From assembly GCA_034431475.1 (NCBI GenBank), contig DAOUDE010000062.1, forward strand, positions 21,192 through 85,191: a DNA stretch of 64,000 nt, written 5' to 3'. The notes under the pieces are model-generated. The model was given only the letters and a program-made list of their open reading frames with translations. It made no database searches and was not told the origin of the DNA. Below are positions 1-64,000 of the stretch, one piece after another; position 1 is the stretch's first letter, and the number at the start of each line of letters is the position of its first letter. The DNA comes from Thermomicrobiales bacterium. GTDB lineage: Bacteria > Chloroflexota > Chloroflexia > Thermomicrobiales > UBA6265. The translations under genes and the position numbers were made by a program.

Positions 1-170
1 ATTACTCCGCGGTCAAGGCCTTCGCGGTCGTTGGTCACGAGGAAGATGGCATGCAGCACGCTTCGGGCATTCTCTACATCGCGGAGTAGGGACGCGTCGT
101 CCCATCGGTGATGCATGTTCATCGCGGGGCGTCCAGATTGGACGCCCCGTGGTGTTCCAGGAGACAGAAT

Positions 171-2027
171 GTGAAATCATTGCGAAGGATGACGACGATC
201 TGGCGGCCACTTTCGGCCACCGCCCTGGTGGTCTCGTTGGGCGGCGCGGCGCTCACCGCGCCGACTGCCTCGGCCCAGGATGCGCTGCCACCCATTACCG
301 ACGCCGCACCTCTGAACACGGCATTCTTTCAGCAGGTTGACCTGGACTTCGCCGGCGCCCAGTGGCAGCAGAGCGACCAGCTCATGGAGCGGCTCGGCTT
401 CCCTGACGCCCTCGAAACATGGCAGGACGAGCTGTTGAGCCACCACGGCAACATGGGCTCGTTCACCGAGGCGGATTTTGACGCGGTCACTGGTGGCGAA
501 GCAGCGCTTGTCGTATCTGACGATGCCATTGCCACGTTGATGCACGTGCAGTCGCAGATGATGGCCGAGATGTCGGGCACGCCGGTTGCATCGCCTGTCT
601 CACTCACGGAGGGCGAGCCGCTTGGCGTCGCCATGATTCTGCGCGCCAGTGATGCGGACGCCGCCTGGGACTACGCCCAGAGCCAGACGAACGCCTTCGC
701 TGACAAGAACGACCTCGAAGTCGTATCTACGCCCTACGGCAGCGGCGAAATTGTCGAGACGACCGGTGGTGAGGGCGAATCCACAGATGACCTCGACTCA
801 CCCTACGACGCCCTGCTCGGCGCGCACGGCGACAAGGAGTTCGCGGCGGGCCGCGCTGGTGACTACATCATCGGCGCCGCCACGGCGGCCGACGTGGAGC
901 AGATCATTGACGTCATCGACGGCAACGCGCCCTCGTTGAGCGAGTCCGAGCCGCTCACCCAGATCGCGGCAGAGCTGCCCGCGCCGGCGCTCGCGTTCAC
1001 CTACGTCGATGCCGAAGCCATCGTCGGCGCGCTCGACGCGGACACGGTTGCGACGATCGAGGCCATGCAACCCGGCCTTTCCCTGGCGGACATGGGCTCC
1101 TACTCTGGCCTCACACTGACGGCAGTCGATGAAGGGTTCCGCATGGACTCCTATTCGATTGCCTCCGATAACGCCGACCCGAGCAAGGTTATTGTCCCGA
1201 ACAGCGCGGAAACTACCGGAGCGGCCGCGCATGTCCCGGCCGACACCTTCATCTATTCGGCGGGCACGCTGCCCCCCGGCTCGTTTGCCGGTGGCGCCTA
1301 CTCGCTCGCCCAGGCCGTGAACGCCATGGAGTCTGGTGAAGAGCCGCAGCAGACGATGCCAAGCGCCGAAGAGGTGGACGCGGCCATTGCGCAGGCGACC
1401 GAAACCCTCGGCTTCAACCCGGCCACGGACCTGTTCGACATTCTGGGTCCGGATTACCTCTTCTTCAGTTCCTTCCCGTCCTTCATGGATGAATTCTCCT
1501 TCAACGCGGTGGCGGCGGTCAGCACCAGTGACCCCACAACGCTCGCCGGCACGATGGAGAAGCTTTCGCAACTCATCACACGTGTGGGCGGCGAAGATGT
1601 CTCGCTGACGACGCGTGACATGGCCGGTGACACCGTTTACTCCATCGGTGATCCAAACGATGAGAACTCGCCTACCGTCGACTTCGGCGTCGTTGGCAAT
1701 CAGGCGGTGGCCGGCATTGGAACCGGCCTCGATCAGCTTTCTGCAACCCCGGCGGATGCACTGGCGGATGATCCGCAGTACCAGGAAATCATGGGTACGC
1801 TGCCTGCGGAGTACTCCAGCGTCTTCTACGTGGATGCGCGGCCGGTGACCCAACTGGCTATGATGTTCTCCGGCGGGTTCAGCGAGGGCGGCGCGGAAGC
1901 GACCCCGATGGCGGAGCCCGCCGGCAGCCTGGAGAACCTGCTCGGCTTCGGTGCGGTGGCGTCCTCCGATAGCGACACCAGCATGGCCGGCAGCGCGATT
2001 CTCTACATCGCTGAGCCTGGCAGTTAG
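171..2027 (+). CDS. secreted hypothetical protein (about 618 aa, Sec-type signal peptide)
   Basis: Long ORF (108..2027) with GC-rich third positions. AGGAG lies 7 nt upstream of the in-frame GTG at 171. The N-terminus KSLRRMTTIWRPLSATALVVSLGGAALTAPTASAQ has n-h-c signal-peptide organisation with an AxA site. Family not recognised with confidence. Confidence 0.6.
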   Translation: MKSLRRMTTIWRPLSATALVVSLGGAALTAPTASAQDALPPITDAAPLNTAFFQQVDLDFAGAQWQQSDQLMERLGFPDALETWQDELLSHHGNMGSFTEADFDAVTGGEAALVVSDDAIATLMHVQSQMMAEMSGTPVASPVSLTEGEPLGVAMILRASDADAAWDYAQSQTNAFADKNDLEVVSTPYGSGEIVETTGGEGESTDDLDSPYDALLGAHGDKEFAAGRAGDYIIGAATAADVEQIIDVIDGNAPSLSESEPLTQIAAELPAPALAFTYVDAEAIVGALDADTVATIEAMQPGLSLADMGSYSGLTLTAVDEGFRMDSYSIASDNADPSKVIVPNSAETTGAAAHVPADTFIYSAGTLPPGSFAGGAYSLAQAVNAMESGEEPQQTMPSAEEVDAAIAQATETLGFNPATDLFDILGPDYLFFSSFPSFMDEFSFNAVAAVSTSDPTTLAGTMEKLSQLITRVGGEDVSLTTRDMAGDTVYSIGDPNDENSPTVDFGVVGNQAVAGIGTGLDQLSATPADALADDPQYQEIMGTLPAEYSSVFYVDARPVTQLAMMFSGGFSEGGAEATPMAEPAGSLENLLGFGAVASSDSDTSMAGSAILYIAEPGS

Positions 2028-2039
2028 CTCCATCGTTAC

Positions 2040-2074
2040 CCCCGGGGAGATGGCCGGTGGCCATCTCCCCGGGG
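2040..2074 (+). terminator. perfect 16-bp stem / 3-nt loop hairpin downstream of the secreted-protein gene
   Basis: CCCCGGGGAGATGGCC-GGT-GGCCATCTCCCCGGGG, 13 nt after the stop at 2027. There is no clear U-tract, so intrinsic-terminator function is only inferred. Confidence 0.45.
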
Positions 2075-2187
2075 CCGGGTAACCGACGACTCCCTTCACT
2101 CGTTGCAATCCAGAGAACGCCCGTGTCTCGCCGTGGCATTCGTGCCGCGGCTATGCTTTGCCGTGGCCCCCAATAAGGAGCAAGAGA

Positions 2188-3999
2188 TTGAAGTTCGATT
2201 CCAAACTGGCACACGGCCTGGCCCCGGACGAGCACGCGGATCTGGACCGGCTCTGGCACGCCCTCAGCACAACATCCGTGAAGCCGTCTCGCCGCGATTT
2301 CCTGCGCTGGTCGGCCATTGCCGCTGGCGCGGTTGTCACGGCGCGCGAGGGCATCGTCACCGCCGCGCCGCGTCCCGTCCTGGCGCAGGATGCCCCAATC
2401 GTCGAGGGCGCGGAGATCACCGTGCCGTTCGATGCCTTCGGACAGGCGATCAACCTGGATCCGCACCGCTCCAGCGACTACGGCGGGTTCTGGGTGATGT
2501 ACCCGAACGTCTGGAACGGCTTCCTGCGCTACGACGAAAATGGGCGCATTGCCCTTGACCTCGCCGAGAAGATCTCGCGCTCGGCCGATGGCCTGCGCTA
2601 CACCTGCACCATACGTGAAGGCGCAGCCTACGCCAGCGGCAATCCGGTGCTGGCCGAGCACTTCATTGCCTCCTGGCAGCGCGCGCTCGACCCCGCCAAC
2701 CTGTCGCCCATGGTGGCCTTCATGGAACCGCTCAAGGGCTTTGCTGCCTGGATTGGCGGGGACACCAGCGCGCAACTCGGCTTCAGTGCAACTGACGACC
2801 GCACGGTCGTCGTGGAACTGGAGCAGCCTGTTACCTTTTTCCCGTCCTTCTTTGCCTCGTTCGTCTGGTCGGTCGTGGAGCCGCAGGCCATTGCGGATTT
2901 CGGAGAGACCAATTTCGTCCTGAACAGTGCTGGCGCCGGCCCCTGGCAGTTCACGGCGTACCAGCAGGACACCCAGTTTGTCATGGAGCCAAACCCGAAC
3001 TACTTCGGGGAACCGTCTCCGTCGATTGTCAAGATCACCTGGCCGGTCGTGAACGGCCCTGACGCAGCCACGTCCAGCCTCGATCTCTACGTGAACGAGG
3101 ACGCCGCCTCGGCCGATGTCCCGCTGTCGCTGCTCTCCGATGTCTCGGCAGATGAAACACTCACGGCTGAACTGAAGCAGTTGAACACCTCGCAGGCCAC
3201 CATCCGCTCGCTGGCCATGGATTTTCGGCAGGCGCCCTTCAACGATGTGCGCGTGCGGCGCGCCTTCGGACTGGCGTTCGACCGGGACCGCTATTCCGAG
3301 ATTTACGGGGGCACCTGGACCCCGGCAACCGTCTTCACCCCACCCGTGGTCAACGAACTGAGCGGCTACGCGCCGCCAGATGGCTTCCCGTTCGATCCCG
3401 AGCAGGCGCAAGCGCTGCTGGAGGAGGCGGGTTTCCCCGGTGGCGAAGGTCTCCCGGAGATCATCTACTACCTGGCGTCCGGCGAGAGCGACGCCGAGGT
3501 CGAACGTGTGCAGCAGGTGTTGCAGATTTTCCAGGACAACCTGGGGGTTGCCATCACGCTCGACAACAGCCGCACGCAGGCGGAGATCAACGACCTCATT
3601 ACCGAAACGGGCGGTCTACAGTTCGCCATCATGTGGTGGCAGACCGTGACGGACACGCCCTTCCTGCTGAGCGATGTCTTCCGGCCGGATTCGCCCTACA
3701 TGCAGGGCGTTTTCAACTGGTCGCCTGACCTGGAGGCCCTGGGCGGTGACCCGGGCGCAGCCGCCCAGCAATTCGCGGACCTGGTAGCGCGCGCCGACGT
3801 CGAACTGGACCAGGACACGCGCAACGATCTCTACCGCCAGGCGGAAACGCTGGTGCTGGAGAACGCGGTCTACGTGCCGATTGGCAACTGGGTGCCCATG
3901 TTCCTCCAGAAGCCGTGGCTCAGCGGTACCCGCCAGGGCTCCTGGACAGGCCGCTTCCCCGCGCTCTTCGACCAGAACGTGGTCGTGCTCCAGCAGTAG
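2188..3999 (+). CDS. ABC transporter substrate-binding protein, family 5 (peptide/nickel type), Tat-exported
   Basis: Twin-arginine motif SRRDFLRWSAIAAGAVV. Size (~600 aa) and motifs (WNGFLRYDENGRI, MEPNPNYFGEP, AGFPGGEGLPEI) are typical of family-5 SBPs. The likely start is TTG 2188, 7 nt after AAGGAG; the ORF track opens at 2158. Confidence 0.85.
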   Translation: MKFDSKLAHGLAPDEHADLDRLWHALSTTSVKPSRRDFLRWSAIAAGAVVTAREGIVTAAPRPVLAQDAPIVEGAEITVPFDAFGQAINLDPHRSSDYGGFWVMYPNVWNGFLRYDENGRIALDLAEKISRSADGLRYTCTIREGAAYASGNPVLAEHFIASWQRALDPANLSPMVAFMEPLKGFAAWIGGDTSAQLGFSATDDRTVVVELEQPVTFFPSFFASFVWSVVEPQAIADFGETNFVLNSAGAGPWQFTAYQQDTQFVMEPNPNYFGEPSPSIVKITWPVVNGPDAATSSLDLYVNEDAASADVPLSLLSDVSADETLTAELKQLNTSQATIRSLAMDFRQAPFNDVRVRRAFGLAFDRDRYSEIYGGTWTPATVFTPPVVNELSGYAPPDGFPFDPEQAQALLEEAGFPGGEGLPEIIYYLASGESDAEVERVQQVLQIFQDNLGVAITLDNSRTQAEINDLITETGGLQFAIMWWQTVTDTPFLLSDVFRPDSPYMQGVFNWSPDLEALGGDPGAAAQQFADLVARADVELDQDTRNDLYRQAETLVLENAVYVPIGNWVPMFLQKPWLSGTRQGSWTGRFPALFDQNVVVLQQ

Positions 4000-4013
4000 C
4001 CCCGGGAACGAAC

Positions 4014-4050
4014 GAAAGCCCCGCTCCCGTGATCCGGGAGCGGGGCTTTC
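4014..4050. terminator. bidirectional hairpin between convergent genes
   Basis: GAAAGCCCCGCTCCCG-TGATC-CGGGAGCGGGGCTTTC is a 16-bp perfect stem with A/T-flanked ends. It lies between the SBP stop (3999) and the DUF72 stop (4065). Confidence 0.55.
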
Positions 4051-4064
4051 GCATGTTCCCCGTG

Positions 4065-4931
4065 TCAGGAAAAGAGCGACGCCTGCACCGGCGGCAAGTC
4101 CTCCGTGTGCGGGGCTTCGCCACGCAGCATCCCGATCAGCACCAGGGCATTGCGCGTGCCGGCGCCCTTCTCATTGTTGTTGAACATCACGTGGACCTGC
4201 TTCGCTGAGCCGGCAAGTTGTTCCACAATCTCGACAAACCCGACAAGCTCTTCCGTCGAATAGTCATAGTCGTAGCGGCCGCTGTGGCCCAGCCATCCCT
4301 TCGCGTTGCGGCCATGCAGGCGCAGGTAGGCAAGATCCTCGTTGGTCGTCGCAACCAGCGGTTGCACGGTGCCCCGGCTCAGTTGCGGCTCGTCGGCGAT
4401 GGCGTACGCCAGCCCGAGGTCGCTGAGCAGGGAAAGGGTTGCGGGCGCGCTCTCAGCATCCAGCCAGGTGCCGTTCCGGAACTCGACGGCTACCGGGATA
4501 CCGGCCATGTGCCTGGCCACCCGGCCGAGGAATTCCCTGTTCGCCTCGGTGTTGCCGAAGCTGGGCGGGAACTGGTAGAGCGCGCAGCCGAAGCGGTCGA
4601 CGGTGCGCAGCGGCTCCAGCGAGTCACGAAACAGCGCGAACGTCGTGTCTGGGGGTATCGCCTCGCCGTGCGTCAGGTCGCGGAACGCCTTGACGTCGAA
4701 CAGGAAGCCATCCGGGGTCAGCGAAATCCATTTCTCGTACGTACTGACCGGCACGGGCCGGTAGTACGAGGTGTTGACCTCCACGATGGGGAAGTGGCGC
4801 GCGTACCAGGGCAACTTGTCGTCCGCCCGGGTACGCGCGGGGTAAAAGCCTGGCAGGCTGTTCCAGGAACTGATGCCGACGCGAACCTCGGCATCCCCGA
4901 CCTGGACCGGCGCGACCAGGCGCTCGCTCAC
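4065..4931 (-). CDS. DUF72 (UPF0759, YecE-like) family protein
   Basis: VGISSWNSLPGFYP...LPWYARHFPIVEVNTSYYR...FLFDVKAFRDLTH matches the DUF72 pattern as I remember it. The GTG at 4931 overlaps the upstream TGA (GTGA), so I prefer it to the ATG at 4967. Confidence 0.8.
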   Translation of the reverse strand: MSERLVAPVQVGDAEVRVGISSWNSLPGFYPARTRADDKLPWYARHFPIVEVNTSYYRPVPVSTYEKWISLTPDGFLFDVKAFRDLTHGEAIPPDTTFALFRDSLEPLRTVDRFGCALYQFPPSFGNTEANREFLGRVARHMAGIPVAVEFRNGTWLDAESAPATLSLLSDLGLAYAIADEPQLSRGTVQPLVATTNEDLAYLRLHGRNAKGWLGHSGRYDYDYSTEELVGFVEIVEQLAGSAKQVHVMFNNNEKGAGTRNALVLIGMLRGEAPHTEDLPPVQASLFS

Positions 4932-7114
4932 GCCGGGGCCTTCACCGGGGGCAGCAGTGCCCGCCACGGCCCGCTCATTCCGGACTCGCTGACACCATAG
5001 AAGACGCGTGGATCGCCATCGCCCAGGTAGACGAGGTCATAGCGACGGTCGCCTGAGCGCTGCCGGTAGGAGCGCCACAGGCCGAAATCGCCCTGCCAGC
5101 GGACCGCGCCAGTGTCGAGTTCACCCTTTTCTCGTTGCTGGATCGCCGCGCGCCACATGCGGCGGTCCGTGTCTTTCGTCACGTTGTAGATGAGCTTGTG
5201 GTACCGCAGGTCACGCAGCGTGTAGTAGCGCACGCCGTCGCTCTCGAAGCTCTCCAGCACCTCGATCCCGGTTGTAGGCGCTACGGGATCGGGTGCCGCG
5301 TCCTCCTCGAAGAGGGCGAACTCCTCTGGCTCGGAGGCGTGCTCTGGCAGCGCCGCCGCTGTCGCGGCCTGTCCGGTAACCAGCGCCGCCAACTCCAATG
5401 CCTCATCACGCACCTCGCCAGCGCGCGGCTCACGGGCCTCGCGGGTCGTCCGAGGCTTCGTGGCCGGCGCGGTGGGCTGTGCTGGTGATTGCTGGCGGTG
5501 AGAACGGCCGTTGCGGGCCGGCGGGGCCACGGGCGCGAGATCGGCCTCGGGCGGCATGATCGACGGAGGGGCCGTACTGGCGACGGCCCGCGCCGGCGCG
5601 GTCGCGGTCACGGGAGCGGCACCAGCCGGCAGGGCAGGTTCCGGGCGTGGCCCGGCCAGATCGGCGCGCACCATGTGCACGATCTCGTCCCGGCTGGCGG
5701 CGGCTGTCTCGCTGCCGCGCCGGATCAGGATGCCGCCCGGCTCCAGCGCGTGCGGCTTCTGGTTCCCATCGGCCACCTCGATAATGATGATCTTCTTGCC
5801 GTCGGCGGTGTGTTCGCGCAGTGAGAGGTGCACGGGCGGCAGAATCTGGCTCGCCGCCTCCGACGTGAGCTCAGCGATCAGCGCGGCGGGATCAGCCACG
5901 CCGGCGATGGGCCGCTTCTCCGCCGCTGACAGCCCGATGTAGATCGTGCCGCCGCCGCTGTTGGCGAAGCCCACGATGTCCCGCAGGATCACGCCCTGGC
6001 CACGGCGGGCCGTGGCGGACTCATGGAACACCTGCGTGCTCGTATTCCCATCCAGGCGCGCGGCCTTGACCGGGTCGCTGGGTGGTGGCGTGAAGGGGCG
6101 AGTCCGCTCGAATTCGTTGCTGGCGAACAGGCCCTTCAGCGAGGCGAACGTCAGTTCCTGCAGCAGCACCTCCGTCGGCCGGTCACCAACGCCGAGGTTG
6201 GTTTCGCGCAGCGGATCCTGCTCCAGGCGGTGGCAATCTGATCCCTGGATGCAGTGCATACGGCGGGGGTACTCGGTCTTCGTGCCGTTGAAGAACCGGG
6301 CCGTCGAGCGGCGGTTTGTGGCCGGGAGGAGGTCAGTAACCTCCATGGCGTGCAGGTTCGGGTCCTGGGTGTAGGCGATCTTGGTCTGGCCCCCGAAGCG
6401 AAGGCCCTGCATGGCGATACCGTGCGTGGAGTTCACGTGCGCGCCGATCACGAGCGCACCGTTGTCCGCCAGTATCTCGTACGCCCGCAGGACATCCGTG
6501 GTCGCGCCGACCTCGCCGCTCCCGAAGCGATCTTCCGGCACGCCAAGCAGGAGCAGCAGATGCTCCATCAGGCGAATGCTGGTGCCCTCCGGGAAGATGG
6601 CCAGGATGTGGAAGCCAAATTGCGCCGTAAACTCGAAGCCGGGCAGAACCAGGATGCGGCTCAGGAGATCCCGGTATTCCGCCAGGCGCTCTGCCTCGGC
6701 GGGCTCCATGCGCCCCAGGTACTCCAGCAGCTCGAGGTCCTCGATTTCGCGCCACATATCGGCATACCCACGGACCGAGTTATGGTCCGTCAGGGCGATG
6801 CCGTGCAGTCCCCGCTCGTCGGCGCGGCGCAGAATATCCAGCACGCGGATATCTGGCTGCTGGTAATCCACGGAGGCCGGAGTGTGGACGTGGAGGTCGA
6901 TTCTGCGCCACTGCAGATCATTGGCATCGGTAGGTGTCGGCACGGGCGGGATAGCCGGCGAAGATGACCGGCCATTAGCTGCCGTGCCTTGCTTGGCAGG
7001 TTGTGGCGCATCTTCTGTGCGCCGTCGCGTGGGTGATATTGGCGTCTCCTTTCGGTAGGGCTGCGCCGAATGCAGCGGTATGAATAACGGCTTGCGCGAC
7101 CCAAACCTTATCAA
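4928..7114 (-). CDS. multidomain protein: N-terminal PHP phosphoesterase domain, central AlbA_2 (Schlafen-type) putative nucleic-acid-binding domain, Pro/Ala linker, unknown C-terminal domain
   Basis: IDLHVHTPASVDY...ALTDHNS...GAHVNSTHG are PHP-type metal-binding His/Asp motifs. ILRDIVGFANSGGGTIYIGL...IIIIEV resembles the AlbA_2 core. The start (TTG 7114) is uncertain and has no SD. Confidence 0.7.
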   Translation of the reverse strand: MIRFGSRKPLFIPLHSAQPYRKETPISPTRRRTEDAPQPAKQGTAANGRSSSPAIPPVPTPTDANDLQWRRIDLHVHTPASVDYQQPDIRVLDILRRADERGLHGIALTDHNSVRGYADMWREIEDLELLEYLGRMEPAEAERLAEYRDLLSRILVLPGFEFTAQFGFHILAIFPEGTSIRLMEHLLLLLGVPEDRFGSGEVGATTDVLRAYEILADNGALVIGAHVNSTHGIAMQGLRFGGQTKIAYTQDPNLHAMEVTDLLPATNRRSTARFFNGTKTEYPRRMHCIQGSDCHRLEQDPLRETNLGVGDRPTEVLLQELTFASLKGLFASNEFERTRPFTPPPSDPVKAARLDGNTSTQVFHESATARRGQGVILRDIVGFANSGGGTIYIGLSAAEKRPIAGVADPAALIAELTSEAASQILPPVHLSLREHTADGKKIIIIEVADGNQKPHALEPGGILIRRGSETAAASRDEIVHMVRADLAGPRPEPALPAGAAPVTATAPARAVASTAPPSIMPPEADLAPVAPPARNGRSHRQQSPAQPTAPATKPRTTREAREPRAGEVRDEALELAALVTGQAATAAALPEHASEPEEFALFEEDAAPDPVAPTTGIEVLESFESDGVRYYTLRDLRYHKLIYNVTKDTDRRMWRAAIQQREKGELDTGAVRWQGDFGLWRSYRQRSGDRRYDLVYLGDGDPRVFYGVSESGMSGPWRALLPPVKAPA

Positions 7115-7346
7115 ATCATAGCATACCGGAAGTTGTTATTGACAACCAGTCACGGGGTCAGGCTTGGGAAAATGCATGCTAGACTCGCCAAATGGACCCG
7201 TTGTCAGTGAGCAACGCGACGTTCTCCGTAAACCCGACTTCGCCCGCGAGTCGTACAACAGGTAGGGAGATGCGGCGCAGCCGCATCGGCGGCGTGTGGT
7301 GCATCCTGGCACACGCGCACCAAGGGGAAAACGGGGCGACCGCAAC

Positions 7347-8300
7347 ATGCCACAGATAGACACACCATTGCTTCTGGACGTCCTGTTGGGGCTGGTGATC
7401 CTGCTCTTTGTCCCGTTTGGGATTCGCCGGGGCGTGGCCAGGGAAGCAATGGTTTCGGCCGGCATCTTCCTCGGCGCGGCGCTCGCGGAGCGCTTTGCGC
7501 AACCCTGGAGCCAATGGCTCGGGGAACGCTTTGGCCTGGCGGCGGGCACGGCATCCTTCGTCGTTTCGGCGGGCCTGCTGTTCGGCGGGGCCTTCTTGCT
7601 TGGCTACGGCGGCGGGGCCGCGCTGGGGGTATCCCGGCTGGGCGTACTCTCGCGGCTGGTGGGCGGCCTGCTTGCGGCGTTCAACGCCGCGCTGATGCTC
7701 TCCTACCTGTTGACATGGGTCGAGCGAGACCTCGGTCAGGGCGGCTCGCTGGATGAGGGATATATCAGTCCCTGGTTGCTGCACCGGACGAGCGATCTGC
7801 TGTTGGCTGCCGCCGGGGTGCTGGTCGTCCTGACGGTTCTCTCCTGGATCGTGAATCTGTTTCGCTCGCAGCGACAGCCGCATCGCGACGAGGTTTACCC
7901 GGCGCGAGCGGCCCGGCCCGCCCCAACACCGATGGCGCCCGAGAGCGAGAAGTATGAGCCGGCCGACAACATCGCGCGGTCCGGGCGCTTTGCCCCCGGC
8001 CTCGATGCCACCTCGCCGCTGTCAGCTACGGCGGGTGGGGGCGCGCCCTGGGTGCCAGGCTCTGGCCGCGCGGTGAACGGCAACGGCCGCGAGACGCATG
8101 TCGCTACAACCGCTTCCGGCGACGAAACAGTGTGGGCTGCCTGGGACCCAGCGTCAGGCCCGCAGAGCAGCGGTGGAGCGCGCACGGAGTGGCCGGTGGC
8201 CCCGGCTGTCGGCATCACGCCGGACGAGCGATGCGCCGTTTGCCACGCGCGGGTGGGCCCGCGTGACGTGTTCTGCCCGGAGTGCGGCGCAACCCTGTAG
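7347..8300 (+). CDS. CvpA-family membrane protein with long C-terminal extension ending in a zinc ribbon
   Basis: The N-terminus MPQIDTPLLLDVLLGLVILLFVPFGIRRGVAREA and four hydrophobic segments fit the CvpA pattern. The C-terminus CAVCHARVGPRDVFCPECGATL is a CxxC...CxxC ribbon. Confidence 0.7.
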   Translation: MPQIDTPLLLDVLLGLVILLFVPFGIRRGVAREAMVSAGIFLGAALAERFAQPWSQWLGERFGLAAGTASFVVSAGLLFGGAFLLGYGGGAALGVSRLGVLSRLVGGLLAAFNAALMLSYLLTWVERDLGQGGSLDEGYISPWLLHRTSDLLLAAAGVLVVLTVLSWIVNLFRSQRQPHRDEVYPARAARPAPTPMAPESEKYEPADNIARSGRFAPGLDATSPLSATAGGGAPWVPGSGRAVNGNGRETHVATTASGDETVWAAWDPASGPQSSGGARTEWPVAPAVGITPDERCAVCHARVGPRDVFCPECGATL

Positions 8301-8356
8301 GATTCCCCGGTTCGGTTTCCGTTCGAACTGACATCCGTGACGAAAGGGGTATCCTG

Positions 8357-9583
8357 ATGGCAGTTGCCGAGCAAATTGACCTTGCTGCCGCGCAGCAGGC
8401 GGCCACCGACGCCATAACTGCGGCGCGAGACGGCCTGATCGAGCTCTCCCGGTTCATCCACGCCAACCCCGAGATTGCGCTGGAGGAGGTCAAGGGCAGC
8501 GCGGCCTGCGCGGCTTTCCTGGAGCAGCACGGCTTCTCGGTCACGCGCGGCGTCGCGGACCTCCCGACCGCGTTTGCGGCGACGGCCGGTTTGGGAGAGC
8601 CGAAGATTGCCTATCTCTCCGAATACGATGCGCTCCCTGGAATCGGCCACGGCTGCGGCCACAACCTGATCGCCATTGCCGGCATCGGCGCGGGCATCGG
8701 GCTGGCGGCGGCGCTGCCGCACCTCGGCGGTAAGGGGCAGGTGGCGGTGTTCGGCACCCCCGCCGAGGAGGCGGTGGGCGGCAAGGTGATCATGGCCAAC
8801 GCCGGCGTTTTCGACGGCGTGGCGGCCGCGATGGGCGCCCACCCTGGCACCATCGAGGCGGTCTGCCCGACAGTTGAGGGCAGCGGCAACGCCCTCGCCT
8901 GCGTGCTGGTGCGCGTCACCTTTCACGGCCAGGCGGCCCACGCCGCCGCCGATCCCTACAACGGCGTGAACGCCCTGAACGCCGTCATCGAGACCTTCAA
9001 CGGCATCAACGCCCTGCGCCAGCACATCACCGGCGACGCTCGTATCCATGGGATCATCACGCACGGCGGCGATGTCCCGAACGTAGTGCCGCACTACGCC
9101 CAGGCCGAGTTCTTCGTGCGGGCCGCCACACTGGCCGGTATGAACCGGCTGGTGGAGCAGGTGAAGCGCATCGCCGAGGGCGCGGCGCTGATCACGGGCG
9201 CAACGGTCGAGATCGAGATGCCGGAGGAAGCGAACTCCGACATGATTACCAACTACACGCTCGCGCAGCGCCTGAGCGCGAACATGGACCGCATCGGCCT
9301 CAAGCTGCCGCAGGCGAAGCCGGAGCCGGGCAGTGGCTCCACCGACTGGGGCAACGTCAGCTATGTCGTGCCATCGGTGGAAACCAGCTACCCGATCATC
9401 GACCGCGTCTGCACCTGGCACTCGCAGGACGTCGTGGACGCCTCGGTCTCCGACCTCGGGCTGGGCAATACCATCGCCGTGGCTACGGCGATGGCCCTGA
9501 CCGGGGTCGACCTCATCGCGGACCCGCACCTGATCGCCGACGTGCAGGACGAGTTCACGCGGGCGAAGGCCGCCCGCGCGTAG
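8357..9583 (+). CDS. M20 family metallo-hydrolase (amidohydrolase / AbgB-like)
   Basis: YDALPGIGHGCGHNLIA, FGTPAEE and GQAAHAAADPYNGVNAL are motifs typical of M20D/AbgB-type amidohydrolases. The ATG at 8357 is preceded by AAAGGGG. Confidence 0.85.
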   Translation: MAVAEQIDLAAAQQAATDAITAARDGLIELSRFIHANPEIALEEVKGSAACAAFLEQHGFSVTRGVADLPTAFAATAGLGEPKIAYLSEYDALPGIGHGCGHNLIAIAGIGAGIGLAAALPHLGGKGQVAVFGTPAEEAVGGKVIMANAGVFDGVAAAMGAHPGTIEAVCPTVEGSGNALACVLVRVTFHGQAAHAAADPYNGVNALNAVIETFNGINALRQHITGDARIHGIITHGGDVPNVVPHYAQAEFFVRAATLAGMNRLVEQVKRIAEGAALITGATVEIEMPEEANSDMITNYTLAQRLSANMDRIGLKLPQAKPEPGSGSTDWGNVSYVVPSVETSYPIIDRVCTWHSQDVVDASVSDLGLGNTIAVATAMALTGVDLIADPHLIADVQDEFTRAKAARA

Positions 9584-9643
9584 GGTTGCCAGACACGGTG
9601 GCGTTGCGTCGTTTCTCGCTGATCAGGAGTCGCGTGCGCTGCG

Positions 9644-10489
9644 TCAAGGGAGCGGTGTGGCGACAATCTCGGGCTGCTGCGCCGCCTCCGCCGCGACCTC
9701 CAGCCCATTCTCCACAAAGTGAAAGGTGAGCGCTTCGCCGCTGGCCACGCGGAACCCCCAGCGGGGCGCGTTGGCCCCGGCGAAGCGCTCGCGCAACGCC
9801 GGCCCGGTAAGCTCCCCGGCGGACGCCACCAGCGCCACACCCGGTGCGGCGTTCCAGCCAGCCACCGGGCCATCCCCGGTGACGGCGACGACGCTCGCCG
9901 GTGGTGGTGCGGCGAACAGCGCCGGCGCTTCTCCGTCCGAATACACCACGATACGTGTGTTCCCACGCTCCACGACGGCCCGCCACGACAACGGGTCGTC
10001 CGGTTTGGCATCTTCAGGCAGGGCGGTCTCGATGGCGAGGGTGATCTCCGGGCTGAGCCGGATGCGTGAGGGTACCGTGAGTACCGTAACTGCACCCAAC
10101 TCGCTCGCCTCGAGCGAGGGAGGAATCACGCCGAGGGAGCGTGTTGTCCGCACTTTCTCGCCCTGGGTCGCGGCAACCGGGGCCAGCAGCGTCGTCTTCG
10201 CGCCCGACACGAGCAGGACATCGACGCGGCGGGCAAAGATGGGCAGCACCGAGGTCAGCGCATTTTCGAATCCGATCGGATCGTCGCCGCTGGCAATGAG
10301 CAGGCGCGCGGGGCCGTCGCTGACGAGGACCGAGAGGCGATCGCCCGACCCCAGGAAGACGATGCGCGGCGACATGATGTCGCGGTACCACATGCCTACG
10401 GCGATCCCGACCCCAACGAGCGTCACCAGGAACACCGTCCCGGCGGTGTGGAGCACCTCGCGCCAGGTGATCTCGCGCGGCTCGTTCAC
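9644..10489 (-). CDS. membrane-anchored hypothetical protein (single N-terminal TM)
   Basis: The GTG start overlaps the kinase stop (GTGA). TM segment AGTVFLVTLVGVGIAVGMWY. GC3-rich coding signal. No family recognised. Confidence 0.55.
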   Translation of the reverse strand: MNEPREITWREVLHTAGTVFLVTLVGVGIAVGMWYRDIMSPRIVFLGSGDRLSVLVSDGPARLLIASGDDPIGFENALTSVLPIFARRVDVLLVSGAKTTLLAPVAATQGEKVRTTRSLGVIPPSLEASELGAVTVLTVPSRIRLSPEITLAIETALPEDAKPDDPLSWRAVVERGNTRIVVYSDGEAPALFAAPPPASVVAVTGDGPVAGWNAAPGVALVASAGELTGPALRERFAGANAPRWGFRVASGEALTFHFVENGLEVAAEAAQQPEIVATPLP

Positions 10490-11901
10490 GGCGCGTTGTT
10501 GCCAAAGGGCGATGGCCCGCGACTGACCGTGACCTGGATGGTCGTACCTGGCGGCACGCGCGCCCCCGGCGCGGGATTCTGCGAAATGATGCTGTTCATG
10601 GGGATGCTGTCCGACGGCTCCATGCCATCCATGGTAAAGCGCAGCCCCAGGGGGATGAGGCTGCTGGTCACCGCTCCGATCGGCTGGCCGCGCAGATCGG
10701 GCACCGTTACCTGCTGTACCTGGGTGACCGGCGCCATCGTCGGCTGCTCATTCGCCACGATTGGGGGCGGCTCCGGTGCGGAGGTCGCCGTCGGCTCGGG
10801 CGTGGGCGTGACGGTGGGCTCCGCAGTCGGCGATGGCGTTGGTGACGGCGCGGGCGTCAACGTCGGTTCGACCTCGATAGCCCCGGTGATAACTGGCTCG
10901 ATGGGTGTAATCACCGTCGGCGGTGGGGGCTCACCCGTTGGCAACAGTTCGCGGAAGCCGAACCAGAGCAGCGCCGCAAACGCGGCCAGCACCAACGTGA
11001 TGATGACGAAGGTCGGCGCAGCGCTGGAGGACTTCGCCACCGGCCAGGCGCCCGGGGTGAGCGGCCCACTCGCCGTGCGGTCCACCGGCCCGCTGCCGCT
11101 CAGGGCCTCCGCCAGGGCCGTCACCGTCGGCCAGCGTTTGGTGGGGTCCTTCTCCAGCGCGCGCAAAATGACGGCATCCGTGGCCGCCGAGAGCGAGGGC
11201 TGCAGGCTGGATGGCGGCGGCGGCGGATCGTGGAGTTGCTGCATGGCCACGGCCAGCGGCGAGGTACCCTGGAACGGGACCTCGCCGGTCAGCATCTCGA
11301 AGGCCACGATCCCCGCCGAGTAGATATCCGAGGCGGGTGTCGCCATCAGGCCGCTGGCCTGCTCCGGCGAGACATAGTTCGCCGTGCCCAGCCCGCCGGG
11401 GTCGGTGAGCGTGCTGTCGGCCAGCCCGCGTGCGATGCCGAAGTCCACCACGCGCGCCCGCCGGTGCTCATCCACCAGGATGTTGCCCGGCTTGATGTCG
11501 CGGTGGACATACCCCCGCTTGTGCGCGTAGTCAAGCGCGCCGCCCACCTGCCGCAGCAGTTCGCCGACATCGGCCGGGTGGAAGGGCGCTTCGGCGGCGA
11601 TGATCTCCTTCAGCGTCTGCCCGCGCACCAGTTCCATGACAATGTACGGCTGGCCCTTCTCCTCGCCGACGTCGAAGACATCGATGATGTTCGGGTGCGA
11701 GAGGGAAGCGGACGCCCGCGCCTCGCGCTGGAAGCGGGCGCGGAACGCCGAATCGCTTGCGAACTGCGGCCTCGGCGTCTTGATCGCCACGTCGCGCGCC
11801 AGCAGCAGATCGTGCCCCTGGTAGACGATCGCCATGCCGCCCTCGCCGATCTTGCGCTCGACGCGGTAGCGGCCATTGATGATCGACTTCGGGCGGATCA
11901 C
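10486..11901 (-). CDS. Ser/Thr protein kinase with TM segment and C-terminal PASTA domain (PknB-like)
   Basis: Hanks kinase motifs GEGGMAIVY, VAIK, HRDIKPGNIL, DFG and SPEQ. TM segment APTFVIITLVLAAFAALLWFGF. The PASTA-like C-terminus is VTVPDLRGQP...ISQNPAPGARVPPGTTIQVTVS. Confidence 0.9.
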   Translation of the reverse strand: MIRPKSIINGRYRVERKIGEGGMAIVYQGHDLLLARDVAIKTPRPQFASDSAFRARFQREARASASLSHPNIIDVFDVGEEKGQPYIVMELVRGQTLKEIIAAEAPFHPADVGELLRQVGGALDYAHKRGYVHRDIKPGNILVDEHRRARVVDFGIARGLADSTLTDPGGLGTANYVSPEQASGLMATPASDIYSAGIVAFEMLTGEVPFQGTSPLAVAMQQLHDPPPPPSSLQPSLSAATDAVILRALEKDPTKRWPTVTALAEALSGSGPVDRTASGPLTPGAWPVAKSSSAAPTFVIITLVLAAFAALLWFGFRELLPTGEPPPPTVITPIEPVITGAIEVEPTLTPAPSPTPSPTAEPTVTPTPEPTATSAPEPPPIVANEQPTMAPVTQVQQVTVPDLRGQPIGAVTSSLIPLGLRFTMDGMEPSDSIPMNSIISQNPAPGARVPPGTTIQVTVSRGPSPFGNNAP

Positions 11902-13049
11902 GGCTGGCCGGCCACAGCGCCCGGCCCACCGGCCACGCGGACAGGAACCGGCGTGGTCAGGAAAACCTCCGCCGTATCCCGCAGGTGTTCCTCCAGCCGC
12001 TGCCTGACGACTTGGGCCATGGCTGCATCCGCAAACAGCGCGTAGTGCGCAGGACCAGCTCCCGACAACGCGACGTGCGTCGCGCCCGCCGCTCGCATCG
12101 CCCCGGCCACCGCCGCCACATCCGGCCGCAGCGCGTACAGCGCGCGGCTGAACGCGTTGCCAAGCAGCCCCGGATCGAGCGGCTCACCCGCACGCAGTCG
12201 TTCGGCCTGCTGCTGCACCCGCGCGCCATCGCTGAAATCCCCCGGCTCCAGCGCGGCGAACAGGCTGGCGGTCTTGCGCGGCATCTGGACGCGCGGGGCG
12301 ACGATGAGGAAGTAGAGCCCTGGAGAACCCTCACCCCCGGCCCCTCTCCCTGTACGCAGGGAGAGGGGAGACGAAGGAGGCGTTGTGCTCTCAGCCTGGT
12401 TGCCTTGTCCCGGATCCGCAGCCCCCTCCGCCACCGCGAGCCCCTCGCCCTGCGCATCGGGAGAGGGGTTGGGGTGAGGGTCCGTCTCCCTTCTCCCGCG
12501 CATCAGGAGAGGAGCTGGGGGTGAGGGCTCTTCGGGAGAGGCTGACGCCAGCTCACCGGGAAGCGGAAGTCGTTGAAGCACCTCCCCCCGCCCCCTGCCC
12601 AACGCGCACCCGCCTCGCAGCAGGAACGGCACATCGCTGCCCAGTTCCAGCGCCATCTCCGCCAGCGTATCGTCCGTCACCGCCACCTGCCAGTGATCCC
12701 GGAGCGCAAGCAACGTCGCTGCGGCGTCGCTTGAGGCGCCACCCAGTCCCGCCGCGATCGGGATACGTTTCTCCAGCTTCAGCAGCACCCCATGGCCTGG
12801 CGCGACCTGCTGCATCGCCTCGGCCGCGCGCCAGACCAGGTTCTCCTGCGGCGGCACGTCGCTGCCGGAGCACTCGAGCCCAATGCGCGGGCCGGGCGTC
12901 GCGGCCACTGAGAGTTCGTCGCACAGGCTGACGGTGAGGAAGATGGTGGCGAGGTCGTGGTAACCGTCCGCGCGGCGGCCCAGCACCTCCAGCCCGAGGT
13001 TCAGCTTGGCCGGGGCGGAGACAGTGAACGCGAACGGCAGCTCGTCCAT
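11898..13049 (-). CDS. ispE: 4-diphosphocytidyl-2-C-methyl-D-erythritol kinase (IspE) carrying a ~79-aa in-frame insertion
   Basis: GHMP kinase motifs APAKLNLGLEVLGRRADGYHDL, KRIPIAAGLGGASSDAAATLLAL and GSDVPFLL. The start ATG 13049 is 8 nt after the rsmA stop. The ORF track extends to 13154, but that overlaps rsmA. Confidence 0.85.
   Translation of the reverse strand: MDELPFAFTVSAPAKLNLGLEVLGRRADGYHDLATIFLTVSLCDELSVAATPGPRIGLECSGSDVPPQENLVWRAAEAMQQVAPGHGVLLKLEKRIPIAAGLGGASSDAAATLLALRDHWQVAVTDDTLAEMALELGSDVPFLLRGGCALGRGRGEVLQRLPLPGELASASPEEPSPPAPLLMRGRRETDPHPNPSPDAQGEGLAVAEGAADPGQGNQAESTTPPSSPLSLRTGRGAGGEGSPGLYFLIVAPRVQMPRKTASLFAALEPGDFSDGARVQQQAERLRAGEPLDPGLLGNAFSRALYALRPDVAAVAGAMRAAGATHVALSGAGPAHYALFADAAMAQVVRQRLEEHLRDTAEVFLTTPVPVRVAGGPGAVAGQP
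12328..12527. repeat. three copies of a ~40-bp palindromic (REP/MITE-like) element inside the ispE reading frame
   Basis: Unit 1 (12328-12368) is CCCTCACCCCCGG + hairpin CCCCTCTCCCTG-TACG-CAGGGAGAGGGG. Unit 2 (12441-12480) is CCCCTCGCCC-N8-GGGAGAGGGG + TTGGGGTGAGGG, in the opposite orientation. Unit 3 (12486-12527) is a degenerate copy. The same element occurs at 55635-55677. Confidence 0.75.
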
Positions 13050-13057
13050 CCTGGCGC

Positions 13058-13951
13058 CTAGGCGTCGCGCACGCTGCCGGGTGCGGCCTGCGTCAGCGTC
13101 ACCCACTCCGCGACCGAGAGCGTTTCCGCGCGGCGCATGGGATCGACTCCACACGCCTGCAGCCAGGCCGCGATCTCCGGCTTCGGCAGTTGCAGTACGT
13201 CCGCGATGGCGTTGGCGACCTGCTTGCGCTTCTGCCGGAAGCCGGCGTTGAGAATCTTGAAGAAGAGCGGCTGCTCCTCCCAGGGCAGGGGCATTGCGGG
13301 CCGCACATCGAGATGGATCACCGCCGATTCCACCTTGGGCGGCGGGATGAACACCGTCGGCGAGACGGTGAACGCGATCTTCGGTTCGGCGAAGAACTGC
13401 GTTGCCACGGAGAGGATCGTCATGTCCGGCGGTTGGGCCGTGATGCGCTCGGCCACTTCCTTCTGCAACATGACGGTCAAACGCCGTGGCTTGCGCGGCT
13501 GTTCCAGCAGGTGACGCAGGATGGCGGTGCCGGTGGAGTAGGGGAGGTTCGCCACCACGTCGAACGCGATGCCCGGCGCGAACAGGTCGTCGGCCGTCAG
13601 GTGCAGCGCGTTCCCCTGGATTAGCTCGAAGGTCGGCAGGTCCCCGAATGCCGTCTCCAGGTGCGCCGCCAGCCCTCGGTCGTACTCGACCGCGACGACG
13701 TGCCCCGCCTTCCTCAACAGCTCCGAGGTGAGGATGCCCAGCCCCGGCCCGACCTCCAGCACGCTGTCCCCCGGCCCGATGCCGGCCTGGCGCACCATGC
13801 GCTCGACAATGCCGCGCTCGAACAGGAAGTGCTGGCCCAGCCCCTTGTTCGGGCGGATGCCCAGCTCCTCCATCAGCCGGTTCCAGTCGCGGCGCGAGGT
13901 GGGGATGCGGCTGGCCGGGTTCTCCCGGTCAATACCCGGCGCGTCGATCAT
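13058..13951 (-). CDS. rsmA: 16S rRNA (adenine1518/1519-N6)-dimethyltransferase
   Basis: LGQHFLFERGIVERMV and VLEVGPGLGILTSELL (SAM motif I), plus NLPYSTGT. The ATG at 13951 overlaps the selD stop (ATGA). Confidence 0.9.
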   Translation of the reverse strand: MIDAPGIDRENPASRIPTSRRDWNRLMEELGIRPNKGLGQHFLFERGIVERMVRQAGIGPGDSVLEVGPGLGILTSELLRKAGHVVAVEYDRGLAAHLETAFGDLPTFELIQGNALHLTADDLFAPGIAFDVVANLPYSTGTAILRHLLEQPRKPRRLTVMLQKEVAERITAQPPDMTILSVATQFFAEPKIAFTVSPTVFIPPPKVESAVIHLDVRPAMPLPWEEQPLFFKILNAGFRQKRKQVANAIADVLQLPKPEIAAWLQACGVDPMRRAETLSVAEWVTLTQAAPGSVRDA

Positions 13952-15000
13952 GCGCTGACGTCGATCCCGGCGCCCCCGCGCACCTCGCCGATCTCCCACA
14001 ACGGCAGCTCGGCCGCCTCGAACGCCGCCTGCACCTCTTCCGCACGGCGCGGGCAGATGCTGAGCAGCAGCCCGCCGGAGGTCTGCGGATCGAAGAACGC
14101 CGCCTGCCGCAGCGGATCGACCTCTGCGTCGAAGCGCACGCCCCCCGCGTGGGCGGTGTAGTGGTCCCGGTTGCGCCCCAGCCCGCCCGCGAGGTTGCCC
14201 CCGGCGGCGTAGTCGAGCACGCCCGGCAGGAGCGGCACGCTGCCCGCCGTGATCGCCAGGTTGACCCCGCTCTTGGCCGCGATTTCGCTGCCGTGCCCGA
14301 GCAAGCTGAACCCGGTCACATCCGTCGCCGCGTGCACGCCGCTCGTCTTGCGCAGCACTTCCGCCGCGCGCCGGTTCAGCGTCAGCATCGAGTCGATGGC
14401 CGCCTGCAGGTCCGCATCCCGCGCGTTGCCCCGCTTGGCCGCCGTGACCACGATGCCCGTTCCCAGCCGCTTCGTCAGGAACAATCGGTCGCCCGTTCGC
14501 GCCCCGGCCTTCGTCCAGAACCCCAGCGGGTGCACCACCCCGGTCACGACCAGCCCGAACTTCGGCTCCGGATCGACGATGGTGTGCCCGCCCGCGATCA
14601 GCGCGTCCGCCTCTGCGACCTTCGCCGCCGCCCCGGCCAGGATCTGCCCTACCGCCTCGGCCGGAAGATCGTCCGGGAAGGCCGCGACGTTGAGCGCGAA
14701 GAGCACCGTGCCCCCCATGGCGTAGACATCGCTCATGGAGTTCGCAGCCGCAATGGCCCCAAAGGTGTACGGGTCGTCCACAATCGGCGTGAAGAAATCA
14801 ACCGTCTGCACCAGGGCCAGATCATCCGTCAGCCGGTAGACCGCCGCGTCGTCGCTCGTCTGTAACCCGACCAGCAGGTCGGGGTGGCTCCCTCGCGTCA
14901 GCGGCTCCAGCACGCTCGCCAGGGCCGCCGGTCCCATCTTCGCCGCACACCCCGCCGTGCTGGCGAGCGTCGTCAGGCGGATCAATTCAGCGTGCGTCAT
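13948..15000 (-). CDS. selD: selenide, water dikinase (Cys-type SelD)
   Basis: LTTLASTAGCAAKMGP is the Cys-containing active-site loop. The AIR-synthase-like fold motifs DDAAVY, DFFTPIVDDPYTFG, NSMSDVYAMGG are present. The ATG at 15000 gives 350 aa; the upstream extension in the track is low-GC non-coding-like sequence. Confidence 0.9.
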   Translation of the reverse strand: MTHAELIRLTTLASTAGCAAKMGPAALASVLEPLTRGSHPDLLVGLQTSDDAAVYRLTDDLALVQTVDFFTPIVDDPYTFGAIAAANSMSDVYAMGGTVLFALNVAAFPDDLPAEAVGQILAGAAAKVAEADALIAGGHTIVDPEPKFGLVVTGVVHPLGFWTKAGARTGDRLFLTKRLGTGIVVTAAKRGNARDADLQAAIDSMLTLNRRAAEVLRKTSGVHAATDVTGFSLLGHGSEIAAKSGVNLAITAGSVPLLPGVLDYAAGGNLAGGLGRNRDHYTAHAGGVRFDAEVDPLRQAAFFDPQTSGGLLLSICPRRAEEVQAAFEAAELPLWEIGEVRGGAGIDVSA

Positions 15001-15249
15001 GGGGTGAAACTTCCTGCTGCGGGGGCGAAATTGGCGGAACCGGCCGTGCGGCGATGATAGGGATGGGGGCGAGGGGGAGTCAAATTGAGACTGAGAGCAA
15101 AGGAAGTATCGTGAGTGCAATGATGACCTAACTTCATCCACCGAGTACAGACCTATTGGAACGTATCGCTTTTGCTACGCGTTCACTCGGCAAGCGCTGC
15201 GCCCGACTTCTAGCTGGTAATGATGCGCATTCAACCTGCAGCCGTTCAG

Positions 15250-15783
15250 CTATGCGATTCGGACCGGGACAGGCAAGCCTACTCTCATCACGAACCTTCC
15301 AAATGCCTGTGCCAAATGCTCGCGATACGGCGGAAGCAGGCGCATTCTCGGTGAAGTTGCTTTTGCATGCGTTTCAACCTGGAGGAGTGGTGTTGCAGCT
15401 ACCTGTCGAAAGCTTGCGACTCTACAGGGTGACTCGTACTCGGTAATCTCGCATGATGGAATCAAGTACAAGCTGACGACGGAACCCTGCTCTAACTGCT
15501 TCTTAGCACTCTCGCGTGCCTTGTTCGAGTCGGCGTTTGCAATGGCTAAGATGATCTCCTCAACATCGAAAAGCGGACAAACTAAAACGGAATCCAACTT
15601 CCCCTCCGTGAGATCACAGGTTTGAGACAAAACGATTATGTCGTAAACCTCTGTCGTTACATTAGGACTCGTTGCAACTGTCTCAGGGTCGAACGGGGGT
15701 TGCAGAACCAGCAAGGGGAAATCCAAGAGGATATCCCCTTGAGCGAGGGTCTCGTCCGATGTGACTTCGTACATCCCAAGCAC
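15250..15783 (-). CDS. hypothetical protein, island gene 3 (174-177 aa)
   Basis: Third ORF of the low-GC operon, with GTG 15783 or ATG 15774 as start. Motifs: GDILLDFPLLVL, YDIIVLSQTCDL, LLPPYREHLAQAFGRFVMRVGLP. No assignable family. Confidence 0.6.
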   Translation of the reverse strand: MLGMYEVTSDETLAQGDILLDFPLLVLQPPFDPETVATSPNVTTEVYDIIVLSQTCDLTEGKLDSVLVCPLFDVEEIILAIANADSNKARESAKKQLEQGSVVSLYLIPSCEITEYESPCRVASFRQVAATPLLQVETHAKATSPRMRLLPPYREHLAQAFGRFVMRVGLPVPVRIA

Positions 15784-15811
15784 CGCGACGGTAAGGCGAC
15801 CGAGTCGAGAC

Positions 15812-16309
15812 CTATTCCGAGAAGTCCTCAGAAGCTACTATCGGTAAACCTCGTTTCGACGCGAGCAGATTAGGCCTCACGGAGAAAGTTCGCTTTGGCG
15901 CAAGGATAACGTCAAGATTGACATCGTCGTATTGCGTACTTTCTTGTCCTTGTTCCGAAACTCGCTGCTCCAGAGAGGACCGCAACACTCGCTCAGCATG
16001 TAGCTGACGCTCTAGCACGGCAATCTTGGAAAGCAGCACTGCTCTCTCGAACTCGCCAGCGAAATACGCCTCGATGAGTGTCGACTCTGATCGCTTTGGT
16101 ACTGAATTGGTCGCCAGGCGCGATCTGTGACTATTTCCTCGAGTCTGTTTGGGCTTTCCCCAAAAATTTTCCACGACTTCGGGTCCCGACTCCTTCACTC
16201 CATGGTGCTTGGGATCAACCAGGAACAGTGCCTCTGGGTAACTTGGTTCGATAGTCGCATGGCCCCCAACGGTTTTGGCAGCGCCCCTCGCTGCAAATCG
16301 ACTTCTCAT
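15812..16309 (-). CDS. hypothetical protein, island gene 2 (165 aa, basic N-terminus, central coiled-coil-like segment)
   Basis: The ATG at 16309 is preceded by AGGAG with a 5-nt spacer, immediately after the stop (TAG 16320-16322) of gene 1. Heptad-like segment LLSKIAVLERQLHAERVLRSSLEQRVSEQ. The track ORF starts further upstream (16375), overlapping gene 1. Confidence 0.55.
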   Translation of the reverse strand: MRSRFAARGAAKTVGGHATIEPSYPEALFLVDPKHHGVKESGPEVVENFWGKPKQTRGNSHRSRLATNSVPKRSESTLIEAYFAGEFERAVLLSKIAVLERQLHAERVLRSSLEQRVSEQGQESTQYDDVNLDVILAPKRTFSVRPNLLASKRGLPIVASEDFSE

Positions 16310-16319
16310 GAAAGCTCCT

Positions 16320-16979
16320 CTAATCCTGAAGCACGATGCTTGCTGCAATGCCTTTTGCTCGTGCCAATGCCTCATGCGGCACCATCTCAGGATCCACGTT
16401 TGACAAATTGAATTTTACAAGCAACCAGAGATCTTCATTGTAGGGCCGATCCATGATGAAGTTGTAGGAAATTTCTTGGGTTCCATCATCGCCAAACTTG
16501 ACACCTCTAATGCCACGGATTTCATCCAGCGGAACTGAAAATTCCGACGAAGTGTTGAGAACAAATGGTAAGGGGAAAACAGTTCGAATACTCGGGCTGT
16601 CGGGAAAATCGAACTCAACCTCGCATCCTGCTACGCATTCTGGCTCCTCATCTCTAAGAAAAAAGTACAGCTCAGAATGATCCGCAGAGCTAGAAGTCGA
16701 GGGCCTCGACTCCGGTTGCACTTCATACCGGAGTCGCACCCAAATTTTTCCCGTTTCCTGATCATGCGTGGCAATCTCCATCCATGAATGGCTGACCCTA
16801 TTCTTATTGTAAACCAGCTCGATTACCCGGACCTCTTCTTCGGGTACTAGGCTTGAAAAGCGTTCCGAATTGGACGGCGACACATTGAACGACCAAACGA
16901 TGGACAGAGACGACATGTGGTTGCCGGCCAAGTCAAGTCTTGGCCATTCTTGCCGCTTTTCTTTCGCTATCTTCGCCAT
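16320..16979 (-). CDS. hypothetical protein, island gene 1 (219 aa, acidic, predicted beta-rich, no TM)
   Basis: Longest ORF in the low-GC islet and first in the minus-strand operon. No motif recognised. The start at 16979 has only a poorly spaced AGGA, so an internal start (e.g. MSSLSIVW) is possible. Confidence 0.6.
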   Translation of the reverse strand: MAKIAKEKRQEWPRLDLAGNHMSSLSIVWSFNVSPSNSERFSSLVPEEEVRVIELVYNKNRVSHSWMEIATHDQETGKIWVRLRYEVQPESRPSTSSSADHSELYFFLRDEEPECVAGCEVEFDFPDSPSIRTVFPLPFVLNTSSEFSVPLDEIRGIRGVKFGDDGTQEISYNFIMDRPYNEDLWLLVKFNLSNVDPEMVPHEALARAKGIAASIVLQD

Positions 16980-17130
16980 TCCTGATACCCGCGTATGTCT
17001 TGCGACCGGCCTCGTTGGTGGCTTGCTCTATCTATCATTGATTCTACGTCAGTTTGCCCGGCCCATACCTGCGACTGGCCGATTAGATTTCGGCGGAAGC
17101 AGGGTGCCAAATGAGTGAAGAAGCAACTTT

Positions 17131-17583
17131 GTGAAGAGAAGTAACCGAGACAGTCTAACCCCGAAGAAGAGCGCCTTCGCCACCGGCCTCACCTGGCACC
17201 TGTCCCCCGAGCCTCACTGGGCGGCGCATGCTGGTAAGGCCAGGTACACCCCGGAGCATTTCGCCGAGGAGGGGTTCATCCACTGCACGAACGGGGATGA
17301 GCGGCTGATCGAGGTCGGGAACCGCTACTACACCGCCGATCCCAGGCCGTTCCTGGCGCTGCAGGTCGATCTGGATGCGGCCGGGTCGCAGGCCATCTAT
17401 GAGGACCCGGAGCAGGTCTACCCGCACATCTACGGTGAGCTCGACACGGCGGCGGTGCGCCAGGTGCGGCGCATCGTGCGCGGGGCGGACGGCGCGTTCC
17501 TCGGGATCGGGGAGGTGGTCGAGCGCGTGGGCGAGCCCGGCGCGGGCGATGCCGCAGGTAGCGAAGGGCGCGACCGCCGCTGA
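17131..17583 (+). CDS. DUF952 family protein
   Basis: EGFIHCTNGDERL...VYPHIYGELDTAAV fits the DUF952 pattern (FIHCS...PHxYG). Its stop overlaps the MMPL ATG (TGATG). Confidence 0.75.
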   Translation: MKRSNRDSLTPKKSAFATGLTWHLSPEPHWAAHAGKARYTPEHFAEEGFIHCTNGDERLIEVGNRYYTADPRPFLALQVDLDAAGSQAIYEDPEQVYPHIYGELDTAAVRQVRRIVRGADGAFLGIGEVVERVGEPGAGDAAGSEGRDRR

Positions 17584-19799
17584 TGTTTGCTGCGCTCGGG
17601 AGGGCCGCCGTCCGATGGCGCTGGGCGGTGGTCGCGGTCTGGGCCGTGCTGCTGCTGGCGGCGCTGCCGCTGCTGCCGCGCGTCGCTGGGGCGCTGGAGG
17701 TCGGCGGGTTCTCGTCCGCCGGCACCGAGGCCGCGCGGGCGGCGCAGGTGCTGCGGCAGGAACTGGGCTACCCGCCCTCCTCGATGCTCGTGATCTACCA
17801 GTCAGACACGTTGCAGGCGAGTGATCCTGCGTTCCAGCAGGCGGTGACGGCATCGCTGGTGAATGTGCCCGCGCTGCCCTTCGTCACCCAGGTCCAGGAG
17901 CCGCTGGCCAGCGCCGGCATGGTCTCGGCGGATGGCCACACTGCCTACGCGCTGATCGGGCTGAATCTGCCGAACGAGGCCGCGCAGCGGCTGGTGCCGG
18001 AGCTGGAGGCGGCGCTCGTGCCGCAGCCCGAGGTGACCATGCTGCTGGCGGGCGGCCCGGCCTCCTACCGCGATATCGAGACCGTCAGCCAACGCGACTT
18101 GCAACGCGCCGAGCTGCTCGTCTTCCCCATCGCGCTGGTCGCGCTGCTGGTCATCTTCGGCTCGGCGGTCTCGGCGGCGATGCCGCTGGTGATCGGGGGC
18201 GCGGGCGTCGTCATGGTCCTCGTCTCGCTGCTGCTGGCCACCCGCCTCACCGATCTCTCCATTTTCGCGCTCAACCTGGCCACCATGCTCGGCTTCGGCC
18301 TGGCGATCGACTACTCCCTCTTCGTCACCGCTCGCTACCGGGAGGAGCTGGCGCACGGGCAGCCGGTGGGGGAGGCCGTGGCGCGCACCACCGCCACCGC
18401 CGGCAAGGCGGTCTTCTTCTCCGGGACCACCGTGCTCATCGGCCTGCTTGGGCTGTCGCAGTTCGAGTTCATGTTCCTGCGCTCGGTCGGTGTAGCCGGG
18501 GTGATCGTGGTCGCCTGGTCCACCATCGCCGCCCTGACGCTGCTGCCGGCGCTGCTGGCGATCATCGGGCGCAACATCGACCGCTACCCGATCCGTCGCA
18601 CCCGCAACGAATCACGAGCCACCCACGGCTTCTGGGTCACGCTCTCGGGGGCAGTCATGAAGCGGCCGGTCGCGGTCCTCATCCCGACGCTGGCGCTGCT
18701 GCTGCTGCTCGGCTCCCCCTTCCGCCACGCGCAGATCTCCTCGCCCGATGCCACCATCCTGCCCAAGGGGTTGCCATCACGCGAGGCGTTCGACGCTCTC
18801 ACCGCTGCGTTCGGTCCCGGTGAGGTCTCCCCGTTCGTGGTGGTGATCGACGCCCCAGGCCGCATCTTCAGCGATGAAACCCTGGGCGAGGTCTACGCCC
18901 TCTCGCGGCGCATCGCGCAGAACCCCGAAGTGGTGCGCGTCCAGAGCGTGACTCCGCCGAATCTGCCCGAACCGCTGGCCATCGCCACCGCCAAGCTGCA
19001 GCGCGGCCTCGCCGCAACCGGCTCCGCCCAGGGCGCGAAGCTGGCGAATGAGAACGCGGCGGTGCTGCTGGTCTACGGGCGCGACCTCGCCGGCTCCGAC
19101 GCCAGCAAGGCGCTGCTGGCGGATATCCGCGGCCTGTCCATTGCCAGTGGGGACATCCAGGTCGGTGGCGGCACGGCGGAGATCGTCGATTCTGTGGCGG
19201 CCATGTACGCCGATTTCCCCCGCGCCGCCGCCCTCATCGTTGCCGCCACCTACCTGGTACTGCTCCTGCTGTTCCGCTCGGTCCTGCTCCCGGTGAAAGC
19301 GATCCTCATGAACACGCTATCCATTCTGGCCTCGTACGGGGCGCTGGTCTGGGTCTTCCAGGATGGCCATCTGGACTCGTTGCTCGGGTTTACGGCCCTC
19401 GGCTACGTCGAGGCCTCGCTACCCATCATCCTTTTCTGCGTCCTCTTCGGCCTCAGCATGGACTACGAGGTCTTCCTGCTCTCGCGCATCCGCGAGGAGT
19501 GGGAACGCACCGGCAACAACACCGAGGCGGTCGCCGTCGGCCTGCAACGCAGCGGGCGCATCATCACCTCGGCGGCGCTGCTGGTCGTCATCGTCACCGC
19601 CTCCTTCGTGACGGCGGATGTCGTGTTGATCAAGGCGCTGGGGTTTGGCATCGCTCTGGCGGTAACGCTGGATGCCACTGTCGTGCGCGCGCTGCTGGTC
19701 CCCGCGACCATGAAGCTGCTCGGCGCCTGGAACTGGTGGCTGCCCGCGCCGCTGGCCCGGGTGCTGCCGCGCGCTTCGTTCATCGAGGAGACCACGTGA
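17583..19799 (+). CDS. MMPL-family (RND superfamily) membrane transporter
   Basis: 738 aa with two 6-TM bundles separated by soluble loops. FGLAIDYSLFVTARYREEL and FGLSMDYEVFLLSRIREEW are the duplicated MMPL signature segments. Confidence 0.9.
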   Translation: MFAALGRAAVRWRWAVVAVWAVLLLAALPLLPRVAGALEVGGFSSAGTEAARAAQVLRQELGYPPSSMLVIYQSDTLQASDPAFQQAVTASLVNVPALPFVTQVQEPLASAGMVSADGHTAYALIGLNLPNEAAQRLVPELEAALVPQPEVTMLLAGGPASYRDIETVSQRDLQRAELLVFPIALVALLVIFGSAVSAAMPLVIGGAGVVMVLVSLLLATRLTDLSIFALNLATMLGFGLAIDYSLFVTARYREELAHGQPVGEAVARTTATAGKAVFFSGTTVLIGLLGLSQFEFMFLRSVGVAGVIVVAWSTIAALTLLPALLAIIGRNIDRYPIRRTRNESRATHGFWVTLSGAVMKRPVAVLIPTLALLLLLGSPFRHAQISSPDATILPKGLPSREAFDALTAAFGPGEVSPFVVVIDAPGRIFSDETLGEVYALSRRIAQNPEVVRVQSVTPPNLPEPLAIATAKLQRGLAATGSAQGAKLANENAAVLLVYGRDLAGSDASKALLADIRGLSIASGDIQVGGGTAEIVDSVAAMYADFPRAAALIVAATYLVLLLLFRSVLLPVKAILMNTLSILASYGALVWVFQDGHLDSLLGFTALGYVEASLPIILFCVLFGLSMDYEVFLLSRIREEWERTGNNTEAVAVGLQRSGRIITSAALLVVIVTASFVTADVVLIKALGFGIALAVTLDATVVRALLVPATMKLLGAWNWWLPAPLARVLPRASFIEETT

Positions 19800-20893
19800 C
19801 CACACTTTCCCGACGTACCCTGGGCGCCGGGCTGGCGCTTGCCTCCCTGCACGCCGCCGCTCGCCGCTCGCCCTGGGCGGCCGCCCGGCAGGCGACCCCC
19901 GTCCTCGACATCCCGGTCCCCATCGAGTTCCCGCGCGATGACGGCGTCCACGACACCAGCATCGAGTGGTGGTACTTCACGGGCAACATCCAGACAGAAG
20001 TGAGCGAGCGCCTCGGCTTCGAGTACGTCATCTTCCGCGCCCGGCCGGGCGATCTGGAGGGGTACGTCAGCCACTTTGCCGTTACCTCACCCGGCCGCGA
20101 GGACTTCACCTACGACCAGCGCATCGATGGCGTGCAGGGCGTGCGCGGCGATGGCGCCGCGCTCGATCTTGACCTCGATGGCTGGACAATGCGCGGCGAG
20201 AACGGCAATTTCACGCTCCAGGCCGACATGCCCGGCTACGCCATCAACCTCACGCTGGCCACCCAGAAGCCAGCCGCTCTGCACGATGGCGACGGCTACA
20301 TCGACTACGGCAACGGCACCGCCTCGTACTACTACACCTGGACCCGCCTCAAGGTCAGCGGCACGGTCGCCATCAACGGCGTCGAGCAGCGCGTCTTCGG
20401 CGACGCCTGGATGGACCACCAGTGGGGCGATTTCGCCACCTACCAGGAGGGCGGCTGGGACTGGTTCTCCATCCAGCTCGCCAACAACTACGACCTCATG
20501 CTCTACGTCGTCCGCGACGCTGCAGGCGAACCCCTGCGTGTCGATGGCACGCTGGTTGATCCCGCTGGCGCCGTCACCTTCTACGGACCGGACGACTTCA
20601 CGATCACCCCGACCGCCTCCTGGACCAGCCCGGCGACGAACACAACATATCCCAGCACTTGGACTGTCGAAGTTCCATCTGCGAACCTTGCGCTCACGGT
20701 CACACCTATCCTGGAGGAGCAGGAGCTGGATACCCGGCGCACCACCGGCGTCATCTACTGGGAAGGCGCGGTGGATGTTGCCGGCACGCAGGAAGGCGCC
20801 AGCGTCGGCGGCCACGGCTACGTCGAACTCACCGGCTACGCACCCTACGAACCCATTGGCACCCCGGCCGCCGTCGCCTCCCCAACGCAGTAG
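19796..20893 (+). CDS. AttH / CrtC-like lipocalin-fold protein (hydroxyneurosporene-synthase family), exported
   Basis: The GTG at 19796 overlaps the MMPL stop (GTGA). The signal-like N-terminus is TTLSRRTLGAGLALASLHAAA. FPRDDGVHDTSIEWWYFTGN and WMDHQWGDF are typical of AttH/CrtC domains. The track ORF start (19499) lies inside the MMPL gene. Confidence 0.75.
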   Translation: MTTLSRRTLGAGLALASLHAAARRSPWAAARQATPVLDIPVPIEFPRDDGVHDTSIEWWYFTGNIQTEVSERLGFEYVIFRARPGDLEGYVSHFAVTSPGREDFTYDQRIDGVQGVRGDGAALDLDLDGWTMRGENGNFTLQADMPGYAINLTLATQKPAALHDGDGYIDYGNGTASYYYTWTRLKVSGTVAINGVEQRVFGDAWMDHQWGDFATYQEGGWDWFSIQLANNYDLMLYVVRDAAGEPLRVDGTLVDPAGAVTFYGPDDFTITPTASWTSPATNTTYPSTWTVEVPSANLALTVTPILEEQELDTRRTTGVIYWEGAVDVAGTQEGASVGGHGYVELTGYAPYEPIGTPAAVASPTQ

Positions 20894-20963
20894 CAAAGCA
20901 GCCAATGCTACACTCGTGGAACCACATCACGACGTTCTTGCTCACACACTCAAAGGACGTGAT

Positions 20964-22172
20964 ATGGCATCCGCGCAGGCATTTGATGTCATTGTTGTCG
21001 GCGGTGGCCTCGCGGGCTCAGCGCTCGCCGGGGCACTGGCAAAGGCCGGGCTCGGCGTCCTGCTCATTGAGCGTGAGGCCGCCTTCCGCGACCGGGTACG
21101 CGGCGAGCTCACCTGGCCCTGGGGCGTAACCGAGGCGCACGAACTCGGGCTTGAAGACGTCCTCCAGCAGGCGGGCCGGGTCGAGCTTCCGGCCCTGCAG
21201 TTCTATGAGGATCGCTGTCTGGCCGCCACTGAGGCGTTTGACGGCACGCCGATGATCGGGTTCTCACATCCGATGCTGCAGGAGGCGCTGTTCGCCTGGG
21301 CGGCCGCCCAGGGCGCCTTCACGCTGCGTCCGGCGAAGGCCACCGGGTTCGCACACAACGGCCAGCCGGGGGTCGCCGTGACCGTTGCTGGCCGCGAGGT
21401 CGAGTACACCGCGCGGCTGGTGGTCGGGGCGGATGGCAAGCTCTCCGCCGCGCGCCGGTGGACTGGCGGAGGCACCCTTTCCGATGCGGAGCATCATCGC
21501 TTTGGCGGCGTCCTGGTCACGGGCTTGCCGGAATCCTGGCTGGTCGTCGGGGATGCCCGCACGGCTCCCACCGAGTGCATCTGGTTTGCCCAGAGCGCCA
21601 CGGCAACCCGCCTGTACCTGCGCATGACGGCCGATCGCGTGCGCGAGTCCGGCGTCGATCGCTCGTTCGCGGCGTTCATCAGCCACGCTGCGGGATACAT
21701 GCCCGACGGCGCGACGGCCGGCGTGGAACAGGCAGGCCCGCTCGGCTTCTTCTCGAACAGCAACGTCTGGGCGAGCCAGATCGCCGCTCACGACGTGGTC
21801 CTGATCGGCGACGCGGCTGGCGCAGCGGATCCGTCTGGCGGGCTCGGCACGTCGCTGATGTACCGCGACGTGCGGGAACTGCGCGACCTGCTCCTCAGCG
21901 AGCGCAACTGGCCGGCGGCAGTCACCGAGTTTGCCTGCCGGCGAGCACGCTACTACGACGTGGTCCGAGCCTATGACCGCTGGATGGCCCAGCTCTTCGT
22001 TGACGAAGGCGACGCGGCTGATCGCCGCCGGGCCGGCCATGTCCGCGCCCGCGAAACCGACCCCACCCTTGGCGGGTTCGGCCTCATCGAGGTCCAGGGT
22101 CCCGACGGCCTGATCGCGGACGGCCGGGCACGACGCGTGTACTTTGGCGAGGAGCCGGCGGGTCTCAGGTAG
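20964..22172 (+). CDS. FAD-dependent monooxygenase/oxidoreductase (UbiH/geranylgeranyl-reductase-like)
   Basis: The ATG at 20964 is preceded by AAAGGA. The dinucleotide fold is FDVIVVGGGLAGSALAGALAKAGLGVLLIE, followed later by LIGDAAGAADPSGGLG (the GD motif). The upstream part of the track ORF overlaps the AttH gene in another frame. Confidence 0.8.
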   Translation: MASAQAFDVIVVGGGLAGSALAGALAKAGLGVLLIEREAAFRDRVRGELTWPWGVTEAHELGLEDVLQQAGRVELPALQFYEDRCLAATEAFDGTPMIGFSHPMLQEALFAWAAAQGAFTLRPAKATGFAHNGQPGVAVTVAGREVEYTARLVVGADGKLSAARRWTGGGTLSDAEHHRFGGVLVTGLPESWLVVGDARTAPTECIWFAQSATATRLYLRMTADRVRESGVDRSFAAFISHAAGYMPDGATAGVEQAGPLGFFSNSNVWASQIAAHDVVLIGDAAGAADPSGGLGTSLMYRDVRELRDLLLSERNWPAAVTEFACRRARYYDVVRAYDRWMAQLFVDEGDAADRRRAGHVRARETDPTLGGFGLIEVQGPDGLIADGRARRVYFGEEPAGLR

Positions 22173-22392
22173 GGGTTTGGCCACGGGGTCCAGCTCACAA
22201 CTGTTGCCCACGCAACAATGCCAATGCGCCTCACCCGCGCACGTTGGCATTCTTGGCACACTTGGCACGCTTTGTTGCCACCTGGCGCCAGGGCGGCCAT
22301 TCCCCTCGGGGAGTCAGAGCCAGCTCCACAGCGAACCCCCTTTGCCATACTTCCCCGGTGATTTGCCCGCCACCGCTACCAGGAGCACTCAC

Positions 22393-23541
22393 ATGCCCAC
22401 CCACGAGCCTGTCGTCATCCCCGGCCTCGATATCCCGAAGGCGAAGCGCTACAGCCGCATCCGGCTTGGCTTGCTCGGCGCATCGCTGGCCTGGTCCGTC
22501 GGGTCCATGGCCTGGCTGGCGCGCCAGCAGCGGGCCAGGCGGCTGCAGCAGCGCATCGCCGCCGTCGTGCCCGATGACCGCCTGACCGCACCCGCCTACC
22601 TGGCCACGATCAGCGCTGGGTCGTGGCTGGCCGGTCTACCGCTGGCGTACGTAAGCGGCCACGTGGTCGAGCGCGCCTTCGGGCTGACGAAGCAATCGGC
22701 GCCCGCCTGGTTCGTGGAGCAGGTCAAGGCCCTCGCGGTTGGCACGGCGTTGCAGACGCCGCTCATGACTGCCGCCTTCCTCGTCATCCGCCGCCGCCCC
22801 AACGACTGGTGGCTGATCCTGGCCGGCGCCACCGTGCCGCTCATGGTGCTGCTCAGCAACCTGGCCCCGGTGCTCCTGATGCCGCTCTTCAACACGTTCA
22901 CCCCGCTCAGTGATGAGCGCCTGCGCGAGCAGCTCCTGACCCTCACCGAACGCTCCGGTGTGCGCGTGGCAGACATCTACGAGATGGACATGAGCCGCCA
23001 GAGCGAGAAGCCGAACGCCATGTTTACCGGCCTCGGCGCGACCAAGCGCATCGTGCTGGGGGATACGCTGCTGCGCGATTTCACGCCCGATGAGATCGCG
23101 GGCGTCGTCGCGCACGAACTTGGTCACCAGGTCCATGGCGATATCTGGCGCCTGATCGCCATGGGCGGCGCCATGGGCTTTGGAGGGGCGTGGCTGCTCT
23201 CAAGGCTCGCCCCTCGAGCGATCGCGGCCACCAGTGAGCAGACCGGCGTCACCGAGCCCGGCGACGAAGCGGCATACCCGCTGCTGGCGATCCTGGGGAC
23301 TGGGCTGGGGTTCCTGGCTGCGCCCCTGCAGGCCGCCATCAGCCGCTGGATGGAGCGCCGCGCCGACCGCTACGCCATCGGCCTCACGCGCGACCCGGAA
23401 GCCTACGCGCAGGCGATGGAGCGCCTGGCTGCCACGGCGCTGGCCGATCCCGACCCGCCGCGGCCGGTGGTCATCATGCTCTACTCGCATCCGCCAATTG
23501 CGGAGCGTATCCGTGCGGCGCGGGCAACAAGGCTCGCCTGA
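22393..23541 (+). CDS. M48 family zinc metalloprotease (Ste24/HtpX-like), polytopic membrane protein
   Basis: HELGH zinc motif (VVAHELGHQVHGD), a downstream glutamate and ERRADRYA. There are several TM segments. The ATG at 22393 has AGGAG 7 nt upstream. Confidence 0.85.
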   Translation: MPTHEPVVIPGLDIPKAKRYSRIRLGLLGASLAWSVGSMAWLARQQRARRLQQRIAAVVPDDRLTAPAYLATISAGSWLAGLPLAYVSGHVVERAFGLTKQSAPAWFVEQVKALAVGTALQTPLMTAAFLVIRRRPNDWWLILAGATVPLMVLLSNLAPVLLMPLFNTFTPLSDERLREQLLTLTERSGVRVADIYEMDMSRQSEKPNAMFTGLGATKRIVLGDTLLRDFTPDEIAGVVAHELGHQVHGDIWRLIAMGGAMGFGGAWLLSRLAPRAIAATSEQTGVTEPGDEAAYPLLAILGTGLGFLAAPLQAAISRWMERRADRYAIGLTRDPEAYAQAMERLAATALADPDPPRPVVIMLYSHPPIAERIRAARATRLA

Positions 23542-23700
23542 GATTTCGCGCTGTCCGGGGTGCCTTGTCGTCACAGGTTTCCTGAGGGATGCGTTAGACT
23601 GAGCGCTCCGCAAAGCGCCGGCTGAGACGGCAGCGGGTCCGGGGAAATTACCTGCCTGGCTTGCACTGCAGCCAAGCCGTGTCCCGTTGCGGCGCCCCGG

Positions 23701-24060
23701 ATGTTGTGTACCGCAGACGCATCTGGCCATGGGATGGGGGCAGCAGTGGGTGGGGGAGAGTACGCCATCACCACCGGAGAAGCATTCATCTGGAAAAGTG
23801 AACGCGCTGAGGTGACCCTGTCGCTCACCAGCGAGGGCTGGCTGGTGCGCCTGTTGACCATCGGCCCGCTATCGGGCCCGCCAACCGTGCAACATCAGGC
23901 CCGGCACCGCGACGCCAAGCTGGCGACGTTCGATCTCATGGGGCGCGTCGGGAGCGCGTCAAATGAGGAGGAAATGGTGCGCGCGGGCAGCCACGCCGTG
24001 CAGTGGATCAACGCGCAGCAGCGCACTCGCAGCCACGCGCACCAGAACGGCGCGCGTTAG
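23701..24060 (+). CDS. hypothetical protein (about 110-119 aa)
   Basis: GC3-rich ORF ending 6 nt before mutM, so probably co-transcribed. No family recognised. The start could be the internal ATG at 23731. Confidence 0.45.
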   Translation: MLCTADASGHGMGAAVGGGEYAITTGEAFIWKSERAEVTLSLTSEGWLVRLLTIGPLSGPPTVQHQARHRDAKLATFDLMGRVGSASNEEEMVRAGSHAVQWINAQQRTRSHAHQNGAR

Positions 24061-24066
24061 CCGCAG

Positions 24067-24933
24067 ATGCCAGAGCTACCTGAAGTCGAAACCATGCGCG
24101 GCATCGTCGCGCGGGAGCTAACGGGGCGGGAGTTGGCAAGCACGCACCTCACGCTGCCCAAGCTGATGCGCGACTCGCCGCTGCCGGATCTGGAGCTGTT
24201 GGTCGGGTCCACGCTTATCGGCACCGACCGCCGCGCCAAGGTGATGGTGACGCACTGGAGCAACTATTTCAGTGTGCTCACGCACTTCAAGCTCTCCGGG
24301 CAACTGACGGTCATCCGGCCGGACGGCACGCGGGTCATGGCCGGGCACCCGGTGCCCGGCCCCGAAGGGCCGCTGCCGCACAAGTCCACGCACCTCACCC
24401 TGACGTTCACGGACGGCAGCGTGCTCTACTACAACGATCTGCGCCAGTTTGGCTGGTGGCGCTTGATGCCGGCGGACGACGTCCCGGCCGCGCTGGCCGC
24501 CTTCAACTTTGCGGCTGAGGGAGTCGGTGCAGACCGCATTTCTGTGGACGATCTCGGGGCCAAACTCGCCCGCCGGCGGATTCCGCTGAAGCAGGCGCTA
24601 CTCGATCAGACTGTGGTAGCCGGGCTGGGCAACATCTACGTCGATGAGGCGCTGCATCATGCCCGGCTGCACCCGGAGCGTCCCGCCAACAGCCTTTCGC
24701 CAGACGAGTTAGTCACGATCCACGAGGCGATCTCGTGGTCCCTGGAGCGCGGCCTGGAGCAGGGCGGCGCCGACATTCGGAATAACAAGGCGCACCCGCG
24801 CGATGGCTTCCCCGCCATCCACGCGCGCAAGGGCGAACCCTGCACCACCTGCGGCTCGGAAATCCTCAAGATTGTGGTGGGTACGCGCGGCACGTACTAC
24901 TGCCCGGTCTGCCAGCCCACTCCCAGGGCGTAA
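24067..24933 (+). CDS. mutM: formamidopyrimidine-DNA glycosylase
   Basis: Canonical N-terminus MPELPEVE, H2TH region, and C-terminal zinc finger CTTCGSEILKIVVGTRGTYYCPVCQ. Confidence 0.9.
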   Translation: MPELPEVETMRGIVARELTGRELASTHLTLPKLMRDSPLPDLELLVGSTLIGTDRRAKVMVTHWSNYFSVLTHFKLSGQLTVIRPDGTRVMAGHPVPGPEGPLPHKSTHLTLTFTDGSVLYYNDLRQFGWWRLMPADDVPAALAAFNFAAEGVGADRISVDDLGAKLARRRIPLKQALLDQTVVAGLGNIYVDEALHHARLHPERPANSLSPDELVTIHEAISWSLERGLEQGGADIRNNKAHPRDGFPAIHARKGEPCTTCGSEILKIVVGTRGTYYCPVCQPTPRA

Positions 24934-24951
24934 CCACCCGGCTCACGAAAC

Positions 24952-25743
24952 TCACGGTCCTACGTCAGGAAGGAACCGCGCAGTTGCGTCCTCCGCTCCA
25001 ACCAGCGCGTCAGCCATCGCGCTTAGGGCCGCCCCTGCTCCGCCGCGCACCAGCACGTCAGCCAGGTGATCGAGCGGCGTCGGCTCGTTGTTGATGATTG
25101 CCAGCTTCGCGCCCGAGGCAACGGCGATTTCGGGTAGCCGCGCCGCTGGTTGCACGATGAGCGAGCTCCCGACCACCAGCAGCAGGTCCGCCCCCCGCGC
25201 GGCCTGCACGGCGGCCTGCAGCGCAGCCTGCGGCAGCGCCTCACCGAAGAGAATGGTTGCGCCGCGCAAGCGCCCTCCGCACTCGTCGCAGGCAGGGAGG
25301 GGGTCCTCTTCCAGGCGGCGCTGGATCTCCCCGGCGGGCCAGGTCGCGCCGCAGTCGATACAACGCACCCGGTGCGCCGTTCCGTGCAGTTCGATCACCC
25401 GTTCCGGGTCAACCCCTGACTTCTGGTGCAGCCCGTCGATGTTCTGCGTGATCACCGTGGTAAGTAGCCCCGCGTCTTGCAGGCGAGCCAGGGCCACGTG
25501 CCCGCCGTTGGGCAGCGTATCGCGCAGAACAGGGTAGCGCTCTTTACGCTCTCGCCAGTAGGCGGCACGGGTCTCCGGGTTCTCGCGGAAATCCCCAATG
25601 GTCGGGGGCGTGTTCTTCTCCCACACGCCGCCTGGTCCACGGTAGTCGGGAATGCCGGATTCCGTGCTGATCCCTGCGCCGGTGAATGCCACGATGTTCC
25701 GGGCAGGCCGCGCCAGCACGATGAGGTCGGCGATGTCGTTCAA
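24952..25743 (-). CDS. cobB: NAD-dependent protein deacylase (Sir2 family)
   Basis: GAGISTESGIPDYRGPGGVW, QNIDGLH and HG...RC..C...C..CGG (zinc ribbon) are classic sirtuin motifs. Confidence 0.9.
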   Translation of the reverse strand: MNDIADLIVLARPARNIVAFTGAGISTESGIPDYRGPGGVWEKNTPPTIGDFRENPETRAAYWRERKERYPVLRDTLPNGGHVALARLQDAGLLTTVITQNIDGLHQKSGVDPERVIELHGTAHRVRCIDCGATWPAGEIQRRLEEDPLPACDECGGRLRGATILFGEALPQAALQAAVQAARGADLLLVVGSSLIVQPAARLPEIAVASGAKLAIINNEPTPLDHLADVLVRGGAGAALSAMADALVGAEDATARFLPDVGP

Positions 25744-25975
25744 GCAAGCTCCAGTCGTGGGCCACGGATTTGGGCGGACTACGCGGGAAATATTGTCGGA
25801 TTGTCACGAGCCATCTTGTGTCCGTACAGCGACGATGGTACGATGCTGGTACTGGATAGCTCCAGAATCCCCGCCAGTCTGCAGAGTTCACGCGCCCCGA
25901 ACCGCGCCGGGCCGTGCTGACTCAGCGTTGTGCTTGCGCCATGGTGGCACACATCGCCGTGCATGAGGCCGCGCC

Positions 25976-26581
25976 ATGATCCTTACCCAGCCCGCGCTCC
26001 TTTGCCTGTCCTCCTTCTGGAGCAATCTCACTGGCCGTGCCAGCATGCGGGAAGTCCCCGCAAGTGCTGCGCCCCGGCCAGCCGCACCGCCACCCGCCGC
26101 TATCGAGCGCGCCGCCTCGGTGCGAGAGGAACGGCTGAAGCATGCCGCCCAGAGCGCCCGGCTACAGTCCGAGCTACCAACTGCGACGCAAGAAGCCGGG
26201 ATGGTTGCACACGCGGGTCCAGCGAAGGAGCGCGTTGCTGACCTTTCGCCGGTCAGCGAGCCCGCTGCCTCGGGCACGGGGCCGCTCACGGCGAACGAAC
26301 GCCGGGCACGGGCCGCTGCATTGCGTGCGCTTGCATTCGGGCGCGCCCGGCGCTTCGACGCGGCTGAGGCTGCCTTCCTGAATGCTGCCACGCTCGATCC
26401 GGCGCTCGATCTGACGCGCGTTCCGACCTTCTGGTCGCTGGAGCGTGCCGCCCACGAAGCGGCCATCTCCGCCTACGTCGCGGCTGGTCGCAGCGGCGAT
26501 GCGGCGGTACTGCGGGCCAAGGTGCAGAGCGTCTACCGCCCCAAGCCGCTGCGCACCCGCGGTGTACCGGCGACGACCTAG
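25976..26581 (+). CDS. hypothetical protein (Ala/Arg-rich, TPR-like C-terminal fragment)
   Basis: GC3-rich ORF with a more plausible start at ATG 26045 (MREVPASA...). Its end overlaps the convergent ArsR gene by 4 nt. No family recognised. Confidence 0.4.
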   Translation: MILTQPALLCLSSFWSNLTGRASMREVPASAAPRPAAPPPAAIERAASVREERLKHAAQSARLQSELPTATQEAGMVAHAGPAKERVADLSPVSEPAASGTGPLTANERRARAAALRALAFGRARRFDAAEAAFLNAATLDPALDLTRVPTFWSLERAAHEAAISAYVAAGRSGDAAVLRAKVQSVYRPKPLRTRGVPATT

Positions 26582-27714
26582 TCCTGCAGGGAGCGCGCGC
26601 GAGTCCCGCGCTCCGCGAGGGCGGAGGCGAGTGCCTCCAGGCGGTCTGCACTTACCGCATAGTACTTGGAGCCGCGGCGCGCCGCGACGGTGACGATACC
26701 GGCGCGCTCCAGTTGCGAGAGGTGCCGGGACGCGGCCGACTGCGCCACGCCCAGCCGGGCCACGATCTCCTGTGCGTAGAGTTCGCCCTCCAACAGGAGA
26801 TCCACGATCCGCAGACGCGTGGGATCGGCAAGGGCGCGGGTGGCCTCCAGGAAATCGGCTGGCTGCACATGCCCGTTCGCGGGCAACGCGCTGTGCCCTC
26901 GGCTGCTCGTATTGGCGCTGCGCGCTCCCACTCGTTCCAGCAAACCGGGCGCAGAGAAGAACACCACGAGGTCGGGCTCGTAGGCGATGTAGCTGACGAA
27001 CGCGCCCAGGTGCGCCGAGGGGCAAAAGGCCACCCGCGTGATGCTGGTTGGCGGATGACTGAGGACATCTGGCAACCGCTGACCGGTCAGGGCCGAGTAG
27101 GCGTCGCCAAAACCGCGATCTTCGAGGGCGGCGCCCCGCTCCGCCGCCTGCTGCAGCATCGGCAACGCCTCGGCCCGCGCCTCGCACACCACGTGGTCCC
27201 AGATACCCTGAAAGAGGTCAATCGTCCGTTGCTTCAGGGCTTCGGGGTCCGCGATGAGCTCCATGACCTGGTCCAGCGGGGCGCGAGTCAGCGCGGGCTT
27301 CAACACCCGGATCCAGCTCTCCTCATCTTCGGGAGCTTCCCAGCGGCGATCAAAGCCCGCGTGAACGCGCCGCAGGGCATTTGCCACCATGTCCAGGTAG
27401 TCCTCGGCCGGGAGCGCCGCCATGAAGGCAATCAGCTCTTCGAGTTCTGCGTCGCGCCGCGCCGGATCGAGCGGGCTGAACCGCATCACCGGCTCTTCCG
27501 GGTAGAGGAGCATGCGGCCCGAAAAGCCATGCAGCAGGTCCAGATTGTCCCGCAGGTCGCGGGGCAACTGCTCGCGGGAGTGGATCAGCCACGGATCCAG
27601 CGTGCTCCCGGGCACCGCCCGGTGCAACAGGGACATGGACGAGACGATTTCCAGCGGAAGGCTCGTGATGCTTTCAATACGCAGTGCTGGCTGACCAGCG
27701 ACCAGTTCACCCAT
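26578..27714 (-). CDS. ArsR/SmtB-family transcriptional regulator with a large (~270 aa) unknown N-terminal domain
   Basis: The C-terminal wHTH is LADPTRLRIVDLLLEGELYAQEIVARLGVAQSAASRHLSQLERAGIV. It is divergent from treS across a 165-bp intergenic region. Confidence 0.75.
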   Translation of the reverse strand: MGELVAGQPALRIESITSLPLEIVSSMSLLHRAVPGSTLDPWLIHSREQLPRDLRDNLDLLHGFSGRMLLYPEEPVMRFSPLDPARRDAELEELIAFMAALPAEDYLDMVANALRRVHAGFDRRWEAPEDEESWIRVLKPALTRAPLDQVMELIADPEALKQRTIDLFQGIWDHVVCEARAEALPMLQQAAERGAALEDRGFGDAYSALTGQRLPDVLSHPPTSITRVAFCPSAHLGAFVSYIAYEPDLVVFFSAPGLLERVGARSANTSSRGHSALPANGHVQPADFLEATRALADPTRLRIVDLLLEGELYAQEIVARLGVAQSAASRHLSQLERAGIVTVAARRGSKYYAVSADRLEALASALAERGTRARSLQD

Positions 27715-27879
27715 GGAGACAGAATGCCTCGTGCCGAGAGGTCAGATACATAACGGTATCATCATATCGTGCTGTAGCCCCTGGCGTCACGAATGCGCTA
27801 CCGGAAGGTCCCGAAACGCTGATAATGCAGGGGCAGGAAGTGGCCTGCACGTGAGCCTGAGCGCAGCCCGGGGGAGCGC

Positions 27880-29526
27880 ATGAGCGAGGATCCATTCTGG
27901 TACAAGGACGCGGTCTTCTACGAGGCGCCGGTCAAGTCGTTCTTCGATTCTGACAACAACGGCGTCGGCGATTTCCTGGGGATGGCCGAAAAGCTTGATT
28001 ACATCAAGAATCTCGGGGTCGATTGCATCTGGCTCCTGCCGTTCTACCCGTCGCCGTTCAAGGACGATGGCTACGACATCTCCGACTTCGGCAGCATTCA
28101 CCCCGATTTCGGCACGGTGGACGATTTCAAGGTGCTGCTGGATGCGGCGCACGAGCGCGGGCTGAAAGTCATCGCCGACCTGGTGATGAACCACACCTCA
28201 GACCAGCACATGTGGTTCCAGGAGTCACGTAGCGACCCCAACGGACCGTACCGTGACTACTATGTCTGGAGTGACGACCCCACCAGGTACAGCGATGCTC
28301 GCATCATCTTCATTGACACGGAGGTCTCCAACTGGACCTTCGACCCCGTCGCCGGGCAGTACTTCTGGCACCGCTTCTTCAGTAATCAGCCGGACCTGAA
28401 CTACGAAAACCCTGCCGTCACGGAAGAAATGCTCAACGTCATGCGCTTCTGGCTCGATCTGGGGCTGGATGGCTTCCGTTGCGACGCCGTGCCGTATCTC
28501 TACGAGGAAGAGGGCACGATCTGCGAAAACTTGCCGAAAACCCATGAGTTCCTGGCCTTGCTCCGCCGAACGATCGAGCAGGAGTACCCGGGCAAGATTC
28601 TGTTGGCGGAAGCCAACCAGTGGCCAGAAGACGTGGTGGAGTACTTCGGGGATGACGAGGACCCCGAGTTCCACATGGCGTTCCACTTTCCGCTGATGCC
28701 GCGTATGTTCATGGCGATCCGGCGCGAGGATCGGCTGCCCATCATCGAGATCATGGAGCGCACACCGGCCATCCCGGAAACGGCGCAATGGGCGATCTTC
28801 CTGCGCAACCACGACGAGCTGACGCTCGAAATGGTGACGGATGAAGAGCGCGACTACATGTATGCGGAGTACGCCAAGGACGCCATGATGCGGCGGAACG
28901 TCGGCATCCGGCGTCGTCTGGCGCCGCTGCTGGAGAACAGCCGCCGCAAGATCGAGCTCATGAACTCGCTGCTGCTCTCGCTGCCCGGCGCGCCGGTCAT
29001 CTACTACGGCGACGAGATCGGCATGGGAGACAACGTCTACCTGGGTGACCGCAACGGCGTGCGCACCCCGATGCAGTGGTCCGGCGACCGCAACGCCGGG
29101 TTTTCCCGTACCGATCCAGCCCGGCTGTACGACCCGGTTATCACCGATCCGGTCTACGGCTTTCAGGCGGTGAACGTCGAGGCCCAGGAGCGCCTGCCCA
29201 CCTCGCTACTGGAGTGGATGCGGCGGTTGATCCGTGTGCGCAAGCGGTTCAAGGCGTTTGGGCGTGGCTCACTGGAGTTCCTGAACGCGGATAACCGCCG
29301 TGTGCTTGCCTACATCCGTGCCTACGAGGACGAGGTCCTGCTCTGCGTGGTGAACCTTTCCCGGTTCGTGCAGCCGGCGGAACTGGACCTGAGCGCCTAC
29401 GACGGGTGGCAACCAATCGAGATGATCGGAGAAACCGCGTTTCCGCTCATTGGCCAACTGCCGTACTTCGTGACGCTCGGCCCGCACAGCTTCTACTGGT
29501 TCCGGCTCGTGCAGCCGGAGGCCTAG
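27880..29526 (+). CDS. treS: trehalose synthase / maltose alpha-D-glucosyltransferase (GH13)
   Basis: [68 protein letters not shown] and [11 protein letters not shown] are GH13 conserved regions I-IV in the TreS arrangement. Confidence 0.92.
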
Positions 29527-29529
29527 CAA

Positions 29530-30978
29530 GTGGACGCTCAAGCGGACATCCGGGCGGCCTTGCAGGCGCTGTTGCTGAGAGCGGGCCGGGCCGAGGACTG
29601 GCTCGCGCAGCAGCGCTGGTACGCCGACAAGGGCCGAGCCATCACCTCCAGCGAGGTGATGGCGCTTCGCCTGGAGCCTGCGTCGGAGGGAACGCTGGCG
29701 CTCGTGGTCGTGCAGTTCCGGTTCGCGGATGGCGGCTTCAGCCGCTATTTCTTGCCGCTCCATCTAACTGAGAAGGCCGGCAGCCCCGCGGCGCTCCTGG
29801 GTCATCTCGGTGACGTGGCAGTGCTCGACGCCACGGCCCAGCCTTGGTTTGGCGACTGGCTGCTGCGCGCATTCCAGGAGCAGGATGCCGGGTGGGCCGC
29901 TGACCTCGGCCCGGGTGGCGCGGAGTATCTTGGCCGCGCCGCCGCATACCAGGCGCAGGTGCTGCGCGGGGAGCAAAGCAACACCTCGCTCCGCTTCGGT
30001 GACGCGATCATCGTCAAGCTCTTCCGCCGTCTGCAACCGAGGATCAATCCCGATGAGGAGGCCCTGCGCGTGTTGTCGGCGCAGGGCTTTGCCCACGCAC
30101 CGGCGTTCGTGGGCTCCCTGGCCTGGCTCAGTCCGGAGGGCGTGCCGGTTCCCCTCGCGCTGGCCACCAGCTTTGTCCCGCACCAGCGTGACGGCTGGTC
30201 GTGGCTTCTCGCGCGCCTTGAGCATGCCACACCCGGCAGCAAGATCGACGTTGGGCCGGAGCGCCTGCTTGGCCAACGTACCGCCGAAATGCACCTGGCG
30301 CTGGCAGCAAGTGGCGACGAGGCATTTACGCCGATGGAGGCAACCCTGGCCGATGTTGCGCAGAGCCAGGCGCGCACCCGGGCAGCCATTCACCTGGCTG
30401 AGGACATCATCCGGGACCGCGCGGACACGCTCCCCTCGGCGGTGCAGCGCGTCCTGCCGGCAATCTTCGCGGCGCTGCAGCGCACTGAAGCCGATCTGGC
30501 AGGCTACGACGCCGAACTCGGTCTGCCGCGCATTCGCCCGCACGGCGACTTTCACCTGGGGCAAACGTTGTGGACGGGAGATGACTGGGTCATTCTTGAC
30601 TTCGAGGGCGAACCGGCCCGCCCGGTCGAGGAGCGCCGGCAGCGTACATCGGTTCTGAAAGACGTGGCCGGGATGCTGCGCTCCTTCGCCTATGCACGCG
30701 GAGCGGCCTCGCTGGCGGGGCCAGAAACAGGCAGGACAGTGGCGGAATCGTGGCTACTGGAATGGGAAGCCGCTGCCCGCGCCGCCTTCCTGAGTGCCTA
30801 CCGCGAGACGATCGCAGACGCTGACGCCGGTCTGATCCCCGAATCCGACGACGATTTTGCGCGAGCGTTGCGCGCGTGGGAACTGGACAAGGCCCTCTAC
30901 GAGATCGCCTATGAAGCGCGCAACCGGCCTGGCTGGCTGGCGATCCCACTGGCGGCGCTCACACCCACAGGCGCCTGA
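29530..30978 (+). CDS. maltokinase (Pep2/Mak-like aminoglycoside-phosphotransferase fold)
   Basis: Starts 4 nt after treS. RIRPHGDFHLGQTLWTGDDWVILDFEGEP (kinase catalytic loop) and the C-terminal ALYEIAYEARNRPGW are typical of Pep2 maltokinases encoded next to or fused with TreS. Confidence 0.8.
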   Translation: MDAQADIRAALQALLLRAGRAEDWLAQQRWYADKGRAITSSEVMALRLEPASEGTLALVVVQFRFADGGFSRYFLPLHLTEKAGSPAALLGHLGDVAVLDATAQPWFGDWLLRAFQEQDAGWAADLGPGGAEYLGRAAAYQAQVLRGEQSNTSLRFGDAIIVKLFRRLQPRINPDEEALRVLSAQGFAHAPAFVGSLAWLSPEGVPVPLALATSFVPHQRDGWSWLLARLEHATPGSKIDVGPERLLGQRTAEMHLALAASGDEAFTPMEATLADVAQSQARTRAAIHLAEDIIRDRADTLPSAVQRVLPAIFAALQRTEADLAGYDAELGLPRIRPHGDFHLGQTLWTGDDWVILDFEGEPARPVEERRQRTSVLKDVAGMLRSFAYARGAASLAGPETGRTVAESWLLEWEAAARAAFLSAYRETIADADAGLIPESDDDFARALRAWELDKALYEIAYEARNRPGWLAIPLAALTPTGA

Positions 30979-31010
30979 AGCGGGTAGTTCTGGCGACCAG
31001 ACCTCCCGAC

Positions 31011-32747
31011 CTATTCCGCGGCCACAGTCTCCCGGGCGCTCCCCGCGAATCCCTGGCGCGGCGCCCACTCCGCGTAGTTCACGGCCGGGAAGGGGTTGTC
31101 ACGTTCTCGCAGCGCGGCCGTGAAGACCATGTCCTCGCTGGTCGGCGTTCCGCGTTCAGCGATAGCGCAAAGCTGGTCGTATCGGGCCAGGTGCTCCTGG
31201 AAGCGCTCGGTCGCATACTCTTTTGCCTGACCCGTCGTGACCAGGAAGGGCCAGTCGCTGCTCTGGAGCAGCAGCAGTTCGCGCGCGGCCTGGTTGAGCA
31301 CCGATCGGAGATCGCCGTTGGCGTCCGGGTAGCGGGCAACCAGGTCCTCCATGCGTCGCTCGGCCGCGTGGATCAATGGCCACATCCACTCCGTGTCATC
31401 GTTCAGCCAGGTGAAGTGGCCGCCGCCAGCGCCCCAACTCGACTCCGGGAGCGACAACACTTCGCGCGGCGGATGCTGCTCGATGACGCCACTGGCGGTG
31501 CTCATCTCGACGGTCGAGCGAGCTGCCAGGCCACGCAGCACCAGCTTCAACCAGTCCACACCCTCGAACCACCAATGGCCAAAGAGTTCGGTGTCGTATG
31601 AGGCCGTGATGCTGCCGAAGCCCCCGGTCTGGTCGTGATACGCGCGCAGTTGCTCTTCAATCAGATGCACGTAGTGGTCCGCGTGTGATGCGACTTGGCC
31701 ACCAGCGCGCTCCGGGTCGTAGGGTTCCTTGTCGCCGAGATCCACCCCCGCGCCGCTGATGCGCCAGTACTGCATCCCGGACTCGGCGTCCTTGCGGTGA
31801 AACTCGCGGTAGACGAAATCGCCGGGGTACCCGAACGCGGCGGACCATACTTGCTGCCCCGTGCGTTCGTGCCGCGCCAGCACGGCGACCTGGCCCGGAG
31901 CATCGCCCACCCAGTAGGGGAGGAGCGAGGTGCCCGGCGAGAGTTGCTCGCCGGCAGTAGGCTCGGTGACGCTGGACGCATAGCGGCGCGCCACCATCCC
32001 GTAGGCGCCCACGGTACCAGGGACCGCCATGCCGACCGGCACGCCGCCCTCGACCGTGTGGGTCTCGCTGAAGAAGACGAGCAGGCCCTCTTCCGCCAGG
32101 AACGACTCTAGCCCCGGGCGGCGAATGGCGCGCGTTCCATCCTCCTCCATGATGGCCGGGCGATAGGCGCACTCGGGCAGCCAGATCGCGAGCGGCGCGC
32201 GTCCAAAGTGCCGGCGGTACGCCTCGACGCCCGTGTGCAGTTGCGCGTGGATCGAGGAGTCGCGCGAGAGGAGTGGCAGATACCCGTGGGTGGCGGCGCA
32301 GGTGGCGACCTCAATCAGGCCTTCGTCCTGCAGCGTGCGGAACGCACCGAGCAGATCGCGGTTGTAACGATCCACGAACGACGTCAACACCCGCCCGTAC
32401 CAGTGGTGATAGAAGCGCGCCAGGTTGCGCATGCGCTCATCGCCGTTGAGCTCGAAGCGTTCGATGTCCTTGGCCGCCCGTGCCGCACGCTCCGTGGCGT
32501 ATCCAACGAAGTGGTCGATGATGAGCGGATCAGCCAACTGCTCCGCCAGGATGGGGGTAATCCCGATGCTCAGCCGGTACGGCACGCCCTCCTCGCGCAG
32601 GTCGTAGAGCGCGTTCAGGAGCGGAACGTACGTTTCGGCGATGGCCTCGTGCACCCACTCTTCGCCGTGGGGCCACATGCCCGCCTGGCGGGCGTAGGGC
32701 AGGTGGCTATGGAGCATGAACGTAAAGGTTCCGATGGGCGCGCTCAT
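31011..32747 (-). CDS. GH57-family 1,4-alpha-glucan branching enzyme
   Basis: FTFMLHSHLPYARQAGMWPHGEEWVHEAIAETYVPLL, WLPECAY and TELFGHWWFEG are GH57 conserved regions. The ATG at 32747 is preceded by GAAGGGA. Confidence 0.85.
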   Translation of the reverse strand: MSAPIGTFTFMLHSHLPYARQAGMWPHGEEWVHEAIAETYVPLLNALYDLREEGVPYRLSIGITPILAEQLADPLIIDHFVGYATERAARAAKDIERFELNGDERMRNLARFYHHWYGRVLTSFVDRYNRDLLGAFRTLQDEGLIEVATCAATHGYLPLLSRDSSIHAQLHTGVEAYRRHFGRAPLAIWLPECAYRPAIMEEDGTRAIRRPGLESFLAEEGLLVFFSETHTVEGGVPVGMAVPGTVGAYGMVARRYASSVTEPTAGEQLSPGTSLLPYWVGDAPGQVAVLARHERTGQQVWSAAFGYPGDFVYREFHRKDAESGMQYWRISGAGVDLGDKEPYDPERAGGQVASHADHYVHLIEEQLRAYHDQTGGFGSITASYDTELFGHWWFEGVDWLKLVLRGLAARSTVEMSTASGVIEQHPPREVLSLPESSWGAGGGHFTWLNDDTEWMWPLIHAAERRMEDLVARYPDANGDLRSVLNQAARELLLLQSSDWPFLVTTGQAKEYATERFQEHLARYDQLCAIAERGTPTSEDMVFTAALRERDNPFPAVNYAEWAPRQGFAGSARETVAAE

Positions 32748-32789
32748 GGTCGTATTCCCTTCATGCAAGGCGCGGTGTGCTCATTCAGA

Positions 32790-34379
32790 TCAGGTTCCCG
32801 CCGTGTCTGGCGCGTGCGCCATGAGCGGGTGAGCTGTCGAAGGCGCCGTGTAATCGTACGGATCGTATCCCCGGCGGATGGCACTCGCCGCCGTGCGGCC
32901 GTACGTCTCGGTCAGTTCGCGCAGCCCATCGGCCAGGCCCTCGTGCAACTGGTGCGGCGCATAGCGCCACTCCCAGTTCCCTGTCGGCTTACCCGGCGTG
33001 TTCATGCGCGCGTCGTCATCCAGCCGCATCACATCCTGCAGCGGCATCAGCACGCGATCCGCGACCGAGGACGAGGCGAGCCGGATGAAGTCCCACGCAA
33101 TATCGCTGCCATCGCGCGCCAGGTAGCGTTGCACATTGCTGCGGGTGCGGTCATCCAGGCTGCGGAACCAGCCGATGGTGGTCTGGTTGTCGTGGGTTCC
33201 GGGATAGGCGACGGTCACGGGCTCGTAGTTGTGGGGCAGGTAGGCGTTTTCCGGACCATTGCCGAAAGCAAATTGCAGGACCCGCATCCCCGGGAACCCC
33301 AGGACTTCGCGCAGTACCGTGACATCCGGCGTAATCAGCCCCAGGTCCTCGACGATGAACGGAGACTGGCCGAGCGCGCGCTCGATGGCGTCGAAGACGC
33401 TGCGCCCCGGCCCTGGCTCCCAGTGCCCGGCGGCAGCCGTTTCCGCATCAGCCGGAACCACCCAGGAGGCGGCGAACCCACGAAAGTGATCGATGCGCAG
33501 CAGATCAACGCGCTGCAACGTGGTGCGCACGCGTTCAATCCACCAGGCGAAGCCCGTTTCGGCCTGGCGCTTCCAGTCGTACGCCGGGTTCCCCCAGAGT
33601 TGACCGTCGTCCGTGAAGGCGTCCGGTGGCACCCCCGCCACGTCCCTGGGGAGCCCCTGGGGAGACAGCCGGAAGAGATCCTGATTGGCCCACACATCGG
33701 CGCTGTCGTACGCGACGAAAATGGGGATGTCCCCCATGATCTGCACGCCGTGGTCGTTTGCGTAGCGGTGAACCTCTTTCCACTGCCGGTCGACGAGGAA
33801 CTGCGTAAAGCGGTGGAAGGCGAGCGCGTCTCTGTGCTCATCGCGGGCAGCCGCGAGCGCGGCCGGTTGCCGCTGCACGAGTTCCTGTGGCCAGGTGTTC
33901 CAGGCCGCGCCGTGGTGTGCGTCCTTCAACGCCATGAAGAGCGCATAGTCCTCCAGCCAGTTTGCCTGCTCGGCCTGGTACGCCTCAAACTCGGGGCGGA
34001 GGTGCGGGGCCGCACCGCGTCGGAAGCGGCTGAACGCCTCCCGCAGGAGCGGGATCTTGAACGCGCGTACCGCGTCAAAATCCACACTGACGTTGGAGAA
34101 GGGAGGCGGCGCATCCAGCGGCGCGCTGTCCAGCAAGCCATCCCCCGCCAACCAGGGTAGCGATATCAGCAGCGCGTTGGCGGCAAGGGCGGACGGCGAT
34201 GCGTAGGGCGAATTGCCTGGGCCAACGGGACCGAGTGGCAGAATCTGCCATTCGCTTTGCGCGCCCCTTGCCAGCCATTCGACGAAGCGGAATGCGGCCT
34301 CTCCCAGGTCCCCGATGCCATGCGGCCCCGGAAACGATGTCGGATGACAGATGATGCCGCTGTGGCGAGAACGGTTCAC
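32790..34379 (-). CDS. malQ: 4-alpha-glucanotransferase (amylomaltase, GH77)
   Basis: RHSGIICHPTSFPGPHGIGDLG, LRIDHFRGF, VEDLG and YPGTHDNQT are GH77 signature regions. Confidence 0.9.
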   Translation of the reverse strand: MNRSRHSGIICHPTSFPGPHGIGDLGEAAFRFVEWLARGAQSEWQILPLGPVGPGNSPYASPSALAANALLISLPWLAGDGLLDSAPLDAPPPFSNVSVDFDAVRAFKIPLLREAFSRFRRGAAPHLRPEFEAYQAEQANWLEDYALFMALKDAHHGAAWNTWPQELVQRQPAALAAARDEHRDALAFHRFTQFLVDRQWKEVHRYANDHGVQIMGDIPIFVAYDSADVWANQDLFRLSPQGLPRDVAGVPPDAFTDDGQLWGNPAYDWKRQAETGFAWWIERVRTTLQRVDLLRIDHFRGFAASWVVPADAETAAAGHWEPGPGRSVFDAIERALGQSPFIVEDLGLITPDVTVLREVLGFPGMRVLQFAFGNGPENAYLPHNYEPVTVAYPGTHDNQTTIGWFRSLDDRTRSNVQRYLARDGSDIAWDFIRLASSSVADRVLMPLQDVMRLDDDARMNTPGKPTGNWEWRYAPHQLHEGLADGLRELTETYGRTAASAIRRGYDPYDYTAPSTAHPLMAHAPDTAGT

Positions 34380-34436
34380 GCGCGGCCCTCCCCGGGAGCG
34401 TTAGCGGGCGGCGTGGTGCGCCGCGCCCTGGATGAG

Positions 34437-34979
34437 CTACCTGCCAGCCAGATTCGCCTGGTAGCGCTCACGGCACGAGGCCACCATAGCCAGCGTCTCT
34501 TCGACATCGTGCCAGCCAAGCACCTCGGTCTGCTTCGGTTCCAGCAGCTTGTAGGTGGCGAAGAAGGTCTCGATTTCTCGCAACCAATGGTCACCGATAT
34601 CCGCCAGGCGCAAGTAGTGCGCATACCGGGGATCGCCTACGGGCGCGGCCAGGACCTTGAAGTCAGAGCCCTTTTCGTCAGACATGTCCAGGCCGCCCAG
34701 CACGCGCGCCTTGATCATGCAGCCCGGAAACGTCGGTTCCTGCACGAGCACCAGGACGTCGAGCGGGTCACCGTCCCCGGCGAGCGTTTCCACAATGTAG
34801 CCGTAATCGGTCGGGTAGTGGACAGAGGAGTAGAGCACCCGGTCCAGGTAGAAGCGGCCGGTGGCTTCGTCGAACTCGTACTTGTTGCGGCTGCCGCGCG
34901 GAATTTCGATGAGCGCCATGACGGTCGCATCGTCCGGGCTGTCCAGTACTGCCGGCTGGGGATCGGGAGTGGTGCTCAC
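34437..34979 (-). CDS. ppa: inorganic pyrophosphatase (family I)
   Basis: IEIPRGSRNKYEFD, YPTDYGYI and DGDPLDVLVL are family-I PPase motifs. The GTG at 34979 gives 180 aa. The longer track ORF (to 35108) runs into the rpmE terminator, so that extension is rejected. Confidence 0.85.
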   Translation of the reverse strand: MSTTPDPQPAVLDSPDDATVMALIEIPRGSRNKYEFDEATGRFYLDRVLYSSVHYPTDYGYIVETLAGDGDPLDVLVLVQEPTFPGCMIKARVLGGLDMSDEKGSDFKVLAAPVGDPRYAHYLRLADIGDHWLREIETFFATYKLLEPKQTEVLGWHDVEETLAMVASCRERYQANLAGR

Positions 34980-35080
34980 GGAGTGGCTTGCCTCTTCTCG
35001 GTGATGCCATGCCCGCCGCCGGGCCACGGCCATTGACGCTGTCAGAACGTACCACGCACAGTCTTCGCGATCGCAACATG

Positions 35081-35115
35081 CAAGACAAAAAGGGGTCCGT
35101 GCAAGCACGGACCCC
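35081..35115 (-). terminator. rho-independent terminator of rpmE
   Basis: On the minus strand, GGGGTCCGTGC-TT-GCACGGACCCC (11-bp stem) is followed by TTTTTGTCTTG, about 30 nt after the rpmE stop. Confidence 0.75.
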
Positions 35116-35146
35116 GGTGTCCTCGGTGGAATGCGTGAAGCGCGCC

Positions 35147-35476
35147 CTAGTTGACGGCGGCCTCGGCTTCAACCAACTCGGCCTCGGCCTCAGCCTGATC
35201 CTCGGCCGGGCGGCGGTTCGCGCTGTCGCGCTCGGCGCGGGCGGCGAGGCGCACCTGTCGCTTGGACGGCTTGCCCGAGGCGGCCTCCATGCGCTTCATG
35301 AAGCGCTCGACCTGGCCAGCCGTGTCCACAATGCGCTGCTCACCAGTATAGAACGGGTGGCAGACATTGCAGAGGTCGGTGCGCAGATTCTGGCGCGTCG
35401 AGCGTGTCGTGAAGGTGTTGCCGCACGCGCATGTGACCGTAGTTTCCTGGTACTTGGGGTGAATTCCCTGCTTCAT
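35147..35476 (-). CDS. rpmE: 50S ribosomal protein L31 (zinc-binding type A) with Ala/Glu-rich C-terminal tail
   Basis: MKQGIHPKY...CACGNTF...[10 protein letters not shown] is the L31 signature with four Cys. At 109 aa it is longer than the usual ~70 aa. Confidence 0.92.
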
Positions 35477-35540
35477 GGGTGTTGCTTATCTTTCTCCGGA
35501 GTAGCCGGTAACGGCGCTCCGGTGGTCACGTGAACGAAAA

Positions 35541-35882
35541 CTAGTCTGCGGCAGCAACCGACTCCGTGAAGGCCACAGACTCGTAGGCCGGCTTGAGCAG
35601 GCCATTGTTGCCGCCGACCGGATACACATCCGGTGGGTAAACGCTGATGCGGCGCTTGGCGCGCGTGACCGGCTCGAAACACACCACACCGTCAATCTTG
35701 GCGTAGATGGTGTGGTCCTTCCCGATGCCGACATTTTCGCCGACCCAGAACTGGGTACCGCGCTGGCGCACGACAATCGTGCCAGAGCGAACATACTGGC
35801 CGTCGGATCGCTTCACGCCAAGCCGCTGCGCATTGCTGTCGCGGCCGTTTCGCGAGCTACCGCCGCCTTTCTTGTGAGCCAT
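35541..35882 (-). CDS. rpmA: 50S ribosomal protein L27
   Basis: [25 protein letters not shown]...[12 protein letters not shown] is the canonical L27 N-terminus. Confidence 0.95.
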
Positions 35883-35922
35883 GAGACTATCTCCCTTGAT
35901 GCGACAGAACGTCAGCGGCAGG

Positions 35923-36261
35923 TCAGGCCGAGATGCCAGTAATTGCCACCCGGGTCAGCGACTGACGGTGCCCGGTCCGGCGGCGATACCGCTTCTTTGG
36001 CTTGTACTTGAAGACGATGATCTTTTCGCCGCGAAACTGGTCTTCCACCTGAGCGGAAACCGTCGCGCCACTCACCAGCGGGGTACCGACGGCGGTGGAT
36101 CCGTTGCCACCAACCAGCAGTACGCGGTCAAAGACGATGTCCGAGCCGGGCTCGGCATCGAGCTTCTCGACCGCAAGCCGGTCCCCAACGGAGACGCGGT
36201 ACTGCTTGCCGCCCGTCTCGATGATGGCATATGGTGCAGTGCTCGATGCCGACTCGGCCAT
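35923..36261 (-). CDS. rplU: 50S ribosomal protein L21
   Basis: [24 protein letters not shown]...[17 protein letters not shown], in the conserved rplU-rpmA order. The ATG at 36261 is chosen over the upstream track start at 36324. Confidence 0.92.
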
Positions 36262-36353
36262 GAAATGCTTGCTCGCTCTCTTACATTCAGAAAAACGCAC
36301 CACGGTCTGGCACGCACAAAACAATCCGGGTTACATCGTACCCGCGACGTGCC

Positions 36354-36362
36354 ACTATAGCA
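36354..36362 (-). promoter_or_regulatory. candidate extended -10 element (TGcTATAGT) for rplU-rpmA
   Basis: The minus strand reads TGCTATAGT about 93 nt upstream of the rplU ATG. There is no convincing -35. Sequence-only guess. Confidence 0.25.
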
Positions 36363-36408
36363 CATATCTGGATAACCGCACACTCGCGGGCAAAGTACGG
36401 AGGCAGAT

Positions 36409-36630
36409 GTGGACTCCAGGAACGACGCAGAGATCGACGCTCGCCTGAACATGGTCGCGGCACGCGCCCATCGTCCGCTCACCGGCGAGGAGATTGCCCT
36501 CGTCCGGGAGCGCATTGTGCGCGACCTGGAGAACCGGGCAGAGATGCGCACACTGCCGCTTGTGAACAGTGACGCTCCGGATACCGGGTTCAACCCGCGT
36601 ATTTCGCCGATTGGCGGTCGCCCGTGGTAA
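36409..36630 (+). CDS. small (73 aa) AtzG/GatC-like putative amidase partner protein
   Basis: GGAGG lies 5 nt upstream of the GTG at 36409. The 3' end overlaps the amidase start by 7 nt. The C-terminal pattern AEMRTLPLVNSDAPDTGFNP resembles the tail of AtzG/DUF4089-type proteins as I recall them. Confidence 0.5.
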   Translation: MDSRNDAEIDARLNMVAARAHRPLTGEEIALVRERIVRDLENRAEMRTLPLVNSDAPDTGFNPRISPIGGRPW

Positions 36631-38018
36631 GCCATCAGGAATCGCATTTCGCGAGCGTGGCGCAGCTCGGCGCGTGGCTGCGTCAGGGCCAGATCACCGC
36701 CGTCGAGCTGGCAACGCGCTCGCTGGAGCGGCTGGACTCCGTTGGGCGAGACCTGAACGCCGTGGTGACGCTGACGCGCGAACGCGCACTCGCCGAAGCC
36801 GAGCAGGCCGACGCCGAGCTCACCGCCGGGCGAGACCGGGGAGCGTTGCACGGCATTCCCTACGGCGCGAAAGACCTGCTGGCGGTCTCGCGCTACCCCA
36901 CGACCTGGGGCGCCGCGCCCCTGCGTGACCAGGTGTTCCGGGACAACGCAGCGGTCATCACCTTCATGCACGCGGCTGGCGCCGTGCTGACGGCCAAGTT
37001 AGCGATGGTGGAGTTCGCGGGCGGATTCGGCTACGACCAGCCCAATGCGGCGCTCAATGGACCAGGCCTCAACGCCTGGGACACGGGGCGGTGGGCGGGC
37101 GGTTCCTCCAGCGGTTCGGGCGCGGCGGTCGCTGCCGGCTGCGTGCCGCTGGCAATCGGCACCGAGACCTGGGGTTCCATTCACGTGCCCGCGGCGTTCA
37201 ACGGCATCACCGGCTTCCGGCCCACCTTTGGCCTGGTGAGCCGGAGCGGCGCGATGGCGCTTTCGTGGTCGATGGACAAGATCGGGCCCATGGCGCGCAG
37301 CGCGGCTGACTGTGAGTCGATGCTGCTGGCGCTGGCCGGTCGTGACCCCGGCGACCTCGCCACGCTGGGGCGGCCTCCGTTCCAACCCGATCCACGTCGC
37401 AACGGCTTCCGCTTTGCCACACTCGCCGACGGGGAAGAGGGGGTGGAGCCAGATGTCCTGGCGCGCTACCGCGATGCCGTGGACGTGTTCGCGGACCTGG
37501 GCACGATTGAAGAAATCTCCCTGCCCGACCTGCCGTACAACGCCGCGGCTTCCACCGTGATCGCGGCGGAAGCGGCGGCAGCCTTCGAGGAGTTCCTGGA
37601 GGCGGGGCTGGCTGACGGCCTGACCGCGCCTGAGGACCGTGTGTCGTTGCTCTCAGGCTTTTCCCTGCCGGCTACCGACTACGTACGTGCCCTGCGGGTG
37701 CGGATGCGTGCCGGTTCGGCGCTGGAGCACGCCTTCGCCCGGTACGACGCCATCATCACTCCAGGCTACCGATCAGAGGCAACACCGATCTCGATGCGCT
37801 TCTCGGAGGAACCAGATTTCTTCGGATTGCGTACTATCGATGGAGCAGCAAACCTTTGTGGCTTGCCCGGGCTCATGATGCCCATCGGACCGGGCGCCCA
37901 CGGCTTGCCAACGGCTGTGTGCCTGACGGGCCGCGCTGACGCGGACGCCGTCTTGCTGGCGGCCGGGCAGGCCTACCAGGCAGCTACCGAATGGCACGTT
38001 GCAGTCCCGCCCATCTGA
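36624..38018 (+). CDS. amidase-signature (AS) family amidase (GatA/AtzE-like)
   Basis: GIPYGAKDLL, GGSSSGSGAAVAAG (the AS Gly/Ser-rich signature) and the Ser-cisSer-Lys context. Confidence 0.88.
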   Translation: MVSHQESHFASVAQLGAWLRQGQITAVELATRSLERLDSVGRDLNAVVTLTRERALAEAEQADAELTAGRDRGALHGIPYGAKDLLAVSRYPTTWGAAPLRDQVFRDNAAVITFMHAAGAVLTAKLAMVEFAGGFGYDQPNAALNGPGLNAWDTGRWAGGSSSGSGAAVAAGCVPLAIGTETWGSIHVPAAFNGITGFRPTFGLVSRSGAMALSWSMDKIGPMARSAADCESMLLALAGRDPGDLATLGRPPFQPDPRRNGFRFATLADGEEGVEPDVLARYRDAVDVFADLGTIEEISLPDLPYNAAASTVIAAEAAAAFEEFLEAGLADGLTAPEDRVSLLSGFSLPATDYVRALRVRMRAGSALEHAFARYDAIITPGYRSEATPISMRFSEEPDFFGLRTIDGAANLCGLPGLMMPIGPGAHGLPTAVCLTGRADADAVLLAAGQAYQAATEWHVAVPPI

Positions 38019-38065
38019 GACATCGTCCCCGAGCGCAGGCGACGGGGTAGGCTGAGGAACTCGAC

Positions 38066-39403
38066 ATGCGCACGCCCGTTGAACCCCGAAATTCGCTCGA
38101 TCCCGATGCCACCGGCCAGCCAGAGGCGTCGCCTTCGGCACGTCCTGGGCTCCTCTACGTGCGTCCCCGCGTCACGACCGGCCTGGTGGCTGGCGCGTTG
38201 GGACTCGGTGTGCTGATCGGCAGTGGCATGCCGGGCGGCCTCGCCAGCACGCTTGCCGACGACTCGTTGACTGGCCGCCCAGAGTTTGCCACGCTGGAGC
38301 GGACGTGGGAACTGATCCACAGCGAGTGGGCGGACCCTGCGGACATCGACGATTCGGCGCTTATCTACGGCGCGGCGCGGGGCATGGTCGACGCCATCGG
38401 CGACACCGGGCACAGCGCTTTCCTCGATCCGGAAATGGTGAAGGAACAGGCTACCGAGGAAGCCTCCAGCTATGTCGGAATCGGCGTTGAGGTGGATTCC
38501 CGGTGCGGCGTGCCGGTCGTCACCTCCACGTTCAAGGGTTCACCAGCACGCGATGCGGGCATGCAGCCAGGAGATGTGATTGAGGCGGTCGATGGTGAAT
38601 CGACACGCCAGATGGATATCGACGGGCTGCGCTCGGCCATTCTCGGCAGCGAAGGGGACTCGCTCACGGTAACGGTGCATCGCCCTGGATCGCCGGACCC
38701 GATCGACTTCAACGTGGTGCGCCGCTCAATCGACCGCGACCAGGTTACCTGGCGCTGGCTGCCTGACAAGACAATCCAGATGCGCATCACGCAATTCCAG
38801 CCCGGCGTGAGCAAGGACGTGCGCAGTGCCCTGCAGGTCGCCAAGGCCGAGGGCGCCGAGCGGCTCATCCTGGATTTGCGCGGCAATCCTGGTGGCCTGG
38901 TTTCCGAGGTGATTGGCGTTGCGTCCCAGTTGATGGATGAGGGCCTGACGATCTTCCAGGAGCAGGGGCGAGACGGCATCTCCCATGACCTGCGCACCAT
39001 CGGGTTCGATGGCCCGGGGCGAGACATGGCACTGGTTGTGCTAATTGATGGCCAGTCGGCGTCCGGTGCAGAAGTCCTGGCGGCAGGATTGCGTGATAAC
39101 GGCCGGGCCAAGCTCGTTGGGGAGACGACGTTCGGCACCGGGACAGTCCTGGCCACCTACGCGCAGGATGACGGCTCGAACCTGATCCTGGGCACTGCCT
39201 TCTGGCTGACGCCAAAGGGCGAGCATGTCTGGCAGGAGGGTGTGGATCCTGACGAGTTTGTCATGATGGAGTCGAACGAGTTTCCGGCGCGCCCGGAAGA
39301 CGACCCGGACATGACGCAGGCGGAACTGGCCGCCAGCTCGGATGTCCAGCTCCAGGCAGCGTTCGCGGCTCTTGATGAGGATGCCACCGCGACAACGCAG
39401 TAG
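38066..39403 (+). CDS. S41 family C-terminal processing peptidase (PDZ domain)
   Basis: PDZ segment GSPARDAGMQPGDVIEAVDG, the catalytic region DLRGNPGGL, and IDGQSASGAEVLA. N-terminal TM/signal anchor. Confidence 0.88.
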   Translation: MRTPVEPRNSLDPDATGQPEASPSARPGLLYVRPRVTTGLVAGALGLGVLIGSGMPGGLASTLADDSLTGRPEFATLERTWELIHSEWADPADIDDSALIYGAARGMVDAIGDTGHSAFLDPEMVKEQATEEASSYVGIGVEVDSRCGVPVVTSTFKGSPARDAGMQPGDVIEAVDGESTRQMDIDGLRSAILGSEGDSLTVTVHRPGSPDPIDFNVVRRSIDRDQVTWRWLPDKTIQMRITQFQPGVSKDVRSALQVAKAEGAERLILDLRGNPGGLVSEVIGVASQLMDEGLTIFQEQGRDGISHDLRTIGFDGPGRDMALVVLIDGQSASGAEVLAAGLRDNGRAKLVGETTFGTGTVLATYAQDDGSNLILGTAFWLTPKGEHVWQEGVDPDEFVMMESNEFPARPEDDPDMTQAELAASSDVQLQAAFAALDEDATATTQ

Positions 39404-39480
39404 CCTACGCCACACCTGCCGTAAAGTCTCACCGACGGGCCTGTGATTTACGCAGGATCGCAACGAGCGCATGGTAAGGT

Positions 39481-39957
39481 TTGGCTGTCCGGATATGCCG
39501 GGAAACAGCGAGCGCTACGGAGGTTTTTGCCCGGATGCTCTCTTCCGAGGCCTTGCCTGAAATTGCGCTGCGCGCGACTGCGGCAGCCCGTCGGTTTCGC
39601 ATCTTTCTTGTCGTTGGGGCAATTGGCCTCGCCGTCAACCAGGCAGTACTGTATCTGTTGGTCGCCGAAACCGGCATGCGCGTGGCATCGGCTTCTCCCT
39701 TCGCCATTGCGGGCTCCATGGTCGTCACGTTTCTGCTCAACGAGCATTGGACGTGGCGTGATCGAGGCAGCGGGGCTCTCTGGCGCAGGGCCAGTATGTA
39801 TGGAGTCATCAACTCCGGCGGCTTGATCATCAACTGGCTCGTGCTCGTCACGCTGACGCACCTTGGCCTCAACTATCTCCTGGCCAACGTGATCGGCGCA
39901 GGCGTAGCGGCAATCTGGAATTTCGGGCTGAATCACGCGCTCACCTGGCGGCGCTAG
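39481..39957 (+). CDS. GtrA-family membrane protein
   Basis: RFRIFLVVGAIGLAVNQAVLYLLV...FLLNEHWTWRD...NFGLNHALTWR is the 4-TM GtrA-like pattern. The start is uncertain: TTG 39481 or ATG 39535. Confidence 0.75.
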   Translation: MAVRICRETASATEVFARMLSSEALPEIALRATAAARRFRIFLVVGAIGLAVNQAVLYLLVAETGMRVASASPFAIAGSMVVTFLLNEHWTWRDRGSGALWRRASMYGVINSGGLIINWLVLVTLTHLGLNYLLANVIGAGVAAIWNFGLNHALTWRR

Positions 39958-40104
39958 CTGCGCTGCGAACTGGCGTTTACGCGCATGCGCCGGGCGTCGC
40001 ATGGTCTACACTCGGCCACGCAAAAGAACCGGCTTCGGGCGGTTGAGACGCAGCTGACGTGCCTCCCGCGGGCACAGAGGTAGAGAAGAGGGCTTCCCCA
40101 CACT

Positions 40105-41628
40105 ATGGACTCAGCACGCAACGGTCAGGAACGCTCCGGTGATCGCTCCGTGCAGAATGGCTCAGGACCGGCTCAAAGCAATTCCACATTGATCATGGGC
40201 GCCGGCCCCGGTGGTCTCTGCTCGGCGTACGTGCTTTCACGGGCCGGGCTCCCGGTCACGGTCGTGGAGAAAGCCCCATTCGTCGGTGGACTCGCACGCA
40301 CGATCCGCAAGCCGACCGAGTACGGCGAATTCAAGTTCGATATTGGCGGCCACCGCTGGTTCACCAAGAACGATGAGCTCAACGAGTTGTTCCGCGAGGT
40401 CGTGGCTGACGAACTGTTGTGGGTGAACCGCATCAGCCGCATTTATTTCGATGGCAAGTACGTCGATTACCCCCTCAAGATTTCCAACGCGCTGAAGGCG
40501 ATTGGTCCGGTGGTGGCCGCCCAGGCGATGGCCGACTATGGCCGTACCCGCGTGCAGCAGAAGGTCAAGCCCGCCGAGGTCGAATCGATGGAGGATGCCT
40601 ACATCGACCAGTTCGGCCCAACACTGTATCGGCTCTTCTTCCAGCGCTACTCGGAAAAGGTGTGGGGGCTACCCTGCGACCAGATGAGCGGCGACTGGGT
40701 GTCGCAGCGTTCCAAGGGCATGTCGCTGGTGACCGCCGTCAAGGACGCGGTGGTGCCCTCCAAAGGCAAGGTCGTCAGCCTGATCGACGAGTTCATGTAC
40801 CCGGCAGGCGGGTTTGGCCGCTTCTCGGAGCGCATGGCCGACGCCATCACCGCCACCGGCAACGAGATTCTGCTGGAGACCGGCGTGGAGCGCGTTCACC
40901 GTGAGGGCAACCGCGTAACCGGAATCACGGTGCGCACGCCGAATGGCACCGAACGCCTGACGGCGGACAATTACATCTCGTCGATTCCCCTGACGTTGCT
41001 CGCCAAGATCGTCGACCCGGCGCCACCCGCCGATGTTCTGGCTGCAGCCGACCAGTTGACCTTCCGCAACATCATCACCGTCAACCTGATGCTGAAGAAG
41101 CGACAGGTCACGAACGATACCTGGCTCTATGTCCACGACAAGAACATCCTTTTCGGCCGGTTCCACGAGCCCAAGAACTGGAGCCCGGAGATGGTGCCCA
41201 GCGACGAGTACACGTCGCTCGTGGTGGAGTACTTCTGCTCGTTCGGCGATCACATCTGGTCCATGTCCGAAGACGAACTGGTCCAGCAGACAGTGAAGCA
41301 CCTGGTTCAGGACCTCAAGTTCATCACGCCGGACGAGGTCATTGGCGGGTTCACCATCCGCGCGCCGCGTGCCTATCCCTCCTATGTGATCGGGTACGAG
41401 AAGCCGCTCGCACGCATCAAGGCGTTCATCGACGAACTCGAGAACCTGCAGATCATTGGCCGGTACGGGACGTTCCGCTACAACAACACGGATCACTCCA
41501 TCGAGACGGGCCTGCTGGCTGCCAAGAACATCCTCGGAGAGCACCACGACCTCGACCGGGTCAATGCCGACTCCGAGTATCACGAGATCAAGCGGGTGCC
41601 CGAGCCTGTTGTGGCCGGGCGTAGCTAG
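40105..41628 (+). CDS. FAD/NAD(P)-binding oxidoreductase (amine-oxidase / UDP-galactopyranose-mutase-like superfamily)
   Basis: Rossmann motif LIMGAGPGGLCSAYVLSRAGLPVTVVEKAPFVGG, plus IGGHRWF and a C-terminal GRYGTFRYNNTDHS typical of this flavoenzyme group. Confidence 0.8.
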   Translation: MDSARNGQERSGDRSVQNGSGPAQSNSTLIMGAGPGGLCSAYVLSRAGLPVTVVEKAPFVGGLARTIRKPTEYGEFKFDIGGHRWFTKNDELNELFREVVADELLWVNRISRIYFDGKYVDYPLKISNALKAIGPVVAAQAMADYGRTRVQQKVKPAEVESMEDAYIDQFGPTLYRLFFQRYSEKVWGLPCDQMSGDWVSQRSKGMSLVTAVKDAVVPSKGKVVSLIDEFMYPAGGFGRFSERMADAITATGNEILLETGVERVHREGNRVTGITVRTPNGTERLTADNYISSIPLTLLAKIVDPAPPADVLAAADQLTFRNIITVNLMLKKRQVTNDTWLYVHDKNILFGRFHEPKNWSPEMVPSDEYTSLVVEYFCSFGDHIWSMSEDELVQQTVKHLVQDLKFITPDEVIGGFTIRAPRAYPSYVIGYEKPLARIKAFIDELENLQIIGRYGTFRYNNTDHSIETGLLAAKNILGEHHDLDRVNADSEYHEIKRVPEPVVAGRS

Positions 41629-41658
41629 GTCCTTCCCGGGAGACGTGGCGGTGCTCGG

Positions 41659-43191
41659 TTGAGCGCGGTCCTCGGAGCGGGCGCGGCAGCTACCGCGCCC
41701 GCAAGCCATGCGCGCCCCCGGTGGTCGCAGGCGACCACGTTCATCATCCTGCTCCTGGCAGTCTTCACAGCCAAGCAGATATTTTCAGTCGCTGCGTTCT
41801 ACCCATTCAGCGGCCACGATGAGTTGGCGCACTACAGCTATATCCGCACGCTTGCGACCGAGGGGCGGTTGCCGGTGCTGCCGGACCTGGAGGAGTGGCG
41901 AGGCCAACTGCGAGGCGGGCAGCCGCCACCCACCGACGAGATTCCGAGTGAGCTCTACCCGTACTGCCGCTTTGTGCTGGACTGGTTCTGCGAGCCCGAG
42001 AATTTCCGATGGCGGGAGCATCCCCCCCGTATCGTGACCGTGCCGGGGTATGGCTACTTTCCGTCAGGCTATCAGTACGTCGCTAATCATCCGCCGCTCT
42101 ACTACGCGCTGATGACGCCGGTCTATCTGCTCTCCAGCCGGGCGTCGGTAGAAGTACAGCAGTACCTGTTGCGGCTGGCAGCCATTCCCTTTGGCGTGCT
42201 CACGGTGTACGCCGCCTTTCGCACCACCCGGCTCCTGTTCCCGGCTGACTGGTTCATGCTGATCACCGTGCCGGCGTTCGTCGCGTTTCAGCCCCAGATC
42301 AGCTACGAGGCGGCGATGGTCAACAACGACATTGTCGCCATCGCGATTTTTTCCCTGCTCATATGGGGCATCGTGGCCGGCATGAAGAGCGCCTTCCCGG
42401 CACGCCTCTGCGTGCTGCTCGGCGTCGCGCTTGGAGCCGGTCTGCTGGTCAAGAGCACCACCGCCACCATCGCACCGGTGATCGCGCTGGCCATGCTCTG
42501 GACCCTTGGAATCCGGGACTGGCGTCGCCTCGTCACGCGCGGCCTGCTGGTAGGTGTCCCGGCCGTCATCCTGGCGGCTCCCTGGTACCTCTATCTGCAC
42601 CACACCTACGGTGATTTCAGTGGTCTGGGGCGGGTGGCGGAACTGCAATACTGGAACGCGCCGATGGGCAGCTTCTGGCAGTTGCTTACCGATCCCGACT
42701 TCGTGATCGGGCGCTTCCGCGAAAGCTGGGGCGAATATGGCTGGCGCATCATTCACTTCCGTCAGGAATTGCTCGTCGCCATCGCAATCCCGATGATCGC
42801 GGGAACGATGGGGCTGGCGATCTACGCGCTTGCGCGGTGGCGCGGTCGGCCAATCTGGAGCATCGCGCCTGCCGACCATGAAGAACGCTGGCAGGTCCGG
42901 GCGCTCTGGATACTCGCACTGGCGTGCGCCGTCGCCTACCTGGCGGTCATCCAGTTCGGCACCCAGTTCGCCCTGGCGCAGGCGCGGTACTTCTTCCCGG
43001 TCGTCAACGCCGCCGCCGTGCTGGTCATGCTGGGCCTGCGCACGCTCATCCCGTGGCGGTGGCGGCCAGCCGGGCAGGGGCTCATTTTCGCGGCGTTGAT
43101 CGCGCTCAACGTGTACATCTTCGCGGCCTACGTCCTGCCGTTCACGACGACCTTCGACCAGCCAACGCTCCCCTGGGTCTGGAATGATTGA
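41659..43191 (+). CDS. polytopic GT-C-like membrane glycosyltransferase (ArnT/PMT-like), putative
   Basis: About 12 hydrophobic segments. Acidic motif HDELAHYSY sits in the first predicted loop, as in GT-C enzymes. Operon context with GtrA. The family call is tentative. Confidence 0.6.
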   Translation: MSAVLGAGAAATAPASHARPRWSQATTFIILLLAVFTAKQIFSVAAFYPFSGHDELAHYSYIRTLATEGRLPVLPDLEEWRGQLRGGQPPPTDEIPSELYPYCRFVLDWFCEPENFRWREHPPRIVTVPGYGYFPSGYQYVANHPPLYYALMTPVYLLSSRASVEVQQYLLRLAAIPFGVLTVYAAFRTTRLLFPADWFMLITVPAFVAFQPQISYEAAMVNNDIVAIAIFSLLIWGIVAGMKSAFPARLCVLLGVALGAGLLVKSTTATIAPVIALAMLWTLGIRDWRRLVTRGLLVGVPAVILAAPWYLYLHHTYGDFSGLGRVAELQYWNAPMGSFWQLLTDPDFVIGRFRESWGEYGWRIIHFRQELLVAIAIPMIAGTMGLAIYALARWRGRPIWSIAPADHEERWQVRALWILALACAVAYLAVIQFGTQFALAQARYFFPVVNAAAVLVMLGLRTLIPWRWRPAGQGLIFAALIALNVYIFAAYVLPFTTTFDQPTLPWVWND

Positions 43192-43573
43192 GGTAACCGC
43201 AACCCCGGCTGTTGATGAGCCCTCCGCGACCTCAGCCGCGTCGCTCCGGGCTGATCACCCCGCGCGGGGGCTCCGGCTGCCGCTGGTACTCGCGGCCGGG
43301 TGGCTCCTGTTCACCTTGGGGTTGGCGTGGTTCATCTTCGCCGGCAGCGTGCGCGTCGGCGCCGGGCACTGGCTGGGGCAGCGCCTGCGCGTGCGCATCA
43401 TCTGGAGCCGCTTTCTCGACTACCTCGCAGATCATGGGGCCAGCACCCCGGCAACAAGCCTGGTTGCGCTGGCGGCGATCTCGGCACTCATGGGAAGCCT
43501 TGCATTGCTCTGGTGGGCACTCGGCCAGCGCCACGATGAAACCGAGCCTCCGGTGACACCGGACGCATCGTGA
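43184..43573 (+). CDS. small membrane protein (2-3 TM)
   Basis: The ATG overlaps the upstream stop (ATGATTGA) and its own stop overlaps the next start (GTGA). Hydrophobic segments LPLVLAAGWLLFTLGLAWFIF and LVALAAISALMGSLALLWWAL. Confidence 0.5.
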   Translation: MIEVTATPAVDEPSATSAASLRADHPARGLRLPLVLAAGWLLFTLGLAWFIFAGSVRVGAGHWLGQRLRVRIIWSRFLDYLADHGASTPATSLVALAAISALMGSLALLWWALGQRHDETEPPVTPDAS

Positions 43574-45618
43574 CCTCGGCGCGGGAACAGCGCTGGTACA
43601 GAGCGGTGTGGCTGTTGCTGTTCGCGGCGTTCGCGTGCCACGCGGCGCTGCGCATGCAGGCATTCGTACTGACCGCCCAGGTTTCGTTGCCAGACGGCGT
43701 TGCCTGGCTCCCCAACACCTTCGCCACGGTCGATCATCCCTTTCACGTGGCACGCGCGGCCACACTCTGGCAGGAGTTGGAGCAGGGGCGCCTCCTGCGC
43801 TGGATCGGGCAACACCAGGGCGGCTACCCAGTCGAGTTCTATCCCCTCGGCGAAGCCTGGCTGGAAGTGGCCATCCGCGCCGCCTCCCTCGGGCAGTTGG
43901 GCGCGGAGGGCGCGCACACCCTGGCCGTTGTGGTCATCTTCCTCCTGCCCGGCGCTGGCTTTCTTGCGCTCAGTCGCCTGGATGCACTCTCGCCAGCGGT
44001 GGCGTTGCTCGCCCTTGGCCTGCAACTGGCGCTGCCAAGCGGCTGGTATCACGGCGGTTACACCGAACTCGTGCAGTGGGGCCTGGTTACGAACGTGGCC
44101 GGGGCGACCGCCGCGTTCCTGCTACTGCCCGCGCTGACATGGTTCTGCCAGTCCGGGCGCTGGGCTGGACTCGCCGCCAGCGTGTTGCTGGCGGCTTCCG
44201 CGGTCTACAGCAATCCTCGCTCGCTCATTGGCGTGGCGGCGGTGGCGCTCGGTTGCCTCCTCAGCCTGACCCTTGCGCGGCCCGAGGTGGCGCTCTCCGT
44301 GGTATGGCGCATTACTATGGTGACGGTTGGGACACTCCTCGTGACGGCGCCACTGCTTCTTTCGCTGTTGCGGTTTGGCGGCCTTTACACGTTTGTCCAC
44401 TACAGCGGGTACGAAGACCCTGGCGCCTATGCGCGTGCGTCACTGCAGGCCGTGACGCCGTGGGTAATCGGGCTGGCAGTGCTCGGCGGGATTGGCGCGT
44501 TCGCAGGACGACGGGTGGGGCAGCGGATACCCCGTCCGCTGGCCACGCGGGGCGCGTTCCTGGCGCTCGTTGGATACGTGCTCCTGACCTTCGCGCTCTC
44601 GTTTGTTCCCGCACTCGAAGCGGCTGCTACCCAACTCGAGACCACGCGCCTGATGCCACTGCAGCGCCTGCTCACGCTCTACCTGGCAGCGGCCGGCATC
44701 TGGTGGTTGGTGTCAGCGGCCTTCCGCCGGCGGATGTGGGTGGCCGAGGTAGCGATGGCGGTGGCCGCCGTGGTCCTGCTGATCGCGCTGACGCGACCCC
44801 CGGCGACCGCGATCGACCCCGCCTCACCAGAGGTGCCGGCATTCGGGCTCTATCCCGTAACCATGTCGGCCCAGCCAGTCCAGGAGCATTTCAGGCAAGC
44901 CGTTGTGCTGGCTGATACGGCAGCGGAGCCAGCGACGGCAATCCTCGTGCTGGGCTCGGGCTTGTCCTGGCATCAGGCGCTCTGGGCGCCCCTCTGGACG
45001 AAACGCCCGCTCTACTATGACAACTGGCTCTGGTACTGGCACCCGAATCAGGTTGGCACCCCCGGGTACCGGCCAGAGGCGGGGAACCACTACCCGGACC
45101 CCGAACAGACGCTGACCCCGGCTTTCCTGGCGGCGCACGGGATCGGGGGGGTGGTGGTCATCGGGCAGGCCGCCGCTGCCGCCGCGCATTCGCCGCTGCT
45201 GGAGCTGCTTGGTGGGATCGACTACCAGGCGTACGTCGTGCGCGATCCCCAGACCACGATCACGTTTGACGGAGCGAACGCCACACAGGCCACCTTTACC
45301 AACCAGATGATTTCCGCTCGGTCAAGCGCCGCTTCGCCGTCACCGCACGTGCGCGCGAACTGGTTTCCGCGCTGGAACGCCACGGGAGCCGGGGAGGCCA
45401 TCTCCGTCCGCCGCGCGAACGATGGCTCCCTGGCGTTAACCGCGACGTCGCCCACGTCATCCGTGGAACTGACCTACACGGTGCAGCCGCTCGACTGGTT
45501 GGCCCGCGCGCTGGCGGCAATGGGCCTGCTGCTGGTCATGATTTACCCGTTGGCCGTGTCCCGCGGCGCGCGCGGTAGCTACCATGAAGCGAGCCGCGTG
45601 CGCACTGCGGCTCGCTAA
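43570..45618 (+). CDS. large polytopic membrane protein with C-terminal extracytoplasmic domain (putative GT-C-like glycosyltransferase)
   Basis: 682 aa with more than 10 TM segments, followed by a ~230-aa soluble domain and a terminal TM. Translationally coupled to the preceding genes. Confidence 0.6.
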   Translation: MTSAREQRWYRAVWLLLFAAFACHAALRMQAFVLTAQVSLPDGVAWLPNTFATVDHPFHVARAATLWQELEQGRLLRWIGQHQGGYPVEFYPLGEAWLEVAIRAASLGQLGAEGAHTLAVVVIFLLPGAGFLALSRLDALSPAVALLALGLQLALPSGWYHGGYTELVQWGLVTNVAGATAAFLLLPALTWFCQSGRWAGLAASVLLAASAVYSNPRSLIGVAAVALGCLLSLTLARPEVALSVVWRITMVTVGTLLVTAPLLLSLLRFGGLYTFVHYSGYEDPGAYARASLQAVTPWVIGLAVLGGIGAFAGRRVGQRIPRPLATRGAFLALVGYVLLTFALSFVPALEAAATQLETTRLMPLQRLLTLYLAAAGIWWLVSAAFRRRMWVAEVAMAVAAVVLLIALTRPPATAIDPASPEVPAFGLYPVTMSAQPVQEHFRQAVVLADTAAEPATAILVLGSGLSWHQALWAPLWTKRPLYYDNWLWYWHPNQVGTPGYRPEAGNHYPDPEQTLTPAFLAAHGIGGVVVIGQAAAAAAHSPLLELLGGIDYQAYVVRDPQTTITFDGANATQATFTNQMISARSSAASPSPHVRANWFPRWNATGAGEAISVRRANDGSLALTATSPTSSVELTYTVQPLDWLARALAAMGLLLVMIYPLAVSRGARGSYHEASRVRTAAR

Positions 45619-45660
45619 CGCAGGAGATTTGTTCAGACCTATGCCAACGGGTATCCCGCA

Positions 45661-46884
45661 GTGATCCGCGACGAGATTCGATCACCGCTCCTCCCTGGCG
45701 GCGACATCTTCGCCGCACTCCTTGATCGAGATGTGATGACCTTCGCGGATCGCGGGGGCGCCAGCAACATCATTGGTGACCGCTGGGCCGACCTGGCGGC
45801 TGCCCACGCCGTCGGTTGGTCCGGCGGGCTCGGGTGGATCGAGCTGGCGGACGGTGACACCGCGCCCATCGACCGCGTTGATCGCCTGGACGCGACACCC
45901 CGCATTGCCGCCGAGGCCTCCCGGCACGGCCTGCAGAACCCCGACCTCCTGCTGATTGGCGGTGACGACCAGGGACAGGTCATCCAGGCGGCCGACGCCA
46001 AGTTTTCGATCGAAACGGCCCGCTCGAAGCAGGTCAGCCCGGAAGTGGTGCTGGCGCTGCTCGGGCTGCGCGACCGCCTGCCTGAGCTTCTGCCTGATCT
46101 GGACGGCAGCGCGCACGTCGAGCCGGGGATCTTCCTCGCGCCGGACTACCCACTGACGCACCTGGTGTTGCGGGGTGACCGCCGTGGCCTGCGCGGTATC
46201 ATGCGCCCCACGGTTGAACCGCACGAAGTCGTGCTGGTGCCGACTGATCCGGCGCACTTCTGGGATGGCGTCCCGGGTGCGAGCGTCATTGCCCCGCTGG
46301 CAGAACTGGATGATCTGTCGCTCCGGCCCGAGTCGAGCCTGCTGACAGGGGTCTACTACTTCCGGCTGGCGCGGGCGGCGGTGGGGTTCTGGCTGGACGC
46401 CACCAAGCCGCTCCTGCTCTTCAACGATCGCGTCGAACTGGACGAGGCCGCGGTGCGGGCGGAGGCCGAGCGTCGCGCTCGCCATGCGGAATCGGCGATT
46501 TCGCTCATCTGGCAGTGGGACGCTGACGTGCAGACCGTGCGCAATCAGCGCGCCAGTGTCGAGCAGGTTGCGGGGCTGCCGATCCCGGGCCGCGAGTTGC
46601 GCCCGCGCGCGGCGGAAATCTCCGAGAGCCTGGGCGCTGAAGCACCGTCGGCGAACCAGGTGCGCCGCCGGCTGAGTACGTGGTTTCGCGCCGAGTTGCG
46701 CTCGCGCATCGGGCCGGTCAATCCGCCTGTCGCGAATCTCCCTGAAGTCCTGCGTCAGATTGCCCAGATCGGCAAGGAATTGACGCCGCAGGCGGATCGG
46801 GAACTGGAGCGGGTCGTCCGGGAACTGGTCGCGGAAGCTCAGGGCGGGGGGCCGGTCGCCGTGGCCGTCGCCAACGGGGAGTAG
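45661..46884 (+). CDS. hypothetical protein (407 aa) with PD-(D/E)xK-like motif
   Basis: GC3-rich ORF with a GTG start. NPDLLLIGGDDQGQVIQAADAKFSIE (D95...D112-A-K114) resembles a restriction-endonuclease-fold core. No family recognised. Confidence 0.55.
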   Translation: MIRDEIRSPLLPGGDIFAALLDRDVMTFADRGGASNIIGDRWADLAAAHAVGWSGGLGWIELADGDTAPIDRVDRLDATPRIAAEASRHGLQNPDLLLIGGDDQGQVIQAADAKFSIETARSKQVSPEVVLALLGLRDRLPELLPDLDGSAHVEPGIFLAPDYPLTHLVLRGDRRGLRGIMRPTVEPHEVVLVPTDPAHFWDGVPGASVIAPLAELDDLSLRPESSLLTGVYYFRLARAAVGFWLDATKPLLLFNDRVELDEAAVRAEAERRARHAESAISLIWQWDADVQTVRNQRASVEQVAGLPIPGRELRPRAAEISESLGAEAPSANQVRRRLSTWFRAELRSRIGPVNPPVANLPEVLRQIAQIGKELTPQADRELERVVRELVAEAQGGGPVAVAVANGE

Positions 46885-46890
46885 CGGCGT

Positions 46891-48156
46891 TCAGATTTCC
46901 CGGACTGCCGGAGACGCCAGCCCCAGCACCGCCGTCAGCACGGTCGAGATGATGGCGCCGCCCGCCACGGCAATCTGCACGCCAAATCGGTCTGCGGCCA
47001 GGCCCATCGGCAAGGCGCCGAGTGGCATCAGGCCCCACGTCAACATGTACGCACCCATGACGCGGCCCCGGAACTCGTCACTCACCCGGTGCTGCAGGAG
47101 GACATTGTTCGCGCCCATGAAGGCGGAGCCCAGCAAACTCCCGAGGAACATCATGGGGAGTGACAGCCAGAGATGCGTCGAGAACGCGACGATGGCCACG
47201 ACGAATCCGTACATCACGGTCGTCATGATCAGGATTTTTCCAGCGCCCTGGATGCTCTGGCGCGAGGCGACAAGAAGCGAACCGACGACCGCCCCACATC
47301 CCGACACGGCCATGAAGAGCCCAAGGCCCTGGGCGCCAATTTTGAAGATATCGCGCGCGAAGACATTGAAGAAACCGATGTACGGGAAAACGAAGAACAT
47401 GGGAATTGCGGCAAGCAGGAAGAGCCCGCGCAAATCTGGCCGCGCGACCATCAACCGCACGCCATCGAACACGCCTCGGCTGCCGGTGGCAAGGGCCTGA
47501 CGCGGAGGGAGGACAATACGCATCACCAGCGCGAACGCGATGGCGATTGCCACGGCCTGGACGATGAACGTCTCTCCCACACCAACTGTGCCAATCACCA
47601 CACCGGCAATCGACGGGCCAACCACGCGGGTCATGTTCTGCCCGGCGCTCATCAGCCCGATGGCGTTCGTGAGGCCACTGCGGGGCACCAGCGTCGGTAC
47701 GAGCGATTGCTGCGTTGGAGACAACAGCGCCTGCAGGGAACCATTCAGCACCGCCGCAATAGGCAGATGCCAGGTCTGTACGAAGCCGGAAATGACATCG
47801 ACGGCCATCACGGACGCCAGAACCACGGCGAGAGCCTGGCAGATCAACATCAACTTGCGACGATCCATGCGGTCGATCAGTGACCCGCCCAACGGTGCAA
47901 CGATGATGAAGGGGATGCCGGCCGCGAAGGTGACGATGCCAACAAACCCTGGTGAGTTGGTCATGTCGATGGCCAACCAGCCGAGCGCCACCTGCTGCAT
48001 CCACTGCCCGGTTGAGGCTGCCAACGCCGCAAACCAGAGCAGGCGAAAGACGGGATACGTGGTCAGAGAACCCCAGAATCGGCCACGCGCCGGGGTCAGG
48101 GGTTCATCAAGGTCGACAGCAGGAAGTGCGGACGCGCTCGTTTCGCGCAGGGCCAA
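46891..48156 (-). CDS. MFS transporter
   Basis: 12 predicted TM segments and an MFS-type loop motif GGSLIDRMDRRKLM between TM2 and TM3. Confidence 0.85.
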   Translation of the reverse strand: MALRETSASALPAVDLDEPLTPARGRFWGSLTTYPVFRLLWFAALAASTGQWMQQVALGWLAIDMTNSPGFVGIVTFAAGIPFIIVAPLGGSLIDRMDRRKLMLICQALAVVLASVMAVDVISGFVQTWHLPIAAVLNGSLQALLSPTQQSLVPTLVPRSGLTNAIGLMSAGQNMTRVVGPSIAGVVIGTVGVGETFIVQAVAIAIAFALVMRIVLPPRQALATGSRGVFDGVRLMVARPDLRGLFLLAAIPMFFVFPYIGFFNVFARDIFKIGAQGLGLFMAVSGCGAVVGSLLVASRQSIQGAGKILIMTTVMYGFVVAIVAFSTHLWLSLPMMFLGSLLGSAFMGANNVLLQHRVSDEFRGRVMGAYMLTWGLMPLGALPMGLAADRFGVQIAVAGGAIISTVLTAVLGLASPAVREI

Positions 48157-48334
48157 GGTTCAGTCTCCGGAATGCAGCCGGCCGCATTGGCGCCAGAGCC
48201 TGCGGAGGGTGGCGGGACTATAGCATCGGGTGGAAAGAAACCGGGCGATTGTGCGTAAACGCTATGCTTTCGCGCTGACACAGGCAGGGCCCATCGCAGA
48301 AGGGCCAGCCAGGTGGGGAAGGGGTGACACTCAG

Positions 48335-49402
48335 GTGAAGGGATTGGTGCTGGCGGGAGGCAAGGGATCCCGGCTGCGTCCGCTAACCGCCACCGGCGCC
48401 AAGCAGCTCGTGCCGGTGGCGAACAAGCCGGTGTTGTTCTACGCGCTGGACCAACTGGTCGAGGCCGGGATCACCGATATCGGTATCATCACCGGCGATA
48501 CCGCCGCACAGGTTATGGAAGCGGTCGGCGACGGCTCGGCTTTTGGCGCGAAGGTCACCTATATCCCGCAACCGCAACCACTCGGCCTCGCCCACGCCAT
48601 CATCACCGCCCAGGACTGGCTGGGTGATGACCCATTCTGTATGTTCCTGGGCGATAACTTCTTGCGCGGGGGGATTAGCCGCTACGCCGACGCCTTCCGT
48701 GAGCGCCCGATGGCCGCGCAGATTCTGCTGCGCCGTGTCGACGATCCCTCGTCTCTCGGCGTTGCGGTGCTCGATGACGACGGGCGAGTCGCGCGGCTCG
48801 TCGAGAAGCCGAAAGAGTTCGTCTCTGACCTTGCGGTGATCGGCGTCTACTTCTTCAGCCCACAGGTGCACACCATTACCCCGCGTCTGGAACCCTCCGG
48901 CCGTGGCGAACTCGAGATCACGGACGCCATCCAGGGCCTGATCGATGACGGCGGGGACGTGCTGGCGCAGACGATCAGCGACGACTGGATCGACACGGGC
49001 AAGAAGGACGACATGCTGGAGGCGAACCGGCTCGTCCTGAACCTGTTGCAGGGGAGGATTGACGGGACCGTCGATCCCGACTCCACTCTTGTCGGCCCGG
49101 TTGTGGTGGAAGAGGGCGCGCGCGTGAGCGGCAGTACCATCCGCGGCCCGGTGGTCATCGGCGCGGGCACGGCGGTACGGGACGCCTACGTCGGGCCTTT
49201 CACCGCGATCGGCCCAGATTGCCTCCTGGAGAGCTGCGAAATCGAGAACTCGATCATGCTCGCGTCCAGCACGGTGCGCGGTGTGGAGCGCCGCATCGCG
49301 GACTCCCTGATTGGCCGTGAGGTCATGATCGAGGGCTCGCGGTTGAAGCCACATGCGATCCGCCTGCTGCTGGGAGATCACTCGCGTGTCGATGTCATCT
49401 GA
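48335..49402 (+). CDS. glucose-1-phosphate thymidylyltransferase (long form with C-terminal left-handed beta-helix)
   Basis: VKGLVLAGGKGSRLRPLTATGAKQLVPVANKP is the nucleotidyltransferase signature. The C-terminus has hexapeptide-repeat-like sequence. The GTG at 48335 gives 355 aa. Confidence 0.88.
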   Translation: MKGLVLAGGKGSRLRPLTATGAKQLVPVANKPVLFYALDQLVEAGITDIGIITGDTAAQVMEAVGDGSAFGAKVTYIPQPQPLGLAHAIITAQDWLGDDPFCMFLGDNFLRGGISRYADAFRERPMAAQILLRRVDDPSSLGVAVLDDDGRVARLVEKPKEFVSDLAVIGVYFFSPQVHTITPRLEPSGRGELEITDAIQGLIDDGGDVLAQTISDDWIDTGKKDDMLEANRLVLNLLQGRIDGTVDPDSTLVGPVVVEEGARVSGSTIRGPVVIGAGTAVRDAYVGPFTAIGPDCLLESCEIENSIMLASSTVRGVERRIADSLIGREVMIEGSRLKPHAIRLLLGDHSRVDVI

Positions 49403-50315
49403 TCTCGGCGGCCAGCGCGTCCTGGTCACCGGCGCAGCGGGACAGCTCGGGCACTACCTGCGTGCGCAATTGCCCGCAACTGGCGCAACGGTCCTCACGA
49501 CCGGCCGCCAGCCCGCGCCGGACATCGACCACCCTGCGGACCTGGCGGACGCACCCAGCGTTGCGGTGCTCCTATCTACCGTACGCCCGGACGTCATCAT
49601 CCACGCCGCTGCATGCACCGATGTTGACGGTATCGAATGCGAGCCCGGCCGTGGCCAGGCAGGGAACGCCCTTGCCACGCGTAACCTGGCCGAGGCCGCT
49701 GCCGCGCACGGCATCTATCTCCTCGCTGTCAGCACCGATATGGTGTTCCCCGGCGACGGTGGCGCGCCCTACCCCGAGGACGCCGCCACGCGTCCCATCT
49801 CCGCCTATGGCGCCTCCAAGCTGGCTGCGGAAGAAGCCGTGCTCGCCGCCAGCCCAGCATTCGGGATCGGACGCACGGCCTGGCTCTACGGGGGAGCGGG
49901 GAAGCATTTTCCTCGCACCGTGCTAACCGTGTTGCGGGACCGAGGCAGTATGGAGGTGGTGGACGACGAGATCGGCAGCCCCACTTTTGCCGGCGACCTG
50001 GCGGCTGCGTTGCTCGGGGCCGCGGCACTCAGGGCCTCGGGCGTGCTGCACCTGGCGAACGAGGGGGGTACCTCCCGTTTTGGTTTGGCGCGGGAAACGG
50101 CGCGGCTGGCCGGTCTGCCACCCGAGTTGGTGCGCCCAACCTCGACGGCCGCGTTTCTGGCGCGCTATCCCTTGCCAGCGGCCCGGCCCGCCGATAGCCG
50201 CCTGGCCAACATCCGCGCCGCCGCGCTTGGAGTTGCCCTGCGGCCCTGGCCGGATGCACTTGCTGACTACGTGCCGCACCTGGCGGCGGAATTGGGCCTG
50301 AACCGCGCCCAGTAA
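49392..50315 (+). CDS. rfbD: dTDP-4-dehydrorhamnose reductase
   Basis: VLVTGAAGQLG, YGASKLAAE (the YxxxK motif) and the length fit RfbD/RmlD. The ATG at 49392 overlaps the upstream gene end. Confidence 0.88.
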   Translation: MSSDLGGQRVLVTGAAGQLGHYLRAQLPATGATVLTTGRQPAPDIDHPADLADAPSVAVLLSTVRPDVIIHAAACTDVDGIECEPGRGQAGNALATRNLAEAAAAHGIYLLAVSTDMVFPGDGGAPYPEDAATRPISAYGASKLAAEEAVLAASPAFGIGRTAWLYGGAGKHFPRTVLTVLRDRGSMEVVDDEIGSPTFAGDLAAALLGAAALRASGVLHLANEGGTSRFGLARETARLAGLPPELVRPTSTAAFLARYPLPAARPADSRLANIRAAALGVALRPWPDALADYVPHLAAELGLNRAQ

Positions 50316-50328
50316 AGGACATGTCTCC

Positions 50329-51369
50329 ATGCGCATTCTCGTCACTGGTGCGGCCGGATTCATTGGCTCCGCGTACGTCCGCCACGTCCTGGCTCACCAG
50401 CCCAACGATGAGGTCATCGGGCTGGATCTGTTGACGTACGCCGGCAACCTGGCCAATCTCTCGGAGTTGCATGAAGACCAGCGCTTCCGCTTCGTGCAGG
50501 CGGACATTGCGAACGCCGGCGCCATCGACGACATCACCGCCGACGTTGACGCCATCGTCAACTTCGCGGCCGAAACGCACGTCGATCGTTCACTGCTCGA
50601 TCCGCAAGCCTTTGCACGGGCCAACGTAATCGGCGTAATGACGCTGCTGGAGGCCGCGCGCAAGCGGGGACTGCGCATGCTCCAGGTAAGTACCGATGAG
50701 GTCTACGGCCACATCCCGGAAGGCGACCTGGCGACGGAGGATTACCCGCTTCGCCCGCGATCCCCGTATTCGGCGGCCAAGGCCGGCGGCGAGTTGATGT
50801 GCCAGTCCTACGCCATCTCCTACGGCACCGACGTGGTGACCACGCGCGGCGCAAATACAATCGGGCCGCGCCAGTATCCGGAGAAAGTGGTGCCCCTGTT
50901 CATCACGAACGCGCTCATGGATGAGCCGCTGCCGGTCTACGGCGACGGCAAGCAGGTGCGGAACTGGCTCCACGCGGAGGATCATGCGGCCGCCATCGAT
51001 CTCGTGCTGCGGCAGGGCCGTAGCGGCGAGGCCTACAACGTCGGCGCCGATCACGAACGTGAAAATCTCGAGGTGGTGCAGGCGATCCTGGATCGGGTCG
51101 GCAAGCCACGCTCCCTGGTGCGGCACGTTGCGGATCGGCCCGGACACGACCGCCGGTACGGACTCGACACCACACGCATTCGGCAGGAGCTCGGCTGGCG
51201 CGAGACGCGTGACTGGCAACAAACGATGGATGACACGATCGATTGGTACCTGAACAACCCGGAGTGGTGGCGCGCGATCCGCGAGGGAGACGAGCGCTTC
51301 GCCGCGTACTACGAACAGCAGTACCGGGACCGGCTGCAAAACGCACAACCCGGCGTGGCTGTCGGATAG
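50329..51369 (+). CDS. rfbB: dTDP-glucose 4,6-dehydratase
   Basis: MRILVTGAAGFIGS, FAAETHVDRS, STDEVYG, YSAAKAG and DHERENLE are the RmlB SDR-extended motifs. Confidence 0.93.
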   Translation: MRILVTGAAGFIGSAYVRHVLAHQPNDEVIGLDLLTYAGNLANLSELHEDQRFRFVQADIANAGAIDDITADVDAIVNFAAETHVDRSLLDPQAFARANVIGVMTLLEAARKRGLRMLQVSTDEVYGHIPEGDLATEDYPLRPRSPYSAAKAGGELMCQSYAISYGTDVVTTRGANTIGPRQYPEKVVPLFITNALMDEPLPVYGDGKQVRNWLHAEDHAAAIDLVLRQGRSGEAYNVGADHERENLEVVQAILDRVGKPRSLVRHVADRPGHDRRYGLDTTRIRQELGWRETRDWQQTMDDTIDWYLNNPEWWRAIREGDERFAAYYEQQYRDRLQNAQPGVAVG

Positions 51370-51386
51370 GCTGCCAGAAAACCCTC

Positions 51387-51415
51387 ACGACAACGCCGAA
51401 ATCGAACGCTATACT
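51387..51415 (+). promoter_or_regulatory. candidate sigma70-type promoter for coxSLM (ACGACA-17 nt-TATACT)
   Basis: -35-like ACGACA (51387-51392), a 17-nt spacer, then -10 TATACT (51410-51415). This implies a ~185-nt leader before the coxS ATG. Sequence-only guess. Confidence 0.25.
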
Positions 51416-51606
51416 CCGGGCCACATGCAAGAGCCGGGGCACAAGGTCCGCCGTGGTGGCGCGGCGGCTGCGATGCACCCTGTGGCACGCGGTGGGAGCA
51501 TCCTGCACAAGGGGCTGCCGCCCGCTCCCGGGGAGCGGCGACGAGTGAGTGCGCAAAGCCGGGCGATGTCGCAACGGCTGCAAGCGAGTGAAGGAGTGCG
51601 AACACC

Positions 51607-52215
51607 ATGGCAACGACTGTCGCGGCGCCAGGCCGAGTCGCGGTGCGCATGACCGTTAACGGCGTGGAGTACGCCGCCGAAGTCGAGCCGCGGCTGCTGC
51701 TGGTCAGCTTCCTCCGCGAAAATCTGGGCCTGACTGGCACCCACATCGGCTGTGACACCAGCCAGTGCGGCGCCTGTGTCGTGCATATCGACGGCGCGCC
51801 GGTCAAGAGTTGCACGACCTTCGCCGTGCAGGCAAACGGCGCAACGATCACCACCATCGAGGGCATGGCCAGGAACGGTGAGTACGACGCGGTGCAGATG
51901 GGCTTCTGGGAGATGCACGGGTTGCAGTGCGGCTACTGCACCCCCGGCATGATCATGAACGCAGCCGCGTTCCTGGACCGCAACCCGAACCCGACCGAAG
52001 CGGAAATTCGCCACTCGCTCGAGGGCAACATCTGCCGCTGCACCGGTTACCAGAACATCGTCAAGGCGATCCAGTTCGCCGCCGATCAGCGGCGCGGAAT
52101 GGCAAAGAAGCCGGGCGATGGCACCGACCTCAGCTTCGAGCACGAGCAGGGCCTGGACATGGAGCCTGAGAACACCCAGGAGTGGGGTGATCAGGTCGCT
52201 GGCGAAGAGAGCTAG
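51607..52215 (+). CDS. coxS: molybdenum hydroxylase small subunit, [2Fe-2S]-binding (CoxS-like)
   Basis: [12 protein letters not shown] (plant-type ferredoxin cluster) and [11 protein letters not shown]...NICRCTGY (second cluster). Confidence 0.9.
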
Positions 52216-52328
52216 CGGAAGGCGGCATCCCACATGCAGGCGATGCGCCAGGTGCCGAGAGCACGACGCATCAACGCAGACGGTGAGGCGGCAACGTAGC
52301 CACCCGAACGTCCCTGGAGGGGAGTGTC

Positions 52329-54716
52329 ATGACAGCAACCGTCGAGGCTCCACAGAAATACGTCGGCCAGCCACTGCGCCGGCGCGAAGACCCGAAGCTG
52401 ATGACCGGCGCCGGCCGCTTCCTGGATGACATCAAGCTACCCGGCATGGCCTATGCCGCCGTGCTGCGCTCACCGGTCGCACACGCCAACATCCGCAGCA
52501 TCGACACCAGCGAGGCGCTGGCGATGCCGGGTGTCGTGGGCGTGTTTACCGGCGAAGACGTGGCGGATGTCAACCCGCTGCCCTGTGCGTGGCAAGCCGC
52601 CGGAGTGGACAACTTCGTCAATACGCCGCGCATGCTGGCGCTTGGCGCGGTCAAGCAGGTCGGTGATCCGATTGCGGTGGTCGTGGCCGAGAGTGTCTAC
52701 CAGGCGAACGACGCACTGGAGGCGATCGAGGTCGACTTTGAGGAACTTCCCGCCGTCACCGACGCGCGGGATGCGATCAAGGCCGGCGCGCCGCAACTGC
52801 ATGAGAATGCTGCCGGCAACATCGTCATGCACTGGACCTGCGGCAAGGACGTGGCCACCGTCGATCAGGCCCTGGCTGACGCGCACGTCCGCGTCAGCCA
52901 GGCGCTGACGAACCAGCGCCTGATTCCCACGGCCATGGAGACGCGTGGCTCGGTCGGGCAGTACGACGCGGGGACCGAGGAGTACACCCTCTGGGCAACC
53001 TCCCAAGCGCCACACGTCCACAAGTTGCTCGTCGCCGCCTTCATTTTGGGCGTGCCGGAGCAGAAAGTGCGGGTGATCGCGCCGGACGTTGGCGGCGGGT
53101 TCGGCTCCAAGATCTTTATGTACTTCGACTACCCGCTGGTGCTCTGGCTGGCAAAGAAGCTGGGCCGCCCCGTGAAGTACATGGAGGACCGCACCGAGAA
53201 CTACCTGCACACCACCCACGGCCGGGATCACCAGACGGACGTGGAGATCGGCGCGACGAAGGACGGCAAGATCACCGCGCTCAAGGTGACGACGCTGGCG
53301 AACCTCGGTGCGTACCTTTCCACGGTCGCCCCGGGTATTCCGACCACGCTCTATGGCCGCATGATCGCCGGCTGCTACAAGATTCCGAACATCCACGTGG
53401 ACGTGCGCGGGGTGTACTCCAACACGGCCATGGTGGACGCGTACCGGGGCGCGGGCCGGCCGGAAGCGACCTTTGTGATCGAGCGGGTCTGCGACCTGGT
53501 GGCGGACGCCACCGGGCTCGATCCGGCCGAGGTGCGCCGTCGCAACTTCATCCAGCCAGAAGATTTCCCGTTCGATACCGGCATTGGCATGCTGCCCTAC
53601 GACAGCGGCAACTACGGGCCAGCCCTGGATCGGGCGCAGGAGATCATCGGCTACGAGCAACTGAAGGCCGAACAGGCGGCACGCCGCGCAAGCAACGCGC
53701 AGAAGCTCCTTGGAATCGGGGTGTCATCGTACGTCGAGGTCTGCGGCATCGCACCCTCGAAGTGGATCGGCCTCGGGGGCGAAGGCTGGGGCGCCGGGCT
53801 CTACGAGAGCGCCATGGTCCGCGTCTACCTCACCGGCAAGGTAACGGTCACCACTGGCTCGCTGCCGCATGGCCAGGGGCACGAGACCTCGTTCGCGCAA
53901 CTTGTGGCGGACGAGCTTGGTGTGCCGTACGAGGACATCGAGGTCGAGCACTCCGACACCAAGGGCGCGCCGTTCGGCTTTGGCACCTACGGCAGCCGCT
54001 CGCTGGCTGTCGGTGGCACCGCGATCCACAAGAGCGTCGCCAAGATCCGGGAGAAGGCGCGCCTGCTGGCCGCCCACCTGCTGGAGGCCGCGCCGGAAGA
54101 CGTCATCTACGAGAACGGCAAGGCGTACGTGAAGGGCTCGCCGGAAGCGGCGAAGACGATTCAGGATATCGCGCTGCAGGCGCACATCGCCTACGACCTG
54201 CCGGCGGGCATGGAGCCTGGCCTGGAAGCGATTACCTACTACGACCCGCCGAACTGCACGTTCCCCTTTGGCACGCACATCAGCGTGGTGGAGGTGGATC
54301 GTGACACCGGCCACGTTGATCTGATCCGCTACGTGGCGGTGGACGACGTCGGCAACGTCATCAACCCGCTGATCGTGGACGGCCAGCTCCACGGCGGCAT
54401 CGCCCAGGGCGTGGCCCAGGCGATGTGGGAGGGCGCGGTCTACACCGCCGACGGCGAACTGGTGACGGCGACCATGAACGAGTACGCGGTGCCGAAGGCC
54501 AGCATGTTCCCGATGTACGAGTTGGACCGTACCGTGACGACCACGCCGGTGAACCCGATGGGCGCCAAGGGCGCGGGCGAGGCTGGCACCATCGGCTCGA
54601 CGCCGTGCGTGGCCAACGCCGTGATTGACGCACTGTCCCACCTTGGGATCAAGCACCTGGACATGCCGTACACGCCGGAGCGCGTCTGGCGAGCGATGCA
54701 GGCCGCGACGGCCTGA
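52329..54716 (+). CDS. coxL: molybdenum hydroxylase large subunit, form II CoxL-like (AYRGAGR active-site loop)
   Basis: 795 aa with xanthine-dehydrogenase-family a/b-hammerhead and MoCo-binding motifs. The active-site loop AYRGAGR is encoded at 53439-53459, not the form I AYxCSFR. Confidence 0.9.
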   Translation: MTATVEAPQKYVGQPLRRREDPKLMTGAGRFLDDIKLPGMAYAAVLRSPVAHANIRSIDTSEALAMPGVVGVFTGEDVADVNPLPCAWQAAGVDNFVNTPRMLALGAVKQVGDPIAVVVAESVYQANDALEAIEVDFEELPAVTDARDAIKAGAPQLHENAAGNIVMHWTCGKDVATVDQALADAHVRVSQALTNQRLIPTAMETRGSVGQYDAGTEEYTLWATSQAPHVHKLLVAAFILGVPEQKVRVIAPDVGGGFGSKIFMYFDYPLVLWLAKKLGRPVKYMEDRTENYLHTTHGRDHQTDVEIGATKDGKITALKVTTLANLGAYLSTVAPGIPTTLYGRMIAGCYKIPNIHVDVRGVYSNTAMVDAYRGAGRPEATFVIERVCDLVADATGLDPAEVRRRNFIQPEDFPFDTGIGMLPYDSGNYGPALDRAQEIIGYEQLKAEQAARRASNAQKLLGIGVSSYVEVCGIAPSKWIGLGGEGWGAGLYESAMVRVYLTGKVTVTTGSLPHGQGHETSFAQLVADELGVPYEDIEVEHSDTKGAPFGFGTYGSRSLAVGGTAIHKSVAKIREKARLLAAHLLEAAPEDVIYENGKAYVKGSPEAAKTIQDIALQAHIAYDLPAGMEPGLEAITYYDPPNCTFPFGTHISVVEVDRDTGHVDLIRYVAVDDVGNVINPLIVDGQLHGGIAQGVAQAMWEGAVYTADGELVTATMNEYAVPKASMFPMYELDRTVTTTPVNPMGAKGAGEAGTIGSTPCVANAVIDALSHLGIKHLDMPYTPERVWRAMQAATA

Positions 54717-54771
54717 GACGAGTGGAGCAACGAGCAACGGCGGCTGCGCCGGGGCGCGAGGGAGGAATGCC

Positions 54772-55626
54772 GTGTTCCCGAATCAATTCGATTATCACCG
54801 GCCCGCGAGCGTCGATGAGGCGGTCGCCCTGCTGGCAGCGGACCCGGACGCCAAGTTGCTGGCGGGCGGCCACTCGCTGGTGCCGGCCATGAAGCTGCGT
54901 CTGGCGTCGCCATCCGCGCTGGTCGACCTCAGCGGCGTGGCAGGCCTCTCGGGTATCCAGGCCAACGGCAAGGTCACCATCGGCGCAATGACCACGTACG
55001 CGGCCCTGCGCGACTCGAAGGAGCTTGCCGCAGCGATGCCGATCATCCCGGAGACCGCCGACAACGTCGGCGATCCGGCGGTACAGGCCCGGGGCACGCT
55101 CGGTGGAGCACTGGCGCACTCCGATCCGGCGGCAGATTTCACCGCCGTCTTCCTGGCGCTCGACGGCTCGGTCGATGTCACCGGCTCCGGTGGCAAGCGC
55201 ACGATCGGCGCGGATGATCTCTTCGTCGATCTCTTTACGACCGATCTGGCCCCGGACGAGATCATCACCTCGGTCAGCTTCCCGGCGGCAAAGGCCGGGA
55301 GCGTGGCGGCCTACGAGAAGTTCCGCCACCCGGCATCTGGCTACGCCGTGGTTGGGATCGCGGTGGTGGTGAATGCAGGCTCTGATGGCGTGGTCGATTC
55401 CGCGCGCATCGCCGTCACCGGCGCCACCAGCAAGGCCACGCGCGCCACGGCGGCGGAGGCCGCCCTCAAGGGCAAGAAGCTGAGCGACGAGTCGATCGCC
55501 GCAGCCGCAGCCGTCGCGGCTGATGGCCTCGAGGTCAACGGCGATCACTTCGCCTCTGAGGATTACCGTCGCCACCTGATCGGTGTCCTCACCGAGCGCG
55601 CGCTCAAGAAGGCAGCCGCGCAGTAG
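54772..55626 (+). CDS. coxM: molybdenum hydroxylase medium subunit, FAD-binding (CoxM-like)
   Basis: FDYHRPASVDEAVALL...LLAGGHSLVPAMKLR and GDPAVQARGTLGG are FAD-binding PCMH-type motifs. The GTG at 54772 is preceded by GGGAGG. Confidence 0.88.
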   Translation: MFPNQFDYHRPASVDEAVALLAADPDAKLLAGGHSLVPAMKLRLASPSALVDLSGVAGLSGIQANGKVTIGAMTTYAALRDSKELAAAMPIIPETADNVGDPAVQARGTLGGALAHSDPAADFTAVFLALDGSVDVTGSGGKRTIGADDLFVDLFTTDLAPDEIITSVSFPAAKAGSVAAYEKFRHPASGYAVVGIAVVVNAGSDGVVDSARIAVTGATSKATRATAAEAALKGKKLSDESIAAAAAVAADGLEVNGDHFASEDYRRHLIGVLTERALKKAAAQ

Positions 55627-55634
55627 GGACCGTC

Positions 55635-55681
55635 TCCCTCACCCCAAACCCCTCTCCCGCGCACCGGGAGAGGGGTTTTCT
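55635..55681. terminator. palindromic repeat element acting as the probable coxM / aminotransferase terminator
   Basis: CCCTCACCCCAAA + AACCCCTCTCCC-GCGCACC-GGGAGAGGGGTT + TTTC, a 12-bp stem followed by a T-run. It lies between convergent genes and belongs to the same repeat family as 12328-12527. Confidence 0.7.
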
Positions 55682-55712
55682 TGTGCGTGGCGTGAGTCGG
55701 TTTCCGGCTCGT

Positions 55713-56885
55713 TTACTTCAGCTTCCGCAAGGCCTTCGCCGTCTGCTCCAGGCCCTCCTGGAAGAGATGCGGCGTGTTGCCGATGCCGATGCGCAGGTAG
55801 CCTTCATAGCCGAAGGCGGAACCGGGCGCGAGCATGACCGAGTACTCCTCGGCGAGCGTGTTGGCGAGGCCGGAGGAGGGGAGGTTCGCCTTGTACTTCA
55901 TCATCGCCAGCAGGCCACCCAGGGGCGGGTTCCAGGAGACGATGTCCGCGTTCTGCGCGAACCACGATTCCGCGAAGTCGAGGTTCTGGCCGACGATGCG
56001 CTTCGTACGCGCGGTGATCTGATCGCGGTGCCGGAACGCGATCACCGCCAGGGCATCGTTCAGCTTGCCCGGGCTGAGCGTGATGTAGTCGCGCATCCCC
56101 CAGCAGCGGCGCACAATCTCCTCCGGCGCGGCGATCCAGCCAGCACGCAGTCCCGGTAGGCCGAATGGCTTGGAAAACGTGCCGGTGCTGATGGCGCGTG
56201 GGCCGCGATCCCGCATCGGCCTCGCGAGCGGCGGCATACCCGGGAGTTCCAGCCAGCGGTAGGCCTCGTCGCTGAGTACCCAGGCATCGAGCGATTCGGC
56301 CAGGGCGTAGATCTCGTCCAGTTGCTCGTCGCTCAGCATGGCCCCGGTGGGGTTGTGCGGCGTGTTGATCACGATCAGCTTCGTGCCGGGCGTCGCCAGG
56401 GCTCGCAGGTCATCGAGGTCGTAGTGGAACGTGCCGTCGGTGCGCAGATGCCAGAGCGCGACATCGCAACCGATGGCGCGCGGCACGCTGTTCAGTTGCT
56501 GGTAGGCGGGCGCCACCGCCACCACGCGGTCACCAGGGTCGAGCAGTTCGTTGAAGAGCAGGTAGTTGGCCTCGATGGCGCCGGTGGTGATCAGGATTTC
56601 GTCCGGGCTGGTGGCGGTGTACGTCGCCGCAATCAGGCTGCGCAGCTCTTCGCTGCCCCGCGCCTCGCTGTACCCGAGGCGCGTGTCCAGCAACGCCTCC
56701 AGCGTTGCTTCACGCTCGTCAACCGGGACCAGGTTCACGATCTCACGCATGGTCATCGGGTAGATGCCGCTCTCGGCAATATCCCACTTGACCACCATCT
56801 CGTACTTCGTCATCCAGCGCTCAAGCTGGAATGGCTCGATCCTCACGTACGCTCCTCTTCGGATACGGTTGTCGTCAGCCGTCAT
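55713..56885 (-). CDS. class I/II pyridoxal-phosphate-dependent aminotransferase
   Basis: NTPHNPTGA, SDEAY and the TFSKPFGLPGLRAG (PLP-lysine) motifs. Confidence 0.85.
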   Translation of the reverse strand: MTADDNRIRRGAYVRIEPFQLERWMTKYEMVVKWDIAESGIYPMTMREIVNLVPVDEREATLEALLDTRLGYSEARGSEELRSLIAATYTATSPDEILITTGAIEANYLLFNELLDPGDRVVAVAPAYQQLNSVPRAIGCDVALWHLRTDGTFHYDLDDLRALATPGTKLIVINTPHNPTGAMLSDEQLDEIYALAESLDAWVLSDEAYRWLELPGMPPLARPMRDRGPRAISTGTFSKPFGLPGLRAGWIAAPEEIVRRCWGMRDYITLSPGKLNDALAVIAFRHRDQITARTKRIVGQNLDFAESWFAQNADIVSWNPPLGGLLAMMKYKANLPSSGLANTLAEEYSVMLAPGSAFGYEGYLRIGIGNTPHLFQEGLEQTAKALRKLK

Positions 56886-56974
56886 CGTACACGGTGGCTA
56901 TTGACGCGTCTGCGGCCAGTTCTTACGATCCCGCCATCGCGCCCACCTGGGCGGCGAGGAACAGGAGAGTGTCC

Positions 56975-58363
56975 GTGGCCCTGCAGGTAACCAGTACCGT
57001 TGATTCGCGAACGCGAGCCCAGATCGAGGCGGATGTGCTGGCCGACTACCGGGCCAGTTCGCCCCGCTCGGCGGCGCTGCACGAAGAAGCGCGCAAGGTC
57101 ATGCCCGGCGGTGATACACGCACGGTCGCCTTTCACGCGCCCTACCCGCTGAATGTCTCCGAGGGGCGCGGCTACGAGATCCACGACGCGGACGGCCGCG
57201 CCTACATTGACCTGCTCAACAACTACACCTCGCTCATTCATGGGCACGGCCACCCGGCGGTGGTCGCGGCAGTTGCGGCGCTCCTACCGACAGGAACCGC
57301 CTTCCCGGCCCCCAACACCTCGCAGACTCGCCTGGCGCAGATCATGACCGAGCGCGTGGCCTCGGTCGATATGATCCGCTTCTGCAACTCCGGCACGGAA
57401 GCGGGCATGAACGCCATCCGGGCGGCGCGCGCCTTCACGGGCCGCGACGTCATCGTGAAGATGGAGGGCGGCTACCACGGCACCTACGACGACGCCGAGG
57501 TCAGCGTGCATCCCGCGCCGGGCGATCCCGCTGCTGGCCCGGCGCACGCGCCGCAGGGGGTGCTGGATACCGCTGGCGTGCCGCAGAACACGCTGGAGAA
57601 CGTGCTCGTCACCCCGCTGAACGACATCGAGGCCATCGAGCGCCTGATGCGGGAGCGGGGCAGCGAAATCGCCGCCATCATCGTCGAGCCGGTCATGGGC
57701 TCCGCCGGGATGCTGCCCGCCGACCAGGAGTTCCTGGAGGCGTTGCGCGCCCTGACCATCGAAAACGATTCGCTGCTGATCTTCGACGAGGTGATGACCT
57801 TCCGGCTGGAGCCGGGTGGGGTGCAGGAGCACTACCGTGTGCGACCTGACCTGACCACCTTCGCCAAGATCATCGGCGGCGGCTTCCCGGTGGGAGCCTT
57901 CGGTGGCCGCGCCGAGGTCATGGAGCAGTTCGACCCGTCGCGTCCGGCGCCGCTCTGGCAATCGGGCACGTTCAACGGCAACCTGATCACCATGGCGGCT
58001 GGTGTCGCCGCGATGGAGGCGTACACCCCCAGCCAGGTGGCGCATATCAACGCGCTGGGCGAGCAATTGCGCTCGGGGCTGCGTGAACTGGTTGCCGAGC
58101 AGGGGATCATCGCTACCATCACCGGATACGGCTCGTTCGTGGGGGTTCACCTGGGTGTGGACAGCATCTCTTGTTACCGGGATGCAGCCCGCGCCGACAA
58201 GGGTCTGGCCCGGCTGCTTCACCTGGCGCTGCTGGGTGAGGGCATCTACGCCGCGCCGCGACTGATGATGTGCACCTCGACCCCAATGACCACCGAAACC
58301 ATCGAGACCGTTCTGGGCGGCTTCCGCCGCGCGGTGAAGGAGATTCGCCCGGCGCTCGTGTAG
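56975..58363 (+). CDS. class III aminotransferase (glutamate-1-semialdehyde 2,1-aminomutase-like)
   Basis: MPGGDTR, FCNSGTEAGMNAIRAARAFTGR, DEVMTFR and FAKIIGGGFPVGAFGG (PLP-lysine region). The GTG at 56975 follows AGGAG. Confidence 0.85.
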   Translation: MALQVTSTVDSRTRAQIEADVLADYRASSPRSAALHEEARKVMPGGDTRTVAFHAPYPLNVSEGRGYEIHDADGRAYIDLLNNYTSLIHGHGHPAVVAAVAALLPTGTAFPAPNTSQTRLAQIMTERVASVDMIRFCNSGTEAGMNAIRAARAFTGRDVIVKMEGGYHGTYDDAEVSVHPAPGDPAAGPAHAPQGVLDTAGVPQNTLENVLVTPLNDIEAIERLMRERGSEIAAIIVEPVMGSAGMLPADQEFLEALRALTIENDSLLIFDEVMTFRLEPGGVQEHYRVRPDLTTFAKIIGGGFPVGAFGGRAEVMEQFDPSRPAPLWQSGTFNGNLITMAAGVAAMEAYTPSQVAHINALGEQLRSGLRELVAEQGIIATITGYGSFVGVHLGVDSISCYRDAARADKGLARLLHLALLGEGIYAAPRLMMCTSTPMTTETIETVLGGFRRAVKEIRPALV

Positions 58364-58490
58364 GCGCAGTGCCAGGTATTTGTGCCCCGTCGCCGGGAGC
58401 GGAATCTTCCGCTCCCGGCGATGTCTGGTAAGTCCTGTTTTGCCTGAACGGACGTCGTGCTCTTGCGGGCGGGCGTTTTGTTGCCTTGTG

Positions 58491-58877
58491 CCGCCCACCC
58501 TTGGGTGTCATCCTGAGCTTGTCGAAGGATCTCGTTCCCAGCCGCGCAGGTCGGAGGCAGCCGCCCACCCTCGCGTGTCATCTCGAGTGGAGTCGAGTGA
58601 TCTTGGCGCTCCCGGCCGCAGCGGCTCGAAGTCGCCGCGAACGTTGGGTGCAGGCATCGTCGCCTGGCGGTGATCCAGGCCGAGATCTCTCGACTCCGCT
58701 CGAGATGACACATGGAGTGAGTGGCGACCTCGGGCCGGGTTGGCCGGGGACGAGATCCTTCGACAAGCTCAGGATGACACCCGAGGGTGGCGGTGGAGTA
58801 GGAACTGGCTGAGTGCGATGGGCCTTTGCTGGTGCGAGTCTGGGCCGAGATCCTTCGCCGGCGGGCTCAGGATGACA
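58491..58877. repeat. cluster of five copies of a ~30-45-bp repeat arranged as nested inverted repeats (MITE/REP-like)
   Basis: Copy 1 (58506-58534, TGTCATCCTGAGCTTGTCGAAGGATCTCG) is the perfect reverse complement of copy 4 (58751-58779). Copy 2 (58576-58603) matches the reverse complement of copy 3 (58683-58710) with 2 mismatches. Copy 5 lies at 58847-58877. The flanks CCGCCCACCC / GGGTGGCGG extend the pairing. Confidence 0.8.
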
Positions 58878-58948
58878 CGGGAGGGACACGGCACCGAGTA
58901 GGGCGGATGACGTCATTGCCTCGCGCATACCCCGAACCCGGCCCTGCT

Positions 58949-59239
58949 TCACGCTGCCTGCGCGTACCACTGGTCATCGAGCAGGTCCTGAAAGAGCGTG
59001 AACGCCGCACCATCGGCCAGCAGGAGCTGGAAATAGCGACGCCGGACCGGCAGGGGCCGCCACCACTCCGTTTCCACCAGCCAGCTATCCAGCACCTCCG
59101 CCACCTCCCGCCAGCGCTGCCGGGTACAGATGCGCTGCGGAGCACCGCTCCGGGCGTGCAGCGTAACCTCGATGGGGGAGGGGAGCTTCAGGGTGTGAAC
59201 GCGATCAGGGCGTGCTGCCGCTCGGGAAGATGGGACCAT
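58949..59239 (-). CDS. small protein resembling the C-terminal domain of ImuB-type proteins (DUF6504-like)
   Basis: WLVETEWWRPLPVRRRYFQLLLADGAAFTLFQDLLDDQWYAQ resembles the W..WW...R.Y pattern I recall for this domain. It overlaps the upstream gene by 52 nt in another frame. Confidence 0.5.
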   Translation of the reverse strand: MVPSSRAAARPDRVHTLKLPSPIEVTLHARSGAPQRICTRQRWREVAEVLDSWLVETEWWRPLPVRRRYFQLLLADGAAFTLFQDLLDDQWYAQAA

Positions 59240-60381
59240 GGTTCAACCTCCACGACCTGGAACAGGCCGGATGCGCCGCCAAAACGCTGCGCCAACTCCT
59301 GGCAGGCGCCCTCCAGGTGCGCGCGGCGCTGCGCGGCGAAGCCGGGCAACTGCTCCTGGCGACTGGCGGCGTTGGTCAGCCCGGAGAGCTCCAGCGCCAG
59401 CGCCTCCACCGGGCCCGGCAGCTCCACATCCTGCAGGCGGTAGCGCAGCGCCTGGTTCACGCGCTGCTCCCGGCCCGGGTTGCGCAGCGTGACCGTGTGC
59501 TCCCACGACTGCCCGCCCTCCAGCAGGGCCTGGAGCCGCACCTGGCGCGCGTGGCGCCGCTGCAGGCGCGGCTGGGCAAAGGCGCGCGTGAGCAGGCGAG
59601 TGATGGCGACCAGCAGCATCTCGCGCGTGGTCACCGGCGCAGGCAGCACCAGGTGGACAGTGATGACCTCCGGCCGCTCCCGGCCCCGCACCGGCTCGTC
59701 CTGCTCCCCGTGCGCCAGTTGCCAGGCATAGTGGCCATCCCGGCCGAAGCGAGCCGCGACGGCGCTCGGCTTGAGCGCGGCAAAGGCCCCCAGGGTGCGG
59801 ACCCCCATGCGCTCCAGGCTGCGCAGCCTGGTGGGCGCCAGCGGCAGCAGGCTGATCGGCGCCTGGGCAAAGATCTGCGTTTGCCGGGCCGCGTCCATCA
59901 CCTCCACGCCGCCCGGGCGCGCGTGATACGCGGCCACGATGGCGGGGAAGCGCCCCTCCGCCACGCCCGCGCGCGGGCGCAGGATGGCCGGCATGGTGCG
60001 CAGGAGCCGTTCCGCTGCGTGCGGCGGCGGGCCCAGGCGGCGCTCCATGCCCGTGAGGTCGATCAGGTAGCGCCCGGGTTCCGGCGCGACCCCGACTGCC
60101 GGCACGAGCCGCTCCAGTCCGGCGATGATGCGCTCCGCAGCGGCCTGCTCGCGGAGCGGGTGCGGCGTGATGATGCGGGCCTCCGGACAGAGAGCCAGCG
60201 CTTCCCGCAGCCCCTGCCCGGCGCGGACACCGCTCCGTCGCGCCTCGGGCGTGGCGTCCTGCACCACGGGGCGCTCGCCCGGCGCTGGCCCCAGGATGAG
60301 CGGTTGCCCATCCAGGTGCGGCTGCTCCAGCAGCGCAACGCGCAGCGCAAAGTGCGGTATGACAATGGCAGTTATGGCCAT
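59188..60381 (-). CDS. Y-family DNA polymerase-like protein, ImuB-type (catalytic acidic residues apparently absent)
   Basis: The N-terminus AIVIPHFALRVALLEQP stands in place of the DxD...F motif of active DinB. The little-finger region LLPLAPTRLRSLERMGVRTLGAF is an HhH-like segment typical of Y-family/ImuB proteins. Confidence 0.72.
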   Translation of the reverse strand: MAITAIVIPHFALRVALLEQPHLDGQPLILGPAPGERPVVQDATPEARRSGVRAGQGLREALALCPEARIITPHPLREQAAAERIIAGLERLVPAVGVAPEPGRYLIDLTGMERRLGPPPHAAERLLRTMPAILRPRAGVAEGRFPAIVAAYHARPGGVEVMDAARQTQIFAQAPISLLPLAPTRLRSLERMGVRTLGAFAALKPSAVAARFGRDGHYAWQLAHGEQDEPVRGRERPEVITVHLVLPAPVTTREMLLVAITRLLTRAFAQPRLQRRHARQVRLQALLEGGQSWEHTVTLRNPGREQRVNQALRYRLQDVELPGPVEALALELSGLTNAASRQEQLPGFAAQRRAHLEGACQELAQRFGGASGLFQVVEVEPWSHLPERQHALIAFTP

Positions 60382-60442
60382 GATGTGCCTCGTTTCCCAT
60401 CAGGAGCCAGCGCTCCGCCCCGGCTCTCATCCCACGGGTATT

Positions 60443-60456
60443 AGAACATATGATCT
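60443..60456. promoter_or_regulatory. SOS-box-like near-palindrome AGAACATATGATCT (Cheo-box type GAAC-N4-GTTC, one half-site mismatch)
   Basis: Located 62-75 nt upstream of the ImuB-like start and in the divergent region to ORF 60566. 12 of 14 positions are self-complementary. Confidence 0.4.
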
Positions 60457-60565
60457 ATTTCAGGGGAGGTCAAGAGCGCCTGCGGTGTGCCATACAGATA
60501 TGGGAGGGCCGGGGGGAAGCCGCGCGGGTAAAGTTGGGTGCGGAACTGATCCGGCATAACGTACG

Positions 60566-60883
60566 GTGGTGGTAAGGCAAATGACCCAGGAACCGGCAGG
60601 CGAGACCGGCATGGCGGCAGGGGCCGAGAACTGCTTGCTGCTGATTGCCCAGGCAGAGGGCATCGTGCAGCTTTCGCGCCGCAGCGCGTGGCCGCTCCCC
60701 GCGGACGAACGCGCGGCGCTGCTCACGGACGACGTGCTGCGCCGGCTGGCCTCGCTGTCAGATGGCCGCCTCCTGGCGCAGCGGCTCTTCAGCGAAGAGT
60801 ATCTGGCCGATTTTCGCGCCCGCTATCCCCGCGAGTCCGCGCTGCTCGAGCGCGTCCAGGTCTCGCGGGCAAACGAGGGGTAA
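60566..60883 (+). CDS. hypothetical protein (about 90-105 aa)
   Basis: Strong GC3 bias. Divergent from the ImuB-like gene. Alternative starts at 60581 and 60611. No family recognised. Confidence 0.5.
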   Translation: MVVRQMTQEPAGETGMAAGAENCLLLIAQAEGIVQLSRRSAWPLPADERAALLTDDVLRRLASLSDGRLLAQRLFSEEYLADFRARYPRESALLERVQVSRANEG

Positions 60884-60923
60884 CCCGGACCGCGTGGAGA
60901 TCGCGAGCGCGAATACTTCGCGA

Positions 60924-61319
60924 TCAGGCCGGGAGCACTTCCGAGACGGTCCGCAGCAGATCGGGGAAGGCGAACGGCCTGCGCAGCACGCGCACCCCGA
61001 GGCGATCCAGGTTGAAATCCATGATCGGTTGGGTGAACCGCTCACCGGCAACCGGACACAGGATCAGGGGAATGTGCATGAGGTCCGGGTCGAGCCGGAC
61101 CTGGCTGAGGAAGTGCCAGCAAGGCTCTCGCACGCCCGCGACAACCAGATCCTGCACGATGAGATCGGGCATGAGGATCTTGATGCGCGGACACTCCAGG
61201 GGCGTCACGGAGTAGGAGACCCGGTAGCCCGCCTCGGCGAGCAGTGTGGGCAGGCCGTCAATCATCGCCTGCGCGTCGTTGATCACGAGGATGTGCGCCT
61301 GTGGCGTTGCAGGAAGCAT
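60924..61319 (-). CDS. stand-alone receiver-domain protein with atypical active-site residues
   Basis: CheY-like pattern HILVINDAQ...PDLIVQDL...IPLILCP...LRRPF. By hand alignment to CheY the acidic pair is N-D, T87 is replaced by P/C, and K109 by R. The ATG at 61319 is preferred over the track start. Confidence 0.7.
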   Translation of the reverse strand: MLPATPQAHILVINDAQAMIDGLPTLLAEAGYRVSYSVTPLECPRIKILMPDLIVQDLVVAGVREPCWHFLSQVRLDPDLMHIPLILCPVAGERFTQPIMDFNLDRLGVRVLRRPFAFPDLLRTVSEVLPA

Positions 61320-61460
61320 CGGCGTGGCCTTTCTGGCGTGGGAGCGCCCGGCCAGCACGATGCAGGAACGCTTGGCGCCCCCGACCCACGGCAGGGGCAC
61401 GCATATCCCGTGCCCGCGCGGGCCGCGGTCACGTACCGAAAGGCGGGGCCATCGAGACGA

Positions 61461-61961
61461 TTACTGCCCACTCAAGCCACTGATCTCGATCGTCTTGGTC
61501 CACAACGTCAAATCTGCGGACGGCGTCACGGTTACGGTCCCGGTCGCTCCCAGGTACCGCCCAGAGCCGCCGACGATGGTGCGGACGGAGGGGACTGGCT
61601 CGCCCGGCTGGAGGCCCTGCATTTCCAGGGTGCTTCCGTCCGGGAAAATGATCGTCTCATTGAGCAGGCAATCGAAATGTGTGTTCAGCCCGATGCACGA
61701 GCCCTGCGTGACCGCGCCCGTATCCGTGGTGTTCGTCTCATCGAAGAGTGGGTTCGGCCCCCAGACCCGGATGTCTCCGGCTGATGGGCCGTCATCACCG
61801 AAACGATCAACGATCGTCCCAGCGGACTCGACCAGAATGATGATCGCGGTACTACCAGCGGCAGCCGGGGTGGCATCCTGGGCGCCGGTGCGAGAGGACC
61901 AGTAGCCCCCGGCAACGAAGGCCAAGGCGAGCAACGGGATCAGGAGCAGGGAACGAGCCAT
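61461..61961 (-). CDS. secreted small beta-barrel protein (dirigent / allene-oxide-cyclase-like pattern)
   Basis: Strong SD (AAGGAGG) before the ATG at 61961. Signal peptide MARSLLLIPLLALAFVAGG. FPDGSTLEMQG...TIVGGSGRYLGATGTVTV resembles the dirigent-like C-terminal motif. Confidence 0.65.
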   Translation of the reverse strand: MARSLLLIPLLALAFVAGGYWSSRTGAQDATPAAAGSTAIIILVESAGTIVDRFGDDGPSAGDIRVWGPNPLFDETNTTDTGAVTQGSCIGLNTHFDCLLNETIIFPDGSTLEMQGLQPGEPVPSVRTIVGGSGRYLGATGTVTVTPSADLTLWTKTIEISGLSGQ

Positions 61962-62614
61962 CAGATCCTCCTTGGACCTTCGACACAGCGGGGGAGCAAT
62001 GTCATCGTACCCGAGCGCTCCTCGCATCAACTGCGGAAATGAATTGCTGCTGAAATCCAGGAATACTGCTGGTACCCTTACCACTCGCTCACGCGCGCAA
62101 AACGATAGGTCGTGTTCCGATGCGCTCAGGAAGTCTTGTGGCGCGGAGACATCGCATCTTTGGCTCTGCCGACCTGGCGCTCTCCTGAGCCCTGCACCGA
62201 TTCCCGGAACCGCATGCCTGGTGCTCGGTCATTGTGGCCGCGTTCAAGGTTGGACCCTGTCTGACCGGCAGCCAGGGTGTCCCACCAGACACGCCCACAC
62301 GCGAATCCGCAGGGCCAGGGCCCGCCAAACCTGACCAACGGCCGGTTCATGACCCAGTACCAACCGGATATCGAAAACGCACACTCAATTCGCCAATTGC
62401 GGTTATGATCTGGATGAGAACCGGACGCACCCGGAAAGTTCTCAACACAACTTGCCGGTCACAGGAATATCTGCAACCAGCAATCAGACGGGAAAACGCC
62501 AATGAATCAACGCCAAATTCAGCATGGCTGCTTGTGGGTTCGTTCCCGAATCTCTCCGGTTGTCAACCTCCGTGGCAATCGTTGCCTTCGAAATCATGTG
62601 ATACCGACAGACCG

Positions 62615-63010
62615 ATGATAGAATCCGGTTCAGAACCCGGTTGGCTTTCGGTTGCCGAAGCGTCGCGCGCTCTTGGCATCAGCGAAACCGCGGTGCGGAA
62701 ACGGATTCGCGTGGGCGCCATTCCCACACGTGAGTACCGGGGGCGAAAGGAGGTTCGCATCTCGGTTGGTATCCGCGATGAGCCGAGTTCGCAACCAAAT
62801 CCACTCGTCAAGCTTGATCACGAGCTTGGCCAGGAATTGGGGCGGTTGAAAGGAGAACTGGCCGAGCTTCGAGATCGACTGGTCGAAGTGCAACGTGACC
62901 GTGATCGATGGCACCAGTTGGCGATGGAAACCCGCGAGGAAGCACGAGCAGCCGAGGCAGAACGTGCAGCTCTGGAGCGAGAGTTGCGACTCTTGCTTGC
63001 TAGAACCTAG
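62615..63010 (+). CDS. excisionase/MerR-type helix-turn-helix protein with C-terminal coiled coil
   Basis: WLSVAEASRALGISETAVRKRIRVGAIPT is an HTH_17-like motif. The C-terminal segment LGRLKGELAELRDRLVEVQRDRDRWHQLAMETREEARAAEAERAALERELRLLL is heptad-rich. It lies in a lower-GC segment. Confidence 0.65.
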   Translation: MIESGSEPGWLSVAEASRALGISETAVRKRIRVGAIPTREYRGRKEVRISVGIRDEPSSQPNPLVKLDHELGQELGRLKGELAELRDRLVEVQRDRDRWHQLAMETREEARAAEAERAALERELRLLLART

Positions 63011-63779
63011 TCGACCTGAATTTGCAGCATCCCCCGCATAGCCGTGTTGGTAGAGATGGCAGCAGCCAGTGGCCTCCCAGGGAGCGCCACAACGATGGGG
63101 GTGAGGGAATGGGACACGCCAGGTGGGGAAATCTGTTGAAGCCCTGGCCCTCGGAGTCCACGATGCGTTTGCCGACAGAGGACGCATTACCGTCGGTCTG
63201 TTTTCGCAGGTTCAACTCGGCACGCACGGCAGCGAACTGTTTGTCGTTGCGAGCGGTCCTGAAATCGGTGGCAAGAGCGTTCGCACGTCCTCACAACGTC
63301 AAACCAGTTTGGAAGAGCAATGCTCCCTACCACTTGGACCGTTCATTCAGCACCTGGAAGTAGGACGGCGCGCTGGCTGAAGGAGCGCACATTCCACGCC
63401 GCGCAGGTCAGTCATTGGCCGTTCCCGTCACATTTGCGAAATCGTCGCGCTGTTCAGGTGGGAGTTGTGTGCTGAGGATGCCTCGTGAGGCGTCGGAATC
63501 GAGCTGCCTGGAGGCAAGTGCCCAGGGATACATGCCTGCGCAACAGCTTTCTCATGGCGCTCGATGGATGGGAATCAGGCTCGGGCAGATCCCGCGTGGC
63601 CTGGCTGCTCCTCCACGCAGGGCATCAGGGCTGGGCGGGCCGGCAGCATTTGCACCCGATTTTCCGGCCTGAAACGAGCCTCACCGGAACACATGGCACC
63701 AGAATGGCACCACCGGCAACAAGTGAACCTCTGAATTGAAACAGCGTCTCACACGCGTGGCGTATCCATGCGGTTTTCG

Positions 63780-63855
63780 TGGAGCGGGGGACGAGACTCG
63801 AACTCGCGACAGCCTGCTTGGAAGGCAGGTACTCTACCAACTGAGTTACCCCCGC
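63780..63855 (-). tRNA. tRNA-Gly (anticodon UCC)
   Basis: The minus strand reads GCGGGGGTAACTCAGTTGGTAGAGTACCTGCCTTCCAAGCAGGCTGTCGCGAGTTCGAGTCTCGTCCCCCGCTCCA. It folds by hand into a full cloverleaf: 7-bp acceptor, 4-bp D arm, anticodon arm CCTGC-CTTCCAA-GCAGG, a T arm with TTCGAGT, discriminator U and an encoded CCA. Confidence 0.92.
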
Positions 63856-64000
63856 AACTGGCTGGCGAAGTGTACGCCTCCCGGCACCTCGAGGCAAGCG
63901 CACGAGGCCGCAGCGGGGTCAGACAGCCTGCTTCTCAAGCAGGCATTCAGGCCAATCGCAGGGCGTGCGTGAAGGCCGACCTCCGCCCATTCAGGGCACA

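Follow-up and report, generated by a model that had tools for sequence, protein, structure and literature searches.

The low-GC segment between the selD operon and the DUF952–MMPL operon of this Thermomicrobiales genome raises two questions: whether it was acquired from elsewhere, and what its three small genes might do for the cell that carries them. We call the segment the islet, and we use 'window' for the whole 64-kb stretch of DNA that was analysed. An earlier reading made from the sequence alone (the sequence-only reading) had placed the islet at window positions 15130–17130, interpreted it as a recent horizontal acquisition and guessed at a toxin–antitoxin or anti-phage system.

A low-GC islet between selD and DUF952

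The dip in GC content is real. Positions 15086–17178 (2,093 bp) have a GC content of 51.2%, compared with 66.4% for the rest of the window, which corresponds to z = −6.7 when computed against 578 equal-size windows. In a sliding-window analysis, GC falls from 0.64–0.77 in the flanks to 0.43–0.555 between roughly 15000 and 17200, and the islet forms the deepest dip of the 64-kb window (0.530 and 0.503 in its two 1-kb bins, compared with 0.579 in the lowest bin elsewhere). Tetranucleotide usage also deviates clearly, with an L1 distance of 0.594 for the islet against a background of 0.209 ± 0.03. The 60-nt hand counts given by the sequence-only reading (0.40, 0.383 and 0.45 inside the islet, 0.667 and 0.70 outside) proved accurate; the spots counted in the islet are troughs, and mean GC over 15130–17130 is 0.513.

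The borders of the islet were set at breaks in homology with a relative (locus L109), whose nucleotide homology with the window is restricted to positions 12582–15085 and 17179–19799. The borders defined in this way lie 44–48 bp outside the coordinates first proposed. On one side of the islet lies selD (13948–15000, minus strand), which carries AIRS and AIRS_C domains, is named SelD by NCBI and encodes 350 aa, a length also found in other assemblies. Its putative promoter, a sigma-70-like element of the form TTGACT-18-TATCAT at 15054–15083 on the minus strand (10 of 12 consensus matches), is part of the conserved flank and reaches up to the border of the islet; L109 has the stretch TTTGACTCCCCCTCGCCCCCATCCCTATCATCGCCG without any difference. 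On the other side lies the DUF952 gene (17131–17583, plus strand; PF06108, E = 6e-15). This gene also belongs to the conserved flank, except that its first 16 or so codons fall inside the variable segment, as homology with L109 starts only at 17179.

Three genes in a tight operon

All three ORFs of the islet are encoded on the minus strand, in the order C (16320–16979, 219 aa), B (15812–16309, 165 aa) and A (15250–15774, 174 aa, with an alternative GTG start at 15783). C, an ORF call, is the first gene of the cassette; the assignment of A draws on its homologues and predicted fold. The stop codon of C (TAG, 16320–16322) is directly followed by a ribosome-binding site for B, read from the sequence as AGGAG (16315–16319), and the ATG of B at 16309 lies 5 nt past this site, so that the three elements fit within 13 nt. 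With a gap of only 37 nt between B and A, the genes are arranged as a tight co-directional operon.

The codon usage of the three ORFs had been described as visibly richer in A/T at third positions than that of other genes, and this holds on calculation: third-position GC content (GC3) is 0.52–0.57 in the islet ORFs versus 0.86–0.91 in selD, rsmA, DUF952 and MMPL. A GC3 that stands 30–35 points below that of the host indicates that no amelioration has taken place. In the NCBI annotation of this metagenome-assembled genome (MAG), C is the sole cassette gene called, as a hypothetical protein; an identical 165-aa B product is called in many assemblies.

Different cargo at the same site in relatives

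Two relatives, L109 and L107, were drawn from selD cluster members at ≥90% identity. Their flanks share 79–84% nucleotide identity with the window (selD–rsmA on one side and DUF952–MMPL on the other), and the cargo between these flanks differs from one relative to the next. L109 holds 5.3 kb that includes PDC-M33A/C-like genes, a DruM-like C5-methylase (a cytosine methylase) and Vsr, and L107 carries Druantia DruA directly upstream of selD (PADLOC E = 1e-107); the GC content of these cargos is 50–57%. The presence of other defence cargo between shared flanks indicates that the selD/DUF952 gap is a variable defence hotspot, represented here by the alleles of the window, L109 and L107. Homology breaks off at 15085 (L109) or 15004 (L107) on the selD side and at 17179 on the other, and these differing breakpoints suggest that cargo was exchanged through recombination within the conserved flanks, not by site-specific integration. 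The site resembles core defence hotspots such as those of Pseudomonas aeruginosa (PMC10250203) in its conserved core flanks, differing defence cargo and lack of a dedicated integrase; it differs in being seen from three alleles only and is not known to have been catalogued.

Horizontal acquisition of the islet as a 2.1-kb operon is supported by its foreign composition and its mobility. Relatives with the same flanks lack these three genes and hold other low-GC cargo at the site. In addition, a diverged copy of the cassette resides at an unrelated locus (L003), between transketolase genes and another gene, with about 50% GC in a host of about 68% GC. This copy retains the order C′-B′-A′, with identities to the window proteins of 37% (C′), 25% (B′) and 54% (A′). 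A similar bias is observed family-wide: at 57 of 59 loci, the AT content of the cassette exceeds that of the DNA flanking it. These findings support the acquisition proposed by the sequence-only reading, which had named the comparison with relatives as a test.

Conversely, the islet might be an ancient, vertically inherited segment of odd composition, or an assembly chimera or contaminant in a MAG, given that the source is an uncultured organism known from metagenome assemblies only. This explanation is contradicted by the data and is hardly credible: a 2,401-bp region spanning the two junctions recurs at 100% identity across 18 contigs that derive from independent runs and three NCBI assemblies, one of them on a 1.55-Mb contig, and neither the other cargo held by relatives nor the large GC3 deficit is compatible with it. 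A search for an empty site or for strain polymorphism by way of identical DUF952 proteins found the cassette, at 100% identity, in 19 of 19 contigs.

The islet lacks the classical features of an integrative island (an integrase, a tRNA target and flanking repeats), as had been noticed from the sequence. Specifically, none of the three ORFs shows an integrase or transposase domain in Pfam and NCBIfam searches, no tRNA lies closer than position 63780, and no convincing flanking repeats, att sites or Rfam elements are found around the islet. Two candidate border repeats, a 13-nt exact repeat (15328 and 17091) and an 18-nt repeat of 89% identity (15140 and 15799), are probably due to chance.

That the islet is what remains of a prophage, an insertion sequence or an integrative element would nevertheless be in keeping with several observations made on the family of protein A. 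The protein matches phrog_4575, a PHROG without assigned function (E = 2.6e-6), six viral contigs in IMG/VR carry A-family cassettes and transposases are located near some members. However, the islet has no phage structural gene and no terminal repeat, in addition to the missing integrase, transposase and tRNA. Moreover, in the window as in L003, what was transferred is limited to the three genes and about 200 bp to either side of them, and the non-coding ends are not conserved between the two cassettes. We consider a mobile-element remnant very unlikely. A search for the cassette in other taxa, especially in phages and plasmids, had been suggested by the sequence-only reading. Homologues are widespread, tblastn searches with A against GenBank phages and PLSDB plasmids returned no match, and the six A loci are a rare occurrence in IMG/VR, where no C locus was found.

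Protein A and its predicted MazF/CcdB-type fold

Protein A belongs to a family of 1,791 homologues, none of which has a Pfam domain. The family occurs in at least 580 species genomes and is distributed sporadically across bacteria and archaea, with archaeal carriers that include Methanothrix, Heimdall-type and Promethearchaeum lineages. E-values range from 1e-50 to 1e-29 among the 119 homologues listed of the 1,791. Invariant residues of the family include those in QGD, SQ(S/T)CDL, VLVCP and PPYREH, and the window protein has every invariant column. Pseudogenes of A are present in L020, L072 and L117. No match to A was found in PADLOC, NCBIfam or PDB sequences, and Pfam searches with A and 33 family members at E values up to 10 returned nothing. 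The protein is acidic (pI 4.7, with a family median of 5.5), a property unlike that of RNA-binding MazF toxins.

An AF2 model of A (pLDDT 89.2, pTM 0.83) predicts a β-barrel fold of the MazF/Kid/CcdB type. When this model was compared with the PDB using Foldseek, the top 50 matches were all MazF, Kid, MoxT or CcdB, with a best E value of 3.4e-4. For this predicted structure, target-normalised TM scores are 0.55–0.71 and query-normalised scores only 0.34–0.47, the latter being low because A is longer than the toxins matched. No such relationship is apparent in the sequence. The A family profile found no MazF among PDB sequences, and hhalign of A against a MazF profile that was verified against the PDB gave a probability of 0.8% (E = 0.074). 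The best local alignment, which is non-significant, pairs MazF 'PVLVIQND..IVAAIT' with A 'DIIVLSQTCDL..VLVCP' and puts Tyr/Phe/His-Asp at the position of the MazF catalytic Arg-Pro (Bs R25 / Ec R29).

A is about 60 aa longer than MazF-type toxins, and helical insertions as well as a C-terminal helix that is strongly conserved (PPYREHLAQAF) set it apart from them. It also lacks sequence or profile similarity to these toxins and, according to the same non-significant alignment, appears not to conserve the MazF catalytic Arg. Whatever its target, A probably does not reach it through the RNase chemistry of MazF. A similar architecture exists in GajC of type II Gabija, a defence effector with a split MazF-like fold and a helical insertion that is recognisable only by structure prediction (PMC13069673). 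A shares with GajC the predicted MazF-like fold interrupted by a helical insertion, but GajC is paired with the UvrD-type helicase GajB, whereas the window cassette has no helicase and no sequence relationship with that system was seen.

A basic C-terminal motif upstream of A

The product of gene B has a basic N-terminus that is probably disordered, a coiled-coil-like central helix and a C-terminal motif of the type observed in up1, the gene directly upstream of A at other loci of the family. Its sole recognisable homologue is B′ of L003, at 25% identity. Pfam searches with B yield only a weak leucine-zipper match, and NCBIfam, PADLOC, PHROGs and PDB sequences yield nothing; no DNA-binding domain (HTH, RHH or AbrB) is recognised by Pfam or NCBIfam. 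When B and B′ are aligned with the up1 family by hhalign, the match covers exactly residues 129–163 of B (DVNLDVILAPKRTFSVRPNLLASKRGLPIVASEDF, encoded at 15821–15925 on the minus strand) and is weak (E = 0.0032, probability 10%). When 70 upstream genes are aligned over their C-terminal 50 aa, the majority, B and B′ among them, share the pattern acidic-x-D-h-x-V ... PPK(K/R) ... (K/R)(K/R)(G/A)xP-x-I-V. In another notation, this basic motif of about 35 aa reads ..E.D..V..PPKK....V.V....KKA.P.IV.P. The proposed link between B and up1 thus combines a weak profile match with positional agreement.

Across these alignments, the gene directly upstream of A appears nearly always to end in the conserved basic motif, and an HMM of the up1 motif detects it in 44 of 84 loci. 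The motif carries a charge of +2.8 and the remainder of up1 a charge of −8.3, and the up1 and A genes commonly overlap or abut at other loci. This type of C-terminal motif is also kept in two-gene forms that have no third gene, which indicates that it tracks A, not the accessory protein.

In type II toxin–antitoxin systems, the usual order is an upstream partner followed by the MazF-fold protein. Furthermore, MazE, Kis and CcdA dock onto their toxins through short C-terminal segments, and the conserved part of B is likewise short and C-terminal. The window cassette resembles MazEF, Kis–Kid (PemIK) and CcdAB in that the predicted structure of A matches only these toxins in the PDB, and in having a partner gene directly upstream in a tight, small and mobile operon. 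In contrast to these systems, the partner motif is basic rather than acidic, the partner has no recognised DNA-binding domain and a third gene is present.

One member of the family does not fit a role for B as a simple antitoxin. In L018, the gene that immediately precedes A, and overlaps it, joins an up1-type motif to a RES toxin domain (PF08808, 33.8 bits), and the 366 bp upstream of the fusion contain no separate Xre antitoxin ORF. The resemblance to Xre–RES systems is limited to this RES domain upstream of A in a single member: the window cassette has no RES domain, and the RES domain of L018 is joined to the up1 motif with no Xre gene seen.

Protein C and the first-gene position

At about half of the A loci, a further gene stands first in the cassette, and it is mostly of the TIGR04255 type; for example, the first gene of L002 matches TIGR04255 with E = 9e-47. 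In the window, this position is filled by the unrelated C family. A comparison of C with TIGR04255-type genes by hhalign revealed no similarity (probability 0.3%), and neither C nor 60 members of its family match the TIGR04255 NCBIfam model. Among the 84 loci examined, the C-type variant occurs only in the window and L003. C has no match in Pfam, NCBIfam, PADLOC, PHROGs or PDB sequences. Its AF2 model has a pLDDT of 91.3, and Foldseek finds for it no PDB match with TM > 0.3 and nothing meaningful in BFVD. Four homologues of C were recovered by a word-indexed search and 233 representatives by a profile search; when metagenomes were scanned with the C family, nothing but the same organism turned up, and a broader C alignment has no conserved stretch usable for scanning.

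The window cassette has in common with the canonical TIGR04255–up1–A cassette the A family (35–54% identity), the gene order and sizes, and the position and C-terminal motif of the middle gene. It departs from it in that the first gene comes from another family, C, and B is longer (165 versus about 125 aa) with a coiled-coil-like segment. Judged by these sequence comparisons, the islet represents a diverged form of a cassette family that is widespread and uncharacterised. Tripartite toxin–antitoxin systems are known, such as TAC, in which a toxin and an antitoxin are joined by a SecB-like chaperone. TAC is similar in adding an accessory protein to a two-gene core and in having an antitoxin-like protein with a conserved C-terminal extension. 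However, C has no SecB-like or other recognisable domain by Pfam, NCBIfam or PDB fold comparison, and the gene order differs.

The L018 fusion and the exchange of first genes also agree with a reversed polarity, in which A and the C-terminal peptide of B would constitute a docking or neutralising platform, A would resemble a promiscuous antitoxin or regulator, and the harm would reside in the first gene (C or TIGR04255) or in a domain attached to the peptide (RES, in L018). That L018 has no Xre ORF in the 366 bp preceding its RES fusion, that A is acidic and seems to lack the MazF catalytic Arg, and that unrelated families (TIGR04255, C and others) occupy the first-gene slot are all consistent with such an arrangement. 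Likewise, a TIGR04255 gene heads a different three-gene cassette at a Pantoea prophage moron site, and C-family proteins are also found without A or B; in the one long contig examined, C stands alone beside a transposase. Nevertheless, of the 61 loci whose upstream sequence is long enough, 31 contain no TIGR04255-type and no C-type gene, and many of these 31 are up1–A pairs whose up1 product, being polar, acidic and 85–100 aa long, leaves no room for an enzymatic toxin. Furthermore, A is the most conserved component, as is usual for toxins, and the RES fusion is a single case. Reversed polarity is an unlikely but substantial alternative to the reading in which A is the effector and B its neutraliser.

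A candidate conflict system at a defence hotspot

The toxin–antitoxin or anti-phage role guessed at by the sequence-only reading fits the predicted fold of A, the defence hotspot and the small, tight operon; the function itself, meaning the toxicity of A, the binding of B to A, the role of C and an anti-phage effect, is what we infer. Searches of A, B and C with PADLOC-DB v2 models at E values up to 1 gave no matches, nor did those of a canonical triplet from L094. An accessory operon that is foreign to the genome and serves regulation or a stress response in a variable region, without being a conflict system, would be in line with the lack of matches between the three proteins and known defence or toxin–antitoxin models. 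The surroundings of the family also fit such a role, in that the 140 neighbouring ORFs screened with Pfam at 19 loci, without a control set, are mostly housekeeping genes and show no clear defence enrichment. In addition, a MazF/CcdB-type barrel alone does not dictate toxicity.

Several observations speak against a role outside conflict, which we regard as improbable. Recognised defence genes occupy the same site in relatives, and the sporadic distribution among bacteria and archaea is accompanied by a consistent AT bias. Moreover, the partner is hypervariable, pseudogenes exist, and other A-family members have an Eco57I-type restriction–modification gene, an AriA/NsnB-like ATPase or transposases as neighbours. 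All of these traits are typical of conflict systems. A Schlafen/AlbA_2 gene is found beside the family as well.

The model that we favour, with slightly better than even confidence in the whole of it, is that the islet is a foreign C-B-A operon in a defence hotspot that works as a toxin–antitoxin-like or abortive-infection module, with A as effector, B as neutraliser and C as accessory. The family core consists of a small protein that is hypervariable at its N-terminus and carries a conserved basic peptide at its C-terminus (B), followed by a protein of about 175 aa with a predicted MazF/CcdB-type fold (A). A would be a growth-arresting effector, and B would keep it from acting by means of the conserved C-terminal peptide, which would dock onto A in the way that the C-termini of MazE, Kis and CcdA bind their toxins. 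C may be an accessory sensor, regulator or stabiliser. If B were lost or displaced, either by phage infection or by loss of the cassette, A would be freed.

A broader and decidedly more tentative possibility is that the family represents a new conflict-system platform. An acidic MazF/CcdB-fold protein with invariant Cys-Asp, Cys and Glu-His residues would be docked by a basic peptide that is carried on hypervariable partners (a RES toxin in one case), the first genes (TIGR04255, C and others) would be interchangeable, and the chemistry would differ both from that of MazF RNases and from the gyrase poisoning of CcdB.

Two of the three cassette genes escaped routine annotation of the MAG. On the favoured model, a composition foreign to the host would account for this, and small conflict systems may be systematically under-called in high-GC genomes. 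The cassette measures only 2 kb, so that assays of toxicity, rescue and phage challenge would be easy to set up, and some family members reside in culturable or directly sampled organisms, such as Promethearchaeum syntrophicum MK-D1. If the favoured model is correct, a family of about 1,800 homologues that has no Pfam, NCBIfam or PADLOC model would gain its first structural and functional hypothesis, namely an effector of MazF/CcdB fold that is restrained by a conserved peptide at the C-terminus of its partner. It would also link the orphan TIGR04255 family to this cassette system and establish the selD/DUF952 gap as a defence hotspot in Thermomicrobiales, a lineage whose defence islands have been little studied.

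A low-GC islet between selD and DUF952

The segment at 15086–17178, whose borders were placed by comparison with a relative, departs strongly in composition from the rest of the window. Its GC content is 0.512 versus 0.664 elsewhere (z = −6.7 against 578 equal-sized windows). In 200-nt windows, GC falls to 0.43–0.555 between roughly 15000 and 17200, compared with 0.64–0.77 around it, and then recovers; in 1-kb bins, 15001–17000 yields 0.530 and 0.503, the next lowest value in the 64-kb window being 0.579. The sharp dip first described from the sequence alone is thus real and strong. The hand counts behind that description agree fully or almost fully with the computed values (outside, 0.667 and 0.70; inside, 0.40, 0.383 and 0.45), although the inside values are local troughs of an interval that averages 0.513. 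Tetranucleotide usage, which had been proposed as a further check, also sets the islet apart (L1 distance from the window average of 0.594, against 0.209 ± 0.03 for the background). Likewise, the A/T-rich third codon positions reported for its three genes are borne out by GC3 values of 0.52–0.57, versus 0.86–0.91 in selD, rsmA, DUF952 and MMPL.

All three genes lie on the minus strand: C (16979–16320, 219 aa), B (165 aa) and A (15774–15250, 174 aa, with an alternative GTG start at 15783). B most likely begins at the ATG at 16309 rather than at 16375, because the minus strand there reads TAG (the C stop codon), AGGAG, CTTTC and ATG, and because the 165-aa form is called in most assemblies. On one side, selD (15000–13948, minus strand) is followed by rsmA, and a sigma-70-like site for selD (TTGACT-18-TATCAT, 15083–15054, minus strand) sits just outside the islet. 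On the other side is DUF952 (17131–17583, plus strand) with MMPL. The first ~16 codons of the annotated DUF952 ORF (17131–17178) fall inside the variable segment, as homology with the relative begins only at 17179. The protein has 150 aa in the window and 141 aa in the relative; either its N-terminus is island-derived or its true start is further downstream.

The sequence-only reading saw no integrase, transposase, tRNA or flanking repeats, and domain, tRNA and repeat searches agree: the islet ORFs carry no integrase or transposase domain, no tRNA occurs within 46 kb, and no convincing repeats flank the islet. Rfam gave no match at the islet. An 18-nt direct repeat (15140–15157 and 15799–15816, 16 of 18 positions identical; minus strand AATAGGTCTGTACTCGGT and AATAGGTCTCGACTCGGT) has one copy overlapping the B stop codon in the B–A spacer and the other 93 nt downstream of the A stop codon. 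With a roughly estimated chance expectation of ~0.06, it could be a regulatory site or a coincidence. The second-lowest GC of the window (0.579–0.609) occurs at 62000–64000, along with a 258-aa ORF weakly matching excisionase-type HTH_17 (62234–63010) and a tRNA-Gly(TCC) gene (63780–63855). Possibly, a tRNA-associated integrative element has its edge in this stretch and continues beyond the window.

Different cargos at the same site in relatives

Two relatives were reached through proteins in the 90%-identity cluster of selD. In L109 (Logan DRR438448), whose whole contig measures 10.9 kb, the same MMPL–DUF952 and selD–rsmA flanks match the window at 83–84% nucleotide identity and enclose 5.3 kb of cargo (49–59% GC) different from C–B–A. 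This cargo encodes a 532-aa PDC-M33A-like protein, a 317-aa protein, a DUF6339/PDC-M33C-like protein, a DruM-like cytosine methylase and a Vsr endonuclease. The Vsr gene is an uncalled ORF (L109:7820–8236; E = 3e-26 to PDB 1CW0) that overlaps the end of the C5-methylase gene and makes the Dcm–Vsr pair complete. In the second relative, L107 (GCA_047605145.1), Druantia DruA lies directly upstream of selD in 50–55% GC DNA (PADLOC E = 1e-107). Toward selD, homology with the window breaks off at 15085 in L109 and at 15004 in L107; toward DUF952, it breaks off at 17179.

These shared flanks with differing cargo show that the selD–DUF952 gap is a variable hotspot with different defence-type cargos in each relative, C–B–A being the allele of the window. 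The proposed horizontal acquisition is therefore supported: the relatives carry other cargo at the site, the reverse of what had been named beforehand as a refutation. Because the breakpoints differ between relatives and no att-like repeats are present, we infer that the cargos are swapped through recombination within these conserved flanks. The site resembles the core defence hotspots described in Pseudomonas (PMC10250203).

The region 14900–17300 (2,401 bp, both junctions) excludes an assembly chimera: 18 contigs that stem from independent sequencing runs (L004–L011 and L097–L106) and three NCBI assemblies carry it with 100% identity. This identity across many unrelated-looking runs and three MAG assemblies suggests that the host Thermomicrobiales population is very clonal and widely sampled. 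Exact-sequence look-ups matched the proteins of the region to MAGs of Thermomicrobiales, with one match on a 1.55-Mb contig of GCA_046328355.1. The NCBI accessions of selD (MFN8675403), C (MFN8675404) and DUF952 (MFN8675405) are consecutive, and thus A and B are unannotated in that record; A is also skipped in several public gene calls of identical sequence (L097, L098 and L100). Host-foreign composition probably defeats gene finders at A and B (15250–16309).

Mobility of the cassette

A search in other taxa, also proposed in the sequence-only reading, recovered a diverged copy at an unrelated locus: a 5.6-kb contig from another high-GC organism (L003) with the same gene order. Identities to the window are 37% for C′ (222 aa), 25% for B′ (162 aa, not called by the source annotation) and 54% for A′ (184 aa). 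The copy occupies a ~2.1-kb islet of ~50% GC in a ~68% GC background, with transketolase genes to one side and an unrelated gene to the other. Between the two cassettes, the non-coding ends show no conservation. C–B–A moves as a unit.

At 57 of 59 A-family loci, the cassette has a lower GC content than the DNA on either side (median −5.7 points, Wilcoxon p = 3e-11). One member neighbours an Eco57I-type restriction–modification gene, a transposase, a Schlafen/AlbA_2 gene and an AriA/NsnB-like ATPase, and others adjoin rve or IS110 transposases. Ordinary genes dominate among the 140 neighbours surveyed with Pfam at 19 loci, and HTH, PIN and M78 proteins are few. In the phage and plasmid contexts singled out beforehand for searching, the family is scarce: IMG/VR has 6 loci, mostly with a first gene of TIGR04255 type, and A has no match in the GenBank phage and PLSDB plasmid sets.

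Protein A has a predicted MazF/CcdB-type fold

A search of 5.8 billion clustered proteins yielded 1,791 homologues of A (E ≤ 1e-3), all about 170–190 aa, all ‘hypothetical’ and none with a Pfam domain. A scan of one genome per species located at least 580 loci in Planctomycetota, Chloroflexota, Nitrospirota, Acidobacteriota, Firmicutes and other bacteria, and in archaea including Methanothrix (many MAGs) and other Methanosarcinales, Heimdallarchaeota, Pacearchaeota and Promethearchaeum syntrophicum MK-D1. The cassette therefore crosses the boundary between bacteria and archaea. In the last-named, a cultured Asgard archaeon, the A-family gene is intact (L063:5971–6501, NZ_CP042905.2; HMM E = 5e-73). 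Elsewhere, A genes are split or truncated (L020:4031–4588, L072:4388–4921 and L117:3253–3690), and in L020 the TIGR04255-type gene is broken too, indicating that the cassette decays in some hosts.

The AlphaFold2 model of A is confident (pLDDT 89.2, pTM 0.83), and all of its top 50 Foldseek matches in PDB are toxins of the MazF, EndoA, MoxT, Kid or CcdB type (the best at E = 3.4e-4, with target-normalised TM reaching 0.71). Sequence methods are negative: for 33 family members, Pfam gave no match even at E up to 10, a search of PDB sequences with the family profile turned up no MazF, and hhalign assigned 0.8% probability to a match with a MazF profile that had been verified against PDB at E ~1e-49. 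The sole local alignment, which is not significant, covers MazF strand 3, helix 1 and strand 4, the topologically expected stretch, and sets Tyr/Phe/His-Asp of A opposite the catalytic Arg-Pro. In addition, the pI of A is acidic, at 4.7, and the family median is 5.5. For these reasons we assign A a predicted MazF/CcdB-type fold and do not place it in the MazF RNase family. The invariant positions comprise Q-G-D, Q-x-C-D-L, C-P, F-R, R-x-R and P-Y-R-E(-H), of which Cys-Asp, Cys and Glu-His may form a different active or metal-binding site.

The first gene is modular

In 61 loci with at least 1.8 kb upstream of A, the first gene belongs to the TIGR04255 family (245–270 aa) in 29 (E = 9e-47 in L002, for example) and is C-type in one (L003). 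The other 31 have neither, and many are plain pairs of A and the gene directly upstream of it (up1). No relation between C and TIGR04255 is detectable. Profile searching yielded 233 representatives of the C family (about 205–245 aa), none matching an informative NCBIfam family, and on the one long contig examined a C-family gene stands alone, adjoining a transposase. The AF2 model of C is confident and two-lobed alpha+beta (pLDDT 91.3), with no meaningful Foldseek match in PDB or BFVD.

No publication on TIGR04255 was found in the literature searched. In a prophage of the Pantoea sp. Lij88 plasmid NZ_CP118267.1 (L118:4983–6831), a TIGR04255 gene leads a three-gene set (266, 189 and 149 aa) in moron position, between lysis genes and the small terminase subunit; the two downstream genes lack Pfam domains and are unrelated to up1 or A. 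This set and the alternation among C, TIGR04255 and neither make the first-gene slot modular, and TIGR04255 apparently recurs as the first module in several kinds of small cassette.

A conserved C-terminal motif in the partner of A

In a survey of 80 genome loci and others, up1 proteins are small (typically 85–140 aa) with a hypervariable N-terminus, and nearly all share a ~35-residue C-terminal motif (acidic-x-D-h-x-V, PPK(K/R)xY, two alternating hydrophobic stretches and (K/R)(K/R)(G/A)xP-x-I-V-x-P); an HMM of the main cluster recovers it from 44 of 84 loci. In contrast to the acidic remainder of up1 (−8.3), the motif is basic (+2.8), suggesting that it would dock onto A, itself acidic. B has one recognisable homologue, B′, and its last 35 residues (DVNLDVILAPKRTFSVRPNLLASKRGLPIVASEDF) align to the motif in exactly the right place, although the match is statistically weak (hhalign E = 0.0032, probability 10%). 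Compared with a typical up1 protein, B is longer, with a basic N-terminal 75 residues and a central heptad-like helix; it has no DNA-binding domain.

Most economically, C–B–A would be a toxin–antitoxin-like or abortive-infection module. A, with its MazF/CcdB-type predicted fold, would act as effector and would be neutralised through the conserved C-terminal peptide of B, whose gene lies directly upstream and is translated first; C would be an exchangeable accessory. We consider this model slightly better than an even bet, and we infer every step of it past fold, synteny and conservation. Caution comes from A, which is acidic and probably lacks the MazF catalytic Arg, so that any toxin activity would probably not use MazF RNase chemistry, from the lack of a DNA-binding domain in B, and from a Chloroflexia MAG (L018:367–1488, JAXDKH010000377.1). 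There, the gene preceding an A homologue encodes a 373-aa protein in which the up1 motif is fused to a RES toxin domain (PF08808, 33.8 bits, above the Pfam cut-off). It overlaps the A gene by 4 nt, and no Xre-type ORF is present in the 366 bp upstream. Such a fusion fits poorly with the partner as a simple antitoxin. It supports a rival arrangement in which A and the peptide would serve as a platform for regulation and the effector role would fall to the variable partners, which we think improbable given the many two-gene loci whose up1 proteins are tiny and polar.

For the toxin–antitoxin-like module, the nearest characterised systems are MazEF, Kis–Kid and CcdAB; the points of resemblance are the predicted fold, the order of the genes and a partner that would bind through its C-terminal segment. 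Also close is GajC, the split MazF-like effector of type II Gabija (PMC13069673). On testing, A fell outside the MazF sequence family, the cassette fell outside TAC systems, and no PADLOC system matched. A low-GC islet as such is ordinary; its content is a new form of a familiar type of system, a toxin–antitoxin-like cassette built on a family of putative MazF/CcdB fold that is widespread, uncharacterised and missed by annotation.

Follow-up and report, generated by a model that had tools for sequence, protein, structure and literature searches.

A horizontally acquired three-gene cassette with a MazF-fold protein in a Thermomicrobiales genome, a candidate toxin–antitoxin or defence module

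Gene layout and composition of the cassette

Three small genes lie side by side on the minus strand of the window, a term used here for the whole stretch of 64,000 nucleotides of Thermomicrobiales DNA that was analysed. An initial annotation had described them as three minus-strand ORFs of foreign composition and proposed a candidate toxin–antitoxin or defence system; reading of the ORFs confirmed all three. The junctions given in that annotation were also read exactly: the TAG stop codon of gene 1 (16320–16322) is followed by AGGAG, five nucleotides (CTTTC) and the ATG of gene 2 at 16309, and a gap of 28 nt separates the stop codon of gene 2 from the GTG of gene 3 at 15783. The features of the locus are the following.

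16320–16979, minus strand: gene 1, an ORF of 219 aa encoding an acidic, beta-rich candidate accessory protein from a family without annotation, at the position that TIGR04255 usually holds
16315–16319, minus strand: AGGAG ribosome-binding site, 5 nt ahead of the gene 2 ATG, by direct reading
15812–16309, minus strand: gene 2, an ORF of 165 aa from the ATG at 16309, encoding a basic middle protein, putative antitoxin/adaptor
15950–16084, minus strand: helical heptad-like (coiled-coil) segment of gene 2, approximately residues 76–120, conserved in all three middle proteins of type I
15821–15925, minus strand: C-terminal motif of gene 2, residues 129–163, DVNLDVILAPKRTFSVRPNLLASKRGLPIVASEDF, common to the family-wide middle protein
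15250–15783, minus strand: gene 3, 177 aa if started at the GTG (15783) and 174 aa if started at the ATG (15774), encoding a predicted MazF/CcdB-fold protein, putative effector/toxin
15610–15627, minus strand: SQTCDL motif of gene 3 (88-sequence alignment; family consensus SQSCDL)
15316–15333, minus strand: PPYREH motif of gene 3 (88-sequence alignment; P152, Y153, R154 and E155 invariant)
17091–17113, no strand: 23-nt block ahead of gene 1, composed of a 13-nt and a 10-nt segment that exactly copy parts of the PPYREH-coding region of gene 3
15087–17130, no strand: low-GC, horizontally acquired island with the cassette (GC 0.39–0.58 inside versus 0.66–0.81 outside)

Genes 1–3 are real genes, and two unrelated contigs carry them in this order with 25–54% identity. 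The full triad is conserved at loci L001 and L002, and independent gene callers gave 219, 165 and 174 aa for genes 1, 2 and 3, respectively, in eight metagenome contigs. Eight extra copies of the cassette, in which polymorphism was sought for a selection test, were all 100% identical. The start of gene 1 is backed by the conserved N-terminus of its homologues (MA...EWPRLDL) and that of gene 2 by the N-terminus M-x-RS-x-FA of the middle genes at L001 and L002; since the N-termini of homologues are conserved at this shorter start, the longer ORF of gene 2 (187 aa, start at 16375) is unlikely. Scans for sigma-70 promoters and terminators and folding of the leader returned nothing above chance.

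The foreign composition reported initially was borne out, GC being 0.50–0.53 over 15001–17000 as against 0.68–0.71 in the flanks. The cassette thus forms an island of about 2 kb with 50–55% GC in a Thermomicrobiales genome of about 68% GC, and its three genes fill the island completely. The left edge was set where homology with the relative L106 begins, at ATTTGACTCCCCCTCGCCCCC, and the right edge, which is approximate, at the rise in GC at the start of a divergent DUF952 gene (17131). At L001 the cassette is likewise a 50–55% GC island in a genome of about 68% GC, at a different insertion site. Foreign GC content and different insertion sites indicate that the cassette was horizontally transferred, and favour its reading as a toxin–antitoxin or defence module.

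Another reading, in which the three genes would be a mobile element's own machinery for integration, replication or partition and not its cargo, is very improbable. It accords with the compositional island, with the rve integrase that adjoins the homologous cassette at L005, and with the 23-nt block, a composite repeat that links gene 3 to the region upstream of gene 1: its two parts correspond to 15328–15340 and 15309–15318, in permuted order, and a composite of this kind appeared in 5 of 2,000 Markov-random sequences. Yet ORF, Pfam, repeat and tRNA checks of the island found no integrase, transposase, terminal repeats or tRNA target, the roughly 2 kb are wholly taken by the three genes, and most homologous cassettes have no adjoining recombinase. 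An integrative element with att repeats or a tRNA target was rejected on the same grounds, the only tRNA lying 47 kb from the cassette.

The fold and conserved motifs of gene 3

Searches of Pfam, NCBIfam and PADLOC returned no match for any of the three genes, and thus no housekeeping or known-function family, in agreement with their first description as unassignable. That description needs softening because gene 3 can be assigned at the level of fold. Its AlphaFold2 (AF2) model (pLDDT 92.7, pTM 0.86) was compared with the PDB using Foldseek, and the top 50 matches were all MazF, PemK, Kid or CcdB (best E=3.4e-4, probability 1.0, target-normalised TM 0.63–0.69). The predicted structure therefore places gene 3 in the SH3-like barrel toxin fold of MazF/PemK/CcdB, and the exclusive return of these proteins among the top 50 matches favours a toxin–antitoxin or defence function.

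Gene 3 is the most conserved component of the cassette. Its family numbers at least 1,791 homologues that all lack a Pfam domain, and it occupies 579 or more loci in GTDB species-representative genomes from bacteria as well as archaea, Asgard archaea and Methanothrix among them. The sole match of the three proteins in the PHROGs collection was that of gene 3 to phrog_4575, whose function is unassigned (E=2.6e-6). Despite the common fold class, gene 3 differs from MazEF, Kis-Kid and CcdAB toxins in sequence: it matched neither PF02452 nor PF01845, and its family profile found nothing among PDB sequences. This lack of sequence or profile similarity to MazF/PemK/CcdB weakens the toxin–antitoxin or defence reading. 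Likewise, hhalign gave a probability of 0.3% between the gene 3 family and a MazF/Kid alignment with approximate MazF sequences, leaving a canonical MazF RNase unsupported.

The catalytic residues of MazF are an arginine (R25 in B. subtilis, R29 in E. coli) and a threonine or serine (T48/T52). When strand patterns were aligned, at motif level only (RPVLVIQ with YDIIVLSQ; AAIT with VCPLF), the Arg and Thr positions were occupied by Tyr/Asp and Pro/Trp-Phe, so that the Arg/Thr pattern is unrecognisable at that level, and QGD, SQxCDL and PPYREH are conserved in its place. Across 88 sequences, Q54 and C56 of the SQTCDL motif are invariant and D57 and L58 are conserved in at least 90%. PPYREH starts a conserved C-terminal helix that is absent from MazF according to the AF2 secondary structure; gene 3 also has inserted helices and is about 60 residues longer than these toxins. 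Two further traits speak against a toxin–antitoxin or defence function: gene 3 is acidic (pI 4.7), which is unusual for an RNA-binding toxin, and His106, nearly invariant in the family, is Tyr in the window's subfamily.

Type III toxins such as ToxN have a Kid/MazF-like fold and a size similar to that of gene 3. With about 175 aa and this class of fold, gene 3 would accordingly suit a ToxIN/AbiQ-like system neutralised by a repetitive RNA, but there is no tandem repeat array upstream, TRF finding only a 25-nt, two-copy repeat inside gene 3, no Rfam match was obtained, Pfam and PADLOC gave no ToxN/AbiQ match, and a conserved protein-coding gene holds the upstream position across the whole family. 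With no repeats and a conserved protein partner, this reading is effectively refuted and its probability negligible.

The middle gene and the exchange of first genes

The gene preceding gene 3 was surveyed in 80 genomes that span many phyla of bacteria and archaea. A small ORF immediately precedes the gene 3 homologue, with a median gap of 2 nt and an overlap in 22 of 57 pairs, and 53 of these ORFs form one family; a middle gene of the gene 2 type is always directly upstream of a gene 3 homologue. The family evolves fast and is conserved only in a C-terminal motif of about 35 residues, which gene 2 keeps (hhalign against the middle-protein family, E=1e-4, probability 56%; the gene 2 orthologue at L002 against the family HMM, 8e-4). 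Co-occurrence thus held at two levels, as the complete triad at L001 and L002 and as a gene 2–gene 3 core in dozens of phyla, and conservation of this pair across many phyla favours the toxin–antitoxin or defence reading.

Gene 2 had been proposed as an antitoxin-like partner, basic and with a heptad segment. Its pI of 9.3 and the helical, heptad-like stretch support this description, and its position and C-terminal motif, which are those of the protein preceding gene 3 homologues, fit the proposed role. Its N-terminal region is poorly conserved and gappy. The helix/heptad score is 0.51–0.67 for type I middle proteins and 0.40–0.45 for type II middle proteins, compared with a median of 0.23 for the middle proteins of cassettes headed by TIGR04255. 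A DNA-binding domain that serves autoregulation is usual in type II antitoxins. Searches of gene 2 and the family-wide middle proteins yielded no domain from Pfam or NCBIfam, and none of the AbrB/RHH type that binds DNA, which weakens the toxin–antitoxin or defence reading.

Among 61 loci with enough upstream sequence, the first gene encodes TIGR04255 in 29 and another protein in 15, and 13 have the middle gene and gene 3 alone, a two-gene form that was checked by eye at L013; the pair can therefore stand alone, like a toxin–antitoxin pair. In the window, L001 and L002, the first gene belongs to the gene 1 family. Gene 1 is the first gene of three-gene cassettes at L001, L002, L086, L087, L103 and L104, and its family stands first in type II cassettes too, where both the middle protein and the third gene differ. 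Gene 3 occurs with three or more kinds of first gene, and the gene 1 family with two or more kinds of third gene. Such swapping of the first gene, as in type II toxin–antitoxin systems and related modules, favours the toxin–antitoxin or defence reading. Gene 3 homologues are split into two ORFs at L014 and L065; this is read as decay of a kind common among dispensable conflict genes, and it too favours that reading.

The acidic and beta-rich character ascribed to gene 1 was upheld by a pI of 4.8 and by its AF2 model (pLDDT 91.9, pTM 0.88), with 11 strands and 4 helices. No significant fold match was found in the PDB (best E=0.016, TM about 0.2) or in BFVD, where one unnamed viral protein of 202 aa gave a TM of 0.42–0.45. 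Gene 1 has four close homologues, and profile searches yielded 233 cluster representatives; a metagenome scan for relatives returned one locus only. Neither the gene 1 family profile nor that of TIGR04255 matched PDB sequences.

TIGR04255, annotated as a 'sporadically distributed protein' and for which a literature search found no description, resembles gene 1 in its first position, similar size and lack of an assigned function. That gene 1 is a divergent TIGR04255 protein was, however, rejected at the sequence level: at a membership cut-off of at least 30 bits against the NCBIfam model, none of the 99 proteins of its family that were scored, itself included, matched, whereas the usual first-gene partners score 129–160 bits, and profile–profile comparison of the two families gave a probability of 0.3–1%. 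A weak N-terminal resemblance between them was observed (pRLdL versus PLvEA, E=0.052).

The distribution of first genes bears on whether the roles in the cassette might be reversed, gene 1 or TIGR04255 being the effector of a mobile accessory module and gene 3 a regulator, sensor or immunity protein. We regard this as quite unlikely. It would agree with the acidic nature of gene 3 and its apparent lack of a MazF catalytic signature, with the large, well-folded first proteins to which no activity is assigned, and with the occurrence of gene 1 without gene 3 at L003 and in type II cassettes. Two-gene forms, however, lack the first gene and retain the other two, conservation is highest in gene 3 while the first gene is swapped between unrelated families, and all known MazF/CcdB-fold proteins returned by Foldseek are toxins.

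Genomic setting, related systems and proposed function

The cassette occupies a slot upstream of selD, in the synteny selD-rsmA-ispE. Relatives with the same synteny and a selD at least 90% identical were compared. In these, the slot contains either Druantia DruA (PADLOC E=1e-107) or a cytosine methylase (3e-83) with PDC-M33A/C (9e-17, 9e-8), PDC-M33 being a candidate system in PADLOC. The slot is thus a variable defence hotspot in close relatives, and its content in these relatives favours the toxin–antitoxin or defence reading. Variable hotspots are rich sources of defence systems (PMC10121019, PMC10250203). The location in a defence island that the initial proposal called for holds at this slot but not for the wider family: in the 80 genomes, the nearest neighbours of gene 3 family cassettes are mostly housekeeping genes, only about 5–8 of 126 being defence-like, which weakens the reading. 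It is also weakened because no relatives were found in sequenced plasmid and phage databases and only 7 among 2.9 million contigs of IMG/VR, and because PADLOC has no model for any component; in PADLOC-DB v2, the proteins of TIGR04255-type cassettes matched no model either.

These observations bear on a further reading, of the cassette as a non-toxic accessory complex (e.g. a stress-response or nucleic-acid-handling factor), neither toxin–antitoxin nor defence, in which the MazF-like barrel would be a binding scaffold. The mostly housekeeping flanking genes, the absence from the plasmids and phages searched, the lack of a PADLOC model and the apparent absence of catalytic residues in common with MazF all suit it. 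Against it stand the sporadic occurrence in unrelated phyla, the foreign GC and the varied insertion sites, the modular shuffling of partners, the pseudogenisation of some copies, and the presence of DruA or of PDC-M33 with a methylase in the same slot of close relatives. On balance, we consider it unlikely.

The cassette was compared with known systems. Like type II toxin–antitoxin systems in general, it has adjacent, co-directional, coupled small genes with a sporadic and mobile distribution (median gap 2 nt; at least 579 loci). With MazEF, Kis-Kid and CcdAB in particular, gene 3 has in common, beyond its fold class, a small, rapidly evolving, tightly coupled gene immediately upstream and a sporadic, horizontally transferred distribution; unlike those systems, the upstream protein lacks an AbrB/RHH-type domain and a third, interchangeable gene usually heads the operon. 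Accessory, antitoxin and toxin follow one another in an order that resembles that of omega-epsilon-zeta. This system and the tripartite TAC and CmdTAC (PMC9098466, PMC11618068), which are three-gene toxin–antitoxin operons, also have three co-directional genes, with a third protein beside the toxin–antitoxin pair. However, no component of the cassette is homologous to theirs and, by Pfam and fold search, gene 1 is neither a SecB-like chaperone nor an omega-type repressor.

Combinatorial partner exchange is described for type II toxin–antitoxin and related defence modules in the NetFlax report (10.1101/2023.03.22.533649). As in its 'hyperpromiscuous' networks, partners in the cassettes are exchanged between unrelated families; in contrast to them, exchange here occurs within a three-part architecture with a bipartite middle protein, and literature searches on these networks yielded families other than those of the cassette. 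A literature search for MazF-like tripartite systems found no prior description.

Taken together, fold, triad and hotspot context support the initial toxin–antitoxin or defence proposal, and the cassette is probably a new kind of such module. The explanation that we favour, with moderate confidence, is a self-contained conflict module of three genes, acquired horizontally and of the toxin–antitoxin or abortive-defence kind, with a MazF-fold effector, an antitoxin/adaptor and a swappable accessory protein. In the mechanism that we infer, including toxicity, its neutralisation by gene 2, the binding parts, a trigger and an anti-phage effect, gene 3 would be the effector, with its MazF/CcdB-type fold, conserved C-terminal helix (PPYREH...MRVGLP) and SQxCDL motif. 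It would probably arrest growth via RNA or another essential target, with an active site differing from that of canonical MazF. Gene 2 would be its cognate neutraliser and adaptor, whose C-terminal residues (about 35) are proposed to bind and mask gene 3 and whose helical coiled-coil part may couple to gene 1. Gene 1 would be an interchangeable accessory, sensor or regulator, a role that a TIGR04255 protein would hold in most cassettes.

More tentatively, and with less than even chances, the cassette could exemplify a tripartite immune or conflict system that is widespread in bacteria and archaea but has so far escaped description. The C-terminal peptide of the middle protein would restrain a MazF-fold effector with a non-MazF active site, its N-terminal part would plug into interchangeable sensors (TIGR04255, the gene 1 family and others), and the same family of sensors could also act through another effector. 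In that case, TIGR04255 would receive its first functional assignment and the MazF fold a new biochemical activity.

If the toxin–antitoxin or defence reading is true, some 1,800 or more proteins now listed as hypothetical would form a new branch of the MazF/CcdB toxin superfamily, spanning many phyla, including Asgard archaea and methanogens, with an active site and an antitoxin peculiar to it. The orphan TIGR04255 family would gain a functional context, and the known defence systems would be joined by a compact three-gene candidate from lineages (Chloroflexota, Planctomycetota, archaea) that are poorly sampled by present catalogues, in which Proteobacteria and Firmicutes predominate. The middle protein, apparently an adaptor in two parts, would offer a simple model for the recombination of sensors and effectors.

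Locus and chromosomal slot

The three genes lie on the minus strand of the window as follows:

16320-16979, minus strand: gene 1, ORF of 219 aa
15812-16309, minus strand: gene 2, ORF of 165 aa
15250-15783, minus strand: gene 3, ORF of 177 aa from a GTG, or 174 aa from the ATG at 15774

Direct reading of the sequence confirmed the compact layout described in the initial annotation, with TAG, AGGAG, 5 nt and ATG at the junction of genes 1 and 2, and a gap of 28 nt between genes 2 and 3. The foreign composition noted there is also real: the three genes fill an island of ~2 kb with 50–55% GC, the rest of the window having 64–71%. The cassette is flanked by selD-rsmA-ispE on one side, and by a divergent DUF952 gene and an MMPL transporter on the other. 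In the source organism, a Thermomicrobiales MAG, gene 1 is labelled hypothetical protein by NCBI. The exact cassette (100% identical) was also found, in unchanged context, in eight metagenome contigs, for which independent gene calls gave 219/165/174 aa. NCBI also records a 187-aa version of gene 2 (protein P0273) that starts at an ATG at 16375 (window 15812-16375) and overlaps gene 1; from the sequence, the start at 16309 is favoured because the N-terminus is conserved in orthologues and an AGGAG site is present. SelD and gene 1 carry consecutive NCBI accessions (MFN8675403.1 and MFN8675404.1), which suggests that the assembly may lack annotations for genes 2 and 3.

Two other assemblies with a SelD at least 90% identical, both retaining selD-rsmA-ispE, have other low-GC cargo in the slot immediately before selD, which corresponds to the window from ~15087 onwards:

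Contig L105, 202-2480: DruA gene (Pfam PF14236; PADLOC DruA, E=1e-107) and a 380-aa protein
Contig L106, 1-4487: cytosine methylase (DruM/MTase_II, 3e-83), PADLOC candidate PDC-M33-like proteins (A, 9e-17; C, 9e-8) and a 317-aa protein

From ~15087, in the selD promoter region and exactly at a sigma-70-like site (15083-15054), the window is homologous to L106; the far border lies beyond the end of both contigs. Such variable slots are known to be rich in defence systems (PMC10121019, PMC10250203), and in this Thermomicrobiales lineage the slot upstream of selD is a defence hotspot. Location in defence islands, which the initial annotation proposed as a check, thus holds for this slot. Across the family the evidence is weaker: most of the genes closest to 80 cassettes are housekeeping genes, and among the rest are four PIN domains, a few restriction genes of type IIG/III, and proteins resembling DpdE and GajB.

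Two exact repeats, of 13 nt (CGGCGGAAGCAGG) and 10 nt (GTGCCAAATG), are shared by the region upstream of gene 1, where they are contiguous (17091-17113), and gene 3 (15309-15340), where they lie 9 nt apart in the opposite order, in the part that codes for the conserved RLLPPYREHLAQA motif. Of 2,000 random sequences, 5 produced such a composite; the one here may be a scar of recombination, an operator or a product of chance. The IspE (GHMP kinase) ORF (11898-13154, minus strand) contains a P/S/G/E-rich low-complexity insert of ~90 residues (roughly 12150-12460, minus strand; e.g. 'PSPDAQGEGLAVAEG...PLSLRTGRGAGGEGS'), which may be a GC-rich repeat element tolerated in frame. IspE has ~383-390 aa in the window's lineage; typical IspE is shorter.

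Distribution and predicted fold of gene 3

None of the three proteins, which the initial annotation could not assign, matched a Pfam, NCBIfam or PADLOC family in profile searches; the sole PHROGs match was weak, between gene 3 and a family whose function is unknown. Prevalence differs greatly between the genes. Gene 1 has four close relatives, and 233 cluster representatives in a profile search of 1.84 billion proteins; a database search with gene 2 returned only gene 2 itself; gene 3 has at least 1,791 homologous proteins of 170-190 aa, all lacking a Pfam domain and, where any source name is given, all 'hypothetical'. A genome scan, with each species represented once, located gene 3 relatives at no fewer than 579 loci. 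Among the many groups that carry them are Chloroflexota, Planctomycetota, Nitrospirota, Methanothrix and Asgard archaea, the cultured Promethearchaeum syntrophicum being one of these last. Searches of PLSDB plasmids and INPHARED phages found no relative; in IMG/VR, seven contigs encode one, preceded in 4/7 by TIGR04255, an NCBIfam family that is the usual first-gene partner. Two homologues (contigs L014, 4034-4591, and L065, 4421-4924) are split into adjacent ORFs, probably through frameshifts that made them pseudogenes, or perhaps through assembly errors.

An AlphaFold model of gene 3, built with an 88-sequence alignment, reached pLDDT 92.7 and pTM 0.86. Its top 50 Foldseek matches in the PDB were all MazF, PemK/Kid, MoxT or CcdB toxins (best E=3.4e-4, probability 1.0; target-normalised TM 0.63-0.69). 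The family profile had no match among PDB sequences, and hhalign against a small MazF/Kid alignment of hand-entered reference sequences stayed at noise level; judged from the model, the relationship is structural only. Invariant in the family are Q15-G16-(D17), Q54-x-C56-(D57), P70, R146, P152-Y153-R154-E155 and M166-R167-x-G169-x-P171. When strands are lined up by pattern, other residues appear to occupy the places of the catalytic Arg and Thr of MazF (R25/T48 in B. subtilis MazF, PDB 4MDX). Gene 3 is acidic (pI 4.7) and ~60 residues longer than MazF, and its model has both inserted helices and an additional helix at the C-terminus. Because the likeness is structural only and the invariant residues are its own, the predicted protein is classed by its MazF/CcdB fold and is not placed in the MazF family, and its molecular activity is expected to differ from that of MazF. 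A main risk in assigning it an effector role is that gene 3 is non-toxic.

Middle protein and interchangeable first gene

At 80 genome loci, an ORF of ~80-160 aa precedes the gene 3 homologue on the same strand; an HMM made from these ORFs recognised 53. A median of 2 nt separates these ORFs from gene 3, with overlap in 22 of 57 pairs. Conservation of these middle proteins is confined to the last ~35 residues (e.g. DFVVK-MPPKKKYKI-HVVVRNVKKGKPRVVEP). Gene 2 ends in DVNLDVI-LAPKRTFSV-RPNLLASKRGLPIVASEDF, occupies the identical position relative to gene 3 and aligned with the family (hhalign E=1e-4, probability 56%); its orthologues in L001 and L002, two contigs with homologous cassettes, fit the C-terminal motif better, that of L002 matching the family HMM at 8e-4. 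This modest but consistent evidence suggests that gene 2 is a divergent member. By analogy with classic antitoxins, the middle protein would be antitoxin-like, because it is short, evolves fast apart from its conserved C-terminal peptide, and is translationally coupled to a well-conserved toxin-fold partner; that the roles are reversed is the other main risk.

The co-occurrence proposed as a check was observed: on both L001 and L002 each of the three genes has a homologue and the gene order is unchanged (identities: gene 1, 37/34%; gene 2, 25%; gene 3, 54%), the middle gene of L001 being missing from the source's own gene calls. In L001 the cassette is a 50-55% GC island within a ~68% GC contig, adjoining transketolase genes. 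Since the low-GC islands of the window and L001 have different neighbours, the cassette has been transferred horizontally as one unit into different sites.

First gene at the 61 loci with enough upstream sequence
~255-aa TIGR04255 protein: 29/61
Other protein: 15/61
Two-gene form (middle gene and gene 3 alone): 13/61
No adjacent upstream ORF called: 4/61

The first gene is interchangeable. TIGR04255 partners matched the NCBIfam model with E=1e-37 to 1e-47, one two-gene locus (L013) was confirmed by eye, and the gene 1 family takes the first slot in the window, L001 and L002 only. The L013 cassette, from a Methanotrichaceae MAG, is flanked by a SIR2-like-looking protein of 508 aa (2082-3608) and a PIN-like protein of 131 aa (5897-6292), both judged by eye from translations. 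In L100-L102 (low-GC proviral IMG/VR contigs, ~4000-5590), proteins of ~140 and ~166-174 aa that match neither TIGR04255, the gene 1 family nor the common middle family precede a gene 3 relative; this is a further cassette variant, at contig ends. Identity of gene 1 with TIGR04255 was ruled out at sequence level, with 0/99 gene 1 family members matching the model and a profile-profile probability ≤1%. The structural model of gene 1 is confident (pLDDT 91.9) and beta-rich, and had no significant match among PDB and BFVD folds.

Gene 1 relatives also head a second cassette type:

L086, 713-1900
L087, 887-1964
L103, 1001-2160
L104, 938-2217

Here the gene 1 relative comes first, ahead of a middle protein of 240-270 aa, which combines a helical segment with a conserved C-terminal 'NWD(D/S)xG' domain, and a third protein of 116-170 aa, which is unrelated to gene 3 and bears the motif 'FLYRRV...AAF' at its N-terminus. 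Neither protein matched Pfam in L086 and L087, and the third proteins of L086 and L104 had no match among PDB sequences; the third protein may represent another unannotated effector family. By a crude helix/heptad score, middle proteins of the seven gene 1-headed cassettes, of both types, gave 0.40-0.67, and TIGR04255-headed ones reached at most 0.43 (median 0.23). In this small sample the score separates the two, so the helical part may track gene 1 and the C-terminal part the third gene, which suggests a bipartite adaptor, one end fitting the accessory and the other the effector.

Reading of the cassette

As far as computation reaches, sequence and models support the defence-module reading of the initial annotation: the cassette is a supported candidate for a horizontally acquired, tripartite, toxin-antitoxin-like defence system. 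Somewhat better than even, in our estimate, is the assignment of gene 3 as putative effector, gene 2 as neutraliser or adaptor and gene 1 as an accessory that can be swapped. The kind of system is known; neither its families nor its architecture turned up in the libraries searched or in the searchable literature.
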